From a virus (Duplodnaviria > Caudoviricetes), in IMG/VR virus record IMGVR_UViG_3300021425_000044, positions 1-57,013 of that record: a stretch of DNA of 57,013 bases; one strand, 5' to 3'. This document shows positions 1 to 57,013 of the stretch, one piece after another. Under the pieces are notes generated by a model, which saw only the letters and a list, made by a program, of their open reading frames with translations, was not told the DNA's origin and searched no databases. Position numbers and translations under genes: made by a program. Numbering within the stretch: position 1 is the first letter of the stretch; every line of letters starts with the position of its first letter.

Positions 1-267
1 CTCCAACACCTCGGCGTGATAGCGGATCGCATCGGCACGGAAGTCGCCGTGGCTCTCGTACGGGCCGTTCTCGTTGGCTTCGCTCAGCGCCTCGGACGCC
101 CACTCGCAAGTCGACTTGTACATGCCCTCGTCGTTGCCGAAGTGCAGAGCGACCGCCCACGTCTGACGGTTCTTCCAGCCGTTGTACCCGTCGGCGTTGC
201 TCAGCATCAGGTCGTCGGGCGTCTGTCGGTCGATGGTGTTGTTGTTGTTGTTGTTGGTTGCTTCCAT
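1..267 (-). CDS. Conserved phage hypothetical protein (YNGWxNxxTWxVxL family), runs off the window edge
   Basis: Manual translation from ATG at 267: MEATNNNNNNTIDRQTPDDLMLSNADGYNGWKNRQTWAVALHFGNDEGMY...; not in ORF track; TTGTGT-17-TATGGT promoter 7 nt upstream of ATG. Confidence 0.8.
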   Translation of the reverse strand, partial: MEATNNNNNNTIDRQTPDDLMLSNADGYNGWKNRQTWAVALHFGNDEGMYKSTCEWASEALSEANENGPYESHGDFRADAIRYHAEVLE

Positions 268-503
268 GTAGGACACCATAACTCCCCTCGACACTTAACA
301 CAACACCGTGGGGCTATTTATTTCAGAACAGCGGGCGGCACCCGTAGTCGGGTTCGTCCACTAATAGTGGGTAAGGGAACTTACGTATTATGCAAGGAGT
401 ATAGACAAGTAGTGTATAAGTGTGCGTATACACAGGATAACTAGCAGATACGATAGTTGTAGAGAGATGCCTTAACTTCTAAAAGGATGTATAAAGGTCT
501 TAC

Positions 504-677
504 TCACTCTTCGTCGTCTTTCTGATCTCCTGCAATGTAAGCCCCAAGCGCCACCATACCGGCAGCGAGTCCACCGCCAGCAAGCATAGCCTGGGAGCTT
601 CCGTCGCTCTCTGCGATTGCTACAGCACCTGCCAGGAGTCCAGCAGCAACTATGAGTAGCGGGGCAGAGAACTTCAT
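504..677 (-). CDS. Small two-TM membrane protein, putative holin (57 aa)
   Basis: MKFSAPLLIVAAGLLAGAVAIAESDGSSQAMLAGGGLAAGMVALGAYIAGDQKDDEE; TAATG overlap with endolysin stop; two hydrophobic stretches and a charged tail. Confidence 0.6.
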   Translation of the reverse strand: MKFSAPLLIVAAGLLAGAVAIAESDGSSQAMLAGGGLAAGMVALGAYIAGDQKDDEE

Positions 678-1672
678 TAGACAGGCATGTTCACAACGTC
701 ACCGGGGAAGAACGTACGGCCACTGCCACCGTTCCAATCGGCAAACGTGTCGAACAGTTGAGTGCTGGGCCAGGCTGTCGTACCCGTAAGACGCCGAATG
801 ATTGAAGCAACACCCTCGCCGTCTTGGACGGTCGTGCGGGTACCCTTCACACCTGGCGTGTCAACAAATACCGGCTTGTTTGCCGTGGAATACGAGTTGA
901 ACTTAGAGGAGTCGAGTTTGCCGTTCTCGGCACCGTTACCATAAACAACCGTTGCTACGCTCCAAGGAGAGTCGCCTTTCTTAACGTACCACTGGGCAGT
1001 ATCCAGTTGCTCAACACCTTCCGCCGGGGGCGGCTTAGGAAGCTCTGGTTCCGGCTCGGGAGCAGGCTCAGGAGCCGGTGGTGGCGGAGTCTCGTCGGCA
1101 TATGCCAACCAGCAGTCGCCACGAAACTTGTCCATGTCCCACAGTGCGCCACCCTTGGCGTACTTGGAGTTGCCCGCTGGATCATACTTGCGGCTCGTCC
1201 ATTCAAAGTGGGCGACGATATCGCCCCACGACAGACCGAGCTTCGTGACGAGAATATGGCACAGCTTGGTGTAGGCGACCTGCTGGACCTCGGGCCACTG
1301 CTCACCAGTTCCAGAATTAGCCGCCTCGATGGAGAGCATGTACCGGTTACCTGCGTCCTTCGGGATAGTGCCCTTAGAGGTCTTGTACGGACCACCCTTT
1401 CCTTGCGTGTTCGTGGCCCCAGCGGCGCAGACAGTCACGGTTCCGGTGCGATCCAGGTACAAGGCCCCGATTGGCTTAGCGTCAGCATTCTTCAACATGT
1501 AGTTCAAGTCATTAGCGGGCGACGTATTAGAAGCGGTATGGTGAACTCCGATAGCCCATACGGCGTCATATCCGCCTGATGAGCGTGAGCGAGTCTCCCA
1601 ACCGGGATACTCCTCGACGTTCAAGCCACCTTCACGCAGCCAAGTAGGAAGGTTCAAAAGCCAGGTACTCAT
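677..1672 (-). CDS. Endolysin: N-acetylmuramoyl-L-alanine amidase (Amidase_2) + Pro/Glu linker + LysM-like C-terminal domains
   Basis: GWETRSRS..G, VHHTAS, IEAANSG, VAHFEW..RKYDP amidase motifs; PEPAPEPEPE linker; YVKKGDSPWSVA..VYG LysM-like. Confidence 0.9.
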   Translation of the reverse strand: MSTWLLNLPTWLREGGLNVEEYPGWETRSRSSGGYDAVWAIGVHHTASNTSPANDLNYMLKNADAKPIGALYLDRTGTVTVCAAGATNTQGKGGPYKTSKGTIPKDAGNRYMLSIEAANSGTGEQWPEVQQVAYTKLCHILVTKLGLSWGDIVAHFEWTSRKYDPAGNSKYAKGGALWDMDKFRGDCWLAYADETPPPPAPEPAPEPEPELPKPPPAEGVEQLDTAQWYVKKGDSPWSVATVVYGNGAENGKLDSSKFNSYSTANKPVFVDTPGVKGTRTTVQDGEGVASIIRRLTGTTAWPSTQLFDTFADWNGGSGRTFFPGDVVNMPV

Positions 1673-1869
1673 TGTGGCACATCCAGTTTCTCACCGTAGA
1701 TAGCCTTGAGAGCCTCTAGCGGTGTGTTGTTAGCGAATACTTCAGCAAGCTCTTCAAGGCGTTCCCAGTTGATTGGGGGATCGCCGTCAGCGTCTTGCTC
1801 ATCTGCATCAGCAAAGTTAGCGAAGTCGTCATCGGTGACAGGGGAAGGAGTTTCTTCTCGTCGTTTCAT
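1669..1869 (-). CDS. Hypothetical acidic protein
   Basis: ATGA overlap with endolysin; TGT-TACACT -10 element 7 nt upstream of ATG. Confidence 0.7.
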   Translation of the reverse strand: MKRREETPSPVTDDDFANFADADEQDADGDPPINWERLEELAEVFANNTPLEALKAIYGEKLDVPQ

Positions 1870-2009
1870 AAAGAACAGTGTAACACAATTACAGCTATGA
1901 GAACTGAATCTAGGTCAAAAGTCTCTAATTGATCTAACGCGGGATAACCGGTCATTATTTCGCCAAATGACGCGCCCTATTTCCCCCTATTGGCTGCTTG
2001 CTGTGCAAG

Positions 2010-2306
2010 CTACCACTTTTCCTTGGAACTCCAGTAAGCAGCCGACATCTTACCCTTCTTGATGTTCTTGCCGTGTCGGGCCTTAAAGGATGCACGCTTC
2101 TTCTTTGTAGCCTCTGACTCGCCCGCCTTTGGCTTACCGGCAGTCTTAGCACCTTGCTCACCAAAACGGATGAGCTTGACGGTCTCCCCCTCTTTAGCGA
2201 GGACAGCATGTGACTTAGTTGGATGACCGGGGGTCTTCTTAGGCTTGTTGTAACCAGAGAAGGTAATACCTCCCCGAGTATACTTAGATGTCTTGCCGTC
2301 ACTCAT
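2010..2306 (-). CDS. Conserved basic phage protein (KLIRFG...RASFKARH...SAAYWS family)
   Basis: Recurring phage motif recognised; coupled to the upstream gene. Confidence 0.8.
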   Translation of the reverse strand: MSDGKTSKYTRGGITFSGYNKPKKTPGHPTKSHAVLAKEGETVKLIRFGEQGAKTAGKPKAGESEATKKKRASFKARHGKNIKKGKMSAAYWSSKEKW

Positions 2307-2620
2307 GATGTCGTTGGGTTTCCACTATAGCTACCGTACACCGGCTTATAAGACTCACCAGTCGAAGGTGTTTGGGGCGCTGCCATTTGAGGAGTAGCAG
2401 GTTGAGGAGTAGCAGGTTGGGAACCTCCACCGCCGACTCCACTCATAATAGACCGAGCACCCATACGACCACCAATTTGGGCGGTCTTTGAGGCTGTCGA
2501 TGATGCTACTGAACGGGTAGCTGTAGAAGCTGCCCCCCTCGCAGCGGCACCTGCACCTGCACGAGCAGCGGTTCCTGCAATGAGTCTTGCTCCAATAGCG
2601 GCTACAGCGGGTAATGCCAT
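2303..2620 (-). CDS. Hypothetical Ala/Gly-rich protein
   Basis: ATGA overlap with downstream gene; QPATPQ repeats. Confidence 0.7.
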   Translation of the reverse strand: MALPAVAAIGARLIAGTAARAGAGAAARGAASTATRSVASSTASKTAQIGGRMGARSIMSGVGGGGSQPATPQPATPQMAAPQTPSTGESYKPVYGSYSGNPTTS

Positions 2621-2709
2621 GATCTAGCTTCTTTCTGAGTCGGGTGAAGATTTACCTACCATATTAACACTCTCAATGCAATGATGTCCACTTTTCTTGG
2701 GTATCTGCT

Positions 2710-2976
2710 CTACTTCTTACCCCTGTTACGGGCGCGATTAGTGGAGGGGTCCTCAGCTACGAGCTTGCCCTCTTTGGTGTGGCTCATGTCTGGACCACCC
2801 TTCCCATCAATGCCCCGCTTACGACGTTCAGTACGACGCTCAGCTTTCTTGTCCTTGACAGACTCCTTCTTATCGTATTCCTTCATGTACTCCGCTTTCT
2901 TCTTGCGGGCGTCAGGGTTGTCCTGATAGTATTTTGCTGTCTTTCGGGGTTTGGCTACCTTTCGGTTGTCAGCCAT
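2710..2976 (-). CDS. Basic protein with degenerate HNH-like C-terminus
   Basis: GPDMSHTK...STNRARN; GGAG RBS. Confidence 0.7.
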   Translation of the reverse strand: MADNRKVAKPRKTAKYYQDNPDARKKKAEYMKEYDKKESVKDKKAERRTERRKRGIDGKGGPDMSHTKEGKLVAEDPSTNRARNRGKK

Positions 2977-3003
2977 AGTTATTCTCCTTATCTAGTTTGT
3001 CGA

Positions 3004-3246
3004 TCACGTTAGTCCCCGGTTCTCAAGCTCAGTCCACAGGGCGACAATCGCATCTACACACATGCGAACCTCCTCTGCTGAGTTGCCGGTCGCATTGTCT
3101 AACGAGCTACTACCTCGCCATGCGTCGAATGACTGGCCGAGTGCCATGATGCTGTTGTCAAAGTATCGAACAGCCTCTTCGTTGCTCAGCTTCTGTGCTC
3201 TCTTGTACGCTGCGGGGTCGATAGAGCGTGTAATTCTCATCCCCAC
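3004..3246 (-). CDS. Hypothetical protein
   Basis: ORF track; overlaps upstream gene stop. Confidence 0.65.
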   Translation of the reverse strand: MGMRITRSIDPAAYKRAQKLSNEEAVRYFDNSIMALGQSFDAWRGSSSLDNATGNSAEEVRMCVDAIVALWTELENRGLT

Positions 3247-3572
3247 TGTCGAATCTCCTCAGGCGAGTCGGACAGCTCTCTGCCGTCTAGCTGGTCCAGG
3301 CGGCTCTTCCCCTTTCCTGTAAGGATGCCGATTTGCAGTATGTACTTCTTCCTTCGGAACTGAATACCTTGCCCTCTCCAGAAGGGGGCAGAGTTCTGGC
3401 GCATGAATGCTCGACAGAGCCGGGGGTCATCGTCCCAACCAGTATCCCTGACAAGCCAGTAGACGCGGAGCCACGTGATGGCCTGGAGCTTGTTCATGGT
3501 GTTGTAGAACAGTAAGTAAATGTTGAATGAAATGGACGCCACCAATAGGGCGATCAAGATAAAAGTAGTCAT
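3237..3572 (-). CDS. Hypothetical membrane-anchored protein
   Basis: N-terminal hydrophobic helix; AAGG RBS. Confidence 0.7.
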   Translation of the reverse strand: MTTFILIALLVASISFNIYLLFYNTMNKLQAITWLRVYWLVRDTGWDDDPRLCRAFMRQNSAPFWRGQGIQFRRKKYILQIGILTGKGKSRLDQLDGRELSDSPEEIRQWG

Positions 3573-3588
3573 TTTGTGAACCTTTCAA

Positions 3589-4041
3589 TTATACACCGTT
3601 AAAGAATTGAGCCTCTTCTTGTGCCGTAGCACGTCGATAAGGAAAATGGTTAAGGGTCGAGTTAATGTAGCGACCTTTGGAGTCGGTACTATGGAAACCG
3701 TCCCACACAGAGACAGGCACGTTACTGTAGATCCAGGGAGTAGCGTACTTGATGAAGCGGACACGGATGTCCTTAGTATCATAGTCGTACTGGTATGCAA
3801 GGACTCTGGAGCTATCGGGAAAGTACCACTTTGTGGATGTTAGAGCGTGACCGCCGTCTTGACCATCAGAAGACTGCTGGTGTCCAGCGATAGTGTCACC
3901 ACTACCAGAGAGTGTATTCCCGCTAGTGTTGGCAAACAGCGTCCTACTAAGGACCTCATCCTCGGTCGATGTCGATGGGTCTGCAATAGACTTCCACCTT
4001 TCCCGACCCCAATCACCTAGACCGTTCTTACGTGCTGACAC
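3589..4041 (-). CDS. KTSC-domain protein
   Basis: SSRVLAYQYD...VRF...YSNVP..VWDGF..TDSKGRYIN matches the KTSC pattern. Confidence 0.8.
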   Translation of the reverse strand: MSARKNGLGDWGRERWKSIADPSTSTEDEVLSRTLFANTSGNTLSGSGDTIAGHQQSSDGQDGGHALTSTKWYFPDSSRVLAYQYDYDTKDIRVRFIKYATPWIYSNVPVSVWDGFHSTDSKGRYINSTLNHFPYRRATAQEEAQFFNGV

Positions 4042-4089
4042 CCCTACAGTATACCATTAGTCTGTAAGAATAACAATAGCTAACGTTAG

Positions 4090-4521
4090 CTATACCTTCT
4101 TCTTACGCTTTTTCATGGGGCCGGTCAATGGCAGTTCTTCCAGGGGCTGAACTGCCATCGTGTCGGAAGGCATGGGTGAAATGTTCTCGTACGTCGAGAC
4201 CTTGAGGGTTCCCTTGCTAACGACCTTAGTTTCGTTCGGATCACCCTTGTACATATAGTTTGAGCGACTAATCGTTGCCACAACATCGAACGGGTAAGTA
4301 CCGTCCTTGAGCCACTCTGTGTTAAACTCGTTCATCGAGAGGAGAATACCCCCCTCCCACGTCAGCTCATGGGGGATGATGTATTTCTTACCCTCGTAGA
4401 GCATCGTAGCTGCGGCAGACTCAGGCTTACGCACACGGTGCGTCCACGAGTCCTTGACGATGATTAACCGTTCCCAGACTTCACCTCGATTGATATGGTA
4501 ACGAGTAGTCTTAGCAGCCAT
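4090..4521 (-). CDS. Hypothetical protein (beta-rich, possibly structural)
   Basis: ORF track; leaderless promoter TGG-TAAGCT-N6-ATG. Confidence 0.7.
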   Translation of the reverse strand: MAAKTTRYHINRGEVWERLIIVKDSWTHRVRKPESAAATMLYEGKKYIIPHELTWEGGILLSMNEFNTEWLKDGTYPFDVVATISRSNYMYKGDPNETKVVSKGTLKVSTYENISPMPSDTMAVQPLEELPLTGPMKKRKKKV

Positions 4522-4580
4522 CCTGATAGCTTACCACACAGTCACATCGTGGGGGGCTGAGAAAACTTGCACGTCTAAGG

Positions 4581-4609
4581 TTGCAAAGCTGAGACGGGTC
4601 CGCTATAGT
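4581..4609 (+). promoter_or_regulatory. Sigma70-type promoter reading into a non-coding region
   Basis: TTGCAA-17nt-TATAGT. Confidence 0.7.
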
Positions 4610-4614
4610 ACCTC

Positions 4615-4985
4615 TCACCGAACAACTGAGCCGGGGTTAAGAACCCCAGGTGTGGCTAACCTGAGAAAGCCTGACAAGGTGTAAAGCCCCCCGCTTCGTT
4701 AGCGTGAGGAACCCCCGTTAGATGGTGTATCTTAACCAACCCCTTAACACGGGTGAACCTAGACCAACGGTGACGACACAGAGTGTCGAGCCTGAACATT
4801 CAGGCTGTCTATAAAACTACCGGAACTGAAGTGAAAGCATCTCAGTGGTAAGCATAACTATGTCTACAGTTATGGTGAGCATGTGTTCTCTACTCGCTTC
4901 CGCTCGCAGAGATAGAGAAAGATCACTGTTAATCTCTCTCACTGACTGAGCGGGAGCGAAGGAAGCAACATGGTCAACACTTTAG
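4615..4985 (+). ncRNA. Candidate ~370-nt structured non-coding RNA
   Basis: Own promoter, no ORF in track, series of stems (4633/4642, 4774/4783, 4789/4799, 4853/4868, 4894/4948 with G-U wobble). Confidence 0.55.
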
Positions 4986-5014
4986 GTTTATGCACCCTTA
5001 TGTCCATTTTCAGG

Positions 5015-5043
5015 TTGACTTTGTATACCCTTCCAGGTATACT
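5015..5043 (+). promoter_or_regulatory. Sigma70-type promoter
   Basis: TTGACT-17nt-TATACT upstream of AAGGAG RBS. Confidence 0.75.
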
Positions 5044-5069
5044 GTGGGTACAAGACTACGAAGGAGATA

Positions 5070-5261
5070 ATGACATGGAAAAGCTGTTCAGCTAAGATGG
5101 GGACGATGATGGCAGACGACAAAGTTAACAGTCTGATGGGACTGTCAGTCCCTGACCTGTCTGACTCAGAACGCCTTGACTTAGCCAAGGTTAAACATGT
5201 TTTACTTAATATGTCCCCGCAAGAACTATCTGAGTTTATGAAAGGAACACCAGATGAGTAA
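5070..5261 (+). CDS. Hypothetical protein
   Basis: AAGGAG RBS, promoter. Confidence 0.7.
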   Translation: MTWKSCSAKMGTMMADDKVNSLMGLSVPDLSDSERLDLAKVKHVLLNMSPQELSEFMKGTPDE

Positions 5262-5586
5262 CGTAGAAGAGGTAGTGAAGGTAGACGAAGGGCTTTACGT
5301 ACTGCGGGAAGGTGAGGATGCCCTCTCCCTCTCAGGTAAACTGTACGGCAGCCGGATGCATCACCAACGTCTCAGGGACGCTAACCCTACATCTGAATGG
5401 TTAGCGGGGGACACTATTAAGGTCCCAGGTAAGGCGGGTCGCGTAACCGTCTACACAGACGAGACCACTGATCTCCTTATACGCCGCATGTTCCCAGGGC
5501 ACCCGGTGTATATTCACAAGCCTCTACTTCTCAAGTGGAACCCTGATCCAATGCCAGGCGATGCCGTGTTCGTCCCTGAGCGATGA
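5254..5586 (+). CDS. Stand-alone LysM-like protein resembling the endolysin C-terminus
   Basis: YVLREGE..LYG...VPGKAG...IRR...WN..PGD aligns by eye to endolysin YVKKGD..VYG...TPGVKG...IRR...WN...PGD. Confidence 0.7.
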   Translation: MSNVEEVVKVDEGLYVLREGEDALSLSGKLYGSRMHHQRLRDANPTSEWLAGDTIKVPGKAGRVTVYTDETTDLLIRRMFPGHPVYIHKPLLLKWNPDPMPGDAVFVPER

Positions 5587-6221
5587 AGTTCAAGGAGTCT
5601 GCCCTCGCTCACCAGTACCTAGACGGTCTCGTAGGTGTTGAGATTGGGGGCGCAGCCCACAACCCATTTGGACTTGATACTATCAACGTAGACGTTACTA
5701 AGCCAGGTAGCCCCCACAGGATTATGTACGACAAGTCTCAGATTGACCTGTGCGGAGAAGCTCTGCCCGTAGACGTGGTTGCCCCCGGTAACCTGTTACC
5801 TTTCGATAACAAGTCGTACGACTTTGTACTCGCATCGCATGTTATTGAGCACCTCTTCGACCCCCTCGGTGCTTTAGAAGAATGGTCTAGAGTAGCCAGG
5901 AAGTACCTGTTTATCATTTGTCCCCATCCTGATTCCCTCCCTAGCGACGTGGGTAAACCTCTAACTACTCCAGAAGACACCCTCCTTCGGCACGAGATGC
6001 ATGTTCGTAAAAGCCACCCAGTACATGGGGATGGTTGGGAACCCGAGGATCTAGGTATCGATGAACACTGGTCGAGGTGGACACCTCCCCTGTTCAAACA
6101 GATGCTCAACCATGCGGGGCTTTGGGACGTTGTTGATATCCAGGACCCAGACGATAAGGTTGGTAACGGGTTTACGGTAGTAGTAGACCTAGACGCTAAG
6201 ACTGTTCCGCATCACCACTAG
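5583..6221 (+). CDS. Class I SAM-dependent methyltransferase-like protein
   Basis: GVEIGG motif I; LPFDNKSYDFVLASHVIEH; LEEWSRV. Confidence 0.85.
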   Translation: MKFKESALAHQYLDGLVGVEIGGAAHNPFGLDTINVDVTKPGSPHRIMYDKSQIDLCGEALPVDVVAPGNLLPFDNKSYDFVLASHVIEHLFDPLGALEEWSRVARKYLFIICPHPDSLPSDVGKPLTTPEDTLLRHEMHVRKSHPVHGDGWEPEDLGIDEHWSRWTPPLFKQMLNHAGLWDVVDIQDPDDKVGNGFTVVVDLDAKTVPHHH

Positions 6222-6396
6222 CTTGAGCTTCGTCAAACGCTGCTAGAGCGTTGCCGATGTGACGTTCCTTCATACTATTGAACTGTCCGTCTGATAGGTT
6301 ACGATCCATCTTTCGACTCGGGCTGGCTGCTTCTCGCAGCTTGCGGCGGTACGCCTGCTCCTTTTCGATGCGGTCGTCTTCGCTAATGTAGTTCAT
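6196..6396 (-). CDS. Hypothetical protein carrying NLSDGQF tag
   Basis: ATGA coupling to upstream gene; shared peptide motif. Confidence 0.65.
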   Translation of the reverse strand: MNYISEDDRIEKEQAYRRKLREAASPSRKMDRNLSDGQFNSMKERHIGNALAAFDEAQASGDAEQS

Positions 6397-7316
6397 CCTT
6401 GTGCCCGCCCCCGATCGTCGTAGCGCTGTTCTATAATGGTGCGGAACTGAGGTCCCATGCCTATCCTGCGCCCGACCAATGCACCCCCGGTGGAGGTGGA
6501 GAGGGGTAGAGGTTCCTGATAAGGTCTATTCTTAACTGAGACAGCCGACCGGAAAGGTACCTTACCCTCGTTACCTTTCTCTATACGCTTGTAAGCGAAA
6601 TCCTGAGCCATAGGAGTGCTCCCAGGGTCATCTAGTACGTCCCTCTCCCAGGAGGTTACTGCGGTGCGCGGGGCGATGATGCTCTTCTTGAATCCAGGAG
6701 TCTCTTCGGTGTCTTCAAGGTTATCCCCTTCGATGTAATTATGGTACTGGATGGGCCTTCCCTGGTGTAGCGCTCGGGCACCCGCCTGCGCCCTAGCCGT
6801 CCCATTTTGCCACTCAAGGGAGTCATAATTATCCCTGGGGGCCATATCGCCCGCAGACTCTACGATGGACTCCGGTATTTCGTCCTCGTACTCTCCACTC
6901 TCTAGGCGGGCACCGTACTCGGCAGCGTTAGCCTCCCGGTCAGTGAACACACCGGGAGCCTTCTTCTTGGTCAGGCGGCGAGCGTAGACGCTAGCTGTGT
7001 CTCCAGACGGCTTGCTCACATCGTCAAACAAGTCGTAGTTGTCGTACGCTTCGCCCAGGTACTGAGCACGGCTCTTGGCACGCTGGGAGGTGCCGTCACC
7101 ACCGAGGGGGAGCGCCCCTGCACGGTCAGCAGCTTGGCCCCTGGTCCCGTAGTGAGCCATGGGGGCGTTCCCGAAGTCAGAACGCCCAGAGCCGTGGTAG
7201 ATCGGGTTCTCCGTCGCTAGCCACTCGTCCATACTCTTCTGTCCAGGGCGTTTAGCGGCAGTCTGGTACTCAGACGAGTCGAACAACGATAGCTGCTGAG
7301 AAAGGTTATCCTTCAT
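6393..7316 (-). CDS. ADP-ribosyltransferase-like protein (ART-PolyVal-like), paralog of 10929-11828
   Basis: IYHGS, HYGT..QA..R, YHNYIEG..., TSWERDVL; N-terminus MKDNLSQQLSLF. Confidence 0.6.
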   Translation of the reverse strand: MKDNLSQQLSLFDSSEYQTAAKRPGQKSMDEWLATENPIYHGSGRSDFGNAPMAHYGTRGQAADRAGALPLGGDGTSQRAKSRAQYLGEAYDNYDLFDDVSKPSGDTASVYARRLTKKKAPGVFTDREANAAEYGARLESGEYEDEIPESIVESAGDMAPRDNYDSLEWQNGTARAQAGARALHQGRPIQYHNYIEGDNLEDTEETPGFKKSIIAPRTAVTSWERDVLDDPGSTPMAQDFAYKRIEKGNEGKVPFRSAVSVKNRPYQEPLPLSTSTGGALVGRRIGMGPQFRTIIEQRYDDRGRAQG

Positions 7317-7372
7317 AGTCCTATATATTCAACTTTAACTGACCAGGGACTTGTTGTTTATGCCCTGGTAGC

Positions 7373-7792
7373 TCACGCTCCACCGTCTCCACCGTCTCCC
7401 ATATCTCCACCGTCTCCCATATCTCCACCTTCATAGTAGCTGGTCGGGAACCGGTCTAGGGCTTCCATCGGGTAACCCATCATGTTATCAAATGCGTTGC
7501 TGGGTCCACTTACCTTGTAACGTTCTCCTACTTTCCCCTCAGCGAAGCCCTCGGGCAGAGGCTCCAGGACGTGAGGGTTCGCAGTTGGGAACTGGTTATC
7601 GTAACCGTCCCCATCCACACCGCCTCCACGAGCAGAGTCCAAAAGCGTATCAGGAGCGTTGGCGTTACCATCACTCATAACGTCTGCGGGGTGACGGGCT
7701 GCACCCATGTTTCCCTGGTTCGGGTAGATCTGCCGGGACCCTTGTGGGTACTTGAAGTCTTTGGAGTTTGAGAATTGATGGTCTGAAAGCAT
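7373..7792 (-). CDS. Hypothetical protein with N-terminal LSDHQF tag and GGDMGD C-terminal repeats
   Basis: Leaderless promoter TGA-TATGAT-N6-ATG; 18-nt tandem repeat at 3' end. Confidence 0.75.
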   Translation of the reverse strand: MLSDHQFSNSKDFKYPQGSRQIYPNQGNMGAARHPADVMSDGNANAPDTLLDSARGGGVDGDGYDNQFPTANPHVLEPLPEGFAEGKVGERYKVSGPSNAFDNMMGYPMEALDRFPTSYYEGGDMGDGGDMGDGGDGGA

Positions 7793-7860
7793 AGAGATAT
7801 CATATCACAACCCATCTCCAAATAATTGCAAGATTAACTTATTACTACCTCGCTGTGTGT

Positions 7861-7889
7861 TTGAAAACGTCAATCCTAGCCGATAGAAT
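7861..7889 (+). promoter_or_regulatory. nrdJ promoter
   Basis: TTGAAA-17nt-TAGAAT, 10 nt before ATG 7900. Confidence 0.7.
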
Positions 7890-7899
7890 AGCTTGTCCT

Positions 7900-10086
7900 A
7901 TGACACTTACAGACTCCTCTCTCGCTACCCCGCCCGCCCTCACAGACGAAGTTATCACCTCGTTTATGGATGACAAGATCCTTGCAGAGGATCTTCCTGC
8001 CCCCCAGTGGGGGCCGGTTGGTCGGGAGGTTTTTGAGAGAAGTTACTCTAGGGACATCATCGATCCCTCGGGCCTGGTGGTGGATAACTGGACCTGGCAG
8101 GTCCCCGAGTCTCGTACCACCGAGTTGTGGGGTGACACCGTGCGTCGTGTTGTCAGTGGAAACATTGGGTACGCAGACGACATGGGGATTAATACCAGCC
8201 CGTGTGAGGTGTTGGACCTGTTCCGCATGATCTACGATTTCAAGATCGTCCCCGCAGGTCGTCATCTGTGGATGACTGGCGTACCGGGTGCGGCCCTCAA
8301 GAACTGTCACCGCGCAGGCTGGAGCAAGGATATTACAGACCACTTCCGATTCCTGGCTATACAGCTTTTCCAGGGTGGCGGTGTCGGTGCAAACTACTCC
8401 AAGTTCTATCGTGAGCGTGGTGGTAACGTCGTCGGTAATGTGGACGTTCGTGTCACCATTTCGGAGAGCCACGATGACTACGCATCAGTCAAGTCGTCTG
8501 CTGACGGTATGTGGATTGGGGACGAAGACTTCAACGTGCTTCCGTTCGTAGTTGAGGACACCCGAGAGGGTTGGGTTGACGCATGGGTTGAGCTTATTCG
8601 CCTGTACCACACCCCAGGAGATCACCATGTTGTGTTTGACCTGACAGAAGTTCGTCCACATGGTGCCCCTCTCCGTGCGTTCGGTGGTAGGGCATCCGGC
8701 CCATCGCCTCTTGCAGGCTCACTCGTTTCTATTTCGGCTATCCTTGAAAAGGTTGAAACTGACACCCTTATGTCGGCCATCGACGCCATGGTCATCGACC
8801 ACTACATCGCTTCTGCAATCGTCGCAGGCGGTACCCGCCGCAGCGCCCGTATGTCACAGCTTAACTGGAATGACCCAGAAGTATTCGACTTCATCAAGCA
8901 TAAGCGCAATGATCCCTCGGTCTCGTGGAGCACTAATATCTCTGTTGTTCTGGACGATGACTTCCACGCAGCCCTTGAGGGTGGAGACGCTCACGCTTCC
9001 GAGGTTCTCCACGCTATCGCAGAAGGTATGGCCGCTGACGGCGAGCCGGGTATCTACAACCTATCTCTCGCTCAGGTAGGAGAGAAGCGGGACGTGGGTG
9101 CCACCAACCCTTGTGGAGAGGCCATCTTAGAAGAGCATTACGACCCTGAGACAGGTGAAGGCTCTGCCAGCGGTGAGTCGTGCAACCTGGGATCGGTGGA
9201 CATGGATGCCATCGGAAACAACCATACGGAGACTATTGAGGCATTCCGCCTAATGTCACGATTCCTGTACCGTGCAACGCTCGCCCCCATCTATGACGCT
9301 GACCAGGCTGAGATTGAGTTCCGCAACCGCCGTCTCGGTGTGGGCATCATGGGCTTCCAGGGTTGGTGCGCCAGCCATGGTATCAAGCTGACCGAGTTCC
9401 CTGACAGCGAAGATCTAATGAACAAGATGGTAGAGTATCGTCTTGCGTGTCGTGACGCCGCCGATACCCTGGCTGAGGAGCTTGGTCTCCCTGCGCCGAT
9501 CAAGGTTACAGCTATTGCCCCGACTGGCTCTATTGCACAGCTACGGGGTACTACGGCAGGGCTTCACCCAGTGTACGCCCGGTACTTCATCCGTCGTATC
9601 CAGTACGCTGACACCGCCCCCACGCTTCAGGAGATGATCGACGCCGGATACCCTATTGAGGATTCCATTTACGCTGCCCATACCAAGGTCGTATCTATCC
9701 CTGTTAAAGACATCATCCTCGACCGCCATGCGGAGGAACTCATCGAGCAGTCCGACGAGGTTGGTGTCGGTAGCTTCCTGGCAGTTCAGGCATCTCTACA
9801 GGACACCTTCTGTGGGGGGCTTGATGGTCAAGCTATTTCTGCTACGGCCCAGATCCCGCCAGACACTAACCCTGACCTCCTTACAGAGACACTATACGAG
9901 TACGTTCACCGTATTAAGGGTGCCACTGTGTTCCCTGCTCTCAGCCGCCCCCAGCAGCCCATTACTTCAGTGTCTAAGGGTGACTGGGCTATTGCTCTTC
10001 TGGAATTGAGTAACTCATCTACTACCACTCTTCACGGAGACTCCAACGACGGTGATTGCGTTGGGGGAGCTTGTCCCATCCGGTAA
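7900..10086 (+). CDS. nrdJ: Class II (adenosylcobalamin-dependent) ribonucleotide reductase
   Basis: PAGRHLW, LKNC, GGGVG, VEDTREGW, AGGTRRSA, TNPCGE, SCNL, APTGS, C-terminal CVGGACPIR; no beta subunit adjacent; start placed downstream of the promoter. Confidence 0.93.
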   Translation: MTLTDSSLATPPALTDEVITSFMDDKILAEDLPAPQWGPVGREVFERSYSRDIIDPSGLVVDNWTWQVPESRTTELWGDTVRRVVSGNIGYADDMGINTSPCEVLDLFRMIYDFKIVPAGRHLWMTGVPGAALKNCHRAGWSKDITDHFRFLAIQLFQGGGVGANYSKFYRERGGNVVGNVDVRVTISESHDDYASVKSSADGMWIGDEDFNVLPFVVEDTREGWVDAWVELIRLYHTPGDHHVVFDLTEVRPHGAPLRAFGGRASGPSPLAGSLVSISAILEKVETDTLMSAIDAMVIDHYIASAIVAGGTRRSARMSQLNWNDPEVFDFIKHKRNDPSVSWSTNISVVLDDDFHAALEGGDAHASEVLHAIAEGMAADGEPGIYNLSLAQVGEKRDVGATNPCGEAILEEHYDPETGEGSASGESCNLGSVDMDAIGNNHTETIEAFRLMSRFLYRATLAPIYDADQAEIEFRNRRLGVGIMGFQGWCASHGIKLTEFPDSEDLMNKMVEYRLACRDAADTLAEELGLPAPIKVTAIAPTGSIAQLRGTTAGLHPVYARYFIRRIQYADTAPTLQEMIDAGYPIEDSIYAAHTKVVSIPVKDIILDRHAEELIEQSDEVGVGSFLAVQASLQDTFCGGLDGQAISATAQIPPDTNPDLLTETLYEYVHRIKGATVFPALSRPQQPITSVSKGDWAIALLELSNSSTTTLHGDSNDGDCVGGACPIR

Positions 10087-10117
10087 AGTCCCACTGGTGT
10101 AATCGTTACCATATTTG

Positions 10118-10257
10118 GACCATCATTTTCCCGTTCTAAGAGCTGAATAGGAAAATGATGGTCTAGGGGATATCAGGGATATAAACTTGATGGTTTAATT
10201 GTCGCGGTCGAGGTGTACCCCTGATATCCCTTTAGAGGGGATATGATATCCCTTCTA
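10118..10257. terminator. Three consecutive hairpins between convergent genes
   Basis: GACCATCATTTTCC/GGAAAATGATGGTC (10118/10150); GGGATATCAGGG/CCCTGATATCCC (10167/10219); 10233-10257 imperfect palindrome. Confidence 0.6.
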
Positions 10258-10397
10258 ATTATCGCTAAAAAGTGTACCCTGCTCACCTTGTGACTTTTGT
10301 CTTTTGCCTAGGACCGACCTTAGGGTGCGCCTAAGCGATCGTCGCTTAACTTGACTGGGGTGTCTATACGACGGAATTGGAGACCCTTTTTCTTCAT
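10255..10397 (-). pseudogene. Possible frameshifted remnant resembling the C-terminus of 13323-14000
   Basis: RRTLRSVLGKRQKSQGEQGTLF vs RNTVRSILGRK...EQLSL; ATG at 10397 is in a different frame. Confidence 0.35.
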
Positions 10398-10423
10398 GTA
10401 GAAGAGTCTCACACACTACTGTA

Positions 10424-10585
10424 TTATCGGCCCCTGGCCCAGCCCCCGCCGACAAAGTTAGCTACAACAGACTCATCCTTATAGGAACGTCTGGAGATAA
10501 CACCGCAGCACTGTGGGGGGCTTTCACGGTCCTCACCATTAAGAGTCTTAGAACACTCTTTACACCTGAATGCGTAGTTAGCCAT
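10424..10585 (-). CDS. FmdB-like zinc-ribbon protein (53 aa)
   Basis: Manual: MANYAFRCKECSK...QCCG...FVGGGW; not in ORF track. Confidence 0.75.
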   Translation of the reverse strand: MANYAFRCKECSKTLNGEDRESPPQCCGVISRRSYKDESVVANFVGGGWARGR

Positions 10586-10749
10586 CAGGACTTATCCTCT
10601 TTGTCAGGATCAGCTTCTCCTCCGAACATGCTGCTAATCCCTTCCTTCTTATTGGTAAGGTTTTCACCACACACCTGACAATGCTTAGCAGGGGGACCTG
10701 TCATACGTGTGATGGTGCGTACGCTTGGGTGCTTACATACTCCAGTCAC
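10585..10749 (-). CDS. Small Cys/His zinc-finger-like protein (54 aa)
   Basis: Manual: MTGVCKHPS...HCQVCG; GTGA and TGATG couplings at both ends. Confidence 0.65.
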   Translation of the reverse strand: MTGVCKHPSVRTITRMTGPPAKHCQVCGENLTNKKEGISSMFGGEADPDKEDKS

Positions 10750-10907
10750 GACGGCACCTTCACTGACTTCTTAACACCGTGCGTTGGCACTTTATTAAAG
10801 GTGAACTTGGTCCAGATGAAACCGCACTCAGGGCACTCGTCCCCGTTGATCGCTTTCTTACCTGATCCAGGGCACTCTGTAGGGAAGTTGTAGTTGTCGT
10901 AAATCAT
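10746..10907 (-). CDS. Small zinc-finger-like protein (53 aa)
   Basis: Manual: MIYDNYNFPTECPGSGK...CPECG...VPTH. Confidence 0.7.
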   Translation of the reverse strand: MIYDNYNFPTECPGSGKKAINGDECPECGFIWTKFTFNKVPTHGVKKSVKVPS

Positions 10908-10928
10908 GGGGCGTAGCCTACCATATAA

Positions 10929-11828
10929 TTAGTCTTTTGGCAACTCAATCTTCTGAGTAACTGCCCCCTGGTTCTCAGCACTCGACATTGCCGAGGAGAA
11001 CTGGTAGGAGCTAATGTTGGGGGCCATGTCTTTGAAAGACCCTGTATGAGGCTCTCTGAAAGGTACAGACCCTTCCTTACCGGAGTCGATACGCTGTCGG
11101 GCGTATCTCTTTGCATCCTCTGATGCCCGAGGGGCCTTTAACACATCCCGCTCCCAGGAGGTAGTTGCCTCGGGGGGCGCTACGTACGAAGGCATTGAGG
11201 AGCCTCCATCCTCGTACTCGTTCTTATATGATATGGAATGGCCCTGTTGCATATCTTTCATACCCTGTCTAGCGGTACGGGCACCCGGCTCATTCCTATC
11301 AAATAGTGCTTCGTTCCCCCCATCACCGTGTACACCATAATCAGGACGTAGCACTCCAGCACTGCCCTCGGTAGACGGAGGAATACTTGCCCCCTCTTCC
11401 CACCGGAAGCCAACCTCAGCAGCATTAGCTTGCTGGTCAGACATTGGAAGGTTCTTAGATATCCCCATAGAGGGGTCTTCACGAGGAGTCTGGTCGATCA
11501 ACCGCCGAGCGTAAATACGCCCTTCATGCTCCGTTTTGACCGGCGTCATCGGATCATCCGACTTCACCCCGTAGTACCTGTTGTTGTCAGATGCACTATG
11601 AGCAATGCTGGAAGACATGTCCTCGATACGCGCAAGGGCCTGGTCTTTGGTACCAAAATGATGTACAGGTGCCTTAGTCCAGTCTGAGCGCATGGAGCCG
11701 TGGTAGACAGGGTTAGTCTTGTCCACCCAGTCATCCATTGACAGCTCTCCTAATTCAGGGGGTGGGCTGTTGTAGTCGTCCTTGTCGAAGAGGGTGAGCT
11801 GCTCAAACTGGTCTTTATTCAGAGTCAT
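10929..11828 (-). CDS. ADP-ribosyltransferase-like protein (ART-PolyVal-like), paralog of 6393-7316
   Basis: VYHGS, HFGTKDQALAR, YKNEYEDGGS..SY, TSWERDVL; start placed at ATG 11828 by TGG-TATGAT-N6 promoter. Confidence 0.6.
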   Translation of the reverse strand: MTLNKDQFEQLTLFDKDDYNSPPPELGELSMDDWVDKTNPVYHGSMRSDWTKAPVHHFGTKDQALARIEDMSSSIAHSASDNNRYYGVKSDDPMTPVKTEHEGRIYARRLIDQTPREDPSMGISKNLPMSDQQANAAEVGFRWEEGASIPPSTEGSAGVLRPDYGVHGDGGNEALFDRNEPGARTARQGMKDMQQGHSISYKNEYEDGGSSMPSYVAPPEATTSWERDVLKAPRASEDAKRYARQRIDSGKEGSVPFREPHTGSFKDMAPNISSYQFSSAMSSAENQGAVTQKIELPKD

Positions 11829-11872
11829 GTACACATCATACCACGTCGTACCCTGTTGTCAAACCACTACCG

Positions 11873-12640
11873 CTAGGTGTAGGGGTACGGATCGGTCGAA
11901 GATCCTTTAGACCTAGCCTCTTTAATGTCGTTGTGGTGTACAACCGGGATGAGGGTGTCGGGGGCGATGTCCATAGACGCTGCAATACGGTGGTGGCCCC
12001 CCACTATTTGAGGCTTACCCTTCATCCCCTTTGTCTGACCTAGATGCACCGGGTTCTTTACTCCTTCGGATTTGATCTTAGAGTGTAGGGTGTTACCAAA
12101 GCTGTAATAGTTGTCAACCCTGTCGTTGTACTCTTGATCGACACGGTTATCAAACGATTCCAGTGCCTCATCGTACGTGTTGGTACCTCCAGTACGGTAT
12201 TCAGGGTAGCCGTCACGATCGCCCACGTGGTCGTGAGCATCGGTGTAGCCAGGCTCCATTTCCTTTACCTGCTCAGTACCCCCAATGGCGTGCATATAGT
12301 CCGATTTCCTCATTTGGGACTCTTCTAACTTTCGGCTCCATAGCTCCTCGTCAGTCTCTTCCCCAGGGTTGTACTTATAGGGAAAGGTAGTGCCCCCCTC
12401 TCGTGGGGGCTTGGAAAACCCGCTATGGGTATAGTTAGGGTCTCCTTTAGTGTTGTGAGAACGGAACGTCCCCGAGGTGTCGCCCATCCATCCACGAACA
12501 TGATCGTAGTACCCGTGTTCGTTTTTCTGCATACGATCTCCGTCCAGGGGCTGGTACTTACTCGTAATCTCTTTGGGGGTCATAAACATTTTGAGCTGCT
12601 CGCCGCCCGTTGCCGAGGTACTAGGACTAACTCGTCTCAT
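11873..12640 (-). CDS. Protein with C-terminal ParB/Sulfiredoxin-like domain
   Basis: LHSKIKSEGVKNPV...IVGGHHRIAA...IPV. Confidence 0.7.
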   Translation of the reverse strand: MRRVSPSTSATGGEQLKMFMTPKEITSKYQPLDGDRMQKNEHGYYDHVRGWMGDTSGTFRSHNTKGDPNYTHSGFSKPPREGGTTFPYKYNPGEETDEELWSRKLEESQMRKSDYMHAIGGTEQVKEMEPGYTDAHDHVGDRDGYPEYRTGGTNTYDEALESFDNRVDQEYNDRVDNYYSFGNTLHSKIKSEGVKNPVHLGQTKGMKGKPQIVGGHHRIAASMDIAPDTLIPVVHHNDIKEARSKGSSTDPYPYT

Positions 12641-13097
12641 TTGCTGTCTCCTGAAAGATGTGATACCCGTCTTTGGTGCGCCGTTCGCTCGGGAATACGA
12701 ACCCTACATGTCTCTTCACTTCAAAGCCCTCACGGTCGATGGGCAGTGTATTGGACTCAGGCATGTAGACCCGAGGGTCACCGTCCTTGGCATACTTCTT
12801 CGACTTCTCGATGTCGATATGGAGCGCAGGGTGGACCTCGTACTCGCTCTTGGGACCGACCTCGTAGACACTGGCAAACAACCGGCCCTGACCTTCACGT
12901 GGCTCCGCAGCCCCCTTGAGACCAAAGTAGCTCGCTGTGGATGTGCTATCGGCCCCGAACGCTGCCCTCTCACCTTTCATATGAATGGTGTCAGGAGTAG
13001 GGTCAACAGTGTCGCCTGGGGAGAACCCATGTCCGCTGCCGTGGTACACAGGACCGTCAGGCTGCATGGCGAACTGGGAAGAAAGATTATCTTTCAT
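12627..13097 (-). CDS. Arr-like ADP-ribosyltransferase-fold protein
   Basis: VYHGS..F.PGD.V.P ... A..F ... VYEVGP pattern as in the rifampin ART family; N-terminus MKDNLSSQF. Confidence 0.6.
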   Translation of the reverse strand: MKDNLSSQFAMQPDGPVYHGSGHGFSPGDTVDPTPDTIHMKGERAAFGADSTSTASYFGLKGAAEPREGQGRLFASVYEVGPKSEYEVHPALHIDIEKSKKYAKDGDPRVYMPESNTLPIDREGFEVKRHVGFVFPSERRTKDGYHIFQETANETS

Positions 13098-13173
13098 CCT
13101 TGTGACCTTCTCGGTAGCCGCCCCCCGTATCTACGGTAGAGTACGTGAACTGGGTATCGTTAATAACACTCAT
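13087..13173 (-). pseudogene. 28-aa mini-ORF or truncated gene with INDTQF tag
   Basis: Manual: MSVINDTQFTYSTVDTGGGYREGHKDER; overlaps start of the next gene. Confidence 0.4.
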
Positions 13174-13260
13174 CAAGCGCGCCCCTATGGTGTGAGTGAG
13201 TAGACATGTATAGAGTATAGCTTACCTATCAAGACGCCGACTGCGAAACCATTTTCTCAG

Positions 13261-13308
13261 AGGTATAATTATCAGCGTAGGTATAACAATAGGTATAACA
13301 ATAGGTAC
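13261..13308. repeat. 12-bp tandem repeat TAGGTATAACAA (2 full + partial copies)
   Basis: Copies at 13278 and 13290; partials at 13261 and 13302. Confidence 0.8.
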
Positions 13309-13322
13309 AGGACCTATAACGG

Positions 13323-14000
13323 TCAGGTATCCAGCGACAACTGTTCCTGTTCCTGTTTCTGAGTCTGTCGAGCGTCACTCTTGCGCCCGAGGATAGACCG
13401 CACCGTATTGCGGCCCCTGTTTACTTCCCCTGGAGAAACAACTTCTCCACCAGACCAGTCTCCCTTCGGTGCCCTCCAGAAACCTACCGAATTCGTGGCG
13501 TGTCTCTCAAAGCCCTTATCAACGGCCCCCTTATCTTTCAGTCTACCCACCAGATTGTCCGAGTGTTCACTCAGGTCCGTGTCTGGAGTGAGCGAGTAGC
13601 CTCTCTTCATTGCGTCATTTTGGGCAATTCCTAGGAGGTTCATGCCAGCGACCTTAGCAGAGGTGGTGTTCGTACCTCCCATGCTCACTACGGTTGCCGA
13701 ACCGGGGGAGTTGAAGTGGTCAAAGAGCTTTTGTTGGCCTTGTTCCGGCTGTACGATCTTCGACGGAATACCCGACGTGTCCCAAGTGTCCGACACCACT
13801 TCATCCTCATCGTTCCAGTTTCTATAAACGTCCGCAGGGGGGCGATAGCTTACAACCACGTGGCTGTCCATATCATGCTCATCGGGGGCGATATTAGACG
13901 GTTGGGGGCGTGAGTCCGACGAAGCGTGGTTGTAGTGTATTTCTCCAACCGAATTCCATCGGCTAGCGTCCCGAACATAGGCACCTTTTTTAATGGTCAT
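13323..14000 (-). CDS. Hypothetical protein, possibly degenerate GNAT-like fold
   Basis: AGMNLLGIA...LTPDTDLSEHS..LV..L reminiscent of phage GNAT-like proteins; QQKLF and QLSL motifs; leaderless promoter. Confidence 0.6.
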   Translation of the reverse strand: MTIKKGAYVRDASRWNSVGEIHYNHASSDSRPQPSNIAPDEHDMDSHVVVSYRPPADVYRNWNDEDEVVSDTWDTSGIPSKIVQPEQGQQKLFDHFNSPGSATVVSMGGTNTTSAKVAGMNLLGIAQNDAMKRGYSLTPDTDLSEHSDNLVGRLKDKGAVDKGFERHATNSVGFWRAPKGDWSGGEVVSPGEVNRGRNTVRSILGRKSDARQTQKQEQEQLSLDT

Positions 14001-14072
14001 ACCCTTATCATACCACTTTGGGGGCCTATTGGACCACTTTTTGGGTGTGGGTGCCGTGTGTTACCTACCCAC

Positions 14073-14485
14073 TTATCCACAGGTTATCCCCAATTTATGG
14101 TGGGGGGGGTGTGGATAACCTGACCCCCCTTATCCCCAGCCTCTATCCCCATGTTATACACAGGGGGGGGCGATACGTGGAGTGGTGTGACCATTGTCAC
14201 GTGACAGTTGTCACACCGACAAGGTTATCCACAATCACCGACGACTTATCCACACCCTGTGGATAAAGGTGTGGATAACACACCCCATGTGACCATGGTC
14301 ACATCCTCTGAGTCCGCCTGTGTTGCGTTCTAAGGCGTCGACCCCCCTCTGCGCCCCCGTCATACCAAAATGAGATTCTAAGAGCTTAGGGGGCAACGTT
14401 TTTCTGTGGATAACTCCAACGGCCCATATGCCATAAGGCTCAGATCAGATCCTGAAATAATGGACGCCTCACAGGGTTATCCACA
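14073..14485. promoter_or_regulatory. Cluster of DnaA boxes
   Basis: TTATCCACA at 14073, 14225, 14246, 14477; TGTGGATAA at 14110, 14258, 14270, 14405; TTATACACA at 14154; TTATCCCCA variants at 14084, 14130. Confidence 0.85.
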
Positions 14486-14793
14486 GCCCATGGTGTGACA
14501 TTTGTCACACCATTTCATGTGACATTTGTCACACCGTTTCATGTGACATTTGTCACACCGTACCCCTGGAACCGCCCCCCACTTGATCAGATAGTTAGGC
14601 CTACTTAACATGGACAGTTAGGACTTGCTATCACATGGTAGGAAACACACCCGATATGGGATATGAACCATTGCTAACCTGAGAATGATCCCGTCTGATA
14701 GCTAACGAGAACCGTTCTCAGATCTATTCCTCTATAGAATCATTCTCAATAAGTTGGGGGGCGATGTTGGGGGGCGATGTGACGAATGTCACA
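14186..14793. promoter_or_regulatory. Array of CRP/GlxR-type palindromes TGTGA-N6-TCACA
   Basis: Sites at 14186, 14200, 14288, 14494, 14518, 14542, 14778; the three at 14494-14557 form a 24-bp tandem repeat. Confidence 0.75.
14595..14750. promoter_or_regulatory. Weaker DtxR/IdeR-like and Fur/Zur-like sites
   Basis: TTAGGCCTACTTAA 14595, GTTAGGACTTGCTA 14617; TGAGAATGAT 14680, GAGAACCGTTCTCA 14707, TAGAATCATTCTCAAT 14735. Confidence 0.45.
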
Positions 14794-15189
14794 CGCCCAT
14801 GACGAGGAACGGCACCCCCCATGGGCTATCTTGATTCACGTCGCCGCAGGACTGCGACCGAAGGCCAGTAGCTCCCGGCGACGGGGGCGAGGGCCGGGGA
14901 TTCTTGACAACACAGCACCCCCGCTCGGGCGAGATCGGCCAGCCACCAGGCCCGCCACCAACCGCGCCGTGCGAGCACCACGCTCGCCGGTAGCCACACT
15001 CGCCGCCACCGTTGCACACGCACCGGACACGGGCACCGGGCGGGGGGCGAAGAAACGACACGACGGCGACACGCAGTCCAGGGTTCCTCCTGCACACGCA
15101 CCTGAGCCGCTCGGAACCACGCCCGTAAGGGCCGCAGCATCGCAACCCCCGCACCCTGGTCGTCCCAGGGCCGGGGGGCGCAGCTTGCA

Positions 15190-15520
15190 GGGGGACGAAC
15201 GGCGAGACGGCAGCGTGTGCGGGTTCCCAGGAACGCACCGTAGATCACCCTCTACACGCAGGCGTGACAGGCACCGACCACACTCAGACGAGCAAGAGAT
15301 CGGAGCCTGCTAGGGCCGTCGTACTGCAGCGTAAACGTGGGGGATGACGCCTCTCAGACCGGCAACGGTCAGGCCACTACGAACCACGCACTGGAGCCAC
15401 GGCAAGGCTCAAGGGATGACGACGCTGCGAGCACTCCCCCCGACACCGGACAACCCGGTGGGGGGTGTTGCTCAGGGTTCTCGACTCCGGTCGAGCACCC
15501 TGAGGAGCACTGCTCCATAC
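15190..15520 (+). ncRNA. Candidate structured RNA / long leader upstream of the first plus-strand gene
   Basis: GACCG-GCAA-CGGTC, CTCGAC-TCCG-GTCGAG, nested stems GCAGCGT/ACGCTGC, CTCAGGG/CCCTGAG. Confidence 0.45.
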
Positions 15521-15549
15521 CCATCAACGCCTAGGAAGGACATGCATCC

Positions 15550-15828
15550 ATGACCACCACCACCACCTCCGCAGTCATCGACGGCGGCGCACTCGCAGCC
15601 GAGGCCGACCGCATCAGCCACCACCCGGCGATCGTTGAGATGGCCCACGGGCTCATCGCCACCGGCCAGCACCGGGACATCATGTTCGCAGCGCCCGACG
15701 CCCTGCCGTTTGATTTCATCAACGCAGCCAACCGCGAGGCGAACCGCCGCGGCGTCGGCCAATTGCGGATCGGCGCACCGGCCCGAGCCGTCCGGGCGGC
15801 GCTGTTCGACATCGTGTTCCCCCGCTGA
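15550..15828 (+). CDS. Hypothetical protein
   Basis: AGGAAGG RBS; high-GC3 codon usage. Confidence 0.75.
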   Translation: MTTTTTSAVIDGGALAAEADRISHHPAIVEMAHGLIATGQHRDIMFAAPDALPFDFINAANREANRRGVGQLRIGAPARAVRAALFDIVFPR

Positions 15829-15874
15829 CCGACCGACCACCATGTTCATCCGCCAACAACAAGGAGACACCACC

Positions 15875-16207
15875 ATGACCACACCCCACGCACAGGAGGC
15901 CGCCGCTTACCGAGCAGAGCTGCAGGCCCGCCAGACGATTGCGGCGGGATTCCCCCGATCCCCCCACAAGCCGTCGTGCCCGAGCGACGTGAGCACCATC
16001 AGACGCATACGTCCAGGTCTCTACGAGACGGTCGACCACGCCAGCCCCCGGCACGCCTGCACGATCGAGGAGATTCGCCCAGGGCACGAGTGCCATGAGC
16101 ACCTGGGCACTGGCTGGATGCTCTATGACGCCCTCAGCAGGCCGGTGTGTATGTTCGACACGCTGCGCGAGGCCGCCACTTACCACGCAGATTCCACCAC
16201 CACCTGA
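15875..16207 (+). CDS. Hypothetical protein
   Basis: AAGGAG RBS before ATG 15875 (MTTPHAQ). Confidence 0.75.
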   Translation: MTTPHAQEAAAYRAELQARQTIAAGFPRSPHKPSCPSDVSTIRRIRPGLYETVDHASPRHACTIEEIRPGHECHEHLGTGWMLYDALSRPVCMFDTLREAATYHADSTTT

Positions 16208-16244
16208 TACCCACCTGATACCCACTGTCATACCCACCTGATAG
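16200..16244 (+). repeat. 11-bp tandem repeat CCACCTGATAC
   Basis: Copies at 16200, 16211, 16234 and a degenerate copy at 16222. Confidence 0.8.
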
Positions 16245-16291
16245 GGTGACACTTTCAATCCACCACCAACGTCTCGAAAGGACACAACAGC

Positions 16292-17545
16292 ATGGCTTCA
16301 TCCGCAGACCTCACGAAGGGCGACGACGTATTCGTCAACGCCGGACCATTCAAGGGCATGACCGGCACGGTTATCGACCCTAAGGCCGTCCCTGACGGTC
16401 TCCCCAACCAGCGAAAGGTTCTGGTCTCGATCGAAGGCGAAGAGACCTACATCCTCCCCCGCCTCCTCGACCTGGGGGCGGGCGTCGCACCGGCACCGGC
16501 AGCGCTGACCGTGGCCGATATCACCGACGCCACCCCCGGTGCCACGCTCACCGTGGCCGAGCCGATCACGGACCCGATGGACCCGGCCCTCGACCGGTTC
16601 CGGCCAGACCCGAAGGTCGTCCAGGGCTACATCAATCGCACCGTGCCTGGGGGCATGACTGACGTGGACTTCCTGCTGGCTCTGCGGGAGGATCGTGACA
16701 CCAACGGGTACTCCCCGAACATCGCCATGGTGGGCGATACCCAGTCCGGCAAGACCATGCTGGTTCAGGTGTTGGCAGTCCTCGCCGCCGAGCGTGACGG
16801 TCTCCCTAAGCCGTACCCGATCTTCACGATTCAGGGCAGCATCGGCGTCACGAATATGGACATGTTCGGCATGACCACGGCGGTTGTGGTCGACGGTCGA
16901 GAAACACTGGTCTGGATGGAGGGTCTCGTACCCCTGGCTGCACGGTGCGGGGGCATCCTCTACCTGGACGAGATCAACGCCGTGCCCCCGGCGCAGGCCG
17001 TGGCCCTGCACCCCCTGATGGACGGTCGTCGTCAGTTCGTCAACACTCAGAAGGCAGTACCGGACGGTCACGGTGGCTACGCCCCCGAGGTGGTCACCGC
17101 CCACCAGAATCTCTGGACCATCACGACGATCAACCCAGAGTACAAGGGCACCCAGAACCTGGGCGATGCCTTCAAGGCTCGGTCCCGCTGGATTCCCTGG
17201 GATTACGACGACGCCACCGAGCGTCGCCTCATCAAGTCCGCAACGGTGCGGACGCTGGGCAGCCTGCTCCGGTCAGCCCGTAGCCGCAATGCCATCACGA
17301 CGGCGGTCGGCACCAGTGCCCTCCAGCGGTTCAACATGGACGTGGCGACCTACGGCACTGAGACGGCAATATGGTCGTTCCTGGCGATGTTCCCGCTGCG
17401 GGAACGCCCAAGTGTCGAGACCATCATCGAGGATGGAGGAATCACGGCCATGCTTGAGGCTGAGTATCCGATACCGACCAGCGGACTCGTTAAGAGGGAA
17501 GACCCCGCAGAAGCGGTGGGCACGTCAGCCGTCGACCCCTTCTGA
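16292..17545 (+). CDS. MoxR/CbbQ-type AAA+ ATPase with N-terminal KOW-like domain
   Basis: GDDVFVNAGPFKGMTG (KOW); Walker A GDTQSGKT; Walker B LYLDEIN; TINPEYKGT. Confidence 0.9.
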   Translation: MASSADLTKGDDVFVNAGPFKGMTGTVIDPKAVPDGLPNQRKVLVSIEGEETYILPRLLDLGAGVAPAPAALTVADITDATPGATLTVAEPITDPMDPALDRFRPDPKVVQGYINRTVPGGMTDVDFLLALREDRDTNGYSPNIAMVGDTQSGKTMLVQVLAVLAAERDGLPKPYPIFTIQGSIGVTNMDMFGMTTAVVVDGRETLVWMEGLVPLAARCGGILYLDEINAVPPAQAVALHPLMDGRRQFVNTQKAVPDGHGGYAPEVVTAHQNLWTITTINPEYKGTQNLGDAFKARSRWIPWDYDDATERRLIKSATVRTLGSLLRSARSRNAITTAVGTSALQRFNMDVATYGTETAIWSFLAMFPLRERPSVETIIEDGGITAMLEAEYPIPTSGLVKREDPAEAVGTSAVDPF

Positions 17546-17556
17546 TTCACTGACGA

Positions 17557-17589
17557 CAGGTGTGGGGGGCGCACTGCCCCCCGCACCTG
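17557..17589 (+). terminator. GC-rich hairpin
   Basis: CAGGTGTGGGGGGC/GCCCCCCGCACCTG. Confidence 0.55.
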
Positions 17590-17616
17590 ATACCCTACTG
17601 ATACCCTACTGATACC
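17587..17616 (+). repeat. 11-bp tandem repeat CTGATACCCTA
   Basis: Copies at 17587, 17598, partial at 17609. Confidence 0.8.
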
Positions 17617-17646
17617 AACACCCCTACCGAGGAGATCACCACCACC

Positions 17647-19677
17647 ATGAGCAAGAGCAAAGCAAAGCCAAGAGGACTCGCCCCAGCCCCGCAGAAGGGG
17701 ATCTCTAAAGAGATCGCCGCCGACCGGCGTAGGGCGCAGGCCGCTGACCGCCGTCAGCGGGAGAAGAAGAAAGAGATGGAACAAGCCGCCGCACGGCAGC
17801 GACTCAGCCAGCGCCAGGGGTCGAAGCCCAGCGAGGAGCAGCTTCTGCTCTCCCACATTCAGAGTATCGTTGCGCCCGCCCAGACCGCCCTCCTTCGGGC
17901 GTGGGGGTACGACATCACCGTACGTGGTGGCTGCAAGGAATACGGCAATGGTCAGACCGTTGCCTGGACTGACTTCAAGACCGTCTACGTCGGGGCGGGT
18001 CGAGACCTCGTGATGCCACGAGACGGTCAGGACAAGTTCGACCGTATCGTCTCCGCTGTAGCGTCCCTCAAGGGTGTGTATCAGCACGAGTTTGGGCACG
18101 TTCGCTTCACCGTTCCATTCAATATCCTCAGGAAGTCCACCGCCAGCGAGCTTGGTGACAACCCCCTGACCGCTTACCACCAGCAGACCTGGAACCTCCT
18201 GGAAGATCAGCGTATGGAGTCGGCGGTTGTGGCATCGGTGCCTAGCATCGCTGAGTACTTCAAGGTGATGGTATCGGACATCGTACTGGCCGGGGAGATG
18301 AACGACCGTGCTTGGATGTTCATCGCTGGGCGTAAGTACATGAGCGCCGCCCTACGTCAGGCCGCTCGTGACCTATTCGCAGCCCAGCACGGCGACGCCG
18401 CCGCCACCAGGTGGGAGGAGATTGTCGCCGCCTACAAGGCAGCGACGACCAACATCGACCTGGCTGAGACGGTCATCCTCGCCAAGACGTTCCTCGATGA
18501 CCTAGGTGTTGACAGCAACCGGAGCGTGGGCGAGCACCGGGCCGCAGACGACGGTCGTCGTCGCTTCGCTAGTAACGAGGAACCGGCCAAGGGCGCAGAC
18601 CCCGATGCCGGTGCCACCGACCACGACGAAGACGCTGACGGCGTAGACGCTGACGGCGACGACACTGACGGCGACGACACTGACAGTGCAGCCGGTGCCG
18701 GTGCCACCGTCGACGGCGACGACGGCGAAGGCGACGACACTGACGCTATCGCCCAGGGCGGTGGCGAGAACATCACCGACGACGAGGCTCAAACTACTGA
18801 TACCGATAACCCTTCCAATGGTGTCGGTAGCGGTGACAGTCTCAAGTCGCTCGCAGAGCAGGAGCGCCGTGAGGCTCAAGAGGAAGTAGCAGAGCACCAC
18901 GACGTGCAGGCGATGGCGTACAGCGTCAACGAAGCATCAAGCACTGGTCAGGGTTCGGATTACCCGGTATACACCGGGCTCAAGCGGGATTTCGACGCCG
19001 ACGTAGTTTCCTCCTGCGAACAGAATGCCACGGCAATAGTTGAAGGGTTCAACAGTTTCATGGCTGCACGCTCGCCCCATATGATGGGCGGTCAAGAGAC
19101 CGGTTACCTCGACCCCTTGGCATACCGTACTCGTGAGGTCGGCAGCCGTAGCTACCGTCGAGATATGGACGGTGAGGTAAACCAGACCCTCGACATGCAC
19201 CTTTCGGTGCTGGTCGATAATAGCGGGTCAATGATCGGCGCTCCGATGGACGAGGCAAGCCAAGCTATCTACACGCTGCATACAGCGGCCAATGAGATCG
19301 GGCTGCCCACCAACTTCCTCCTCTGGTCAAGCCACAGGCAGGTATACCAGGTTGCTACCGGAGACCCCGAGCCAGTCCACTACGAGACCGGGGGCGGTAC
19401 CCACCCTGATGAAGCCGTTAAGGACAGTATGAACCACTGCGAGGATTCGGTCAGCAATCACCTCGTGGTCATCGTCACGGACGGTTCATGGGGCGACGAG
19501 TCAAGGTATTCGATCCTGAGTACCGAGCGCCGGGACAACACGAAGTACCTCTTGATATGTATCGGAAACTCGACCCCTCCCGATGGTCACTCCTACGCTG
19601 ACGCTACGGTGACTATCAGCAGCGCCTCGCAGATGGGTCCGGTCATCGAGTCTGCGTTGCACGCCTTGGTTGGCTAA
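17647..19677 (+). CDS. CobT-like protein: HExxH metallopeptidase-like domain, acidic linker, C-terminal vWA
   Basis: HEFGH...NLLEDQRME; Asp-rich linker; MIDAS DNSGSM, GGT, VTDG. Confidence 0.88.
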   Translation: MSKSKAKPRGLAPAPQKGISKEIAADRRRAQAADRRQREKKKEMEQAAARQRLSQRQGSKPSEEQLLLSHIQSIVAPAQTALLRAWGYDITVRGGCKEYGNGQTVAWTDFKTVYVGAGRDLVMPRDGQDKFDRIVSAVASLKGVYQHEFGHVRFTVPFNILRKSTASELGDNPLTAYHQQTWNLLEDQRMESAVVASVPSIAEYFKVMVSDIVLAGEMNDRAWMFIAGRKYMSAALRQAARDLFAAQHGDAAATRWEEIVAAYKAATTNIDLAETVILAKTFLDDLGVDSNRSVGEHRAADDGRRRFASNEEPAKGADPDAGATDHDEDADGVDADGDDTDGDDTDSAAGAGATVDGDDGEGDDTDAIAQGGGENITDDEAQTTDTDNPSNGVGSGDSLKSLAEQERREAQEEVAEHHDVQAMAYSVNEASSTGQGSDYPVYTGLKRDFDADVVSSCEQNATAIVEGFNSFMAARSPHMMGGQETGYLDPLAYRTREVGSRSYRRDMDGEVNQTLDMHLSVLVDNSGSMIGAPMDEASQAIYTLHTAANEIGLPTNFLLWSSHRQVYQVATGDPEPVHYETGGGTHPDEAVKDSMNHCEDSVSNHLVVIVTDGSWGDESRYSILSTERRDNTKYLLICIGNSTPPDGHSYADATVTISSASQMGPVIESALHALVG

Positions 19678-19716
19678 GGCAGTTGGTCGGGGAGCGTTTG
19701 TGGTGGGCGCTCCCCG

Positions 19717-19763
19717 GCACAACGTCATGGCATTACCTGCCAGGTAATGCCATGACGTTGTGC
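19717..19763. repeat. Perfect 47-bp palindrome (23-bp arms, 1-nt centre)
   Basis: GCACAACGTCATGGCATTACCTG-C-CAGGTAATGCCATGACGTTGTGC. Confidence 0.95.
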
Positions 19764-19818
19764 TTCTGATATCCCCCTGATACCCTTCTTGTTCCACCTA
19801 ATACCTTAAGGAGTAGCT

Positions 19819-20487
19819 ATGACCACCAAGCAAGACGCCTTCATCACCAAGCTCGTGAGCGAGCGACTCACAGCACTGGGCATGGCTGATCTCAGTGAAG
19901 CCATGGCGACGATACCCCTCGTCGCTATGTCATCCAAGGACAAGTCGGCACTGATCGACAAGCTCCTCAAGTGTCAGATCGACGGCGACGAGTCAGGTTG
20001 GTGCCCCAACCGTGCCAGTGACAAGCAGATCAGCTTCATCCAGAAGCTGATCGGGTCGTGTGATCGTACCGACGAACGCACCAACGCAACGTGCGAGACT
20101 TTCGAGATGTTGATCGATACCAAGCAGATGAACAAGGCTGCTGCTTCGGGGGCGATTGATACCCTCAAAGGTTTGCCCAAAGCTATGACGGCGACTGTCG
20201 AGCAGTCCGGTGGTCCTAGCAGCGAAGGCTTCTTCGCCAGGGGCGACGACATATGGAAGGTCAAGGCAACCAGGGTCGGCAAACTCTGGGCGCACCGTAA
20301 AGTTGAGTCGGGCTGGGAGTTTGACCGTGATGCCTCCTTCTCGCTGACAGACTCCGACAGGATCACAGTCGAGCAGGCAGCGGCGTACGGTCACCGAACC
20401 GGCAACTGCCTGATCTGCTCACGAGAGTTGACCGATCCGTCGAGTGTCGAGCGAGGAATAGGCCCGGTCTGCATCACAAAGATATGA
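19819..20487 (+). CDS. DUF6011-like zinc-finger protein
   Basis: ASDKQISFI repeats; C-terminal CLICSRELTDPSSVERGIGPVC. Confidence 0.8.
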   Translation: MTTKQDAFITKLVSERLTALGMADLSEAMATIPLVAMSSKDKSALIDKLLKCQIDGDESGWCPNRASDKQISFIQKLIGSCDRTDERTNATCETFEMLIDTKQMNKAAASGAIDTLKGLPKAMTATVEQSGGPSSEGFFARGDDIWKVKATRVGKLWAHRKVESGWEFDRDASFSLTDSDRITVEQAAAYGHRTGNCLICSRELTDPSSVERGIGPVCITKI

Positions 20488-20495
20488 CCTGTAGC

Positions 20496-20534
20496 GGGAG
20501 CGGGCTTGACAGCCCGCTCCCCGTGAACTACTAT
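20496..20534 (+). promoter_or_regulatory. Promoter whose -35 lies at the loop of a hairpin
   Basis: TTGACA(20506)-17nt-TACTAT(20529); inverted repeat GGGAGCGGGCT/AGCCCGCTCCC. Confidence 0.7.
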
Positions 20535-20567
20535 GACAATTCCACCACCAAACGATTAGGATCTGAT

Positions 20568-22043
20568 ATGAACTTGAACGATATGCTCTCCGATATCGGT
20601 GTTTCACCGACGACAACCCCCGCCCCGTCGACGCCCGCCGTGCGTCCTGGTGACACGACCATCCCGCTGTACGACTTCCAGCGTGAGGCCGTCGAACACG
20701 CCCTGAGGTCGAACACTGACCAGTACGGATACATCGGCCTGGAGATGGGCCTGGGCAAGACCCCCTGCGGCATCAGCATCGCTGTAGGTTGCAAGGACGC
20801 AGGCATCACGCCCACGCTCATCATCGTCCCCCCGAGCCTCCGTATCAACTGGGTACGTGAGATCAAGAAGTTCGCCCCCGGCCTCAAGGGTTACGTCTTG
20901 AAGGGGACCAAGCCTCACGACGTTCCGGCTGACGCCGACGTGCTCGTGATGGGCGACAGCAGTGTCATGGCTTGGCACGAGTCACTCATCGGTCAGGTGG
21001 GGGCGCTCGTGGTCGATGAGGCTCACCGGTTCAAGAACCGTGAGTCCAAGCGCTCTAAGGCTCTCGATACCCTATCCAAAAGCATTACAGGGCCACGAGT
21101 GCTCATGTCCGGTACGCCGATGCCCAACGGTCGCCACGCCGAGCTTGCCAAGCAGATCGACGTGCTTGGCAACGGCGCATGGTCTGATATCGGTGGTATC
21201 GGAAACTTCTGGCAGAACTATGCTCCCCAGACAGACTCGTGGGGCGGTCGTGGCAACAACGACAGCGAGGGTCTGCACAAGCGTATGACCAACTCGTGGT
21301 TCTTCCGCAGGCTTCGTGACGACGTTATCGAGATGCCCAACAAGGGCCGCACGTCTCTCGCCCTGGAAGGTAAAGGTAAGGCCGTCTCAAAGTACAAGCG
21401 TATGCACGAAGACATCATCTCGTTCCTCGCTGACAACAACGACGGCAAGGTGACCGCTGGGCAGAAGCGTGCAGAGGCTCTCATTCGGCTCACGTCGCTC
21501 CGTAAGGCGGCGGGAGAGGCCAAGGTGGAGTCAGCAGTCACTCACATCAAAGAGCTGTTAGACAGCGAACCAGGCGGAGTGTTCGTTGTTGCCGAGCACG
21601 GTGACGTGATGGACGGGCTTGTCGACGGTCTGTCGAAGTACAATGCCACGACGGTTCGGGGCGGTATGAGCGACACGGCCAAGGCCGAGGCGGTCGATAG
21701 CTTCAACTCCGGTACAAGCCGGGTGCTCGTTGGTCAGATCACAGCGGCTGGCGTCGGCCTCACCCTTCACGGCGACGGTCGTAACCACCGGGTCGTCGTC
21801 GTGCAGCTTCCTTGGACTCCTGCGGACCTCAAGCAGGCCGAGGACCGTCTGCACCGTATCGGCCAGACCAAGGACGTGCATGTCGAGATTGCCTTGTGCG
21901 CCATCGACAACATCTGGACCATCGATGAGCGGCTGTGGGGAATCCTGGAGGCTAAGAACTTCAACACCACCTCAGCTATCGACGGCGACGGTGAGTACCT
22001 GTTGTCAAACGCTCAGGACTCCCTACTCGACACCTACCGATGA
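20568..22043 (+). CDS. SNF2-family (HARP-like) helicase
   Basis: LYDFQ, MGLGKT, DEAH, SGTP, GVGLTL, QAEDRLHRIGQ; start placed downstream of the promoter. Confidence 0.92.
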   Translation: MNLNDMLSDIGVSPTTTPAPSTPAVRPGDTTIPLYDFQREAVEHALRSNTDQYGYIGLEMGLGKTPCGISIAVGCKDAGITPTLIIVPPSLRINWVREIKKFAPGLKGYVLKGTKPHDVPADADVLVMGDSSVMAWHESLIGQVGALVVDEAHRFKNRESKRSKALDTLSKSITGPRVLMSGTPMPNGRHAELAKQIDVLGNGAWSDIGGIGNFWQNYAPQTDSWGGRGNNDSEGLHKRMTNSWFFRRLRDDVIEMPNKGRTSLALEGKGKAVSKYKRMHEDIISFLADNNDGKVTAGQKRAEALIRLTSLRKAAGEAKVESAVTHIKELLDSEPGGVFVVAEHGDVMDGLVDGLSKYNATTVRGGMSDTAKAEAVDSFNSGTSRVLVGQITAAGVGLTLHGDGRNHRVVVVQLPWTPADLKQAEDRLHRIGQTKDVHVEIALCAIDNIWTIDERLWGILEAKNFNTTSAIDGDGEYLLSNAQDSLLDTYR

Positions 22044-22130
22044 TTACTCGTAAGGGTTGCGGCACCCGTAGCCCTTTGGTAAGGTGTAACCACACAACAA
22101 CAACAACAACAACCGACCTAGGAGGTCACG

Positions 22131-22256
22131 ATGTCAGAAGAAATACGAACCAACTCCAGGGGTGAAGTTATCATCCCATTCAATCGCCCTGGCGCTCCAG
22201 AGATCGATCTTGCAGAGCTTATGGAGGCTTTGCGAGACCATAAGAACCGTGGCTAA
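22131..22256 (+). CDS. Small hypothetical protein (41 aa)
   Basis: AGGAGG RBS after (CAA)n leader; TTGCGG-17-TAAGGT promoter; MSEEIRTNSRGEVIIPF... Confidence 0.7.
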   Translation: MSEEIRTNSRGEVIIPFNRPGAPEIDLAELMEALRDHKNRG

Positions 22257-22422
22257 GTACACGGTTCGACAGGCTTGGAGCACGTCCGACCGTCAGAGGT
22301 TCTCTGATGGTGACGTGCTCCGAGCCTCCGCTCGCCCAGGGCGTAGAGACCTCGGTCCCTCTAAAGATGAGTGGGACTATGACGACAACGAAACCGACAA
22401 CGGTAAGGACATTATAAAATGA
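22249..22422 (+). CDS. Hypothetical protein
   Basis: GTG start overlapping upstream stop; MAKYTVRQAWS... Confidence 0.6.
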   Translation: MAKYTVRQAWSTSDRQRFSDGDVLRASARPGRRDLGPSKDEWDYDDNETDNGKDIIK

Positions 22423-22628
22423 TTGGCGACATGGAGCTACAAGAACTACAGGAACTAATCGACCAAGATGCTGAGGATCTCGGAATCTATGATATCGACT
22501 TCGATGATATCGATGATATCGAAGATTACGAGTGGGATATGTCATCGGAAGAACCAGACGTGGAGATGGATCTGGTCGACGGTCTCACCGAGCTTATCGA
22601 CGGCATGTTCGTAGAAAGCCGGTACTGA
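22419..22628 (+). CDS. Highly acidic small protein
   Basis: D/E-rich 69 aa; ATGA coupling. Confidence 0.7.
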   Translation: MIGDMELQELQELIDQDAEDLGIYDIDFDDIDDIEDYEWDMSSEEPDVEMDLVDGLTELIDGMFVESRY

Positions 22629-22629
22629 T

Positions 22630-22797
22630 ATGGGTATGAATTCTGCTGAGAAACAGGAGCAGATGCGTAAGAATCGTCAAAAGCACTTCTACAAGTGCGA
22701 GGCGGGGCATACCATGGGCGCTCCCCGCCCCCAGACACACTGCCGGGTATGCGTACACGGCGTCCCTTGTACCGCCGCCCTTAAGAAGCTGCGATGA
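22630..22797 (+). CDS. Small Cys/His-rich protein
   Basis: Manual: ...YKCEAGH...HCRVCVHGVPC... Confidence 0.6.
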   Translation: MGMNSAEKQEQMRKNRQKHFYKCEAGHTMGAPRPQTHCRVCVHGVPCTAALKKLR

Positions 22798-22955
22798 TCT
22801 ACATATTGTTTGCTATGGGATTCCTATTGGTATGGGTTGTGTCTGCGATCAGATCTCTCTGGTTCGCCGTGATGCACACCTTACAAGGTGAGGGCAGCGA
22901 GTTGTTCACCGACGACGTGGCAGATGATAACGACGAAGAGTCGTGTTGTCGATAA
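22794..22955 (+). CDS. Small membrane protein
   Basis: Manual: MIYILFAMGFLLVWVVSAIRSLWF...; ATGA coupling. Confidence 0.6.
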   Translation: MIYILFAMGFLLVWVVSAIRSLWFAVMHTLQGEGSELFTDDVADDNDEESCCR

Positions 22956-23006
22956 CCTAAATACCCTATACACTGACTACCAACCCAGAAAGGCAGGTGA
23001 GTTATT

Positions 23007-23459
23007 ATGCAAACGTTTATTCCCGAAGGGCAAGACATTGCAGCCGGATTCAGTTCTCTTGATTACCGGAGGCTCGGCAAGCAACGTGTAGAGACCTGGC
23101 AGATCCTCAATGTTCTGCGGGGAGTAGACAACGAAGGCAATCCCAAAGACCACAAGGGCTGGGTCAATCACCCGGCCACCAAGATGTGGCGGGGTCATCC
23201 CGGTGGCCTCGCCATGTACGGTCTTCTCAACTGCAACGAGTGGACACGTCGTGGTTACAATGACACTATGACCCCCCGCTTCCAAGCAGTGCTCGATACG
23301 TTAGACGTGACGTTCCCTGAGTGGTTCACCAACGACTCTCGTATCGGGCAGATTGCCCTTACACACCAGTCCAACCTCATCCGTAAGGACGAGGATCATT
23401 ACAAGCCCCTGTGGCCGAACGTACCCAACAACCTTGAGTACGACTGGCCCGTTAGTTAA
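23007..23459 (+). CDS. Pyrimidine-dimer DNA glycosylase-like protein (MSMEG_6728 / endonuclease V family)
   Basis: MQTFIP...LDYRRLGKQRVETWQIL...GWVNHPATKMW..., HQSNLIRKD. Confidence 0.85.
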   Translation: MQTFIPEGQDIAAGFSSLDYRRLGKQRVETWQILNVLRGVDNEGNPKDHKGWVNHPATKMWRGHPGGLAMYGLLNCNEWTRRGYNDTMTPRFQAVLDTLDVTFPEWFTNDSRIGQIALTHQSNLIRKDEDHYKPLWPNVPNNLEYDWPVS

Positions 23460-23491
23460 AGCACAAGCTGACCCGATACCGAGGAGACACC

Positions 23492-23650
23492 ATGACCGTG
23501 CTGACATTCCCAATCTGCGCCCCCGAGCGATGCGGGTGCGGAAACGCCGCGACCACCATTACCTTCAATGGGAAGCACCACCTGCCGAGCTGCCAGCCAT
23601 GCGCGCAGTCGCTGAAGATAAAGGGATCGCCACGGCCTTCGCCGTCGTGA
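23492..23650 (+). CDS. Small Cys-rich protein
   Basis: AGGAG RBS; manual: ...RCGCGNAAT...SCQPCA... Confidence 0.6.
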   Translation: MTVLTFPICAPERCGCGNAATTITFNGKHHLPSCQPCAQSLKIKGSPRPSPS

Positions 23651-23663
23651 TGACTGGTACTGA

Positions 23664-23815
23664 CCCAGCTTCGGCTGGGCGCTGCGATGAGTCTCTCAGC
23701 CGAGAGCGGGACCGAAAGGACCGACAAAGGCTTCCGTGGTTGGTGGGCCTTGATTGAGGCTGAGAGATTCATCGGAGCGACCGCTCCACCTGACCGATCT
23801 TGAAAGGATCACAAA
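23664..23815 (+). ncRNA. Candidate structured cis-regulatory RNA
   Basis: CCCAGC-TTCG-GCTGGG; 17-bp stem 23685-23701/23758-23774 with G-U; internal GAAA loop. Confidence 0.5.
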
Positions 23816-24064
23816 ATGAACGACGATACTCTCCCCCCGCCGCCCCAGGCAGTTACCCAAGAGGATGTTATGCAGAATCTCCCGATTCTCGAAATCCTCA
23901 TTAATACCATCGATGGCGATAGTCACGCTTACGTCGGTCGGCTGGTGGTCAATACCCAAGAGGGATGGGCGCAAGTTCTAGTCAGCGAAGACGGCCAGCC
24001 CCTCTCCGTTGTAATGTTCGTGCTTGACAAGGTTGTCAAGATCACGTCCCAAGAACTATCCTAA
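23816..24064 (+). CDS. Hypothetical protein
   Basis: AAGGA RBS. Confidence 0.7.
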   Translation: MNDDTLPPPPQAVTQEDVMQNLPILEILINTIDGDSHAYVGRLVVNTQEGWAQVLVSEDGQPLSVVMFVLDKVVKITSQELS

Positions 24065-24098
24065 CTCCCCTCGTAATTAACAGAAAGGCACACACGCT

Positions 24099-24473
24099 AT
24101 GTGGTACGCATTCCTTATCTTTATGGTAGTCGGCTCGCTTGCCGCCGTCGCAATGTTCATCATCGGGGGGATCTCCCTCGTCACAGAAGGTCGGAGCCTC
24201 TCTCTTCGGCCCACACTCAACCAGTACGCTTACTACCTGGCTGATTCGTACAATGCGTACTTTAACGCAGGGCGCATCACTGAGTGGACGCCATACATCG
24301 ATGAGGATATCAACCTGTGGTGGACTGGATGGGTAGCCAGCCAGTCCAAGAAGGACAGGAAGGTAGCCGTCACTTATGCCGGTTATCTCTACGATCACTT
24401 CAACGATGCACAGAGGTGCAACCAGCGTATCAATAAGTACGGTAAGCCCTTTAAGAACGTTTGGGGTAGATAA
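24099..24473 (+). CDS. Hypothetical membrane-anchored protein
   Basis: N-terminal TM; GAAAGG RBS. Confidence 0.7.
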   Translation: MWYAFLIFMVVGSLAAVAMFIIGGISLVTEGRSLSLRPTLNQYAYYLADSYNAYFNAGRITEWTPYIDEDINLWWTGWVASQSKKDRKVAVTYAGYLYDHFNDAQRCNQRINKYGKPFKNVWGR

Positions 24474-24569
24474 GTAACCGTGCCACATATCATCCTGAGC
24501 ATGATGTTAAACTGCTCGCACAAGGGACTGCGGCCCGACCGGGCCGCTCAAACAACCAAGGAGAAAGCA

Positions 24570-24836
24570 ATGCCCCAAAAAACACCAACCCTGTACGACA
24601 TCTTTGATGCCGAGACCGGCGAGATGATTCTTGTGGCGGAAACCTACGCCGACGCACGGTTCATTCTTGGCGACCGCTTCGATACGACGACACGTTCGTT
24701 GTCTCTCAGCCTGCCGGACACCGACGACCTTCCTGCCGAGAAGTTCACGAAGCGGGTTCGCAACAAGCGCGAAGATCCCAGGGTGATTGAAGCAATCACC
24801 CGAAATCTCAAAGGTCAGCGCCGAGCAGGTACCTGA
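24570..24836 (+). CDS. Hypothetical protein
   Basis: AAGGAG RBS before ATG 24570. Confidence 0.7.
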   Translation: MPQKTPTLYDIFDAETGEMILVAETYADARFILGDRFDTTTRSLSLSLPDTDDLPAEKFTKRVRNKREDPRVIEAITRNLKGQRRAGT

Positions 24837-24893
24837 CCGACCGCCCCAACCAACCAGAGAAAGAAGAAGAAAGTGACAGACGAGGAGGAAACT

Positions 24894-25208
24894 ATGACCA
24901 CTCAAGATGATTATTCGGACATCCCGACCATGTGGCAGTGGCGGTTTGTGCTGCTTCGTGACGGAACTTTGAGACTGTATGAAACCTATTGGAACGGGGA
25001 TCGCCTCCTCGCATATAGAGATGAAAGCCAGCTTTTTGATGCACACGACGCCGACCGGGGCGAGCGCTTCTTTGGCGGTGATGCTTTCGCCGTCGTCAGT
25101 AGGGCGATGGAGCTTCCCGTTCTGCACGTCGATCAACTCCCACCTAATGAGTTGAAAGATTCCACGATGGCAAAGATACTTCGTCGTGTGTGCAAGACGG
25201 TGGCGTGA
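24894..25208 (+). CDS. Hypothetical protein
   Basis: AGGAGG RBS before ATG 24894. Confidence 0.7.
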   Translation: MTTQDDYSDIPTMWQWRFVLLRDGTLRLYETYWNGDRLLAYRDESQLFDAHDADRGERFFGGDAFAVVSRAMELPVLHVDQLPPNELKDSTMAKILRRVCKTVA

Positions 25209-25254
25209 GCGGGCTGATGGTTGAGTTGCTGATCGAAGCTGCCCCCTCGGAGGT

Positions 25255-26334
25255 TTACAGGGATCTAAGAAGCTCTAGCCATAGATCAGCACCTCGTCTG
25301 ATATCCCGGCTCTTAACCCTATCGAATACCTCGTCAGACTTCTCCTGACGGTATGACAGATCGGTGTATTTCTTGATCGCTCTGATCCAGTCCTTGGGCT
25401 TGTACGCAATATCGAAAGAGCCACCCCAGGATGTCCTGAGAGCCTCGTAGGAGGGGCTGTAGGAGCTTATAAAGGGTATCCCGCAGGCTGCGTACTCAAG
25501 ACCCTTAATGTCGCTCTTAGCGTGATTGAAGGGGATGTCACGCAAGGGGATGATCCCTAGCTGCATAGACATCAGATTAGGGTAGTACTCTGGTAAGCAC
25601 CAAGATACCTTCTCAACCACATCTTCGGGCAAGCCCACTCTGTGGGCGAACGTCTCTGCCTGGGGATTATGTGGGTTGTCTCCACCATGGTACATCTGGT
25701 AGTCGTCCGTAAACTGACGGAGGATACCTCTCATCAACTCAAGGTCTCCGCTACGGTGAGCAGTAGAACCGACCCAGCCCAGCTTGGGGGCAGTCACGTC
25801 CTGCTCGACTCGTGTAAACCTATCGATATCAACGTAGTTAGGTATGATCTCGGTGGGCAGCGAGAACTTAGAAGCACTCATGTCAGCGATCCAGGGAGTA
25901 GACGCCACAACCATTGACGACGCCAGTATCGACCGGGTGTAGTGGTCAGTGTTCCTAGCTTTGTTGTACTTAGGGTGTGCCCCTTTCCATGCAGCGTTAC
26001 GGTGGTCGAGCGCCCAGTACCAATCATCTATATCCTGGATAACAACCATACCGGAGTTGACGGAGTGCCTACAGTCGTTAGCGATACCGTCGTTCATAAG
26101 ACGCTGAGTGATAAGGATATCGGGGGTGTACAGTCTCTTAGTGATATCGCACTCGACTCCTAAGAACCCCTTATTTGAGTACAGGGTTCCGTATACAACG
26201 TTGTACTCCTCCTTAAAGTAAGGAATATACTGACCAATCCTCGCCCAGCCAGATCCACCCCAACTAGGGGTTTTACCCCCAGGACTGTCTTGGCAGCTTC
26301 TAAAATCTCCACTAGCTATGCCTAAAGTTTTCAT
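25255..26334 (-). CDS. GT-B (family 4-like) glycosyltransferase
   Basis: DIDDWYW, IIPNYVD, LGWVGS..H..DL, PLRDIPFNHAKSDIKGLEYAACGIP. Confidence 0.88.
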   Translation of the reverse strand: MKTLGIASGDFRSCQDSPGGKTPSWGGSGWARIGQYIPYFKEEYNVVYGTLYSNKGFLGVECDITKRLYTPDILITQRLMNDGIANDCRHSVNSGMVVIQDIDDWYWALDHRNAAWKGAHPKYNKARNTDHYTRSILASSMVVASTPWIADMSASKFSLPTEIIPNYVDIDRFTRVEQDVTAPKLGWVGSTAHRSGDLELMRGILRQFTDDYQMYHGGDNPHNPQAETFAHRVGLPEDVVEKVSWCLPEYYPNLMSMQLGIIPLRDIPFNHAKSDIKGLEYAACGIPFISSYSPSYEALRTSWGGSFDIAYKPKDWIRAIKKYTDLSYRQEKSDEVFDRVKSRDIRRGADLWLELLRSL

Positions 26335-26335
26335 A

Positions 26336-26710
26336 CTACGCCTTTGTTATGTGTTTACGGATACTGGAACGGATATCAGGGATATTGAGCCGTCTCTCTG
26401 GCTCTGGTAATAACATATCACCTGGAGGAGGAAGTAGGTTAATCTTCTCTGGATCTAGCCTCTTACTCGGATTGAACGGTATACCCTCTCTACGCTCCTT
26501 CGGGGTGCGGCCTCCCCACATACCGTGCTCTTCATCGGCTCCTAAAGCGTCACACGCCTCTCTCTGTGTGCAGTTACCACAAACCAGACGCCCTATGTCA
26601 TAGTATTTAGACTCGGGGGCGGTTCTCTCCTCGCTGAATATCGGAGGAAAGAACAGATCAACATGAACGTCTTTGCACAGAGCTTTGCTGTCATCCAGTA
26701 GGTCAGCCAT
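26336..26710 (-). CDS. whiB: WhiB-family transcriptional regulator
   Basis: ALC..VDLFFP, CGNC....C, GMWGGRTPKER. Confidence 0.9.
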   Translation of the reverse strand: MADLLDDSKALCKDVHVDLFFPPIFSEERTAPESKYYDIGRLVCGNCTQREACDALGADEEHGMWGGRTPKERREGIPFNPSKRLDPEKINLLPPPGDMLLPEPERRLNIPDIRSSIRKHITKA

Positions 26711-26711
26711 A

Positions 26712-27434
26712 TCAGTCCTCCCTTAGGATAAGCTGTCGAAGGTATGCGATACGGGCAACCTGTCGAGGGTCATTCTCCGCCCTCAATATGTTGTCCAGTA
26801 CGGTCAACTGCTCGATACGTGCATCGTTTGATACCTCATCATCTAGCACGTCGTCTACTACGTCATCCGCTACCAAACGGAGGACCGGGCTACCGGGAGA
26901 CTTAGAAGACTTGTGGTCGTCCTGCACATACTTAATGAAGTCATCATCGTCTAGGTTACGTTTTGCACGGTCACGGAGGTTAAAGGCTGGGTGTGTACTT
27001 TCGTCCCCACCAAACACTTGTTCGATACCAGCAGACCCTTCCTGTATAGCTATGATGATGTCCTCTTTGTCAATACCTGTGATATGGGATATCTTTTCCA
27101 GCAGACCCATAATCTGATGGTCTTCCATATCATCGCTGAAACCCTGTCCGTACGCAGTGATGATGAGCTTGCGGAAGATATCTATCATACCCTCGTCCTC
27201 GGGGATATCGACTTTGGGGTCTCTGTCGTATCCCTCTGACCTATCGATACTGAACATGATATGGTCAGCCCCCAGAGTGGTAAGGTCATCATCTAAGATT
27301 CCCTTGATATTATTCCATTGAATGTTCTGTACGTCTTGCAACCACTCCTCAAATGCATCATCATCATCATCATTGAAGTCGTATGGATCTACATCGAAGT
27401 CCTCTGGCTCTCCGTAGTCCTCATCATCCATCAT
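26712..27434 (-). CDS. Hypothetical acidic protein
   Basis: ORF track; AAGGAG RBS. Confidence 0.75.
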   Translation of the reverse strand: MMDDEDYGEPEDFDVDPYDFNDDDDDAFEEWLQDVQNIQWNNIKGILDDDLTTLGADHIMFSIDRSEGYDRDPKVDIPEDEGMIDIFRKLIITAYGQGFSDDMEDHQIMGLLEKISHITGIDKEDIIIAIQEGSAGIEQVFGGDESTHPAFNLRDRAKRNLDDDDFIKYVQDDHKSSKSPGSPVLRLVADDVVDDVLDDEVSNDARIEQLTVLDNILRAENDPRQVARIAYLRQLILRED

Positions 27435-27464
27435 ATTATGCTCCTTATATTTGGTCTGTTTTGG

Positions 27465-28922
27465 TTATGTATCAATGGGGGGGTCATCGAGAAGGTCAGC
27501 CTCGATGATGGCCTGGTCTAGCTCGTTGGCGGTCATAGGGGTGGAAAGCTGATTAGCCTTATCTGCGATATCTGATCCGAATATCTTACTGAGCACGCCC
27601 CCACTACCCTTTGCCTCGACCTCCATACGGAACACATCACGAGTGTCTTGGATGTCCTTAAAGTCCTTCACGAGCCTGAAGAGGCGGTCCATCTCAGCCG
27701 ATAGCTCGGCATCGATACCTTGACCCTCTACGTCCTCTGCGAACTTAGCGAACATAACTCGACTCGCTTGCATCTCCACCATGGCGGTGAGTAGGGACTG
27801 GAGTTGGGACTTGCTCTTAAGCTCCATAGGTAGGTCATACGCACAATCCATATGTTCCTCAAAACGAGGACAACGGGGAGCTAAATAGCAACTATCACAT
27901 TGCCTCACACTCTTGCTACTGAGGGCTACTACGCTCTCTTCATGTGGGCGTAAATCGTAGGTTTCATCACCGTTTGCGCCCTTTTTGGCCTCGGTGGAAA
28001 GTACCTTATCTAGACCAAATACCGGTAGCAATTCCCGGTCACTCTCGTGCCTACTTTCTGGCCCATAGGTAGCAATAGTACTATGGTTAGAAACCGTGTT
28101 ATCGGGTTTCGCAGAATCGGGGGGTATAGTTGCTATGTTGCCCTCTGAGGGGTGTTCAGACCCCTCATCGAGTTCACCTGCCGAGGGGTCATAGGCCGCA
28201 GAACTGGGGGTATCGTAGGTCCTTTTCTCCCACTCCAACCACGACATTACGGCCATCTTAGCCACCTCTTTAACGTCATCTTCCATGACGGCATCGAAGT
28301 CCACCCCAAGACGGGTGATATCATTACGGTGCTTCTGTCGTACCTGCTGCTTCTTAGCTGCAGGGTATCGCCGTAGTCCATGACCATCCCATATCTGGGT
28401 TTCGCCATACCTTACAACACTCTTCCACGACGTTACGATAGCCACATCCCAGTCGACTGACTCTATGATGTCGACCTTACCGGTGATGACAACCATAAAG
28501 GCGTTCCACCTCTGCTTCAATTGCTTGATACGTTTGGTCGTGGATGACGTGATAGCCCTATCGGATATCGCCACCCGCCCGTATCGCTCACAGAGGTGAG
28601 CCAGTCTTTCGATGTCTTCTGGATCGTTCCAGATAGGGATGTACTTATCCCCTAACCACTCACCGTTGTAGTCGGGGCGACCGATAACCGAGGTGATATC
28701 GCCCCCGTGTTGACGGATGAAGCTATCGAAACCGTCGATATCAGAGTCATCATCGCTGGTATATAGGTACACATCCTCGGTACCGAAATACTCCTTGATC
28801 TCCAGCTCCTTACGCTTCGGCACTGCGAAGTGTGTGAGGTTCATAGCTACCGACTGAGCGTTGTTATCCTTGAGAACGTTTCTATAGGTACCCTTCTCGG
28901 CACCTGCGAGGACTACCTTCAT
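27465..28922 (-). CDS. Hypothetical protein; possible degenerate TGT-like barrel plus C-terminal 4-Cys domain
   Basis: TSWKSVVRYG reminiscent of the TSW...RYG motif of TGT-like phage proteins; CDSCYLAPRC...C. Confidence 0.5.
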   Translation of the reverse strand: MKVVLAGAEKGTYRNVLKDNNAQSVAMNLTHFAVPKRKELEIKEYFGTEDVYLYTSDDDSDIDGFDSFIRQHGGDITSVIGRPDYNGEWLGDKYIPIWNDPEDIERLAHLCERYGRVAISDRAITSSTTKRIKQLKQRWNAFMVVITGKVDIIESVDWDVAIVTSWKSVVRYGETQIWDGHGLRRYPAAKKQQVRQKHRNDITRLGVDFDAVMEDDVKEVAKMAVMSWLEWEKRTYDTPSSAAYDPSAGELDEGSEHPSEGNIATIPPDSAKPDNTVSNHSTIATYGPESRHESDRELLPVFGLDKVLSTEAKKGANGDETYDLRPHEESVVALSSKSVRQCDSCYLAPRCPRFEEHMDCAYDLPMELKSKSQLQSLLTAMVEMQASRVMFAKFAEDVEGQGIDAELSAEMDRLFRLVKDFKDIQDTRDVFRMEVEAKGSGGVLSKIFGSDIADKANQLSTPMTANELDQAIIEADLLDDPPIDT

Positions 28923-29401
28923 TCTTTACTCCAGTCTCGCTCTGCTCGTTCTAGCTTCTGTTTCTGTACTTCCTCAACTAACGTTTCCCACGATCTGGGG
29001 GAGGCTGAGAGGTTCTTCCATTCAGGACGAACGGTGTAGGGGTCTGCGAGCAGTAGAGCGGTCATACCCAGCTTCATACAGTGCTCGACTGTGGAGGGGT
29101 CAACGTCAACGTACCAGTTGGTCATTGATGACCCTGCCGATGTAGCCAGTGTAAACACCTTCTCTGCTTTGATCTCGGGGGCGGTGGCGTAGAGTACGTC
29201 ATAGATCGCCGCCTTGACCCCATTGACCTTCATCCAGGTCTCAAGTACAAACGTGTCATCACACTCGTCTATAACCACAGCCAGACGACCGTGTAGAGAC
29301 TCATGCAAGATCCTCCAGAGGGCCATGCCCCCTGTACGTGGGACACGTTGTACGATTTCACTAGCGGGCTGGGCAATAACATCAAAGTTAACGACAATCA
29401 T
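28919..29401 (-). CDS. HAD-like fold protein (degenerate)
   Basis: IVVNFDV N-terminal strand; WYVDVDP..V..C..LG. Confidence 0.5.
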   Translation of the reverse strand: MIVVNFDVIAQPASEIVQRVPRTGGMALWRILHESLHGRLAVVIDECDDTFVLETWMKVNGVKAAIYDVLYATAPEIKAEKVFTLATSAGSSMTNWYVDVDPSTVEHCMKLGMTALLLADPYTVRPEWKNLSASPRSWETLVEEVQKQKLERAERDWSKE

Positions 29402-29619
29402 TCTGTCTCCTCCACAGGTTCAAGGAAGTGCCACGATACGTAACCGCACCATAGCCATAGTGTGAGCCTTCCTAGATGGTGACGGTTGCCCCAGCGCTTA
29501 AGAACTCGGGTAATTGTGGGAGCCTTCTTCGTGGTAATAGCAAGGACCTCATAGACGCACCCCACTACCAGAACAGCGTTCATAGCTTCCTGGGTACTGA
29601 TGGTGCGTCTCACTTCCAA
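29398..29619 (-). CDS. Small membrane protein
   Basis: Two hydrophobic segments; coupled. Confidence 0.65.
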   Translation of the reverse strand: MEVRRTISTQEAMNAVLVVGCVYEVLAITTKKAPTITRVLKRWGNRHHLGRLTLWLWCGYVSWHFLEPVEETE

Positions 29620-30092
29620 GTGACCTTACGGTTACTGTAGTGTTCGACATAGCTATGGTATGGACAGAAATCGCAGACATACGACCACTCCTCTTTGGGG
29701 ATACCGATAGTACGTCCGATCGCTTTCTTCTTATCACGGTAATCCGAGCAGCCGACGCCATAACCAAACCCGTAGGTGGGGCGGTTGTGTAGGTTGTAAC
29801 AACCCATGGCGTCTTCTTTGTAGTTCTCACGCTCGTTGCGGATAAACTCCTCCAGCTTATTATCGTGGACAGCCTGCTTAAGAGCACCCTCATCGATAAG
29901 CGCAAGCTCTGCGTCTGAGATGTTAAATAACTGGGCAGCGTGAACGTCACCAGCCCTGGGGTACTTCATCTTATGAGTATCACAAGCGTCGATCAACTCG
30001 TGATCGTGAAGGGATTGGGGATCGTTTTCTGTCGCATAGTCATTGAGCTTGTCTACAGTTTTGCAGGTGTTGCAGATGAGCAATCGGGCCAT
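29610..30092 (-). CDS. Cys-rich hypothetical protein
   Basis: CNTC, C...H..P...C, CDFCP; AGGAG RBS. Confidence 0.75.
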   Translation of the reverse strand: MARLLICNTCKTVDKLNDYATENDPQSLHDHELIDACDTHKMKYPRAGDVHAAQLFNISDAELALIDEGALKQAVHDNKLEEFIRNERENYKEDAMGCYNLHNRPTYGFGYGVGCSDYRDKKKAIGRTIGIPKEEWSYVCDFCPYHSYVEHYSNRKVTWK

Positions 30093-30149
30093 TAGTTTCT
30101 CCTGTTATTGTTACGGATTGTGAACGTATTATGTGTATTCTACCACTTA

Positions 30150-30509
30150 TCAGGTAGTAAATCTATCCATGGGTCCTAGGTACTCGGGGCGGTCGTCGTT
30201 ACCCTTACCACGAGCCTGGAAGGTGGCGAGAGCGGAGGCGTGCCAGAGTACGCTCACGATATGGGGGGTACCCGTTTCCTCATCGATATCCTCACCGTTC
30301 CAGAACTGCCAGAGGTGGCGCTGGAGAGCACCGAACGAGAGGGACCAGTTATATCCTCGCTCCCAGTTACGATCGGCATACTTTTCTGCTCCCCGACCGT
30401 ACGCTTCTGCGAGCATCCATATCGCTTCTTGTGGAATCAGATCAAAGCGAGCTAGTTTTTGTCCTTTCTCTCCTCCGGTGTTGGGATCTACGATGCGTAC
30501 TTCGGACAT
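30150..30509 (-). CDS. dATP/dGTP diphosphohydrolase (DUF5664-like)
   Basis: RFDLIP...GAEKYADRNWERG..WS...LQRHL..FWNGEDIDEETG.PH. Confidence 0.85.
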   Translation of the reverse strand: MSEVRIVDPNTGGEKGQKLARFDLIPQEAIWMLAEAYGRGAEKYADRNWERGYNWSLSFGALQRHLWQFWNGEDIDEETGTPHIVSVLWHASALATFQARGKGNDDRPEYLGPMDRFTT

Positions 30510-30582
30510 TTATTACTCCTCCTGCTGAAGGAGCAATTATACCTGAAGGGGAGACTAAAAGCAATACCTGTATAAAGAAAGT

Positions 30583-30632
30583 GGCCCCTTACTGGTGACA
30601 AGAGAGAGAGAAACACACACCAGTAAGGGGCC
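30583..30632 (-). terminator. Rho-independent terminator-like hairpin
   Basis: Perfect 15-bp stem GGCCCCTTACTGGTG/CACCAGTAAGGGGCC followed by T-rich tract on minus strand. Confidence 0.7.
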
Positions 30633-30678
30633 GAAAGTGTTAGGTATGGGTAACCTAACAGACCACGTTTATATATGA

Positions 30679-30897
30679 TTAGCCTTTGATCGTAGTAATA
30701 CGCTTCCCTGCGAGAGCCTTCGCCCGCTGCGAAACAGTGTCGTCATAGAGAACGTCGTGACGGGCGTCTTTTGCGAGGTAAGCGGAGAGGTCATCGTTCG
30801 GGGTGCCACCACGATCAGGGGCGACCTTCTTCACGTAACCATCAGTGATCCCTTCCTGGAGATCAGAGTTCATACTACGAGATTCGTTAACAGCCAT
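30679..30897 (-). CDS. Hypothetical protein
   Basis: ORF track; AGGA RBS. Confidence 0.7.
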   Translation of the reverse strand: MAVNESRSMNSDLQEGITDGYVKKVAPDRGGTPNDDLSAYLAKDARHDVLYDDTVSQRAKALAGKRITTIKG

Positions 30898-30944
30898 ATC
30901 TATATCCTATCATAATGGTTAAGGGTTTGGGGGCTTACTGCTTA

Positions 30945-31340
30945 TTAACGCTGTTGGGCTTCGGCGTGTCGGGCACGGGTTCCGTACACTCTTGCGTCTG
31001 TAATATCCTGTGCGTCTTTAGCGTTGTTCTTTGAGCTTGGACGTTCTGGCGGCTCGGGGAAGGTCCTACCGTTGTCAGAATCGTCCCCAGAGTCTTTAAC
31101 ACGTGCTGGAGGCTCCAACATACTTGTCACCTGCTCTTTAGCATCTTCCCCGACCTCCTTAGGGTTCTTGGAGGTGTTGTCTAACTCGCTCCAGTAGTTA
31201 GCACCTGCACCACCCGGCTTACCGGAAATGGGGTCAGGTCGATTAGGGCGCTGACGGTACTGGGGCTGACGCAGCCCTGCGCCGTAAGTGAATCCTTGCA
31301 GCTTATTCGCCTGTGGGTTGTAGTTAGGGTTGTTAGACAT
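30945..31340 (-). CDS. Hypothetical low-complexity protein
   Basis: ORF track; operon context. Confidence 0.7.
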   Translation of the reverse strand: MSNNPNYNPQANKLQGFTYGAGLRQPQYRQRPNRPDPISGKPGGAGANYWSELDNTSKNPKEVGEDAKEQVTSMLEPPARVKDSGDDSDNGRTFPEPPERPSSKNNAKDAQDITDARVYGTRARHAEAQQR

Positions 31341-31342
31341 TG

Positions 31343-31885
31343 TTATTTCCTATCTTCTCTAAGTTTGTTGAGTGCTCCAAGATTGGCACCCGACTGCTTT
31401 TGACCAGCCTTAGGGCCAGCCTTAGGGGCCACCACGCTCTTCGCACCCTGTTTAGCCTCATTGACTTGATTCTTCCAGGCTTCAATACCTTGCCTTGCCC
31501 GGTCAGGGTCGTCTCCTTCTTCCACTGTAGATGACACTTTGCCGAAAGATGGCACTTTGCCGAGAGATGGCACTTTGCCGAAGGCGTCTGTAGGTGTCTC
31601 GTCTGTAGGTTCATCGTCTGAAGCTGTTACGTGTCCATACAGAAGAGCGTTGGTGAGAGTTTCGGTGCTGGGTAGAGATCTAGCTAACCTATTACCAAGG
31701 CCGGGTGCTTCTGGTTTCCACTGCTTACCGGACCAGTCCGCTACACCACCAGACGTGGTGTTAACGACATGAGAGGGCCTACCCGGTCCCGCATCTTCCC
31801 AGGTACGTTGCCATACACCAGTGTTGGGGTTACCACTTCCTGAGAGGGGCTGACCTGCTCGGTACGGGTTAAACTTACCATCCAT
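31343..31885 (-). CDS. Hypothetical protein with GKVPS 18-nt repeats
   Basis: TAATG coupling sets start at 31885; FGKVPSLGKVPSFGKVSS. Confidence 0.7.
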   Translation of the reverse strand: MDGKFNPYRAGQPLSGSGNPNTGVWQRTWEDAGPGRPSHVVNTTSGGVADWSGKQWKPEAPGLGNRLARSLPSTETLTNALLYGHVTASDDEPTDETPTDAFGKVPSLGKVPSFGKVSSTVEEGDDPDRARQGIEAWKNQVNEAKQGAKSVVAPKAGPKAGQKQSGANLGALNKLREDRK

Positions 31886-32220
31886 TAGTAAACTCCTTCG
31901 CTCATTGCGTTGCGGGCAGATCCGCCCCATTTGGTATCAGAGTAATCCGATATGATACTCGGCTGTACGACGACCCCACTCACCCATGAACGGTTAGAGG
32001 GTGCAAGACGGTCTGCACTCAGTACGTCGTGGATGCCTGCCTGAGAGGTTGTGAACCCACGTCGCTCGGCGTGAAGGACAACAGGAGCTACGGGGCGAAT
32101 CTGTCTGATAGCCTCGGCGGGGGCGTATGCAATCTGCAACGACTCATCAACCAGGAACTCTTCCCTGCTCTGAAAGGGTGCTTTAGACTGTTGTCGGGGG
32201 GCTTGGTCACGTAGATTCAT
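31885..32220 (-). CDS. Hypothetical protein
   Basis: TAATG coupling at 32220. Confidence 0.7.
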   Translation of the reverse strand: MNLRDQAPRQQSKAPFQSREEFLVDESLQIAYAPAEAIRQIRPVAPVVLHAERRGFTTSQAGIHDVLSADRLAPSNRSWVSGVVVQPSIISDYSDTKWGGSARNAMSEGVY

Positions 32221-32705
32221 TACTTCCAACTCGGCGCTAGGTTCTGGAGTGCAGTACGACGCTGCGGATCGATATGGCCCATATCTTCTACACGAGGCAG
32301 GCCACTCGGGATACCACGGGGGCCGACTTTACCATCATTAGTAAGTCGAACAGGCTCAGCACCTGGGGGTGCCCACTTGGCCCCTGACACCTGACGTTCT
32401 AACCCTGTCATAAGGTTAAACTCATCAGGCCATAGGTAATCACCTTGGTTGATACGCTCACCCTTGTGAACTCCTCGGCTGTATGTACGCTTGTTTTGGC
32501 GCATGACACCATCGAGGAGCTTGTCCTGGCGACGTGTCGTGGAGCCGTGGATACCGATATAACCATCTGGGTACTGGGCATCAGGTGTTGCCCCGAAAGC
32601 TGCCAAGCGCCGGTCTTTAGCGTCACGGAAGCTAGGAGTGGGGCCGATAGCACCGTCATTGGGGAGTTCTTCCCCACCCTGCCACTGTGAAAAGGATGTA
32701 CTCAT
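32220..32705 (-). CDS. Conserved hypothetical protein
   Basis: QYPDGY.G...RRQDKL...RGVHKGERI motif; coupled. Confidence 0.75.
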   Translation of the reverse strand: MSTSFSQWQGGEELPNDGAIGPTPSFRDAKDRRLAAFGATPDAQYPDGYIGIHGSTTRRQDKLLDGVMRQNKRTYSRGVHKGERINQGDYLWPDEFNLMTGLERQVSGAKWAPPGAEPVRLTNDGKVGPRGIPSGLPRVEDMGHIDPQRRTALQNLAPSWK

Positions 32706-32905
32706 ACCCTTTGACCCCCATTAGAGAATCCCGCAGCCATGGCGAAGGCTTGGAAACTACTTCCACGCCCTCCTCCTAGGTGGGATACGGGGCGTGGTCC
32801 ATCTTGTTCGTCCTCGATTACCGGTTGACTGGTAGCTTGTCGATCAGCCATACTTCGCATACCTTGAAGTGTTTTACGGGCACGGTCGGCCTCGGGAGAG
32901 AACAT
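32702..32905 (-). CDS. Hypothetical protein
   Basis: Leaderless promoter TGA-TATACT-N6-ATG. Confidence 0.7.
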   Translation of the reverse strand: MFSPEADRARKTLQGMRSMADRQATSQPVIEDEQDGPRPVSHLGGGRGSSFQAFAMAAGFSNGGQRV

Positions 32906-32917
32906 GCAGTAAGTATA

Positions 32918-33208
32918 TCAGATACTGTAGTCAGGAGTCCATGTAATCGCTGAAATTGGCTTACCAGAATCACCTTCGATATCATCAAATCCAATGATAT
33001 AACTAAGGTCGATACCTCTAGGGGCCACGAAACCACGAGCGATAGCGCAAGCCTTGGTAGCCTGGTTGACGGCAGCCGCTCCGATTGCTCGGATCTTCGG
33101 CTTGCCCCCTCCTACTACTGCTCGTGCAATAACTGATGCAATAGCGCCAGCATTACTGTCGCCCCGCACTCGGATAACGTCGTCTACATTCGTATTCTTT
33201 TTAGTCAT
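32918..33208 (-). CDS. spoVS: SpoVS-family protein
   Basis: IRAIGAAAVNQATKACAIARGFVAPRGIDL...F.DI. Confidence 0.88.
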   Translation of the reverse strand: MTKKNTNVDDVIRVRGDSNAGAIASVIARAVVGGGKPKIRAIGAAAVNQATKACAIARGFVAPRGIDLSYIIGFDDIEGDSGKPISAITWTPDYSI

Positions 33209-33258
33209 TTCTAATCCTTCTGATATGCGAGTTGTGTACTTGGTCTAAGTATACCAGA

Positions 33259-33630
33259 CTACTTGTCCAGGAGTCCGTTTTCACGCATAACCAGGATCAT
33301 ACTGTTTAGAACCTCGACTGGCATGATTGCGACCCAATCTTCCCCGACGTTACGGGAGCCCGCCTTCTTTGCGACAACAGCACCGTAGTCGTGGCCGTTG
33401 TTTGCCATCTCTTCTCTCAGTTCCTTGATATGGCTATGGACGTTAGAGATAGCTCCCTGCCCGCCTTTGACCTCGACTGTGAAGTTAGTACCGTCCTGGA
33501 GACGTACGTCCCCTCGGTCATTGATACCAGACAGGGTGAGACGGTCTGCATGGGGCCACCCGTTGGCCCGTAGGTAGTCTCGTACACGGTTCTCTGCGTC
33601 GGTACCAGTCTGTTTAGGCTTGTTGGTCAT
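33259..33630 (-). CDS. Holliday junction resolvase-like PD-(D/E)xK nuclease
   Basis: KQTGTDAE..V..YL...DRGD...VEVK. Confidence 0.8.
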   Translation of the reverse strand: MTNKPKQTGTDAENRVRDYLRANGWPHADRLTLSGINDRGDVRLQDGTNFTVEVKGGQGAISNVHSHIKELREEMANNGHDYGAVVAKKAGSRNVGEDWVAIMPVEVLNSMILVMRENGLLDK

Positions 33631-34337
33631 GGGGCCACCCTATTACGACTCACGTAAGACGAATACGTTAGGGGGAAGTCTTCTGAGAAGTAGCTCTCCA
33701 TCATGTTGGCTACCTGCTCAATCTCGTACTGAGGATACGAGGGGTAGGCGGCGGTGTCGTCGTGGACCCTCAGGCTTAAGAAGTTCATTAGGGAGCGGGC
33801 GTTGCAGGTGACATACGCTGAGGACATGATGTTCAGGGGGAGCACCATACGAGCTACCTCCCGAGCCACCCCCTCCGAAAGGAGGTCCCTGTAATGCCCA
33901 TACGAGTGAGCACTCGCAATCTCCATGATGGCTTTCATCTCCTCGCTAACGTGATCGCCATCCTCAGCGTGAGTGATATCGTAGTGACCAGGCTTACCCT
34001 CCTGATACCTAGCTCGGGAAGGGATGTAGAACTCGGGCTTGAGTTCCCGGTACCGGGCTGACTCCTCGTTGTAGGAGAACCCTACCCGATGTCGCATGAA
34101 CTCACGCCACACAAAGATCGGTGCCTTTATACGAAAGGTCATAGAGGTATGCTCAAAGGGGGAGCCGTGACGATTACGCATGAGGAAGTCAATAAAAGAA
34201 GACATTGACTCAGGATCTATCTCACCAATAAGGTCACCTCTAACAGACACTTTGGCAGCATTAACGATGGACTCGTCGTCTCCCATAGAGTTAAATAGAG
34301 ATACTTCGGGAGAGGTAACAAAGCTAACAGCTTCCAT
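33627..34337 (-). CDS. thyX: FAD-dependent thymidylate synthase
   Basis: HGSPFEH, REFMRHR..SYNEESARY, REVARMVLP, NARSLMNFL.LR. Confidence 0.95.
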   Translation of the reverse strand: MEAVSFVTSPEVSLFNSMGDDESIVNAAKVSVRGDLIGEIDPESMSSFIDFLMRNRHGSPFEHTSMTFRIKAPIFVWREFMRHRVGFSYNEESARYRELKPEFYIPSRARYQEGKPGHYDITHAEDGDHVSEEMKAIMEIASAHSYGHYRDLLSEGVAREVARMVLPLNIMSSAYVTCNARSLMNFLSLRVHDDTAAYPSYPQYEIEQVANMMESYFSEDFPLTYSSYVSRNRVAP

Positions 34338-34365
34338 TTCACAGTTCCTTATCTAGGGATTAACC

Positions 34366-34635
34366 TTACCTAGTAGACATTATATAGGTTAAATAGAGGA
34401 ATCCCTCCATCATTACGATTAAATCATGGAGTTCCTGGGAAGATAGATCCTTCCAGGAACCAGAGAACTCCTCGGGCACTCCTGGTAACCACCGAGCTAG
34501 TTGGTATCGCTCTTCCCTCGATAGCTTGAGATCGTCCTTTAGTGCCATGGCCTTTTTAAAGCGCCTCTGCCAAGTAGCGTCGTACGCCTTCTGTTCTTCT
34601 TCCTGGGTTAGCTCTCTCTTTATAACTTTACGCAT
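34366..34635 (-). CDS. Hypothetical protein
   Basis: GGAGG RBS before ATG 34635. Confidence 0.7.
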   Translation of the reverse strand: MRKVIKRELTQEEEQKAYDATWQRRFKKAMALKDDLKLSREERYQLARWLPGVPEEFSGSWKDLSSQELHDLIVMMEGFLYLTYIMSTR

Positions 34636-35533
34636 TGTCTGCCCCTCCATTCCAGCAGTAATCTTTGTATGTACAGAACCGGCATTGTTTAGACTTCATA
34701 AAACCTTCGGGTATAGGGGGTGCAACCTTATCCTCAATCGAGTCGAGGACGGCTGTAGCCCCGTCAAGCATCGGCTGAACAACGTCTTTATCTAGGGTAA
34801 CGTGGAACTCTTTAACGTCCTGGCTCGCCTTGAACTCATAGATAACGATACCCTTTTCCAAACCTAAGCAGTACATATACAAGTAGAGTTGGCGTAAGTG
34901 GGGCGCAAACGGACGCTTGATAGCTTTCCATAAATCATCCAACTTCATCTCACCACTCTCATAGCCTGCGTACAAACCAGGAGCATCCCACCTAATAGTA
35001 CCGAGGCCGATGGACTTAATCTCTACCAGGGCATCGCCCTGGTCGTCTTTAATCCAACCATCGGTGTTACCAATGATGTGATGTTTGCGGTTGTAGATAC
35101 TGACCTCAAGGTACTTGAACTTGTCCTCAGCACGGCACTCGGGACAGGTCGTCGGTGATTGAGCCGTGAACTTATGCCCACAGGACTCACACTTCCAGTC
35201 TCCCCATAGAATCCCTGCACGACGCATCCACTCTTGCCACTTGTCATGGATATCGTGCCCCGTACGAAAGATGTTCATACGCTTGAGGCTCACAGATGAA
35301 GGGTTAGACTCAGGAGCTTCTGTGATCTTGAAGTAAGTACTTCGGGGGCACCAGTCGGTCTTAGCGAGATCGCTGGGGTGTAGGTGTGCCGTATCACGAC
35401 TGGCGTTACGGTCCTCCATCTCATCCAGCATAACGTTCTCAACGACAGGTATAATCCTCTGGTTACCTTTGGATGAGAATCGCTTTTTGTAGCTCTCTAC
35501 CTTGTGCCAGTTCTTTAGGGGATCGTTACTCAT
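34628..35533 (-). CDS. Cas4-like PD-(D/E)xK exonuclease
   Basis: HPSD...CPR, G..IH, GNTDG, EIKS, QLYLY, C-terminal C..C.Y...C. Confidence 0.88.
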   Translation of the reverse strand: MSNDPLKNWHKVESYKKRFSSKGNQRIIPVVENVMLDEMEDRNASRDTAHLHPSDLAKTDWCPRSTYFKITEAPESNPSSVSLKRMNIFRTGHDIHDKWQEWMRRAGILWGDWKCESCGHKFTAQSPTTCPECRAEDKFKYLEVSIYNRKHHIIGNTDGWIKDDQGDALVEIKSIGLGTIRWDAPGLYAGYESGEMKLDDLWKAIKRPFAPHLRQLYLYMYCLGLEKGIVIYEFKASQDVKEFHVTLDKDVVQPMLDGATAVLDSIEDKVAPPIPEGFMKSKQCRFCTYKDYCWNGGADNA

Positions 35534-35856
35534 TCTGTCTCCTCCGTACCTATCAGGTCTAGAAAGTCGTCCTCTGGCATTGTCACGTAGCTATGGGAGC
35601 CGAACTCAAAAACGTAGAGAGGAAGGCGACCTTCCTTGTAAGCCCTTTTGGAGAGGTCCCTGAGATCCGAATGACGTATAGTACAGGTCTTAGCGTCGTC
35701 TTTCATCTTAGTCTTGGCCTCCACCATGTACTCATCAGTACGAACGTCGGCTTTGCGGACCCACCCTGCGCCTGACATGGCATTCACGGAGCCTCCCAGG
35801 GTCTTTGCAAGACGCTTCTCCTGCTTCTGGCTCTTTATCTGCTCAGGACTTGGCAT
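35530..35856 (-). CDS. Hjc-like PD-(D/E)xK nuclease
   Basis: QEKRLAK.LGG....SGAGW..KADV.....EAK. Confidence 0.8.
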   Translation of the reverse strand: MPSPEQIKSQKQEKRLAKTLGGSVNAMSGAGWVRKADVRTDEYMVEAKTKMKDDAKTCTIRHSDLRDLSKRAYKEGRLPLYVFEFGSHSYVTMPEDDFLDLIGTEETE

Positions 35857-36487
35857 CGTTGCCCCCTGTACGTACTGCGCTGCGGAGGGTTATCCATAGG
35901 GCGGCGAACTCTTCTTTGGCTTCGTGGGGGGCTAGTTTGCCAACACCATCAACGGTGCGGCGAGCTTTCTCTTCTTGCTCATATACGAACAAGTCAGCAC
36001 GCCGTACTAGATCCCAACGACGAGTCCAAGCGTGACGCAGATTGATGCTCTCTGCGATGTGCCATTCCACAATGGCGACCATCATATCCCTCTCAATATC
36101 CTCGTAATCTACTCCCCCAATCGTAACGAGGTGCTTCCAGGGACGAGGGATGTCCAGGAGGTACGCTTCTGTGGCGTCGTGGATGAGTCCAAGCAACTGA
36201 ACGTCGGGGGGAGCGCCCCAGTCTTTCAATGTCTCAGACACCCGTACCGAGTGCTCTGCCACTGAGTAGAACTTGCTAAGGTGACCAGAAAACCGGCTGA
36301 GGTTAGACAGGGCAGTGGAGATATCAGTCATGTTGAAGATCCATGTATCGGGGTCTGAAACATCAAAGTTTATCCCAGTCTGGGTACGGATGTGGCTACC
36401 TTCCTTGGGGGCGACTACAGGAGGGGGTTGATGTAGATCGAACTGCCGTTGTCCTTGTTCTGTTCGTTCGATGATTGTCTTATCCAT
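35843..36487 (-). CDS. HD-domain phosphohydrolase (YfdR-like deoxynucleotidase)
   Basis: RFSGH...YSVAEHS...LIHDATEAYLLDIPRPWK...ADL; GGAGG RBS before ATG 36487. Confidence 0.88.
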   Translation of the reverse strand: MDKTIIERTEQGQRQFDLHQPPPVVAPKEGSHIRTQTGINFDVSDPDTWIFNMTDISTALSNLSRFSGHLSKFYSVAEHSVRVSETLKDWGAPPDVQLLGLIHDATEAYLLDIPRPWKHLVTIGGVDYEDIERDMMVAIVEWHIAESINLRHAWTRRWDLVRRADLFVYEQEEKARRTVDGVGKLAPHEAKEEFAALWITLRSAVRTGGNDAKS

Positions 36488-36522
36488 GATGTACTCCTCC
36501 TTTAAGTGGTGAGGACATCTTA

Positions 36523-37623
36523 TCAAGCGGATTGATCAACGTCAACCTCCTCTAAGGACTGCTCTGAGTCCTCTTCTGACAAATCAAAGTTGCGGAAGGT
36601 ATCAACGTTCTTAGACAGGATCTTCATAGCAGCTTCCTTGATACGAGAACAAAGTGCCTCATCCTCAGCTACTGCAACGTATAGGTCGTCTTTGGACTTA
36701 CCGATACGCTCCCCCTCAAACTTGTAACGTCCCTCAAATAGTTCAAGAGCCAGGGCCACAGTAACAACGTCTTTCGCTAGGTCGAACTGACCCAGGCCGA
36801 ACCCTGACTTACTGTCTGCGAAGTAGAAGTCGACCTCTGCTGTCTGCTGGGGGCGATACGTCTTGTTCTTAAAACAACGCATCTTGATGGTCTGGCCGAC
36901 ACGAGACTCGATAGACGAGGCATCCTTGAGCCACTCGTCTCGACGTACCTCGATACGGATGAAGTAAAAGTAGTTCTTAGCCTTACCGCCTGGAGTGGTG
37001 CGGGGGTCGCCAAACATAACGCCAATACTGTCTCGCCATTGGTTAATGGCGATCAGAGTACAATCACGTTCTCCCTCAGAGCGACGTTGTGCAGCAGCGC
37101 ACTTGCGGAAGAACTTACCCAGGAGACGGGCACCTACGGCCATACCTGCCTGGTCCATGGACTTCTCAACCTCATCACTAGGTACGAGGGCCGGGATCGA
37201 GTCGATGACGACCATATCAACTGCATGGTTCTCGACGGACTTGAGCACCAGCTCCAGGGCTGTCTCCATCTCGTTAGTCTCGACCACCCATAACCTATCG
37301 ATATCGATACCAAACGATGCCGCATAGTCAGGGACGTACTCCTCAGCAGCTACCCAGAGGGCGAGGAACTCAGGATCTTCTCGCATGTTATGGGCAATAG
37401 TCTGGTATGCGATAGCCGTCTTGCCCGACGACTCATTACCTACAATCTCGTTCCACTGGTTAGCGGCGAACCCTCCACCCATAGCCAGGTCGTAGTCCAG
37501 AATGCCAGTGCTAAGGTGTGGTACATCCTGCCGAGCCGTACTGCCCCGCATAAGGACTCCAGCCCCCAGCTTCTTGTTCACGTCTGCTGCTAGTTCATCA
37601 ATAGTCTTAAAGTTATCGCTCAT
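36523..37623 (-). CDS. recA: RecA recombinase
   Basis: GNESSGKT, VIDSIPALVP, INQWR..IG.MFGDP.TTPGG.A. Confidence 0.93.
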   Translation of the reverse strand: MSDNFKTIDELAADVNKKLGAGVLMRGSTARQDVPHLSTGILDYDLAMGGGFAANQWNEIVGNESSGKTAIAYQTIAHNMREDPEFLALWVAAEEYVPDYAASFGIDIDRLWVVETNEMETALELVLKSVENHAVDMVVIDSIPALVPSDEVEKSMDQAGMAVGARLLGKFFRKCAAAQRRSEGERDCTLIAINQWRDSIGVMFGDPRTTPGGKAKNYFYFIRIEVRRDEWLKDASSIESRVGQTIKMRCFKNKTYRPQQTAEVDFYFADSKSGFGLGQFDLAKDVVTVALALELFEGRYKFEGERIGKSKDDLYVAVAEDEALCSRIKEAAMKILSKNVDTFRNFDLSEEDSEQSLEEVDVDQSA

Positions 37624-37683
37624 ATTGTGCTTCCTTCGTTGTCATTCATATGTTCACACCACCGGACGGTAGCATGTTGAGGG

Positions 37684-38112
37684 TCACGACCAGTTTGCTT
37701 GGTCACCCTGTTGGTAAGCGCCGTTATAACCGCACTCAAAACAGTGAGAGCGGGGGGCGTGACCCGCTACACGGGAGCTACCACCGGAGTAGTTAGTGTA
37801 CCCCGTAAGGCTCCCACACTCGGGACAGCTAAGACCTCCCTCTCTCCTATGGGCTTCCCCACCCTCCCATAGACGGAGAGCTTCACCCATGCTGACCTGC
37901 TCACTATCATGCCTATTGGGGTCAAGTACCTTCTGGCGACCGGGAGCGGCCTGGGGAGATGGGGTTTGTTGAGGAGTAGGTTGGGGCTGCACAGGCTCAG
38001 GTTGGGACCGTACAGGCTCAGGAACGCTCTGAGGCCTCTCTCGTACCGTGATACCAAACTGAGGCTGAGGCTTATCACTTCCTAGCTTCTTGGCCCACCA
38101 ATCATTCGCCAT
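37684..38112 (-). CDS. Hypothetical protein with C-terminal zinc ribbon
   Basis: CPECGS...CFECGY; GAAAGG RBS before ATG 38112. Confidence 0.75.
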   Translation of the reverse strand: MANDWWAKKLGSDKPQPQFGITVRERPQSVPEPVRSQPEPVQPQPTPQQTPSPQAAPGRQKVLDPNRHDSEQVSMGEALRLWEGGEAHRREGGLSCPECGSLTGYTNYSGGSSRVAGHAPRSHCFECGYNGAYQQGDQANWS

Positions 38113-38584
38113 CTTTCTTTCCTTTCTGTGTAATGGTCTGTTCCAGTTTATCAATAATATGACGCTCGTCGCTACTTAGCGCACCGACATCCATGAGGAC
38201 ATCAGGGATATCGGGGTCATCGACCCAATCGACTACGCCAGAATCGATAAGCTCGTACAGTACAGCACCTACGAAAGAGATAAGCTCACTGTGCCGTTCA
38301 TCGAGAGCCTCCCTAGAGAGGCGGTGAGTGGGGTCCATGAGACGTGCCATCCACCACGATAGGTCCATGATATCATCGATACCACCTGACCTCGACAACT
38401 TGAGCCAGTGTTGTACAGAGTCCCGTATTTCGTACGCTACTCCATCGTCGGCGGGGCTTAGGTATCCCATAGCCTCAGCAATCTCTGCACCACGTCCAGC
38501 GGGGTTGAGGTTCATGTAGAACCTACGTTGCCGGATAGCTAGTTCAGCGGATTCACCATCGTACTTATAATTATCTTTGGACAT
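38102..38584 (-). CDS. Hypothetical protein
   Basis: AGGAG RBS; operon context. Confidence 0.75.
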   Translation of the reverse strand: MSKDNYKYDGESAELAIRQRRFYMNLNPAGRGAEIAEAMGYLSPADDGVAYEIRDSVQHWLKLSRSGGIDDIMDLSWWMARLMDPTHRLSREALDERHSELISFVGAVLYELIDSGVVDWVDDPDIPDVLMDVGALSSDERHIIDKLEQTITQKGKKDGE

Positions 38585-38593
38585 AATGTCTCC

Positions 38594-40765
38594 TCATTTG
38601 GCTTCGGCCCAGGATAGGGCATGACCTGCTTCGACTTCCAAAGGAACACCCATGAGAGTGCGCCCGTTACCCATAGCTGTCTCGATACGAGGCTTCCAGT
38701 CGAAAACCTCATCACTCGGTACAGATACTACCACCTCATCGTGGACTTGTACAAGCATACGATGAGTAGGAAAGGGCAGTATACCATCGATATTGACAAT
38801 TGCCTCTTTCATAATCTCAGCAGCAGTACCTTGTACTACAGCGTTGATCGCCTGACGTTCTGCCCTTGAACGCTTACGCCAGGAGTCGGAGTCATTACCT
38901 TCTGTAAGGATGTCTGGAACCCTACGTCGTCGTCCATATAGGGTCTCGACGTACCCCTTAGAGCGAGCAGTGTCCAGTACGTTACGTTTCCAGTCAGTCA
39001 TCCCGGCATACGCCGAGTTGTACTTATCGATGACTTCCTGTGCCTGCTCCTCTGTGAGATGACCCTGCGTAGACTCCACCAACTTCTTTGCAAAGCCTCC
39101 ATATCCCATAAGGAAGTTCGGGGTCTTTCCAAATATCTGTCGCTCCTCTCCTGATACCTCGTCCTTACCCAGGATCAGCTTGGCTGTCTCCTCGTGAAGG
39201 TCGATATCAGGGTTGGCAAAGATACGTAGAAGCTCCTGGTCCTGGCTGAACATACCCATGATACGCATTTCGATCTGCGAGTAGTCAGCCACGATAAGGG
39301 TCTCTCCCTCTCCTGCGGTAAACAGGGAGCGAATCTTCGTATCACGAGGGATGTTCTGTAGGTTCGGCCCGCTAGACGCGAATCGACCTGTGGCCGTGCG
39401 ATGGAAGTGGAACTGGGGATGCAGTCTGCTCTTGTGGAGCATGGGTGTCAGCCCCTCAACGTACGTAGACTTGAGTTTCTTAAGCTCAGAGTAGTCAATG
39501 AGATGCTGGATCACCTCGTGCTTACCCTTGAGCTTACCCAGGGTGTCTCTGTCTGTTGAGGGCTTGCCCCCGGCTGTCAGCTTGACAGGCTTAAGACCTA
39601 GCCCCTTGATATAGTCAGACGGATACCCCTTACCTATACGAGTTTTGTTGAATAGTAGAGTAGCCAGATCGTTGTTGGAGTCAGGGTTGAAACCAGGGAA
39701 CGAGTGGAAGCTAATCTCTCGCAAGCATTTATTGATATCCATATCCAAATCCTTACCCACATTGGTCATCCTGCGGGTATTGACGTGGATGCCGTTCATC
39801 TCCATCTGTGCGACAGGGCGGATACAGTCAATGTCGAGCATGAGAGCCTTATGGAGACCCTCTACTTTGCAAATCTTGTTGTACATCTTGCGGTACAGAA
39901 GCCATGCCCAGCGAACATCTCTATGCACATACGCCGTCGCCTTACTGAACGCCTCTGACGTGATGGTTGCACCGATCTTACCGTCTGCTGCATAGGGGTC
40001 GTGCCCTGCGAAGTTCTCTTTGATGATGCTGCCGAGGTCGTACCTCATCAGGTTCTCATCGAGAATATGCATAAGGATAAGGGTATCGATATACCTACCA
40101 GTAGGAAGTTGACCTCCGTAATACTTGGCGATGCTCTTGCAGTCGAACTTGATGTTCTGGTTAACCTTGACAATGTTCTCGTCAAAGAACAGAGGCTCAA
40201 GAGCTTTGAACACTGTCTCCTGGTCTAGCTGAGTCGGGGGAGGTGTGAATACCGCTGGGATATGGTACTTCGACTTCCGTAATGATTCCTTACCTGAGGA
40301 GAGGATGTCTCTGTAACCAGGGGGCGGGACGGTGCTACCATCTCCCCTGACCTCCTCAACGAGGATCTCACCGTTAGGGTGCCCCATGGGGACTGCCCAT
40401 GACATACCCTCGGTAGCCAGACCGATCCAGAATACGTCGTTACGTAAAGGATCGAGAGCCATGTTACTCGTCCAACGGTCCTCGATAGCCTGACGGCTGC
40501 GGGCGATAACGCTGGGGTGAGTGGACTTGAGGGAGGCTTGCTTCTCCTCCCAATCTTGCTCTACCTGAGCAAGGACCTCGCTGTTCTTGTGGATGTTCCC
40601 ACGAGTCTCAACGTCGAAGGAGAACTCTCCTACGCCTTTTATGTACTCAACAAGTTCTTCTAGTTCCTCGACAGTAGAGACGTAGGGGGCACGGACGAGA
40701 CCACCACTCGCCCGTACCCCCCTTGCCTGCCGTGACCCGTCAAGACTAGGGGTCACGGCCCCCAT
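38594..40765 (-). CDS. polA: Family A DNA polymerase (3'-5' exonuclease + polymerase)
   Basis: FDVET, TGRFASSGPNLQNIP, DYSQIEMR, K..NF...YG, QGTAA, VHDE. Confidence 0.95.
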   Translation of the reverse strand: MGAVTPSLDGSRQARGVRASGGLVRAPYVSTVEELEELVEYIKGVGEFSFDVETRGNIHKNSEVLAQVEQDWEEKQASLKSTHPSVIARSRQAIEDRWTSNMALDPLRNDVFWIGLATEGMSWAVPMGHPNGEILVEEVRGDGSTVPPPGYRDILSSGKESLRKSKYHIPAVFTPPPTQLDQETVFKALEPLFFDENIVKVNQNIKFDCKSIAKYYGGQLPTGRYIDTLILMHILDENLMRYDLGSIIKENFAGHDPYAADGKIGATITSEAFSKATAYVHRDVRWAWLLYRKMYNKICKVEGLHKALMLDIDCIRPVAQMEMNGIHVNTRRMTNVGKDLDMDINKCLREISFHSFPGFNPDSNNDLATLLFNKTRIGKGYPSDYIKGLGLKPVKLTAGGKPSTDRDTLGKLKGKHEVIQHLIDYSELKKLKSTYVEGLTPMLHKSRLHPQFHFHRTATGRFASSGPNLQNIPRDTKIRSLFTAGEGETLIVADYSQIEMRIMGMFSQDQELLRIFANPDIDLHEETAKLILGKDEVSGEERQIFGKTPNFLMGYGGFAKKLVESTQGHLTEEQAQEVIDKYNSAYAGMTDWKRNVLDTARSKGYVETLYGRRRRVPDILTEGNDSDSWRKRSRAERQAINAVVQGTAAEIMKEAIVNIDGILPFPTHRMLVQVHDEVVVSVPSDEVFDWKPRIETAMGNGRTLMGVPLEVEAGHALSWAEAK

Positions 40766-41460
40766 CAGGCCCCCAAATCCTCGCTGGCGATCGTCGCCAG
40801 GGTCTTTCGGGAGGGGATGGGAATGATGCTCTCGTCGTACATCTTGAGGCGAAGTTCCTCAAGTGATGTGTCGTTGAGAGGTTCAATCAACGGCCACTCT
40901 TCCGCAAGATCACGCTCACGCACCATCTGGTGTGCTCGCTGGGAAGTTGGACCTGAACCCGTACGGGAGATTGCCCAGTAGTGCTTACTGAGGGGACCCT
41001 GAGTCGGATGATTGTGGAAGTTCTTGAGTGAATCGATGTCACGAGGACCAACCTCATAACTACGAAGCAACGGACCATCCTCAGTCATCAGAGCTACGTT
41101 GAACGCAAACCGTGCGCTCGGACGGTGGCCCGCTGCACACAGCGGGCAACCTTGCTCATGTACTCCATCGATGCAGGTAAAGGACTTTTGCCCCTGACGC
41201 TCGTTGATCCAGTGCTGACGATAGTGAGCATAGGGATCATCCTGCAAGAAGCGTACAAGGACGGGATCTGCCGTAACCTTAACACGCTGTGCGTATGGAC
41301 TGTCCTGCTGCTTAACGGTATCAACACTGCCCCAGCCTCCACGGAATACCTTGCGGGCGCTCTGCTTAGCTGCAATGTCTTCGGATGAAGCAGACCCATC
41401 GTCAGTACTACCCGTACTGCCTGCGGTGTCCGCCACTACTACGTCGTCAAAACGACCCAT
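40765..41460 (-). CDS. ssDNA-binding protein (gp32-like)
   Basis: VRFL..., YRQHW...SFTC......CPLC...FNV; location next to the polymerase. Confidence 0.7.
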   Translation of the reverse strand: MGRFDDVVVADTAGSTGSTDDGSASSEDIAAKQSARKVFRGGWGSVDTVKQQDSPYAQRVKVTADPVLVRFLQDDPYAHYRQHWINERQGQKSFTCIDGVHEQGCPLCAAGHRPSARFAFNVALMTEDGPLLRSYEVGPRDIDSLKNFHNHPTQGPLSKHYWAISRTGSGPTSQRAHQMVRERDLAEEWPLIEPLNDTSLEELRLKMYDESIIPIPSRKTLATIASEDLGA

Positions 41461-41500
41461 CTTGTTACCTTCTTTCTTTGTCATTATCGCTGATATTTGG

Positions 41501-42004
41501 TTAACGCTTGGGATAATAGCGCTTTATGTATGTCCTAAACCCCGGCCAATTGGCCTTTGAGGGGGTCAGGATGTATGAGTTGTACGCCTTAACCAGAAAC
41601 ATAACCTGCTCCTGGCTATAAAGCCGCTTGCCCTGTACTGCTTTACCGGGCACTTGCTCACCCCTGGGCTTTGACGTACGGTAGGTGGCCTTTGGAAGCC
41701 ACCCCTTTGACTCCCACGAGCGGATGGTAACGGGCTTGTTACCGAGAGCCTCAGACAGCGCACCAATGGTGTACATCTTCTTGGTCTCTCGTTCCTTGCC
41801 CACTACCATCTTCTTGTAGGGTAAAGACCCTAACACAGAAGACACCTCTTTGTCAAGAGTCTCCTGACTATTCCTGGGAGGGGTATTACCTGGGAAGGAG
41901 GGTGCCGGTGTGGGATCTTGTTTAAGTGACTCCCCGTCTGGCATCTCAAACCCAGGCTCGCTTGCAGCGAGTTTGTAGAATCTATCGAGGGCAGGGTCTT
42001 TCAT
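41501..42004 (-). CDS. MerR-like helix-turn-helix protein
   Basis: YTIGALSEALG..PVTIRSWESKGWLP...RLYS. Confidence 0.8.
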   Translation of the reverse strand: MKDPALDRFYKLAASEPGFEMPDGESLKQDPTPAPSFPGNTPPRNSQETLDKEVSSVLGSLPYKKMVVGKERETKKMYTIGALSEALGNKPVTIRSWESKGWLPKATYRTSKPRGEQVPGKAVQGKRLYSQEQVMFLVKAYNSYILTPSKANWPGFRTYIKRYYPKR

Positions 42005-42192
42005 AGCTCTGGCCTCGGCACAGGCAAATTGTTGACAAAGAAGTCAGCCTGTTTTACTGCGCCCCGACGTGTACGGGCCGTGAACTCAAAGAAACTGTTA
42101 AGGCAGGGAACTACCGCTACCCATTTCAGAAAGCCGTCGTGCATTACAGTGTAACGGTCTTCTGGTTCGTGTGTCTCGTCGGATGTGTTCAC
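42001..42192 (-). CDS. Hypothetical protein
   Basis: AGGAG RBS; ATGA coupling. Confidence 0.6.
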   Translation of the reverse strand: MNTSDETHEPEDRYTVMHDGFLKWVAVVPCLNSFFEFTARTRRGAVKQADFFVNNLPVPRPEL

Positions 42193-42254
42193 TTCGGCTC
42201 CTCAACCTGCTCCAATAGATTCTCAGTATACCATGTGATGGTATTGTTTGCAAC

Positions 42255-42674
42255 TTAGTAGTCGTTGTACTTGTCCTCTACGGGCGTTTGGAACGCAAAC
42301 GTAGGCTTAGGGGCAACGTACAACTCCTTGAGCTTGGACTCAAAGTCAGTGTCCTCTCTGTTATCAAAGGCATATGACATGAGTTTATCCTCGTCAAGCA
42401 CTTCGATCGTAGAGGACACCTTGTCCCAGAAGCCCTCTTCCTTGGCCCACTCGGTGGCAGCATCCCTATCAAGGCGGGGTTCCCCCTGCCTACGCTGTAC
42501 CTGGAGTGACCAGGGACCGACCTGCGCCCACGTGTGGCCCACATCGTCTGGCGTGCCCGCATTCTGGACGTAGAGCATGAGTTCATTCTTCTCTTCGGCA
42601 GCCATCTTCTCAAGCACCTTAATGTGGTGCTTATGCTGCACGTAGTCCTCAACCAACTTCTTCAAGTTATCCAT
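42255..42674 (-). CDS. Hypothetical protein (coiled-coil N-terminus)
   Basis: ORF track; AAGG RBS. Confidence 0.75.
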   Translation of the reverse strand: MDNLKKLVEDYVQHKHHIKVLEKMAAEEKNELMLYVQNAGTPDDVGHTWAQVGPWSLQVQRRQGEPRLDRDAATEWAKEEGFWDKVSSTIEVLDEDKLMSYAFDNREDTDFESKLKELYVAPKPTFAFQTPVEDKYNDY

Positions 42675-42981
42675 GTTTAGCCTTTCTAATGCTTACGATA
42701 GGGACGTTCCGATAGAGGACGTTATCAGGAAGGTCCTCACGAGAGAAGCGCGAGTCTGCTGGAAGAGCCTGTCGGTATCGGTTGACAGCACGAGCGGTGT
42801 CCCATATCATAATGTTATGGACACGCCACTGGTTGTCAATGATACGGTTCCACCGACGCATCTTCCAGCGGAGCCAGAACGGGGCGCGGTACTTACGGGG
42901 GTAACCTCCCACAGGCTCTAGGGGCCGGGAGTACGGATGGGGGGCATTATCTAGATGTAGGGTACGGTCAAGTGGGCGCAT
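42667..42981 (-). CDS. Hypothetical basic protein
   Basis: AAGGA RBS; overlap with the next gene. Confidence 0.65.
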   Translation of the reverse strand: MRPLDRTLHLDNAPHPYSRPLEPVGGYPRKYRAPFWLRWKMRRWNRIIDNQWRVHNIMIWDTARAVNRYRQALPADSRFSREDLPDNVLYRNVPIVSIRKAKHG

Positions 42982-43038
42982 TTCTTAGTTCCTTAATAGT
43001 GAGAGTACATATTACACCCTGAGGGTGTAAACACAACG

Positions 43039-44580
43039 TCACACCATAGATTCCTTCATAAATGTACTTAAATTATCCAGCGTGAGAGAGAAACCCTGTT
43101 CCATATCATGGTGCTTACCGTCGATGAACGCTTCGTTAGTCTTCAGCTTCTCCTGAAGCATCTGGTACTGGCGCTCCTCAATACTGCCAGCCATCACAAA
43201 TGTAGCAATGGTGACGTGGGGCCACTGGGACGACAGTCGAATGATGCGTGCCTCCCGCTGCTCTAGCTTACCCGAGGACCAGGGAAGGTCATATGATATA
43301 AGGTAGTTAGCCTGGGGGAGATCGACACCGTACCCTCCCGCATCACTCGATAGAAACAGCCTGGTGTTTGGATCGCTTTGAAACTTGTTCTTGTTATCCT
43401 GCTTCTCGTCTGCCGTCATACCGCCCATGAACAGGACGCTGTTTGTAATCTTACGGGTGGCCTCCTGTATCAGCCTCAGGTTCTCCTTAAAGAACGAGAA
43501 GAGAACGACCTTGTTGTCAGGAGACTCCTCTAGTACCTCTGTTATGTAATCTACCACGGCGTCTAGTTTGGGGGCGGCGGAAACACCGTCCATGATACCG
43601 GCGTTTACGATAGTGTTAGCGTACTCGCTCCCGTGCTTTGTGTCAGGGTTAGCGTACTCGCCAGAGGACCAGCGAACTAGAGCAGGGTTATCGCAAAGCA
43701 TACGCAGGGTAGTAAGCCGGGTCATCACTTCGCCCTGCTCCTCCCCGCCGTCCCCATCGTTGTTATAGTGGTCCCACAGGGAGAATCCACTACCCCCTTT
43801 ACGGAGCGCTTTAGAGAGAGTGTCAACGAGATCTGACTGGATACGTCGATATACCGCTGCACCTTTGGTATCAAAGGGTACTGGTATCACCTGATGGATG
43901 ATATTGGGCAGTTGGTCCGCTATATCCTCGCGTGTCTTCCTGACCATACACTCTTTCATGGTCTTGTGCATCTTGTCGAGGTTCCGATACCGGGCGGGCT
44001 TACCCCAATGGTCACGGACGATGAACGTACGGTCGAACTGCTCAAAGCTACCTAGTACGTCCTTGTCTACGAACTCCATGATACTGAACAGTTCTTCGGG
44101 GCGATTCTCAATAGGCTGTCCGGTAAGAGCGAACCTAAAGGGGACGGTCTTTCCTAGGCGCTTCATCAATTTAGACCTCTTGGCCGACCTGTTCTTGATG
44201 ATCGTGGACTCATCAATGACGATAGCTTGAATCTGTCCTATCAACTTGTAGTCGTTGAGGAGGGTCTCGGGATTGACAATGACATAGCGAGCATCGCCCG
44301 ATGTCCTCCACTGTCGTTCACGCTTCTTCTTAGTACCGTCAATAACCATGGTACGTCCGTTAGTGAACTTCTTGATCTCGTCCCTCCACTGTAGCTTGAG
44401 AGATGCGGGGACGACGATCAGAGCACGGTCGATATCCCCCTCCTCGTACATCTGCTCGATAGCCCCGAGAGTCGTAGGGGTCTTTCCGGCACCCATGGTC
44501 ATAGCGAGCATCATCTGGCCTCTCTCGACCATACGGTCCACAGCATCTTGTTGGTACTTACGCAAACTGCCGATAAACAC
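43039..44580 (-). CDS. SNF2-family helicase
   Basis: LRKYQ, MGAGKT, DES, LTGQPIEN, DAGGYGVDL, QREARIIR. Confidence 0.92.
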   Translation of the reverse strand: MFIGSLRKYQQDAVDRMVERGQMMLAMTMGAGKTPTTLGAIEQMYEEGDIDRALIVVPASLKLQWRDEIKKFTNGRTMVIDGTKKKRERQWRTSGDARYVIVNPETLLNDYKLIGQIQAIVIDESTIIKNRSAKRSKLMKRLGKTVPFRFALTGQPIENRPEELFSIMEFVDKDVLGSFEQFDRTFIVRDHWGKPARYRNLDKMHKTMKECMVRKTREDIADQLPNIIHQVIPVPFDTKGAAVYRRIQSDLVDTLSKALRKGGSGFSLWDHYNNDGDGGEEQGEVMTRLTTLRMLCDNPALVRWSSGEYANPDTKHGSEYANTIVNAGIMDGVSAAPKLDAVVDYITEVLEESPDNKVVLFSFFKENLRLIQEATRKITNSVLFMGGMTADEKQDNKNKFQSDPNTRLFLSSDAGGYGVDLPQANYLISYDLPWSSGKLEQREARIIRLSSQWPHVTIATFVMAGSIEERQYQMLQEKLKTNEAFIDGKHHDMEQGFSLTLDNLSTFMKESMV

Positions 44581-45469
44581 TGCTGATCCTCCTCATTCCG
44601 TCCATAATCTGTCCATCTGTCATGTCCCCTAAGTCTTTGGGGTCGTCTTTGTCATAGATCCAGTAACGGAGACCTTTTCGAGGGGATATGTACTTGGCAA
44701 CTCTATTGGTCTCTTTATATCCAGCGATATCGTTATCAAGGGCTAACACGACCGTATCAAAGGTACGTTCTAATAGGCGAGCCTGGTCAGAGGAAACGTT
44801 AGCACCGAAGGAAGACACCGCGCTGAACTCAGAGCCTCCGTACACGGAATGGAAGCGAACGACATCGAGGGGGGATTCCAGTAGGATACCGATAGGGTTA
44901 ACCGCTCTTTCAATACCAAACAGCGTATCCTTCTTGTGTACTCCCTGGGGGAAGTTGTTGACCCACCCTGACTTCTTCTGTTGGTAGCCCCTTAGCTCTC
45001 CTAGGGGGGAGACGATAGGTGTGAGGACCGCCTTGATATCTGAGTCCCAACGTACACCATGACGTAGTGCCACGTCTGGATCTACTTTACGTAAGTTGAT
45101 AATAGACTGCGGGAGCTTGTCAAACTCAGCGTACTTGAGCCAGTCCAGGGTCACAGGAGCCTCATAGACATCCTCTTCAGGCTCAAGCCTGCTCACACCC
45201 TTCTGGATCATGCCACTTTGGATACGCCACAGTTGACTGGGGTCGTCGGTAAGCTCATTGATTAGCTGATACAGACTCCCTCTAGCACCACATGTAAAAC
45301 AGTGGAACAGGTAGCTATCTGTGTTGATATAGAAGGTGTAGCGGGTGGACTCTCTACCCTTGAACTTGTGGTGAACGGGGCAGCGGCATTGAACCTCGTC
45401 CCCCGTCACCTTGTGGACTTCTACATCTAGATCCTCTAGTACCTCTACTAAGTCTCCTGCCCTGCTCAC
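44558..45469 (-). CDS. DNA primase (CHC2 zinc finger + TOPRIM)
   Basis: CPVH...CFTCG; ESPLD; LDND.AG; KDLGD. Confidence 0.9.
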   Translation of the reverse strand: MSRAGDLVEVLEDLDVEVHKVTGDEVQCRCPVHHKFKGRESTRYTFYINTDSYLFHCFTCGARGSLYQLINELTDDPSQLWRIQSGMIQKGVSRLEPEEDVYEAPVTLDWLKYAEFDKLPQSIINLRKVDPDVALRHGVRWDSDIKAVLTPIVSPLGELRGYQQKKSGWVNNFPQGVHKKDTLFGIERAVNPIGILLESPLDVVRFHSVYGGSEFSAVSSFGANVSSDQARLLERTFDTVVLALDNDIAGYKETNRVAKYISPRKGLRYWIYDKDDPKDLGDMTDGQIMDGMRRISSVYRQFA

Positions 45470-46734
45470 GGTACGAACCCTTCACTCTCAAGCTCACTGG
45501 CATCCTCACCCTGGTGTAGCTCTGTGAAGTTCATCGATTTCCAGTCCCAAGCGACGTGGACTTCGCCTCGGGGGGCGGTTCTAGCCTCCACAACACGGAT
45601 AATGCTCTGGTCATCAGCGTCTGGGTTGCGCTCTACACCGAGAACAAGGTCGGCGTCCTGCACGAATGACGAGGTGTAACCGATGGAATCGGCTGTAATG
45701 GCTCGTGTCTTTTTGTTACCGAGCTTCCAGGATAGGACCTGGGTGGTGAGGATAACGGGTATATCCCACTTCTGAGCGAGGCGCTTCATGGAGCGGGTGA
45801 TGTTCGTGAGAGCTTGAGGTGACCCCTTTGGCTCTCCGTTATCGTCGTCCATCAAGTACCCACCGTCTACGTAGAGAGCGTCAGGGCGAAACTCTTGCAC
45901 CTTGGCGTCCAAAGCACTAACGGTGGTCAGGGACGTAGAGTCCTCAGACATAATGAAAGGGTGCATGTTTTTAGCCAACAACATCTGACGTTCAATGCGG
46001 TCCATCTCAGCATTAGAAAGGTTGCCAGTAAGGATATTGTTATAGTCAACCTTGGCTCGGAGTGCGTCCCACCGAGACAACTGCTCCTGCACCGACATCT
46101 CAAACGATACGAACAAAGGGGTCCGACCCGAATAGTGAGCAGCGTTTGCCATAATCAACTCAAACAGAGACTTACCACGCTTAGGCTCACCCACAAGGAC
46201 CACGAACTGCTGGGGACGAAAGCCCTGAGTGATCTGGTCGAGGCCGTGGAAGCCGGTGGGGATACCCCTTAGAGCGTTCGGATTGTCACGCATCTCGTTG
46301 TATTTAGCAAGACGCTCTTCCCAGTCCTGAATGATGTCGAAGTCTCTGAGCTTGCTGGTCTGCTTTGTAGCCTCGGTAAGCCCCGATTGGATAGTCGAGA
46401 TGGCCTTCTCAACGTCGCCGTTATCAAGTTCACCAGAAGAGCGTGTGAGCACGTCTGCGATGGTTCTAAACTTGTACTGGACCATCATCTCGTCTACAAG
46501 ACCCGACCAGGATTCTGCGGAAGCATCGTCAAGAAGGATGGAACCATGAGCCTTTGCGAAAGCTCTGTCAGTGGGGACGGAGCCGTGCTCCTGGTTGTAA
46601 GCTAATATCCACTCGTAGACCGGACGGTACGTGGTTGTGAAGTGCTCCGCACGTAGCCCGAACTTGATAGTCGATTCCAAGGACTGTTCATCGATTACTT
46701 TGCTGATGATTAGCGATTCTAGCGATGCTGACAT
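45466..46734 (-). CDS. dnaB: DnaB-like replicative helicase
   Basis: GIPTGF..LD..T.G, GEPKRGKS, SFEM, VDGGYLM, QDAD. Confidence 0.92.
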   Translation of the reverse strand: MSASLESLIISKVIDEQSLESTIKFGLRAEHFTTTYRPVYEWILAYNQEHGSVPTDRAFAKAHGSILLDDASAESWSGLVDEMMVQYKFRTIADVLTRSSGELDNGDVEKAISTIQSGLTEATKQTSKLRDFDIIQDWEERLAKYNEMRDNPNALRGIPTGFHGLDQITQGFRPQQFVVLVGEPKRGKSLFELIMANAAHYSGRTPLFVSFEMSVQEQLSRWDALRAKVDYNNILTGNLSNAEMDRIERQMLLAKNMHPFIMSEDSTSLTTVSALDAKVQEFRPDALYVDGGYLMDDDNGEPKGSPQALTNITRSMKRLAQKWDIPVILTTQVLSWKLGNKKTRAITADSIGYTSSFVQDADLVLGVERNPDADDQSIIRVVEARTAPRGEVHVAWDWKSMNFTELHQGEDASELESEGFVP

Positions 46735-47205
46735 TTAGTATCCAAACTTTCCATCGGGGTTGACTACCGTGGCACGATGCCATCCGATTGCCTTAGCGTC
46801 CTCTTCGTAAGGGGTGAAGAGGGTGTGAATCTCACGGTTGTAGCGCATGTCGTCTGACAGGTCTTCTAATTTGTCGTAAGAGTATACCCGGCAATCAGCC
46901 CCTTTCCTCGCCAGGTAGTTCTCAATGTGCTCAACCATGAAGTCATCATAGTACGTGTACACGTCAACCGCAATTCCTAACTGGTTCCTGAGGTGTATCA
47001 GGGAGCGAAGTGGCATCTCGTTGATACGCCATAGAGACATCGTACGCTTAACCCAGTCGTCAGCCTCAACGTAATCGTGTTTCTTGAGTATCCTGGATAG
47101 GAGACCCGGTTGTTTTACCGGCTCCTGCTCTACGTTTACGACTAAACCCTCAAACCAGCAGGCGATACGACTATGTATAGTTACACCGATGTCGCCCTTC
47201 TCCAT
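46735..47205 (-). CDS. Hypothetical protein (possibly HAD-like fold)
   Basis: ACWFEGLV N-terminal strand; coupled in the replication operon. Confidence 0.65.
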   Translation of the reverse strand: MEKGDIGVTIHSRIACWFEGLVVNVEQEPVKQPGLLSRILKKHDYVEADDWVKRTMSLWRINEMPLRSLIHLRNQLGIAVDVYTYYDDFMVEHIENYLARKGADCRVYSYDKLEDLSDDMRYNREIHTLFTPYEEDAKAIGWHRATVVNPDGKFGY

Positions 47206-47786
47206 TAGAGGGTTTCCAATTCAAAAGAGGCCAACGGACTGCTTAGTCTATCTCCAAACCGTGCCTTGATATCCGTAACGGAGAGGGAAGTGGTGATAAC
47301 GGTCGTGAGCATTGCGTCATACCTAGAACGTATGAGGGTGCCGATCTCGTGAGCGGCGAACTCCGTCTTGCGGGTTCCCTCAAGATCATCGAGGAGCAGA
47401 ACATCATACGAAGCTCGGATGTGTTTGAGAGCGTAGGGATCGTTGTATTCGTCTGACAAGATGCCGTCCCCATCCTCTTCAAAGCTATTCTTAATCATAT
47501 CAACATAAGCATCAGCCGTAATCATACGAGCCGAAGCACCGTGCTCGGTGATGAGGTCCTCTACTAATCGGATCGCAGTAGTGGTTTTACCAGACCCGGC
47601 ACGTCCTGAGAGGATGAGACTTGCTCCCTCCTCGTACTCGTCTACGAAGTCGTCTAAGTCATGGGATACATCTCTTGACTCTCTGAGGGGGCGTCCTTTA
47701 ACACTCCCAAGGAAGTGAGACATGCGATCACCTTCGGAAAGGTGTGACCACCACTTCTTACTCTTCCACTGTTGAGGCGTTTTCAT
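47205..47786 (-). CDS. DnaC/IstB-like ATPase (helicase loader)
   Basis: GRAGSGKT, LLLDDL, RSRY....TVITT, R..S.L. Confidence 0.85.
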   Translation of the reverse strand: MKTPQQWKSKKWWSHLSEGDRMSHFLGSVKGRPLRESRDVSHDLDDFVDEYEEGASLILSGRAGSGKTTTAIRLVEDLITEHGASARMITADAYVDMIKNSFEEDGDGILSDEYNDPYALKHIRASYDVLLLDDLEGTRKTEFAAHEIGTLIRSRYDAMLTTVITTSLSVTDIKARFGDRLSSPLASFELETL

Positions 47787-48544
47787 CCTGCGATCTCCTC
47801 ATACTCCTTAACGTTCTGACGTTTTGATAGGTACGCAATAATGTACTGAGAGAGTGTGTCCCGCTGGGGTCTAATACCTCGGGGAGCGGGGACTGGGCTG
47901 ACTAGCTCCTTAGGCAGGGCACACCACTCAATCAGTGCGAGGTGCGGCTCGACATCAGACTTGTCGTACGGCTTACCTGCCATATTGTACTTAACCACGC
48001 TTTCCAGCGAGGACAACAAAGCATACGTGTACACGAACGACTTGTCGGCAGACAGGATCTCCGCAATAACCTCTGGATATCTAAAACACTCGTTACAGGC
48101 TAACAGCACGGCCCGTCTCTTGTCTTTCACCTCGCTGAGAGCCTCAGACTTGCCCATGCCCTCTAACAGCCAGTGGAAGATGGGATGCTCCTCGGGACTG
48201 ACAGTGACGGCTACCCCGGCCAAGCAAGCGTCCATAACCTCCCGAGAGAGGAATGCTCGTGCAGGCTTATTACTATCTGAGGCGATGCTTTGAAAGAAAA
48301 CGTCAACCGATGTTCGTAGAGAAATGTCGGTATAACCTGCCTTGGCGAGACGTATGAAGGTATACCCGAGGAGGTTCTTGTCCTCCTGATCGACTACCTT
48401 AGTCATGTCCCCCATCGATTTATGGTAAGAGAAATAATCGATAAGGTCTTTGATATTCCTACGGAAGAATACGGGGCGGGGGCGGGGGTTTTCCCAGTCC
48501 GTGGCATCGCCATCGTTATCCGGCCAATCGTCCCAATCACCCAC
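47783..48544 (-). CDS. Hypothetical protein (position suggests a replication initiator)
   Basis: Immediately upstream of the DnaC-like gene; coupled. Confidence 0.65.
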   Translation of the reverse strand: MGDWDDWPDNDGDATDWENPRPRPVFFRRNIKDLIDYFSYHKSMGDMTKVVDQEDKNLLGYTFIRLAKAGYTDISLRTSVDVFFQSIASDSNKPARAFLSREVMDACLAGVAVTVSPEEHPIFHWLLEGMGKSEALSEVKDKRRAVLLACNECFRYPEVIAEILSADKSFVYTYALLSSLESVVKYNMAGKPYDKSDVEPHLALIEWCALPKELVSPVPAPRGIRPQRDTLSQYIIAYLSKRQNVKEYEEIAG

Positions 48545-49383
48545 TACTTAGCCCCTTCATCGAGCATCCCTTGATCTTGTAACACCTCAATCGTAGCAGT
48601 TGAGGTCGAGGCTAGGAGGATAAGGAGATCACGGAGGGGTTTCAAAGCCTCGTCAATGATACTCTCATTGACCTGGGGAGCGGGTTTGTCTGTGATTCCT
48701 ACAACCTCTAATGCGTCCTTGACAGCATTATCAACCTGTCGTGGACCCGGCCCCATGATGGACGTACCACTATCTGGGAAAAGCTCAGCAATGATCGCTG
48801 ACTTAGTAGTTCCTGTGGCCCCGATACGGGCACCGTAACGTTTCACAGCATGTGCAGTCATAGTGTCAAGCTCCATCTTAGTGAAGGAGCGGTCGTCGTC
48901 CGGTTCGGAGTCCTCTACGACAACCTCTGAGGAAGGTGATTCCTGGGGAACCACTACGTCTTCCTCGTCTACCAAGATGATAGGCTCAAGGCCGTTGGTA
49001 AGCTCAAGGTATCTGACCTCTTCACCTGTCACGTTAAAGGCGTTCATTAGCATGTCCTCAGTCTCCTGATCCTCTCCCCACATCAGAAGTACCTGGTCAA
49101 CGTCCGACACTGTGGACGACAACTTGTTCCGTGTCTTACGGATATCGACGTGTTCAAGCCCTTTCAGGAGAGGGACTACTTTGTCCCCGTCCTCGTACAT
49201 AAGGACGGTAGGGACTTCAAAGTCAAGCAGGTAGTCCCACAGGGAGCCTTCGTCCACGGTCATAGATGAACTCCCCCATGCGACCTTGACAGAATCCCCT
49301 TCTTTGAGAGAGTCCTTGAGACCAGCGACGATGACCTCTTTCGGTGTGTTAGCTCCTCGTCCGATGATGGCATATGTACCCAT
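48544..49383 (-). CDS. Hypothetical protein
   Basis: AAGGA RBS. Confidence 0.75.
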   Translation of the reverse strand: MGTYAIIGRGANTPKEVIVAGLKDSLKEGDSVKVAWGSSSMTVDEGSLWDYLLDFEVPTVLMYEDGDKVVPLLKGLEHVDIRKTRNKLSSTVSDVDQVLLMWGEDQETEDMLMNAFNVTGEEVRYLELTNGLEPIILVDEEDVVVPQESPSSEVVVEDSEPDDDRSFTKMELDTMTAHAVKRYGARIGATGTTKSAIIAELFPDSGTSIMGPGPRQVDNAVKDALEVVGITDKPAPQVNESIIDEALKPLRDLLILLASTSTATIEVLQDQGMLDEGAK

Positions 49384-49456
49384 TGTTGAGTCCTTCCTGT
49401 AGTGAGTGACAGGTACTCTACCACCTAATCTCTACAGATGCAACACCTAGCACCAA

Positions 49457-51250
49457 TTAGTCGGGGCTTGGGGGCAGATCGCTCAGCACTGCGGCGTAGT
49501 CCAGAACATCGTACTTGTCTAGCTCCGTGATAGGTAGGACTTCTTCACGGATTGTATCGAGGAACCCGTTAGTCCTCTCCCACTGATCGGAGTAGAGAGA
49601 ACGTGACTCGTGACGCCCACCTTCCCATCGATAGTCAGATATCGTGTCGTTATCATCCTTGAACCAACCACCACGAATAACATCACCATCAAAGTAGGGT
49701 CCGATATGATTGAGTTCCAGTAGATAGTACGAGTTAAGATTCTCGTTATTCATCTGATCCCAGTCTTTGACCCCGTACTGAACGTAAACCTCGCCCCCTG
49801 GGAAGTCATAGGGCACATCTATCTCAAAATAGTGAACACCGTCGACCTTAATCGGGTATAGGCACAGGGCGGGTCCACCATCGGGGGTAATCACAGGCGA
49901 ACCATCCAAGTTCATACACCTTGCCCACAACACATTGTCTAAGTTAGACCCCCCGGCATGGATGCTAAACACCACCTTATCCAGTGCCACTACGTTGACG
50001 GGGGACGTAATGGTGACAGCGGAAGTGGCTTCATCATCGTCCCCAAGTAAAAGGTCACCGGGTGACCTGTGGGTCACCTCTTCATCCGAGCGACCATCGT
50101 TAAATGGGATATTACGTGGGTTGAGAATGTGGTTAACACGAGATGAGTAGAGTGTCAGAGTTTTGTTATCAACGTCTATACCTACGTCCCGTTCAGTAAG
50201 AGATTCTAAGAATAAGGAGGTTCCGAACTCCGTACCCTTAGTCCTACGGAAAAGCCCTAGGTTGTTCATCATCTGTCGCTGACGAATGGTTCCAAGGTCG
50301 CTCTGCTTGAGGCTAGCTCCGAAGTGCTCTGCGACGGCATCTAGTGTCTCAGGTCCTGTGATATCAGGATCGACGGCAATCATATTGTGGTCGATAATCG
50401 TACGCATACGATCCATCTCATACCCTATGATAGATAAGAACTTAAACAGGGGGCCGATCTTGCCACCGGGTGGAAGCGTCCCGTACTCAGGACAGGTGAC
50501 TTTATCGGGCGAGTCCCCATCACCAACTTCGATAACGGTAGTGTCGGGGGCGGTACCCTGAGCCTCGTCAGCCATTCTGTAATGATTAGGGATACGGCTG
50601 TACAGTCCCATAGTAGACCCGTAATCCTTAGGAACAATTACAGCAAGAGAAGCTACACGTTCGTAGAACCCAGCCCATTCTTTCGGGTCGGAATAGTCTT
50701 CTCCACCAGTGTCCTTAGAAACCCTAGTTGCGTCTGGATTATTACGGTAGTTGACGAACAAGGAGTAGTAAGCCCACCTACCTTCCCTACGTCCGTCGTG
50801 CGTGAAGGATGTAGTAACAATGGTGTCTTCCTTAAATCTGTAGCCCTCGCTAAGTACCTCACCGTTAGAGATCGTCTCGGGGGCACCCTGGTCGGAGTAG
50901 ACCAGCATGTACCCTACCGCTCGCGGATTTACATCCTTAAGAGCATCAATAGACTCAAAAGGAACGCCCCACTTAAGCTGTACACGACCTGTGGCGTACG
51001 GCTCACCAGATGCCGGATTAGGATAACCGTAGGTAGTGGTGTTTACCTCAAAGTAACTGTCTGTAGCACCCCCATATGGGGGCAGCCGCAGACCGCCTGC
51101 CTTTAACTGGTTATCGACATCAAGCCTTTCAAGCTCACGTTGAGGATCGTCGGGGAAGCCTGAGGCTGAGGCTGAGAGTGAGGGGTCATACCTTACATAC
51201 GAACCCTGGTCATCCATTACCCGGCGAAGCTGGAAAGCTATACGTGCCAT
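49457..51250 (-). CDS. Baseplate/tail protein (P2 gpI-like)
   Basis: LYSRIP..YR..D, FL..IGYE.D, KGT..G...F; follows baseplate J-like gene. Confidence 0.75.
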   Translation of the reverse strand: MARIAFQLRRVMDDQGSYVRYDPSLSASASGFPDDPQRELERLDVDNQLKAGGLRLPPYGGATDSYFEVNTTTYGYPNPASGEPYATGRVQLKWGVPFESIDALKDVNPRAVGYMLVYSDQGAPETISNGEVLSEGYRFKEDTIVTTSFTHDGRREGRWAYYSLFVNYRNNPDATRVSKDTGGEDYSDPKEWAGFYERVASLAVIVPKDYGSTMGLYSRIPNHYRMADEAQGTAPDTTVIEVGDGDSPDKVTCPEYGTLPPGGKIGPLFKFLSIIGYEMDRMRTIIDHNMIAVDPDITGPETLDAVAEHFGASLKQSDLGTIRQRQMMNNLGLFRRTKGTEFGTSLFLESLTERDVGIDVDNKTLTLYSSRVNHILNPRNIPFNDGRSDEEVTHRSPGDLLLGDDDEATSAVTITSPVNVVALDKVVFSIHAGGSNLDNVLWARCMNLDGSPVITPDGGPALCLYPIKVDGVHYFEIDVPYDFPGGEVYVQYGVKDWDQMNNENLNSYYLLELNHIGPYFDGDVIRGGWFKDDNDTISDYRWEGGRHESRSLYSDQWERTNGFLDTIREEVLPITELDKYDVLDYAAVLSDLPPSPD

Positions 51251-52812
51251 CAGCTACCCTCTGTATCCCGATCTACCGATGAGATACCGCCCGTACCATT
51301 AACTACGATTCTGCCCTTTTTCGGGAGTTTGATGTCACTGATTTGGATCTCCTGCAAGACATCAAGTTCATCATCCTCACCAATGATATCGGGTGCGTCG
51401 ACAGCGAAGTCTCTATCGCTAAACCTCTGGACGGTAACGTAGTCAACCCCATCTACACCCAGAGCAAACTGATACACCTGACCTAAGTGCATCTTCTGAC
51501 CGAAGAACACGTTATCAAACATGAACAAACGGTCTAAGTTTTCCTCGACATCCCGTTTAACCCAGTCAGTAACGAAGCGGGGGTTAACGTGTACGACCAT
51601 TTCAATGTCGATGGCGGTCCAATCAACCTTATCTGCTACCTCTATGTCTACCCCAAGGAGGGCACGGGGGGCAATTGATTCTATAATCGCATCCGCAAGG
51701 AGAGGCGAGACAGCATGGTATGATGAAGGGACGACTGTCCCGTCCTCATCGATAGTGTCCGAATTGTTGAGGTAATTACTATCGAAGCTATGGGGGTGCA
51801 ACTTTACCACACCGCTCTCTCCTTGAGCCAATGGTGGGGTGTATTCCACCGCTACCTTACTGACTCCTGGAACCTGGGTTGTCAAAGCCACAAAGTCCTT
51901 CTTAGTAACGGCACGGTTCTGAGAGGCAATGGTGTTCGGGATGTTAGCCTTCATCGACGCTATGGACTCTTCGTCCTGCCCCCCAATAAACGTATCGGAG
52001 CCACGGATCTCCATTCCGATAATGGGAGATGAGTACCAGGACAAGAACTCACTGGACTTGGCAGGGTAGTTACCGGCACTACCCTTACAAGTAGCATACG
52101 TAGCCGTAATCTTGGTGCCTGTGAAGGGTGCTACACCGTTAATCGAACTACCGAAGTGGATCTCCGTGTAACCGTCTGAGTTGGTACGGGTACTAAACAC
52201 GCGGTCCCCAGCGTTTGCGTTAATCAGACGATCAACGTGCTGATAGATAACGGGGCGATCTTCAGCCTCATATACACGGACAACAATAGAGGAAATTACT
52301 ACACCCTTTTTCGGGAGGGTGTAACTCTGGCGGTCCCTGCCCGACGCTGAGGCAGTGAGAACTCGCTCTTGGATAATCTCCCCCTCTGCAACCAGAATCT
52401 TGGATGCACCCTCTGGGGGGATAGTGAAGTTACCCGTAGAGTATACGTTGTTAGACTTTCCATCATGCTGGAGAATAAAGCGGGTGTACATGGGAACGTC
52501 CACAGACTCTTCTAGGTTGTTAAACAAAGTAATAGAAGACGTAGCACCGACCCGGTTGCTTGGGAGGTAATCAAACAGGTTGGCGTGAGCCAAGACTGAC
52601 TCTCTCATCTGCGCTGTGGGGAGGAAAGCCTCACCCGCTCCACGATCGATGTAGTAGTGCATGGAGTCACCTGCGTACGCCCATAAGTCAATAAGCTGCA
52701 TCATAAAGTCTGACGGGTCGCGGTCGGTCCACTCGGGGAGAGCGAGACTGGCACGAGCCAGTAGATCGTTTTTGATTGTGGTGTACGTTCTAGAGGTGTA
52801 GTTAAATGCCAT
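51250..52812 (-). CDS. Baseplate wedge subunit (baseplate J-like)
   Basis: YTSR.Y..IK..L...PEWTD..PSDF, GGQDEESI, RAVT..DF. Confidence 0.9.
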   Translation of the reverse strand: MAFNYTSRTYTTIKNDLLARASLALPEWTDRDPSDFMMQLIDLWAYAGDSMHYYIDRGAGEAFLPTAQMRESVLAHANLFDYLPSNRVGATSSITLFNNLEESVDVPMYTRFILQHDGKSNNVYSTGNFTIPPEGASKILVAEGEIIQERVLTASASGRDRQSYTLPKKGVVISSIVVRVYEAEDRPVIYQHVDRLINANAGDRVFSTRTNSDGYTEIHFGSSINGVAPFTGTKITATYATCKGSAGNYPAKSSEFLSWYSSPIIGMEIRGSDTFIGGQDEESIASMKANIPNTIASQNRAVTKKDFVALTTQVPGVSKVAVEYTPPLAQGESGVVKLHPHSFDSNYLNNSDTIDEDGTVVPSSYHAVSPLLADAIIESIAPRALLGVDIEVADKVDWTAIDIEMVVHVNPRFVTDWVKRDVEENLDRLFMFDNVFFGQKMHLGQVYQFALGVDGVDYVTVQRFSDRDFAVDAPDIIGEDDELDVLQEIQISDIKLPKKGRIVVNGTGGISSVDRDTEGS

Positions 52813-53194
52813 CGGTCAGGGCGCTCTCTTCGTTAAAGGGTGTGGGAAGGTTTAGTGTAAGCCTAGCTACCGCCGAAAGGGGGGTAGAGTATAAAACAGT
52901 GATGCTCACTACACCTGGTTCCGGCTTAGTAAACAACACGTCACGGACGGTTACGGAGGATACGTTTCTGGATATAGAAGAGATTAGGTCTACCTTATAG
53001 TCTGCCTGCTCCAATTCGCCAAAGGTATCAAATAAATTAGCCCAGACATTTCCCCCATAACCGGGTCTGGTAGGACGTTCGTTAGATGAGGTTATCAAAA
53101 CATCAGTAATCTTCTGTTTGATAATCGTATCAAAGGTTCTAGTAGTAGACGTTGACCCGTCTTCGACGGAGAATGGTGTTTTAATACTTTTCAT
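52802..53194 (-). CDS. gp25/GPW-like baseplate protein
   Basis: L.T...ER..RPGYGG.....LF. Confidence 0.85.
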   Translation of the reverse strand: MKSIKTPFSVEDGSTSTTRTFDTIIKQKITDVLITSSNERPTRPGYGGNVWANLFDTFGELEQADYKVDLISSISRNVSSVTVRDVLFTKPEPGVVSITVLYSTPLSAVARLTLNLPTPFNEESALTDGI

Positions 53195-53269
53195 AATCTG
53201 TAATCTCCGTTCTCGTACAGTATACCATGATTCTGGGGGTTTTACACGGGCGGGTGCATGGCATATAGG

Positions 53270-55351
53270 TCAGCCGAGGCACCAGACGGCGACCTTGCCC
53301 GAGTAAGCCTGCGAGGCTTTAGATTGAAGGATCATGTAGTTCGCTGACGAGTCGTCGCGGACACCGAACCCCTGGAACACGCCGGACATCACATGGTCCC
53401 ACACGCTGTTCGGGATGTCGAAGTCGGAAGGGTTGTTCACAGTCCAGCCGATCGTCCCCACGAACTGCTGTCGGGTGACCGGCTCCAGATGCGTCTCGGA
53501 CGACGGCGGAACATAAGTGAAGCCGTGGACGCCGACGTACACGTTACGAGCCTGCGAAACACCGCCAGACTGCTGACGGAAGATCGCGATCTTCTTCCCC
53601 GTCACATCGACGTGGGTGCCGCAATGAGAGCCGGACGCCTTCAACCCGTTGTAGATCGTGTTCGCCCCGTATGTCCAGATGCCGTTGTACTTCTTGCTCG
53701 GGTCGCTGTAATAGCCCTGGATCGGCTTCCCAGCGTTAGACGACACGATGTTGAACCGGTTGCCCTGCCAGTGCGCCGAGTCGGTTGCGTAGAACTCGAT
53801 GAAGTTCGGCTTCAACGTGTAGTACGCCGAGAACGACGGCGCACGCTCGTTGCCGTACACGTCGCGAGTGTAGAAGCCGACATAGATGGTCTTGCCAGCG
53901 ACGAACGCATCAGACGTGCCCCAGTTGTACGAATACGACGTTGAGTTGTTGACACGAGTCCAGGCGTACCCAGTGCCGTACACCTTGCCATCGACACGGA
54001 ACACCGGCTTGACTTCGTAGTTGTCGCTGCTCGCCGTCGTGTACCGAACCGTCATCCGTCCGTACGACGACTCAGGCTTGAACGACGTGATCGTCGGATG
54101 TGCAGGCGGCGTGCTGTCCCACAGCGGCGTGGCCGACTTCGTGACATAACTGGACGACCCGGCACCATTCGTGGCCCTCACCCGCATGTAACGGGCACCG
54201 GAACCGGAAGAACCAAAGTCGTAAACGTAGCCAGACGACTGATTACCTCGGTTCGTCCAGGACGAGTTGTTCGTTGACGTTTGCACTTGATAGCTCGTCG
54301 GTGCGTCGTGCGTGCTGTCGTTTGTCGGCGCAGACCAGGTGAGCTTCAACTCGCCAACTGTCGAAGTTGCAGTAGCCGACACATTTCTCGGCACGTTCGG
54401 CGCATACAACCATACCGGCGTTGCTGATGCCGAGACATATGCGGAGGCACCGCCAGCCGACAGTGTGCGAACCCTCATCGACTTACTGCCAGACGAACCC
54501 GAGAACGTGTGATAGCTCGGTGATGTCGTGTCGCTCACGTTGACCCATTCGCTATCGTTCGCTTGCACTTGATAGCCGGTACGGCTGCCAGCCGGATGAT
54601 CCCACGACAACTTGAGTTCACCCTTCGTACTGGTCGCCTCGGCAGTCACATTGGTCGGCACATTCGCCGGGATCGCAGACGTAGCCGAGTTGGAGTACGG
54701 GCCATGATTGCCTGAGATGACCGCCCGCACTTGATACGACTCAACGGTGCCTTCCTGGCCGTTAGTGTCGGTGTATGACGTAGTGCCTCTCGCCAGATAC
54801 GCAAGCGACGAATCGCCACGCACCACCTGAATCTGATCGTGATGCCCGACATCCGAAACAGACCAAGCGAGAGCCACGTTGACGCCGCCTGTTGGTGCTG
54901 CTGTCAGCGACGACGGAGCTTGCGCCAGGGTTAATACATTGGATATTGCTTCCGTGTTGCCGTAATCACCCGGTAGGTTAGCTTTAACTGTGTAACCGGC
55001 CTTACCGTCCTGAGGGTTGGTGTCCTTAAAGGATGTGACCGCCGTATTGGTTGTAATCACAGTCCCGTCTACGTTATATACGTTGTAAGAGGTAGCTTGG
55101 GGGACGGCATCCCAGTTCACCGTAACGTCACTATCAACCCCCTCGTTCGACACAGTAGCAACGGGGGGGTTCGGGAACGTACCAGCGGCTATAGCGTCCC
55201 ATACGAGGACCCATGCCCCATCCTTAAATACCCATGCCTTTTTAGCATCTTTCCAAGAACCGCTAACATATGCAGACGGCTTTTTCCAAGACTTCCAGCC
55301 CCCAACGTACACGTTGGTCTTGTTAGGGTAAACGTCGTTAAGAGATGACAT
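53270..55351 (-). CDS. Fibronectin type III repeat tail / receptor-binding protein
   Basis: Repeated P..V.A...L.L.W..P....Y.V....RVRA FN3 units; distinct C-terminal domain. Confidence 0.8.
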   Translation of the reverse strand: MSSLNDVYPNKTNVYVGGWKSWKKPSAYVSGSWKDAKKAWVFKDGAWVLVWDAIAAGTFPNPPVATVSNEGVDSDVTVNWDAVPQATSYNVYNVDGTVITTNTAVTSFKDTNPQDGKAGYTVKANLPGDYGNTEAISNVLTLAQAPSSLTAAPTGGVNVALAWSVSDVGHHDQIQVVRGDSSLAYLARGTTSYTDTNGQEGTVESYQVRAVISGNHGPYSNSATSAIPANVPTNVTAEATSTKGELKLSWDHPAGSRTGYQVQANDSEWVNVSDTTSPSYHTFSGSSGSKSMRVRTLSAGGASAYVSASATPVWLYAPNVPRNVSATATSTVGELKLTWSAPTNDSTHDAPTSYQVQTSTNNSSWTNRGNQSSGYVYDFGSSGSGARYMRVRATNGAGSSSYVTKSATPLWDSTPPAHPTITSFKPESSYGRMTVRYTTASSDNYEVKPVFRVDGKVYGTGYAWTRVNNSTSYSYNWGTSDAFVAGKTIYVGFYTRDVYGNERAPSFSAYYTLKPNFIEFYATDSAHWQGNRFNIVSSNAGKPIQGYYSDPSKKYNGIWTYGANTIYNGLKASGSHCGTHVDVTGKKIAIFRQQSGGVSQARNVYVGVHGFTYVPPSSETHLEPVTRQQFVGTIGWTVNNPSDFDIPNSVWDHVMSGVFQGFGVRDDSSANYMILQSKASQAYSGKVAVWCLG

Positions 55352-55353
55352 AC

Positions 55354-55770
55354 TTAGACCTGGATATGGATATCGCCTTCTTCTCCTCCGCTAGGAGGAG
55401 TACCCGTACTAGCTGTAACGGTAACAACGCGGTTACCTTCCACAGTAGCTGAGCCATCAACCTGTAGATTCTGCGTCCATGTGTCTCTTGCCGTAAGATT
55501 ACCTTCAACAAGGAGGTCCCCCATAAGCGCACCACCGTCTAACGAAAGGTAGAGAGCCTCGTGGTTATGACCGCCCCCGTTATTAACGATCTCGTCGCCA
55601 TCTAAAGAAGTAGTATTACCGTCCCATAGGAGTTGACCTTCTTCCCAATCGGCGGGGGGATCGTCGGGATCACCCGTTAGAACATGCTCGCCATCAAACG
55701 TGCCTCCGCCTCCACCTACTCCACCGGATACGGGTATGATATCATCGCCTTGCTTTAACCATAGTCCCAT
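55354..55770 (-). CDS. Short tail-fibre-like protein
   Basis: Start MGLWLKQ at 55770; shares GDP.DP...WEEGQLL.DG module with 55772-56842. Confidence 0.7.
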   Translation of the reverse strand: MGLWLKQGDDIIPVSGGVGGGGGTFDGEHVLTGDPDDPPADWEEGQLLWDGNTTSLDGDEIVNNGGGHNHEALYLSLDGGALMGDLLVEGNLTARDTWTQNLQVDGSATVEGNRVVTVTASTGTPPSGGEEGDIHIQV

Positions 55771-55771
55771 A

Positions 55772-56842
55772 TCAGGCTCCTTCCAGCTCTTCGATGCGTG
55801 CAGATAGTTCTTTGATCTTGACAAGCATAGCTGCCATGACCTCGTTGACTGTGACTAGGTTATCGCTGGAAGCGAGTGCGTCCTCGTCGTTAATCTCCGG
55901 CAGGACGGCAGTATCGGCACGGTCTAATACGGCAGGGGCGTCAATATCATTAGGGATACCAAACCGTATATTAGGGGCGATAACTTGACCAGGGATCTCC
56001 ACTACCTTGTCCTCACGGAACCTAGCCACGGATGATTCGGGTTTACCGTCTCCAACCCTTACGTCGAAGTAGTTTCGGAGTACAGGCTGGTCTACGTTGA
56101 TCTCCTCGTAGGAGTATGATGAGAGTAGTCGAACAAGAGCATCTACGTTGGGGTTCTCCGTACGGTCTATGGAGAAACCTCTTTCAGCGCTACCTTTAAT
56201 AGTGACATCCGATGAGTAAAGGTACTCTACACCTTCGACGGGAATGGGCTCTACAAAGGTAACATCCCCATAAATGTCTCCATTGATATCTACCGTACCT
56301 TCTAATGTGGTATCGCCTCCGATACTGATATGGCCCCCTATCGAGGCGTCGCCCTCAACCGTTAGGTCACGACCGATCCGTGTGCCACCGGAGTGCCACT
56401 TTTGGGATTCGTACTCTCCCAGCTTTATCACCGCTGTACCAGCGGTGTTCGGGTCCTGGCCCCCATAAAGGGCTAACCGAGCACTATTGTCATCATCTGA
56501 TGACCTAATGACTACCCCTGAGCGGGGGTTGATGTTATTCTTAAGTGCATAGATTCGGGAAGGGTTGAGGACTCCAGCCGAAGAAGAGAAGGACAGGTCA
56601 CCTATCATAGTCCCTCCGGTGATACGGATATAGTCGTCATGTGAGTGGGGGCCGTCTATATCATTACTACCGTTCACACCATCGTACAAAAGCTGGCCCT
56701 CTTCCCATACAGCAAGGATATCAGGGTCCGTGGGGTCGCCTTCTAGAACTACCCACTCGTCATGGTCGTGATCTCCTGTAGCATTCGGACCCGAAGTAAC
56801 CAGGACAGCATTGCCATTCTCGTCCTTCATCCATAGTCCCAT
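55772..56842 (-). CDS. Tail fibre protein
   Basis: H.H..Y...GGTM.GDL motif, LTVEG repeats, C-terminal IKELSARIEELE coiled coil. Confidence 0.75.
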   Translation of the reverse strand: MGLWMKDENGNAVLVTSGPNATGDHDHDEWVVLEGDPTDPDILAVWEEGQLLYDGVNGSNDIDGPHSHDDYIRITGGTMIGDLSFSSSAGVLNPSRIYALKNNINPRSGVVIRSSDDDNSARLALYGGQDPNTAGTAVIKLGEYESQKWHSGGTRIGRDLTVEGDASIGGHISIGGDTTLEGTVDINGDIYGDVTFVEPIPVEGVEYLYSSDVTIKGSAERGFSIDRTENPNVDALVRLLSSYSYEEINVDQPVLRNYFDVRVGDGKPESSVARFREDKVVEIPGQVIAPNIRFGIPNDIDAPAVLDRADTAVLPEINDEDALASSDNLVTVNEVMAAMLVKIKELSARIEELEGA

Positions 56843-56843
56843 A

Positions 56844-57013
56844 TCAGTTATCCTTCTTAGTAGTAGTAGTATCTTTCTTCTTGAGAAGGAGATCCTTATC
56901 CTCCACTGTTTCGATGCGGGCGGTCAGCGCCTCAATACGCTCTAGAGCCTCAGTGAGACGACGTGACAGAGCACCGACTGCACCGAGGGCGGTTGCAGCT
57001 ACCTGCTCCAGCT
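56844..57013 (-). CDS. C-terminus of a tail-fibre-like protein (partial)
   Basis: Manual: ...ATALGAVGALSRRLTEALERIEALTARIETVE...KKDN*; coiled-coil end typical of fibre chaperone domains. Confidence 0.6.
   Translation of the reverse strand, partial: LEQVAATALGAVGALSRRLTEALERIEALTARIETVEDKDLLLKKKDTTTTKKDN

What the first reader, a model, noticed from the sequence alone, without database searches (positions are those of the whole stretch)
4581..4985. Promoter-driven ~370-nt structured non-coding region (candidate novel phage ncRNA)
Seen: TTGCAA-17-TATAGT promoter, then an ORF-free tract densely packed with stems: GGGGTT/AACCCC (4633/4642), CAGGT/ACCTG, TAGAC/GTCTA enclosing CGACAC/GTGTCG and AGCCTGAA/TTCAGGCT, TACC..ACTGA/TCAGT.GGTA, CATAACT/AGTTATG, and a long terminal hairpin TCGCTTCCGCTC/GAGCGGGAGCGA whose mismatch is a G-U on the + strand. 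The next gene has its own promoter at 5015, so this need not be a 5' UTR. Inference: stand-alone RNA (sponge, primer RNA or unknown class).
Basis: partly seen in the sequence, partly recalled or inferred. Interest (0 to 1): 0.7.

Follow-up and report, generated by a model that had tools for sequence, protein, structure and literature searches.

The report
Structured non-coding leader in marine phage
A gene-free, hairpin-rich stretch of about 400 bases behind a conserved promoter in an uncultured marine phage is probably a folded RNA leader of the neighbouring genes, a kind of element often seen in phages, and its job is untested.

Summary
No ORF is conserved there. The tract folds better than shuffles (z -4.1; -5.3 and -5.8 in two relatives). 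Rfam has no match.

Only four sequences carry the element: the window plus three metagenome contigs, one of them partial. In these, 39 letters after the promoter, including a 15-letter hairpin, are invariant. The middle 155 letters cannot be aligned. 12 of 79 modelled pairs change on both sides and stay paired.

The stand-alone reading is only partly supported:
- No U-tract terminator follows the long hairpin.
- Folding energy and G-U counts do not tell the strands apart.
- No RNA data exist.
- The four sequences amount to about two lineages.

My best reading (0.4) is a rightward, cis-acting structured leader whose 93-nt hairpin is an RNase III-type processing or 3'-end structure.

In the two relatives that cover that part, the first gene after the second promoter encodes a 54-57-aa arginine-rich protein. 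The invariant hairpin has the shape of lambda boxB. That makes an N/nut-like module a weak lead. In the window a 145-nt deletion has removed that gene.

This scan has reported many similar phage leader RNAs on other DNA. Interest is modest.

The parts
4090..4521 (-). Leftward neighbour gene (143 aa, no family). It is the anchor used to find relatives.
   Evidence: ORF. No Pfam match, and a weak match to phrog_6552.
4581..4609 (+). Promoter-like site P1 (TTGCAA, 17 nt, TATAGT). The start is inferred near 4617.
   Evidence: 9 of 12. In alignment A2 the -35 is identical in 4 of 4 sequences and the -10 in 3 of 4 (L067 has TAGAGT), while the spacer varies. The start site is inferred, not shown.
4612..4650 (+). 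Invariant block after P1, holding hairpin H1 (GGGGT-TAAGA-ACCCC at 4633-4647, flanked by CC/GG).
   Evidence: 1 of 40 columns varies in 4611-4650 among 4 sequences, against 67 of 405 in the neighbouring coding sequence, whose longest invariant run is 26. H1 is predicted in every fold. It occurs once in the window.
4655..4660 (+). 5' side of a tentative long-range closing helix H2, which pairs with 4847-4853.
   Evidence: 6 pairs, of which 3 are invariant, 1 changes on both sides and 2 are broken in the window. It is strong in L066 and L067.
4657..4811 (+). Fast-diverged central domain with hairpins private to the window, including the TAGAC/GTCTA three-way junction at 4760-4811.
   Evidence: blastn homology to all three relatives stops at 4656 and resumes at 4812 or 4872. 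111 of 159 alignment columns vary. Relatives carry different hairpins there.
4812..4825 (+). Conserved unpaired segment TAAAACTACCGGAA.
   Evidence: Identical in 4 of 4 sequences, with variable sequence on both sides.
4825..4846 (+). Hairpin H5, the best covariation in the element.
   Evidence: Of 8 pairs, 4 change on both sides and stay paired, including a G-U to U-G flip, and 100% of cells are paired (helix 5).
4853..4874 (+). Hairpin H6 (CATAACT/AGTTATG). It is private to the window; relatives have GGGC-GAA-GCCC at the same place.
   Evidence: (I2).
4880..4972 (+). Long imperfect hairpin H7. Its core is 4894-4906 paired with 4947-4959. It extends to 4873-4979 with 3 mismatches in the window, and by about 15 further clean pairs in L066 and L067.
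   Evidence: C4900-G4953 becomes A-U in L066, and A-U in the relatives becomes G4877-C4975 in the window. No U-tract follows.
5015..5043 (+). Promoter-like site P2 (TTGACT, 17 nt, TATACT).
   Evidence: 10 of 12. It is kept in L066 (TATAAT) and L067, inside a conserved block.
5070..5261 (+). First rightward ORF of the window (63 aa). It is the product of a 145-nt deletion that removed the small arginine-rich protein gene found in relatives and joined its start to the next ORF (ATG at 5097).
   Evidence: Alignment A2, columns 598-742. ORFs. The protein family is shown.

Best explanation
The tract is the non-coding control region between two diverging gene blocks of an uncultured marine tailed phage.

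My best reading is as follows:
1. Host sigma-70-type RNA polymerase starts at P1, near 4617, and makes a rightward RNA. (Inferred.)
2. The first 35 letters of that RNA, including hairpin H1, are under strong constraint. (Shown.)
3. The RNA then folds into a variable multi-hairpin domain closed by a long-range helix, followed by hairpin H5 and the 93-nt hairpin H7. (The folds are predicted and partly supported by covariation.)
4. H7 has about 36 pairs here and about 50 in relatives, and no U-tract. I take it to be a double-stranded processing or 3'-end-protecting structure of the RNase III-substrate type, not an intrinsic terminator. (Inferred.)
5. The RNA therefore acts in cis as a structured leader. 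It sets how much P1 transcription reaches the rightward genes (a small ORF, a 110-aa protein and a methyltransferase) and how stable that message is. Those genes also have their own promoter, P2. (Inferred.)
6. A stable 5' fragment of about 355 nt may be released as a by-product. (Inferred.)
For: Non-coding:
- No frame longer than 47 aa lies between 4522 and 5069.
- The 81-aa frame of L066 is split into 43 and 47 aa in L067.
- tblastx against 121 loci gave nothing outside L065-L067 except one hit at E 0.91.

Structure:
- z is -4.1 for the window, -5.8 for L067 and -5.3 for L066.
- On the 3-sequence alignment, 94% of 235 cells are paired.
- 12 of 79 pairs change on both sides, against 4.7 +/- 1.6 in 500 shuffles (0 of 500 reach 12) and 0-3 when partners are slid.
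- 4 of the 8 pairs of H5 are compensatory.

Constraint:
- 1 of 40 columns varies in 4611-4650, against 67 of 405 in the adjacent gene.
- The P1 hexamers are kept while the spacer varies.

Direction:
- P1 and P2 and all downstream genes point rightward.
- The leftward gene keeps a TGGTAAGCT -10-like element 8 nt from its ATG, and L067 has no Shine-Dalgarno there. The leftward gene therefore probably does not need the tract as its leader. This is an inference.

Context:
- Relatives at 48-59% protein identity keep the same divergent gene pair, with a hairpin-rich leader of 120-200 nt in front of the 110-aa gene (z -1.4 to -2.7).
- Long hairpins without U-tracts also sit between other plus-strand genes of this phage.
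Against: - No transcript data exist, so neither P1 nor any RNA end is shown.
- Only 3 full homologues and 1 partial one exist, and L065-L067 are alike. The covariation is in effect one comparison between two lineages, on a structure derived from the same sequences.
- The strand is not resolved. The minus-strand z is -3.7, -6.8 and -4.0. G-U cells number 25 on the plus consensus and 24 on the minus.
- P1 scores only 9 of 12, and such sites occur at chance frequency in the first 20 kb. L067 weakens the -10.
- P2 makes the leader dispensable for expression of the genes.
- The central 155 nt are not conserved at all.
- The window's version folds less well than the relatives': 3 of the 14 pairs of the H7 extension and 2 of the 6 pairs of H2 are broken. 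That could mean decay.
- RNase III cleavage is pure inference.
Confidence: 0.4

Rival explanations
1. Stand-alone trans-acting RNA. P1 makes an RNA of about 355 nt whose 3' end is set by H7, either by termination at a hairpin without a U-tract or by trimming back to it. The RNA acts on another molecule, for example as a decoy or sponge. Its fast-evolving centre would be the target-facing part.
For: - The downstream genes have their own conserved promoter P2, so the RNA is not needed as their leader.
- H7 resembles the long U-less hairpins that follow the ends of other plus-strand genes (10118-10163 after the reductase gene; 19699-19763).
- The ends are conserved and the centre is hypervariable.
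- There is no Rfam match.
Against: - No U-tract or other termination signal follows H7.
- The 19717-19763 hairpin lies inside an operon with no promoter after it, so such hairpins need not stop transcription.
- No complementary target was found for the conserved unpaired segments. There were 8 matches with up to 3 mismatches, only one of them perfect (the segment itself) and none near a gene start that I examined, and 1 match (itself).
- There are no transcript data.
Confidence: 0.2
2. N/nut-like antitermination module. H1 is a boxB-like hairpin on the nascent P1 RNA. The small arginine-rich protein, encoded just after P2 in relatives, binds it and makes RNA polymerase read through H7 and the other inter-genic hairpins. 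In the window itself the protein gene is deleted.
For: - H1 (GGGGT-TAAGA-ACCCC) has the same layout as lambda nutL boxB (GCCCT-GAAGA-AGGGC). Both have a 5-bp stem, a U-A closing pair and a five-letter loop ending AAGA, and both are promoter-proximal.
- The first ORF in L066 and L067 is a 57-aa protein (called as 52-55 aa in the 7 database clusters) with an invariant RRAxNRRK motif near its N-terminus.
- The only local BLASTP alignment to lambda N is arginine motif to arginine motif (5 of 11 identities).
- In lambda, nutL lies about 200 bp before N with a highly structured stretch between them, and RNase III modulates control of N (PMC5725501, passages read, and the title of its reference 29).
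- The extended RNA and the small gene are both confined to the window's lineage.
Against: - The BLASTP E-value of 0.82 is not significant.
- There is no Pfam or PHROG family. The best match is an HIV Rev model at E 0.073, below its cut-off.
- The first loop base is U, not G, and H1 can also close to a 6-bp stem with a 3-letter loop.
- No boxA-like match lies in 4522-5069.
- There is no second copy of H1 in the 57 kb.
- P2 lies between the supposed nut site and the gene.
- The window keeps the RNA but has lost the protein gene.
Confidence: 0.12
3. The functional RNA is on the minus strand: a long structured 5' leader of the leftward block (the 143-aa gene through to the endolysin), transcribed from a promoter to the right of 4980.
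For: - The minus strand folds as well as the plus strand (z -3.7, -6.8 and -4.0).
- G-U counts are equal.
- H1 has no bulge on the minus strand.
- The leftward block must have a promoter somewhere in this region.
Against: - The only minus-strand promoter-like site to the right (5006-4979) loses its -10 in the relatives.
- A conserved -10-like element sits 8 nt from the leftward ATG.
- The one G-U to U-G flip, in H5, is a pair only on the plus strand.
Confidence: 0.08
4. There is no RNA function. The tract is a DNA-level element (an origin, a recombination or packaging site, or protein-binding palindromes), or decaying mosaic spacer whose hairpins are incidental.
For: - The centre is not conserved, and homology breaks sharply at 4656, as at a mosaic junction.
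- The element is confined to four sequences.
- Hairpins read the same on either strand.
Against: - The tract has no AT-rich stretch (GC 0.45-0.53).
- It has no iterons, only weak two-copy repeats.
- It has no DnaA boxes. All 8 perfect boxes lie at 14073-14485.
- Compensatory changes keep the stems paired, which incidental hairpins would not show.
- The invariant 39 letters point to selection.
Confidence: 0.1

Closest known systems
Lambda PL - nutL - structured N leader (RNase III site) - N gene
   Same: - A promoter is followed by a small 15-letter hairpin of the same layout. Lambda boxB was read from the record and H1.
- A long structured leader follows. [quoted passage not shown]
- Then comes a small protein with an N-terminal arginine-rich motif, seen in the relatives L066 and L067.
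   Different: - There is no boxA.
- The first loop base differs.
- The protein has 54-57 aa and no significant similarity to N (E 0.82).
- A separate promoter, P2, precedes the gene.
- Only one hairpin copy is present in 57 kb.
- The gene is deleted in the window.
T7 early region (tandem host promoters, untranslated leader, RNase III site before the first gene)
   Same: Host-type promoter or promoters, a few hundred untranslated letters, and a long imperfect hairpin just before the first gene. The T7 layout is recalled from memory and was not checked in any call.
   Different: T7-type RNase III sites are shorter, with a defined internal loop. Cleavage is not tested here. This phage is unrelated: it has a myovirus-like baseplate and its PolA is at most 34% identical to any cultured phage.
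Candidate structured RNAs catalogued from IMG/VR phage contigs (Fremin, Bhatt, Kyrpides 2023, PMC10690425) and the structured phage leader RNAs already noted by this scan
   Same: An uncatalogued, covariation-supported structure in a phage intergenic region upstream of genes. The paper's abstract and outline report 10,006 such candidates, including cis-regulatory ones upstream of genes. This scan lists many promoter-plus-structured-leader findings on other DNA.
   Different: I could not check whether this locus is one of the 10,006, because supplements are closed. This element is small (about 355 nt), known from four sequences only, and has a non-conserved centre.
HK022 put RNAs (cis-acting antitermination RNA)
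   Same: A structured RNA made just after an early promoter that could act on the polymerase transcribing it. This is recalled from memory; another finding of this scan drew the same comparison (e1-6203620).
   Different: put is about 70 nt with two defined stem-loops and occurs twice per phage. Here there is one copy, about 355 nt long, with no sequence comparison possible.
Large ornate phage RNAs (GOLLD, ROOL, HEARO)
   Same: Non-coding, phage-borne and multi-helix.
   Different: No Rfam match was found even at E 10. This element is much smaller, has no tRNA neighbours and has a narrow distribution.

Membership tests
Any Rfam 15 family | Score at or above the family's gathering threshold | tested here: not met
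   0 matches in the whole window. With E up to 10, 4400-5300 gave 4 matches of 12.6-20.3 bits against thresholds of 35-70. In L065-L067 there were 2 matches with E above 1.
Sigma-70-type promoter (P1) | -35 and -10 hexamers 16-18 nt apart, kept in relatives | tested here: met
   TTGCAA, 17 nt, TATAGT, scoring 9 of 12. The -35 is kept in 4 of 4 and the -10 in 3 of 4. Activity was not tested, and the pattern alone is at chance frequency.
Intrinsic (Rho-independent) terminator at H7 | G+C-rich hairpin directly followed by a U-tract | tested here: not met
   The scan found no plus-strand terminator-like site in 4000-5600. The letters after 4972 are GTCAACACTTTAGG. In the relatives a run of four T starts about 15 nt after the stem.
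RNase III substrate | About 20 bp or more of mostly regular double-stranded RNA | tested here: met
   The predicted H7 has a 13-bp perfect core and about 36 pairs in all in the window, and about 50 in L066 and L067. This is a prediction only.
RNase III substrate | Cleavage by the enzyme | not testable with these tools
   Needs an in-vitro cleavage assay or RNA-end mapping.
Lambda-type N/nut antitermination | boxB: a 15-nt hairpin with a GNRA-like five-letter loop | tested here: inconclusive
   The stem length, the U-A closing pair and 4 of 5 loop letters match lambda nutL boxB. The first loop base is U instead of G, and a 6-bp/3-letter-loop form is also possible.
Lambda-type N/nut antitermination | boxA upstream of boxB | tested here: not met
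   A 12-letter boxA core, recalled from memory, had 50 matches with up to 3 mismatches in the window. None lies between 4226 and 5838.
Lambda-type N/nut antitermination | N-family protein encoded downstream | tested here: not met
   Relatives encode an arginine-rich 54-57-aa protein, but it has no Pfam or PHROG family and its BLASTP E-value against lambda N is 0.82. The gene is deleted in the window.
Lambda-type N/nut antitermination | nut sites in more than one operon | tested here: not met
   H1 occurs once in the 57 kb, even with 3 mismatches allowed. The record is only about 61% of a genome.
Replication origin / primer RNA | Initiator boxes or iterons with an AT-rich unwinding stretch | tested here: not met
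   There are no DnaA boxes here; all 8 perfect boxes lie at 14073-14485. Only weak two-copy repeats are present. GC is 0.45-0.53.
tRNA / tmRNA-like element | Cloverleaf detected by ARAGORN | tested here: not met
   0 genes in the window.

The most novel reading that the evidence does not exclude
The tract encodes a discrete phage RNA of about 355 nt. It is made from its own promoter and ends at the long hairpin. It has a conserved scaffold (the invariant 5' hairpin, the closing helix, H5 and H7) that carries a rapidly diversifying central domain of about 155 nt. Under this reading the RNA is a trans-acting decoy or guide-like RNA caught in an arms race with a host or rival-phage factor. It may work with the small arginine-rich protein encoded next to it in relatives.
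Probability: 0.1. Interest if true: 0.7.

Novelty: new member of a known kind. Interest (0 to 1): 0.35.

Why it matters
Structured leader RNAs behind early promoters keep turning up in uncultured phages, and almost none has a known function.

This one is small enough to test directly. It offers a natural comparison. Close relatives share 86-92% identical flanks, yet they differ in the RNA's centre and in whether the adjacent arginine-rich protein gene is present.

If the hairpin and that protein prove to be a boxB/N-like pair, RNA-hairpin-directed antitermination would extend to a marine phage lineage unrelated to the lambdoid phages. If not, it is one more entry in a growing catalogue.

Tried and rejected
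RNA evidence
- The look-up of sequencing runs (kind rna) on 3000-7000 listed no RNA holder. The six runs listed came only by 'same study', each with a word share of 0.00.
- Laying the contigs of X1-X4 on 3500-6500 at 85% likeness placed nothing.
- This says nothing about expression.

More homologues
- Single-protein scans of viral contigs with the 110-aa and 143-aa proteins found none.
- The profile scans gave 63 viral and 58 metagenome loci. Only L065-L067 share DNA with the tract (3 of 121 loci).
- Three exact-pattern scans of viral contigs found 0.
- Genome contigs gave 0, both by protein profile and by a 30-letter pattern.
- blastn against 50,697 phage records gave no match. tblastn with the 143-aa protein gave no match.
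The contigs behind P0001 (33 members) and P0007-P0013 could therefore not be fetched. They are the obvious source of more sequences.

Covariance model
- Model R1 (H5-H7, 174 positions) was run over the window and 99 loci, 715,102 bases in all. L101-L122 were not searched.
- It found only the window and L065-L067, plus three reverse-strand hits on the same hairpin.
- So there are no paralogues in the window and no structural homologues in the distant relatives.

An idea dropped
- By eye, P1 and the TAAAACTACCGGAA segment resemble a motif kept in the distant relatives: TTGAC, 8 nt, TAWAMT, GGAA.
- A pattern for that motif hit once in each of 22 of 122 loci, L065-L067 included.
- However, I widened the pattern's gaps after seeing L066. 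Local alignments of these segments score at or below shuffles (for example 12 against 13.4 +/- 2.1; best case 22 of 500 shuffles as high).
- I therefore do not claim homology or a tandem duplication.

Strand
- Energies and G-U counts do not separate the strands.
- The count (19 G-U against 1 A-C) is biased, because the structure came from the plus strand.

Other checks that found nothing
- No tRNA or tmRNA.
- No protein-level similarity.
- No target complementary to the conserved loops.
- No boxA in the tract.
- No DnaA box in the tract.
- Cumulative GC skew shows no turning point here.
- No cultured relative, hence no host. The best PolA identity is 34%.

Papers
- PMC10690425: abstract and outline only. 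Its supplements, which would say whether this locus is among its candidates, are closed.
- PMC5725501: three passages.
- Wilson et al. 1997 and 2002: titles only, from that paper's reference list.
- The T7, HK022 put and 'U-less terminator' comparisons are recalled from memory.
Full report
WHERE IT LIES

The window is one IMG/VR virus record of 57,013 bases, linear and about 61% complete. Its genes include an endolysin, a baseplate wedge protein, a family-A DNA polymerase, helicases, a class II ribonucleotide reductase and a queuine-tRNA-ribosyltransferase-like protein. It has no cultured relative. The best polymerase identity is 34%, there is no DNA match among 50,697 phage records, and the 143-aa neighbour protein has no tblastn match. 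The sequencing runs listed for it are marine.

The finding sits in a 548-nt gap (4522-5069) between two diverging gene blocks. To the left is a block that starts with a 143-aa protein (4090-4521) and runs down to the endolysin. To the right is a short block holding a small ORF, a 110-aa protein and a methyltransferase.

THE OBSERVATION

- The tract has no frame over 47 aa.
- It folds better than all 100 dinucleotide shuffles (z -4.1).
- The opposite strand does as well (z -3.7).
- Among 454 windows of the same length across the record, it ranks about 7th on the plus strand. It is one of several structured gene-free spots in this phage.
- Rfam 15 gives nothing at gathering thresholds, and only chance-level hits at E up to 10, in the window and in its relatives.
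- ARAGORN finds no tRNA.

RELATIVES

The 143-aa protein has few homologues. A profile of them pulled 63 viral and 58 metagenome loci. Only three metagenome contigs share DNA with the tract: L066 and L067 in full, and L065 up to the 5' arm of the long hairpin. Further pattern scans and a covariance model found no others.

These three contigs are 86-92% identical to the window through the leftward genes. The homology runs unbroken to exactly 4656 and vanishes for 4657-4811. It returns at about 76% for 4812-5082 and at 85% beyond.

WHAT IS CONSERVED

- The P1 hexamers are kept while the spacer changes. L067 has one change in the -10.
- The next 40 columns (4611-4650), holding hairpin H1, have a single variable column. 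The adjacent coding sequence has 67 variable columns of 405, and its longest invariant run is 26.
- The centre is 111 of 159 columns variable.
- TAAAACTACCGGAA (4812-4825) is identical in all four sequences.
- P2 lies in a conserved block.

No ORF is shared across the tract. An 81-aa frame in L066 is split in L067. tblastx finds nothing elsewhere.

STRUCTURE

RNAalifold on the three full sequences gives these helices:

- H1.
- A long-range helix H2 (4655-4660 with 4847-4853) that closes the variable domain.
- H5 (4825-4846).
- A variable small hairpin H6.
- The long hairpin H7 (core 4880-4972). In L066 and L067 it is extended by about 15 clean pairs.

I counted a 79-pair subset of these helices:

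- 94% of cells pair.
- 12 pairs change on both sides, against 4.7 +/- 1.6 in shuffles (0 of 500 reach 12) and 0-3 when partners are slid.
- H5 alone has 4 compensatory pairs of 8.
- H7 has two: C4900-G4953 becomes A-U in L066, and G4877-C4975 in the window stands against A-U in the relatives.

Three caveats apply. The structure was derived from these same sequences. Helices 3 and 4 lie in poorly aligned sequence. L065-L067 are close to one another, so the evidence amounts to roughly one comparison between two lineages.

The relatives fold better than the window (z -5.8 and -5.3). In the window, 3 of the 14 pairs of the H7 extension and 2 of the 6 pairs of H2 are broken.

STRAND

- The plus-strand consensus holds 25 G-U cells in local helices and the minus-strand consensus holds 24.
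- Minus-strand z-scores are -3.7, -6.8 and -4.0.

I favour the plus strand for three other reasons:

- P1 is conserved and the genes run rightward.
- The only minus-strand promoter-like site to the right loses its -10 in the relatives.
- A conserved -10-like TGGTAAGCT sits 8 nt from the leftward ATG, and L067 has no Shine-Dalgarno there.

This is inference, at about two chances in three.

STAND-ALONE RNA OR LEADER

H7 has no U-tract. This phage has other long U-less hairpins:

- after the reductase gene (10118-10163 and 10167-10230);
- between two plus-strand genes (19699-19763, including a perfect 23-bp stem). The next gene there has no promoter of its own.

Such hairpins therefore need not end transcription. 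They look more like processing or stabilising structures.

More distant relatives (48-59% identity in the 143-aa protein) keep the same divergent gene pair. In them a 120-200-nt hairpin-rich leader runs up to the ribosome-binding site of the 110-aa gene. A structured rightward leader is thus a trait of the wider group, although no sequence or model similarity links those leaders to this tract.

I therefore read the tract as a cis-acting structured leader whose long hairpin is an RNase III-type substrate.

A LEAD WORTH TESTING

In L066 and L067 the first ORF after P2 encodes a 57-aa protein.

- It has an N-terminal arginine-rich motif (invariant RRAxNRRK). Seven database clusters at 79-98% identity, called as 52-55 aa, confirm it as a real gene.
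- It has no Pfam or PHROG family.
- In the window a 145-nt deletion has removed it and fused its start to the next ORF.

H1 (GGGGT-TAAGA-ACCCC) has the layout of lambda nutL boxB (GCCCT-GAAGA-AGGGC). In lambda, nutL lies about 200 bp before N with a highly structured stretch between them (PMC5725501, passages).

Against this lead:

- BLASTP to lambda N aligns only the arginine motifs, at E 0.82.
- There is no boxA.
- There is no second H1 copy.
- The first loop base differs.

I give the idea 0.12.

ORIGIN OR PRIMER RNA

This reading is not supported. All 8 perfect DnaA boxes of the window lie at 14073-14485. The tract has no iterons, no AT-rich stretch and no skew turn.

COMPARISON AND NOVELTY

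The tract belongs to no catalogued RNA family. As a kind, it is familiar: an uncatalogued structured RNA between a host-type promoter and phage genes.

- A screen of IMG/VR and other viral sequences reported 10,006 candidate structured RNAs, some of them cis-regulatory and upstream of genes (PMC10690425; abstract and outline). I could not check whether this locus is among them, because supplements are closed.
- This scan has already reported many promoter-plus-structured-leader findings on other DNA.

I file it as a new member of a known kind, known from four sequences, with function untested.

VERDICT

- Observation: confirmed.
- Stand-alone reading: partly supported.
- Best explanation: a structured leader with an RNase III-type hairpin (0.4).
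- Interest: 0.35.

Noticed in passing
window 5070-5261; L066:3288-3461 (-); L067:1-174 (-): Relatives encode a conserved 54-57-aa protein with an N-terminal arginine-rich motif right after P2. In the window a 145-nt deletion, between short GATGG..AAAA repeats, removes it and fuses its start codon in frame to the next ORF (ATG at 5097).
   Followed up: partly
window 10086-10929: A stretch of about 840 nt with no ORF of 100 aa or more lies after the ribonucleotide reductase gene. It holds the most structured 374-nt window of the record on the + strand (start 10001, z -4.2). It has two long hairpins (10118-10163 and 10167-10230) with no U-tract.
   Followed up: no
window 19699-19763: Two hairpins sit back to back between two plus-strand genes. 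The second is a perfect 23-bp stem with a 1-nt loop. CTGATA-type repeats follow, and no promoter-like site precedes the next gene.
   Followed up: no
window 14073-14485: Eight perfect TTATCCACA DnaA boxes lie within 413 nt, against 0.34 expected in the whole window. It is the likelier origin-like site of this record.
   Followed up: partly
L002:551-573, L008:3841-3864, L011:3895-3917, L014:3851-3873 and 15 further syntenic loci (all on the - strand of the locus): Distant relatives keep one copy of TTGAC, 8-9 nt, TAWAMT, GGAA in front of the 110-aa gene. The -35-like and -10-like hexamers are only 7-9 nt apart, which no sigma-70 promoter allows. Two or three G+C-rich hairpins follow, one with a CUUG loop.
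   Followed up: partly
window 4519-4540: The leftward 143-aa gene has a conserved TGGTAAGCT (extended -10-like) element 8 nt from its ATG. In L067 nothing resembling a Shine-Dalgarno is present, so the mRNA may be leaderless.
   Followed up: no
window 22001-22500: Another strongly structured stretch on the + strand (z -3.4 to -3.6 in the genome-wide scan). It includes the inverted repeat 22271-22327.
   Followed up: no

What the first reader, a model, noticed from the sequence alone, without database searches (positions are those of the whole stretch)
14050..14800. Multiplex array of host transcription/replication-factor sites: candidate DNA decoy (sponge) or entry/origin element
Seen: within ~750 bp of apparently non-coding DNA at the divergence point between minus-strand and plus-strand gene blocks lie 9 DnaA boxes, 7 CRP-type palindromes, then DtxR-like and Fur/Zur-like sites, repeated and interleaved. 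Known: these are consensus sites of four unrelated host regulator families; datA titrates DnaA; the T5 injection-stop region carries DnaA boxes. The phage has its own primase, helicase and loader. Inference: the density exceeds normal promoter control and suggests titration of host global regulators, host-state sensing (replication, cAMP, metal), or protein-assisted genome entry near a terminus.
Basis: partly seen in the sequence, partly recalled or inferred. Interest (0 to 1): 0.9.

Follow-up and report, generated by a model that had tools for sequence, protein, structure and literature searches.

The report
DnaA-box and CRP-site hub in phage
A gene-free stretch of an uncultured marine phage of actinobacteria is packed with conserved docking sites for the host's replication starter DnaA and for a cAMP-receptor-type regulator, so the phage probably reads or exploits these host proteins there, but nothing yet shows that it soaks them up.

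Summary
Positions 14073-14485 carry 8 perfect and 3 one-mismatch DnaA boxes; no other perfect box occurs in the 57-kb contig. Seven GTGAC-N4-GTCAC palindromes lie at 14187-14792 and nowhere else (0.14 expected). The "DtxR-like" sites do not stand up as full sites, and the "Fur/Zur-like" sites are weak.

The array is not an assembly chimera: contigs from independent marine runs bridge it. Three relatives, whose flanking protein is about 52% identical, keep it. Box and palindrome-arm positions are 98% identical, against 74% for the rest of the array.

The array is the left half of a conserved 1.5-kb non-coding region between a leaderless leftward promoter and a GC-rich, structured leader. The phage encodes WhiB, which points to an actinobacterial host, plus DnaB, DnaG and a DnaC-like loader. 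No DnaA or CRP homologue was found.

Best reading, at about 0.4: a docking hub for host DnaA and CRP that gates divergent transcription. Main rival: a DnaA-dependent replication origin. A decoy or a T5-like entry signal remains possible but has no specific support.

The closest published analogue is the T5 injection-stop repeat region. This scan has noted DnaA/CRP-site cassettes in other phages before.

The parts
13323..14000 (-). First gene of the leftward block: 225 aa, no known family. GQQxLF and C-terminal EQLS.D residues are invariant in its family.
14006..14015 (-). TGGTATGAT extended -10 element lying 6 nt before the ATG, giving a leaderless-type promoter for the left gene. L004 has TACGAT-N6-ATG at the same place.
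   Evidence: The same TGGTAnnnT-N6-start layout precedes several other genes of this contig.
14012..14045 (.). Two ACCACTTT(G/T)(G/T)GGG direct repeats 21 bp apart, over the -35 region of the left promoter.
   Evidence: family D18; conserved
14073..14092 (+). Tandem DnaA-box pair TTATCCACA-GG-TTATCCCCA, identical in all three aligned sequences.
14110..14162 (.). DnaA boxes at 14110 (-, perfect), 14130 (+, 1 mismatch) and 14154 (+, 1 mismatch), flanked by G8 and C6 runs.
14186..14215 (.). Two abutting CRP-type palindromes, TGTGACCATTGTCACG and CGTGACAGTTGTCACA.
   Evidence: The arms are conserved and the N4 spacers vary.
14225..14278 (.). Four perfect DnaA boxes: 14225+, 14246+, then the tandem pair 14258- and 14270- separated by 3 bp. 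Positions 14256-14283 form an inverted repeat with 14056-14083.
   Evidence: pair I3
14288..14303 (.). CRP-type palindrome TGTGACCATGGTCACA.
14405..14413 (-). Perfect DnaA box, conserved in the relatives.
14453..14565 (.). Insertion specific to this lineage: one perfect DnaA box (14477) plus three CRP-type palindromes as a 24-bp tandem repeat (14494-14557).
   Evidence: Absent from L004 and L005.
14593..14625 (+). Two AGTTAGG(C/A)CT direct repeats 23 bp apart. L004 and L005 have a GTTAGG-N4-CCTAAC palindrome here.
   Evidence: (D19)
14706..14751 (.). 7-1-7 palindrome CGAGAACCGTTCTCA, a 5-1-5 palindrome AGAATCATTCT, and the AT-richest 30-mer of the region (14722-14751; fifth on the list of easiest-melting non-overlapping 30-mers of the contig).
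14753..14793 (.). GTTGGGGGGCGAT in two tandem copies, then the seventh CRP-type palindrome (14778-14793).
   Evidence: D16
14795..15549 (.). Conserved non-coding region of about 70% GC that follows the array. It is probably a structured RNA leader; the strand is not settled. It contains a window-specific insertion at about 14925-15068.
15550..15828 (+). First gene with a coding signal on the rightward side (92 aa, phrog_2223, function unknown).

Best explanation
The array is a conserved protein-docking hub in the main divergent non-coding region of an uncultured marine phage of actinobacteria. Host DnaA would bind the 11 boxes, which are arranged as tandem and inverted pairs. A dimer of the CRP family, most simply the host's cAMP-receptor protein, would bind the seven 16-bp palindromes. 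Other conserved palindromes and repeats bind factors that remain unidentified.

The hub lies directly upstream of the leaderless promoter of the leftward accessory-gene block. It also lies upstream of a long, GC-rich, structured leader that precedes the rightward block. The most likely function is to gate transcription of these two blocks by the state of the host, through DnaA and cAMP levels. Any titration of those proteins as phage copies accumulate would be a side effect.

Shown: the sites exist, they are confined to this region, they are under purifying selection, the region is non-coding, and the promoter layout is as described. Inferred: which proteins bind, and what binding does.
For: - **Confinement to the region.** All 8 perfect DnaA boxes and all 7 palindromes of the contig lie here, far above chance.
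- **Selection on the sites.** Against L004, box positions are identical at 87 of 89 and palindrome-arm positions at 39 of 40. The N4 spacers match at 9 of 16 and the rest of the array at 349 of 471. Fisher p is 4e-11 for L004 and 2e-6 for L005.
- **Overall conservation.** The whole non-coding region is 85% identical to L004, against 75% and 79% for the two flanking genes.
- **Fit to the CRP motif.** All seven palindromes fit the CRP_Mt motif as quoted in PMC5758884 (passage).
- **Host.** A WhiB gene at 26336-26710 points to an actinobacterial host (PMC10202952 passage).
- **No phage-encoded binder found.** No family search of the ORFs scanned hit a DnaA or CRP-family protein. Those were Pfam, PHROGs and NCBIfam for 10 ORFs.
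- **Promoter next to the array.** TGGTATGAT-N6-ATG abuts the array on the left.
- **Promoter-proximal use of the same box pair elsewhere.** The exact tandem-box 21-mer recurs in 23 IMG/VR contigs and 13 bacterial loci. In the bacterial loci examined it lies within tens of bases of a gene start. In other phage contigs perfect boxes, some as tandem pairs, are dispersed through the small locus, not gathered in one cluster. This is the behaviour of a promoter element, not of an origin.
Against: - No canonical rightward promoter of the phage's own TGGTAnnnT type lies in 14000-15700.
- The palindromes sit 190-790 bp from the left start site, too far for textbook CRP activation.
- Eleven boxes and seven palindromes are more than two promoters normally need.
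- Nearly all boxes are perfect consensus, as expected of a sink or a strong origin.
- The host is unknown, and no binding or transcript data exist.
- Only three relatives, in effect two lineages, could be compared.
Confidence: 0.4

Rival explanations
1. The array is a replication origin that uses host DnaA. A DnaA oligomer on the box cluster would open the nearby AT-rich segment and recruit the phage DnaB helicase through the phage DnaC-like loader. The palindrome-binding protein would act as an architectural factor.
For: - Eleven boxes in 413 bp sit beside an easily melted 30-mer at 14722-14751.
- The phage encodes DnaB, DnaG, a DnaC-like loader and Pol I but no recognised initiator.
- The array sits at a strand-switch point.
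- From memory, actinobacterial chromosome origins are box-rich.
Against: - No conserved DnaA-trio array follows any box. The only run of three NAN triplets, after the 14073 pair, is absent from L004 and L005 and runs into a G8 tract (my reading against the rules in PMC8287927).
- The AT-rich segment is only fifth on the list of easiest-melting 30-mers of the contig.
- Cumulative GC skew shows no turn at 14 kb.
- The replication genes lie 24-35 kb away.
- Two unassigned genes (48544-49383 and 47783-48544) sit where phage initiators usually sit, just upstream of the loader.
Confidence: 0.25
2. The array is a DNA decoy or sponge. As phage genomes multiply, it would sequester host DnaA (as datA does) and CRP, stopping host chromosome initiation and disturbing the cAMP regulon.
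For: - Eight of the 11 boxes are perfect high-affinity consensus.
- Each lineage has gained sites of its own. The window has one extra box and three extra palindromes, and L005 has an extra palindrome.
- There are more sites than two promoters need.
Against: No feature is specific to titration: every observation also fits regulation or origin function. The order and spacing of the sites are conserved, which a pure sink would not require. The claimed DtxR part of the 'multiplex' set fails.
Confidence: 0.12
3. The array is a T5-type entry or injection-stop element. Membrane-associated DnaA would hold the incoming DNA at the array so that only the leftward accessory genes are expressed first.
For: T5 Repeat Region 3 is a 1.2-kb untranslated region that is better conserved than its neighbouring ORFs. 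About 8 DnaA boxes, paired 3 bp apart inside inverted repeats, are spread over Repeat Regions 2 and 3, with many palindromes and direct repeats (bioRxiv 10.1101/866236: abstract and section 3.3 read). The window likewise has box pairs 2-3 bp apart, a 28-nt inverted repeat carrying boxes, palindromes, and small accessory genes beside the array.
Against: - The role of the T5 boxes is itself only a hypothesis.
- No PHROG family at all was found for the four leftward genes next to the array, so homologues of T5 A1, A2 or dmp, if present, are not recognisable.
- The genome ends are unknown.
- T5 positions 4-12 kb hold only 3 perfect boxes and no perfect CRP site.
- The same box pair is mid-genome in a complete 105-kb phage.
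Confidence: 0.06
4. The palindromes, and perhaps the other repeats, are operators of a phage-encoded regulator that has not been recognised, not sites for host CRP.
For: - The sites are confined to a single hub, as phage operators often are.
- A preference for C at position 6 and G at position 11 (GTGAC..GTCAC) is kept in all copies.
- Many ORFs have no family, and a MerR-type HTH protein (41501-42004) and a WhiB protein exist.
Against: No CRP/FNR-type or other matching dimeric HTH protein was detected. All seven sites fit the published CRP_Mt and CRP_Ec motifs.
Confidence: 0.2

Closest known systems
[quoted passage not shown]
   Same: Both are kilobase-scale untranslated regions that are better conserved than the neighbouring ORFs. 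Both carry several DnaA boxes in pairs 2-3 bp apart inside inverted repeats, mixed with palindromes and direct repeats, next to small early accessory genes (10.1101/866236; T5 record).
   Different: T5 positions 4-12 kb have 3 perfect boxes against 8 here, and no perfect CRP-type palindrome. The host phylum differs. There is no evidence that this array lies in a terminal repeat, and no PHROG family was found for the leftward neighbours. The function in T5 is itself unproven.
Bacterial oriC and its basal unwinding system (DnaA boxes, spacer, DnaA-trios, AT-rich element)
   Same: Both have a dense cluster of consensus DnaA boxes that includes a tandem pair whose upstream box is the stronger, with an AT-rich segment nearby (PMC8287927 passages).
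   Different: There is no conserved DnaA-trio run, no dnaA or dnaN neighbour, and CRP-type palindromes are interleaved with the boxes.
datA-type DnaA-titrating box clusters of bacterial chromosomes
   Same: Both are clusters of high-affinity boxes away from any recognisable unwinding element. This comparison rests on recall plus the search listings, not on text I read.
   Different: This cluster is carried by a phage and combined with sites of a second regulator. Titration is untested.
CRP/GlxR-type sites of actinobacteria (CRP_Mt motif)
   Same: All seven palindromes fit (C/T)GT(G/C)(A/G)-N6-(T/C)(C/G)AC(G/A) (PMC5758884 passage).
   Different: There are seven copies in 600 bp, three of them as a 24-bp tandem repeat and two abutting. 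None is at a classical distance from a mapped promoter.
Double DnaA boxes at DnaA-regulated promoters
   Same: The tandem pair at 14073-14092 recurs letter for letter near gene starts in bacteria of several phyla and in 23 viral contigs.
   Different: Here it is one of about five pairs in an array, and no gene starts on the side towards which it points.

Membership tests
Bacterial-type origin (oriC / basal unwinding system) | Cluster of DnaA boxes that includes a tandem pair | tested here: met
Bacterial-type origin (oriC / basal unwinding system) | At least 3 consecutive NAN DnaA-trios within 16 nt of the box, conserved in relatives | tested here: not met
   Read by eye against the rules quoted. 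One minimal run of three triplets follows the 14073 pair; it is not kept in L004 or L005 and abuts a G8 tract. I derived the strand orientation of the rule myself.
Bacterial-type origin (oriC / basal unwinding system) | Adjacent, distinctly AT-rich unwinding element | tested here: inconclusive
   Positions 14722-14751 are fifth on the list of easiest-melting non-overlapping 30-mers. At 50 and 100 bp the region is unremarkable.
Bacterial-type origin (oriC / basal unwinding system) | Replication actually starts there | not testable with these tools
   Only contig-level depth was available.
datA-like DnaA sink / decoy | High-affinity box cluster without origin activity that lowers free DnaA | not testable with these tools
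   The box quality is shown. The effect on free DnaA needs an experiment.
T5-type injection-stop region | Long untranslated repeat region with paired DnaA boxes in inverted repeats, better conserved than neighbouring ORFs | tested here: met
   compared
T5-type injection-stop region | Location at the inner end of a terminal repeat, beside pre-early genes A1/A2/dmp | tested here: inconclusive
   The contig has no terminal repeat and is a fragment. No PHROG family was found for the four leftward genes next to the array.
CRP-family binding site | 16-bp palindrome fitting TGTGA-N6-TCACA or the CRP_Mt motif | tested here: met
   7 of 7 sites fit.
CRP-family binding site | Bound by a CRP-family protein of the host | not testable with these tools
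   The host is not identified. No phage CRP homologue was found.
DtxR/IdeR box | 19-bp palindrome close to the IdeR consensus (consensus recalled from memory) | tested here: not met
   The best matches in the array have 7 of 19 mismatches, which is chance level.
Fur-family (Fur/Zur/PerR) 7-1-7 box | 15-bp 7-1-7 inverted repeat (format recalled from memory) | tested here: inconclusive
   The site at 14706 has 6 of 7 arm pairs, but 106 such sites occur in the contig. L004 has a perfect TGAGAATGATTCTCA at the aligned place.

The most novel reading that the evidence does not exclude
The array is a phage-borne sink for several host regulators. It would combine a datA-like DnaA trap with a CRP trap and grow by adding sites lineage by lineage. 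As phage DNA accumulates it would shut off host chromosome initiation and the cAMP regulon. The neighbouring leftward genes, whose products carry sliding-clamp-like motifs, would take over the host replication machinery alongside it.
Probability: 0.12. Interest if true: 0.8.

Novelty: new variant of a known kind. Interest (0 to 1): 0.5.

Why it matters
DnaA boxes in phage non-coding DNA have been known since the T5 work, but their function has never been established. This array is a cleaner and denser case. The boxes are under measurable purifying selection. They are combined with cAMP-receptor-type sites. They occur in an abundant, recurrent marine phage lineage of actinobacteria. If host DnaA and CRP do bind, the region gives a defined substrate for asking whether phages sense, borrow or neutralise the host's replication and energy-state regulators. 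The exact tandem-box 21-mer shared by unrelated phages and by bacteria of several phyla also suggests a widely reused DnaA-docking module.

Tried and rejected
- **Assembly chimera with host oriC: rejected.** Contigs of runs X2 (13518-14523 and 14506-16110) and X5 (12910-14867) bridge gene into array and array into the GC-rich side.
- **Known phage: none.** There was no DNA match in the phage collection. All 4947 records matching the DNA polymerase were under 60% identity, and the listed best were 34% or less.
- **Rfam:** only two sub-threshold microRNA-model hits.
- **IMG/VR searches with no relative found:**
  - the AAA_5 protein;
  - the alignment of the 225-aa family;
  - a 23-mer from the GC-rich leader;
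  - a 20-mer palindrome search, which found two unrelated contigs with no boxes.
- **Genome contigs with the 225-aa family:** no relative.
- **Host or kin through a RecA look-up in the protein atlas:** only viral RecA clusters came back.
- **Structure predictions.** The 225-aa neighbour (pLDDT 56) and the 253-aa gene upstream of the loader (pLDDT 56) were both too poor to search with, so no fold search was run. PDB sequence searches of the 279-aa and 253-aa proteins gave nothing below E = 0.1, and NCBIfam gave nothing useful.
- **Idea that the box pair marks contig ends: dropped.** The positions I first read were locus coordinates. In the complete 105-kb genome the pair is at 55,365.
- **Idea that the 21-mer marks bacterial oriC: rejected.** In 5 of 5 genomes checked it is not beside dnaA.
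- **Rightward promoter:** I looked for CRP class I or II spacing to a -10 element by eye and found none.
- **Literature searches.** Six were run. None returned a paper on DnaA-box arrays in marine phages or in phages carrying WhiB. This holds only for the library searched.
- **Supplements.** The T5 preprint refers to supplemental files for its repeat descriptions, and I did not see them.
Full report
**What the window is.** The window is the whole assembly, a single contig of 57,013 bp. It has no terminal repeat. No terminase, portal or capsid family was hit among the ORFs scanned, so it is probably a fragment of a larger phage genome.

Genes found:
- a baseplate wedge protein, family-A DNA polymerase, queuine-tRNA-ribosyltransferase-like protein and glycosyltransferase;
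- NrdJ, an amidase and a methyltransferase;
- RecA, ThyX, a Cas4-like nuclease, DnaG-type primase and DnaB-type helicase;
- a DnaC-like loader;
- an AAA_5 ATPase, a DUF6011 protein and an SNF2 helicase.

One ORF, 26336-26710 on the minus strand, is a WhiB-type protein. A passage of PMC10202952 describes WhiB as exclusive to Actinobacteriota and as an indicator of their phages. The DNA recurs in seawater and marine metagenomes: 20 runs from 9 studies are listed, and 3 of the runs hold half or more of the sampled words. Nothing similar is in the phage collection at DNA level. The polymerase is at most 34% identical to the listed best hits.

**The observation.** Eight perfect TTATCCACA boxes lie at 14073-14485, and none lies elsewhere in the contig. 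With three one-mismatch boxes that makes 11 sites in 413 bp. At one mismatch or fewer the contig holds 22 sites, against 10.6 ± 3.3 in shuffles; 0 of 100 shuffles reached 22.

Seven GTGAC-N4-GTCAC palindromes lie at 14187-14792 and none elsewhere. Shuffles gave 0.14, and 0 of 100 reached 7. Two palindromes abut, and three form a 24-bp tandem repeat. All seven fit the CRP_Ec or CRP_Mt motifs as quoted in PMC5758884.

The 'DtxR-like' element fails as a site. The best matches in the array have 7 of 19 mismatches to the recalled consensus, which is a chance-level score. The sequence actually contains two AGTTAGG direct repeats. The 'Fur/Zur-like' element is one 7-1-7 palindrome with 6 of 7 arm pairs, one of 106 such sites in the contig, plus a 5-1-5 palindrome.

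G or C runs of six or more bases are also concentrated here: 8 of the contig's 51 lie in 14050-14830.

**The region is non-coding and larger than reported.** No frame-specific GC3 signal appears between 14001 and about 15540. Coding signal resumes at 15550. The left gene cannot extend upstream, because an in-frame stop precedes any start codon. The array is therefore the left half of a 1.5-kb gene-free region. The right half, 14795-15549, is about 70% GC.

**The array is not a chimera.** Contigs from four runs of four studies were laid on 12500-17500, leaving out the possible source run. X2 bridges 13518-14523 and 14506-16110. X5 carries a diverged version spanning 12910-14867. Among the differences that were listed (203 further ones were not shown), 14195 and 14207 fall in palindrome spacers. 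Only 14115, seen in one run, falls in a box.

**Relatives.** A scan of metagenome contigs with the family alignment gave three loci whose protein is 50-52% identical. All three keep boxes and palindromes just upstream of the homologue. L003 is cut inside the array by the end of its contig.

In the alignment of the window with L004 and L005, identity to L004 by class of position is:

| Class of position | Identical / compared |
|---|---|
| DnaA boxes | 87 / 89 |
| Palindrome arms | 39 / 40 |
| N4 spacers of the palindromes | 9 / 16 |
| Rest of 14061-14799 | 349 / 471 |

Fisher p is 4e-11 for L004 and 2e-6 for L005.

The whole non-coding region is 85% identical over aligned positions. The 225-aa gene is 75% identical and the AAA_5 gene 79%. 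L004 and L005 are close to each other, so this amounts to two lineages.

Each lineage has its own additions. The window has a 112-bp insertion with one box and three palindromes, and L005 has a second palindrome copy with an extra AT-rich insert.

**Promoter context.** Several genes of this contig are preceded by TGGTAnnnT, often exactly 6 nt before the start codon. From my own knowledge, this is the extended -10, leaderless layout common in actinobacteria. The left gene has TGGTATGAT-N6-ATG at 14015-14007, and L004 has TACGAT-N6-ATG. No such element points rightward anywhere in 14000-15700.

**The tandem box pair is a widely reused module.** The exact 21-mer at 14072-14092 occurs in 23 IMG/VR contigs of 35-51% GC. 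Their flanks fall into several unrelated groups, and none has the palindromes. Some of these contigs carry 5-9 perfect boxes dispersed over a few kilobases, some of them as tandem pairs.

The 21-mer also occurs in 13 loci of bacterial genomes from several phyla, against about 0.27 expected. One of the 13 looks like a phage contig binned in a MAG. Three Streptococcus loci share one context, and three alphaproteobacterial loci (Rhodobacterales-type) share another. In the loci examined the pair lies within tens of bases of a gene start. In 5 of 5 genomes checked it is not beside dnaA. In one complete 105-kb phage it is mid-genome. This pattern fits a promoter-proximal DnaA module better than an origin marker.

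**Origin test.** I applied the published rules for the basal unwinding system (PMC8287927 passages). No conserved DnaA-trio run was found. The AT-richest 30-mer, 14722-14751, is fifth on the list of easiest-melting non-overlapping 30-mers, and the region is ordinary at 50-100 bp. Two unassigned genes sit upstream of the loader, where initiators usually lie. Their function could not be resolved.

**T5 comparison.** The T5 preprint was read in abstract, in section 3.3 and in passages. It describes a 1.2-kb untranslated repeat region that is better conserved than its neighbours. About eight DnaA boxes, paired 3 bp apart within inverted repeats, are spread over Repeat Regions 2 and 3. The preprint proposes that they are an injection-stop signal. 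The T5 record itself shows 3 perfect boxes and no perfect CRP site in 4-12 kb. The resemblance in architecture is real. Membership cannot be tested here.

**Verdict.** The element is a conserved multi-site docking hub, which I file as a new variant of the phage DnaA-box regions known from T5. My best reading is host-state gating of divergent transcription, at 0.4. A DnaA-dependent origin is the main rival, at 0.25. The decoy reading (0.12) and the T5-like entry reading (0.06) are not excluded, but nothing specific supports them.

Earlier AI notes of this scan describe similar DnaA and CRP-site cassettes in other aquatic actinobacterial phages. I treated them as leads only.

Noticed in passing
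window 14795-15549: A conserved, non-coding stretch of about 70% GC follows the array. RNAalifold on three sequences gives 6 compensatory pairs on the + strand and 10 on the - strand. The single-sequence z-score is -4.0 on the + strand and -2.6 on the - strand. It is probably a large structured RNA; the strand is unsettled and there is no Rfam match.
   Followed up: partly
window 16204-16246, 17587-17617, 19766-19785: Tandem (A/C)CTGATACCC words with an 11-bp period, in 2-3 copies, sit in each intergenic gap of the rightward GC-rich gene block. CTGATACC occurs 10 times against 1.7 expected. They are candidate sites for a phage-specific regulator.
   Followed up: partly
window, e.g. 4056, 4536, 11843, 14015, 33256, 42233, 53227 (minus strand): TGGTAnnnT extended -10 elements, several of them exactly 6 nt before a start codon, give leaderless-type promoters. 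The one at 11843 implies that the gene listed as 10929-11834 really starts at 11828.
   Followed up: partly
window 30640-30658: This is the best match in the contig to the recalled IdeR/DtxR 19-bp consensus, with 3 mismatches. It lies in the gap between divergent genes 30133-30528 and 30679-30897.
   Followed up: no
window 26336-26710 (-): A WhiB-type protein is encoded here (Cys-X..-C-X2-C-X5-C and GMWGG). One other small ORF of the 39 scanned matches SpoVS; I did not locate which one.
   Followed up: partly
window 14800-19500: An island of 62-73% GC sits in a 52% GC genome. It covers the structured leader, the AAA_5 ATPase gene and a 676-aa gene, and suggests a module acquired from a source with higher GC.
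   Followed up: no
window 13323-14000 (-) and its family (alignment A1): GQQxLF is invariant internally and EQLS.D is invariant at the C-terminus (EQLSLDT in 11 of 13 members). These resemble sliding-clamp-binding peptides, as another first-reader note suggested. Relatives are annotated with an N-terminal extension that starts inside a DnaA box, which is probably a gene-calling artefact.
   Followed up: partly
window 18587-18745: Copies of a 15-bp-period tandem repeat lie inside the 676-aa gene, encoding an acidic Asp/Gly/Thr/Ala-rich repeat.
   Followed up: no
L046 (MAG contig assigned to Candidatus Arcticimaribacter): This 4.9-kb contig binned in a flavobacterial MAG has the same flanks around the 21-mer as the IMG/VR locus L027. 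It is a possible host hint for that unrelated phage group.
   Followed up: no
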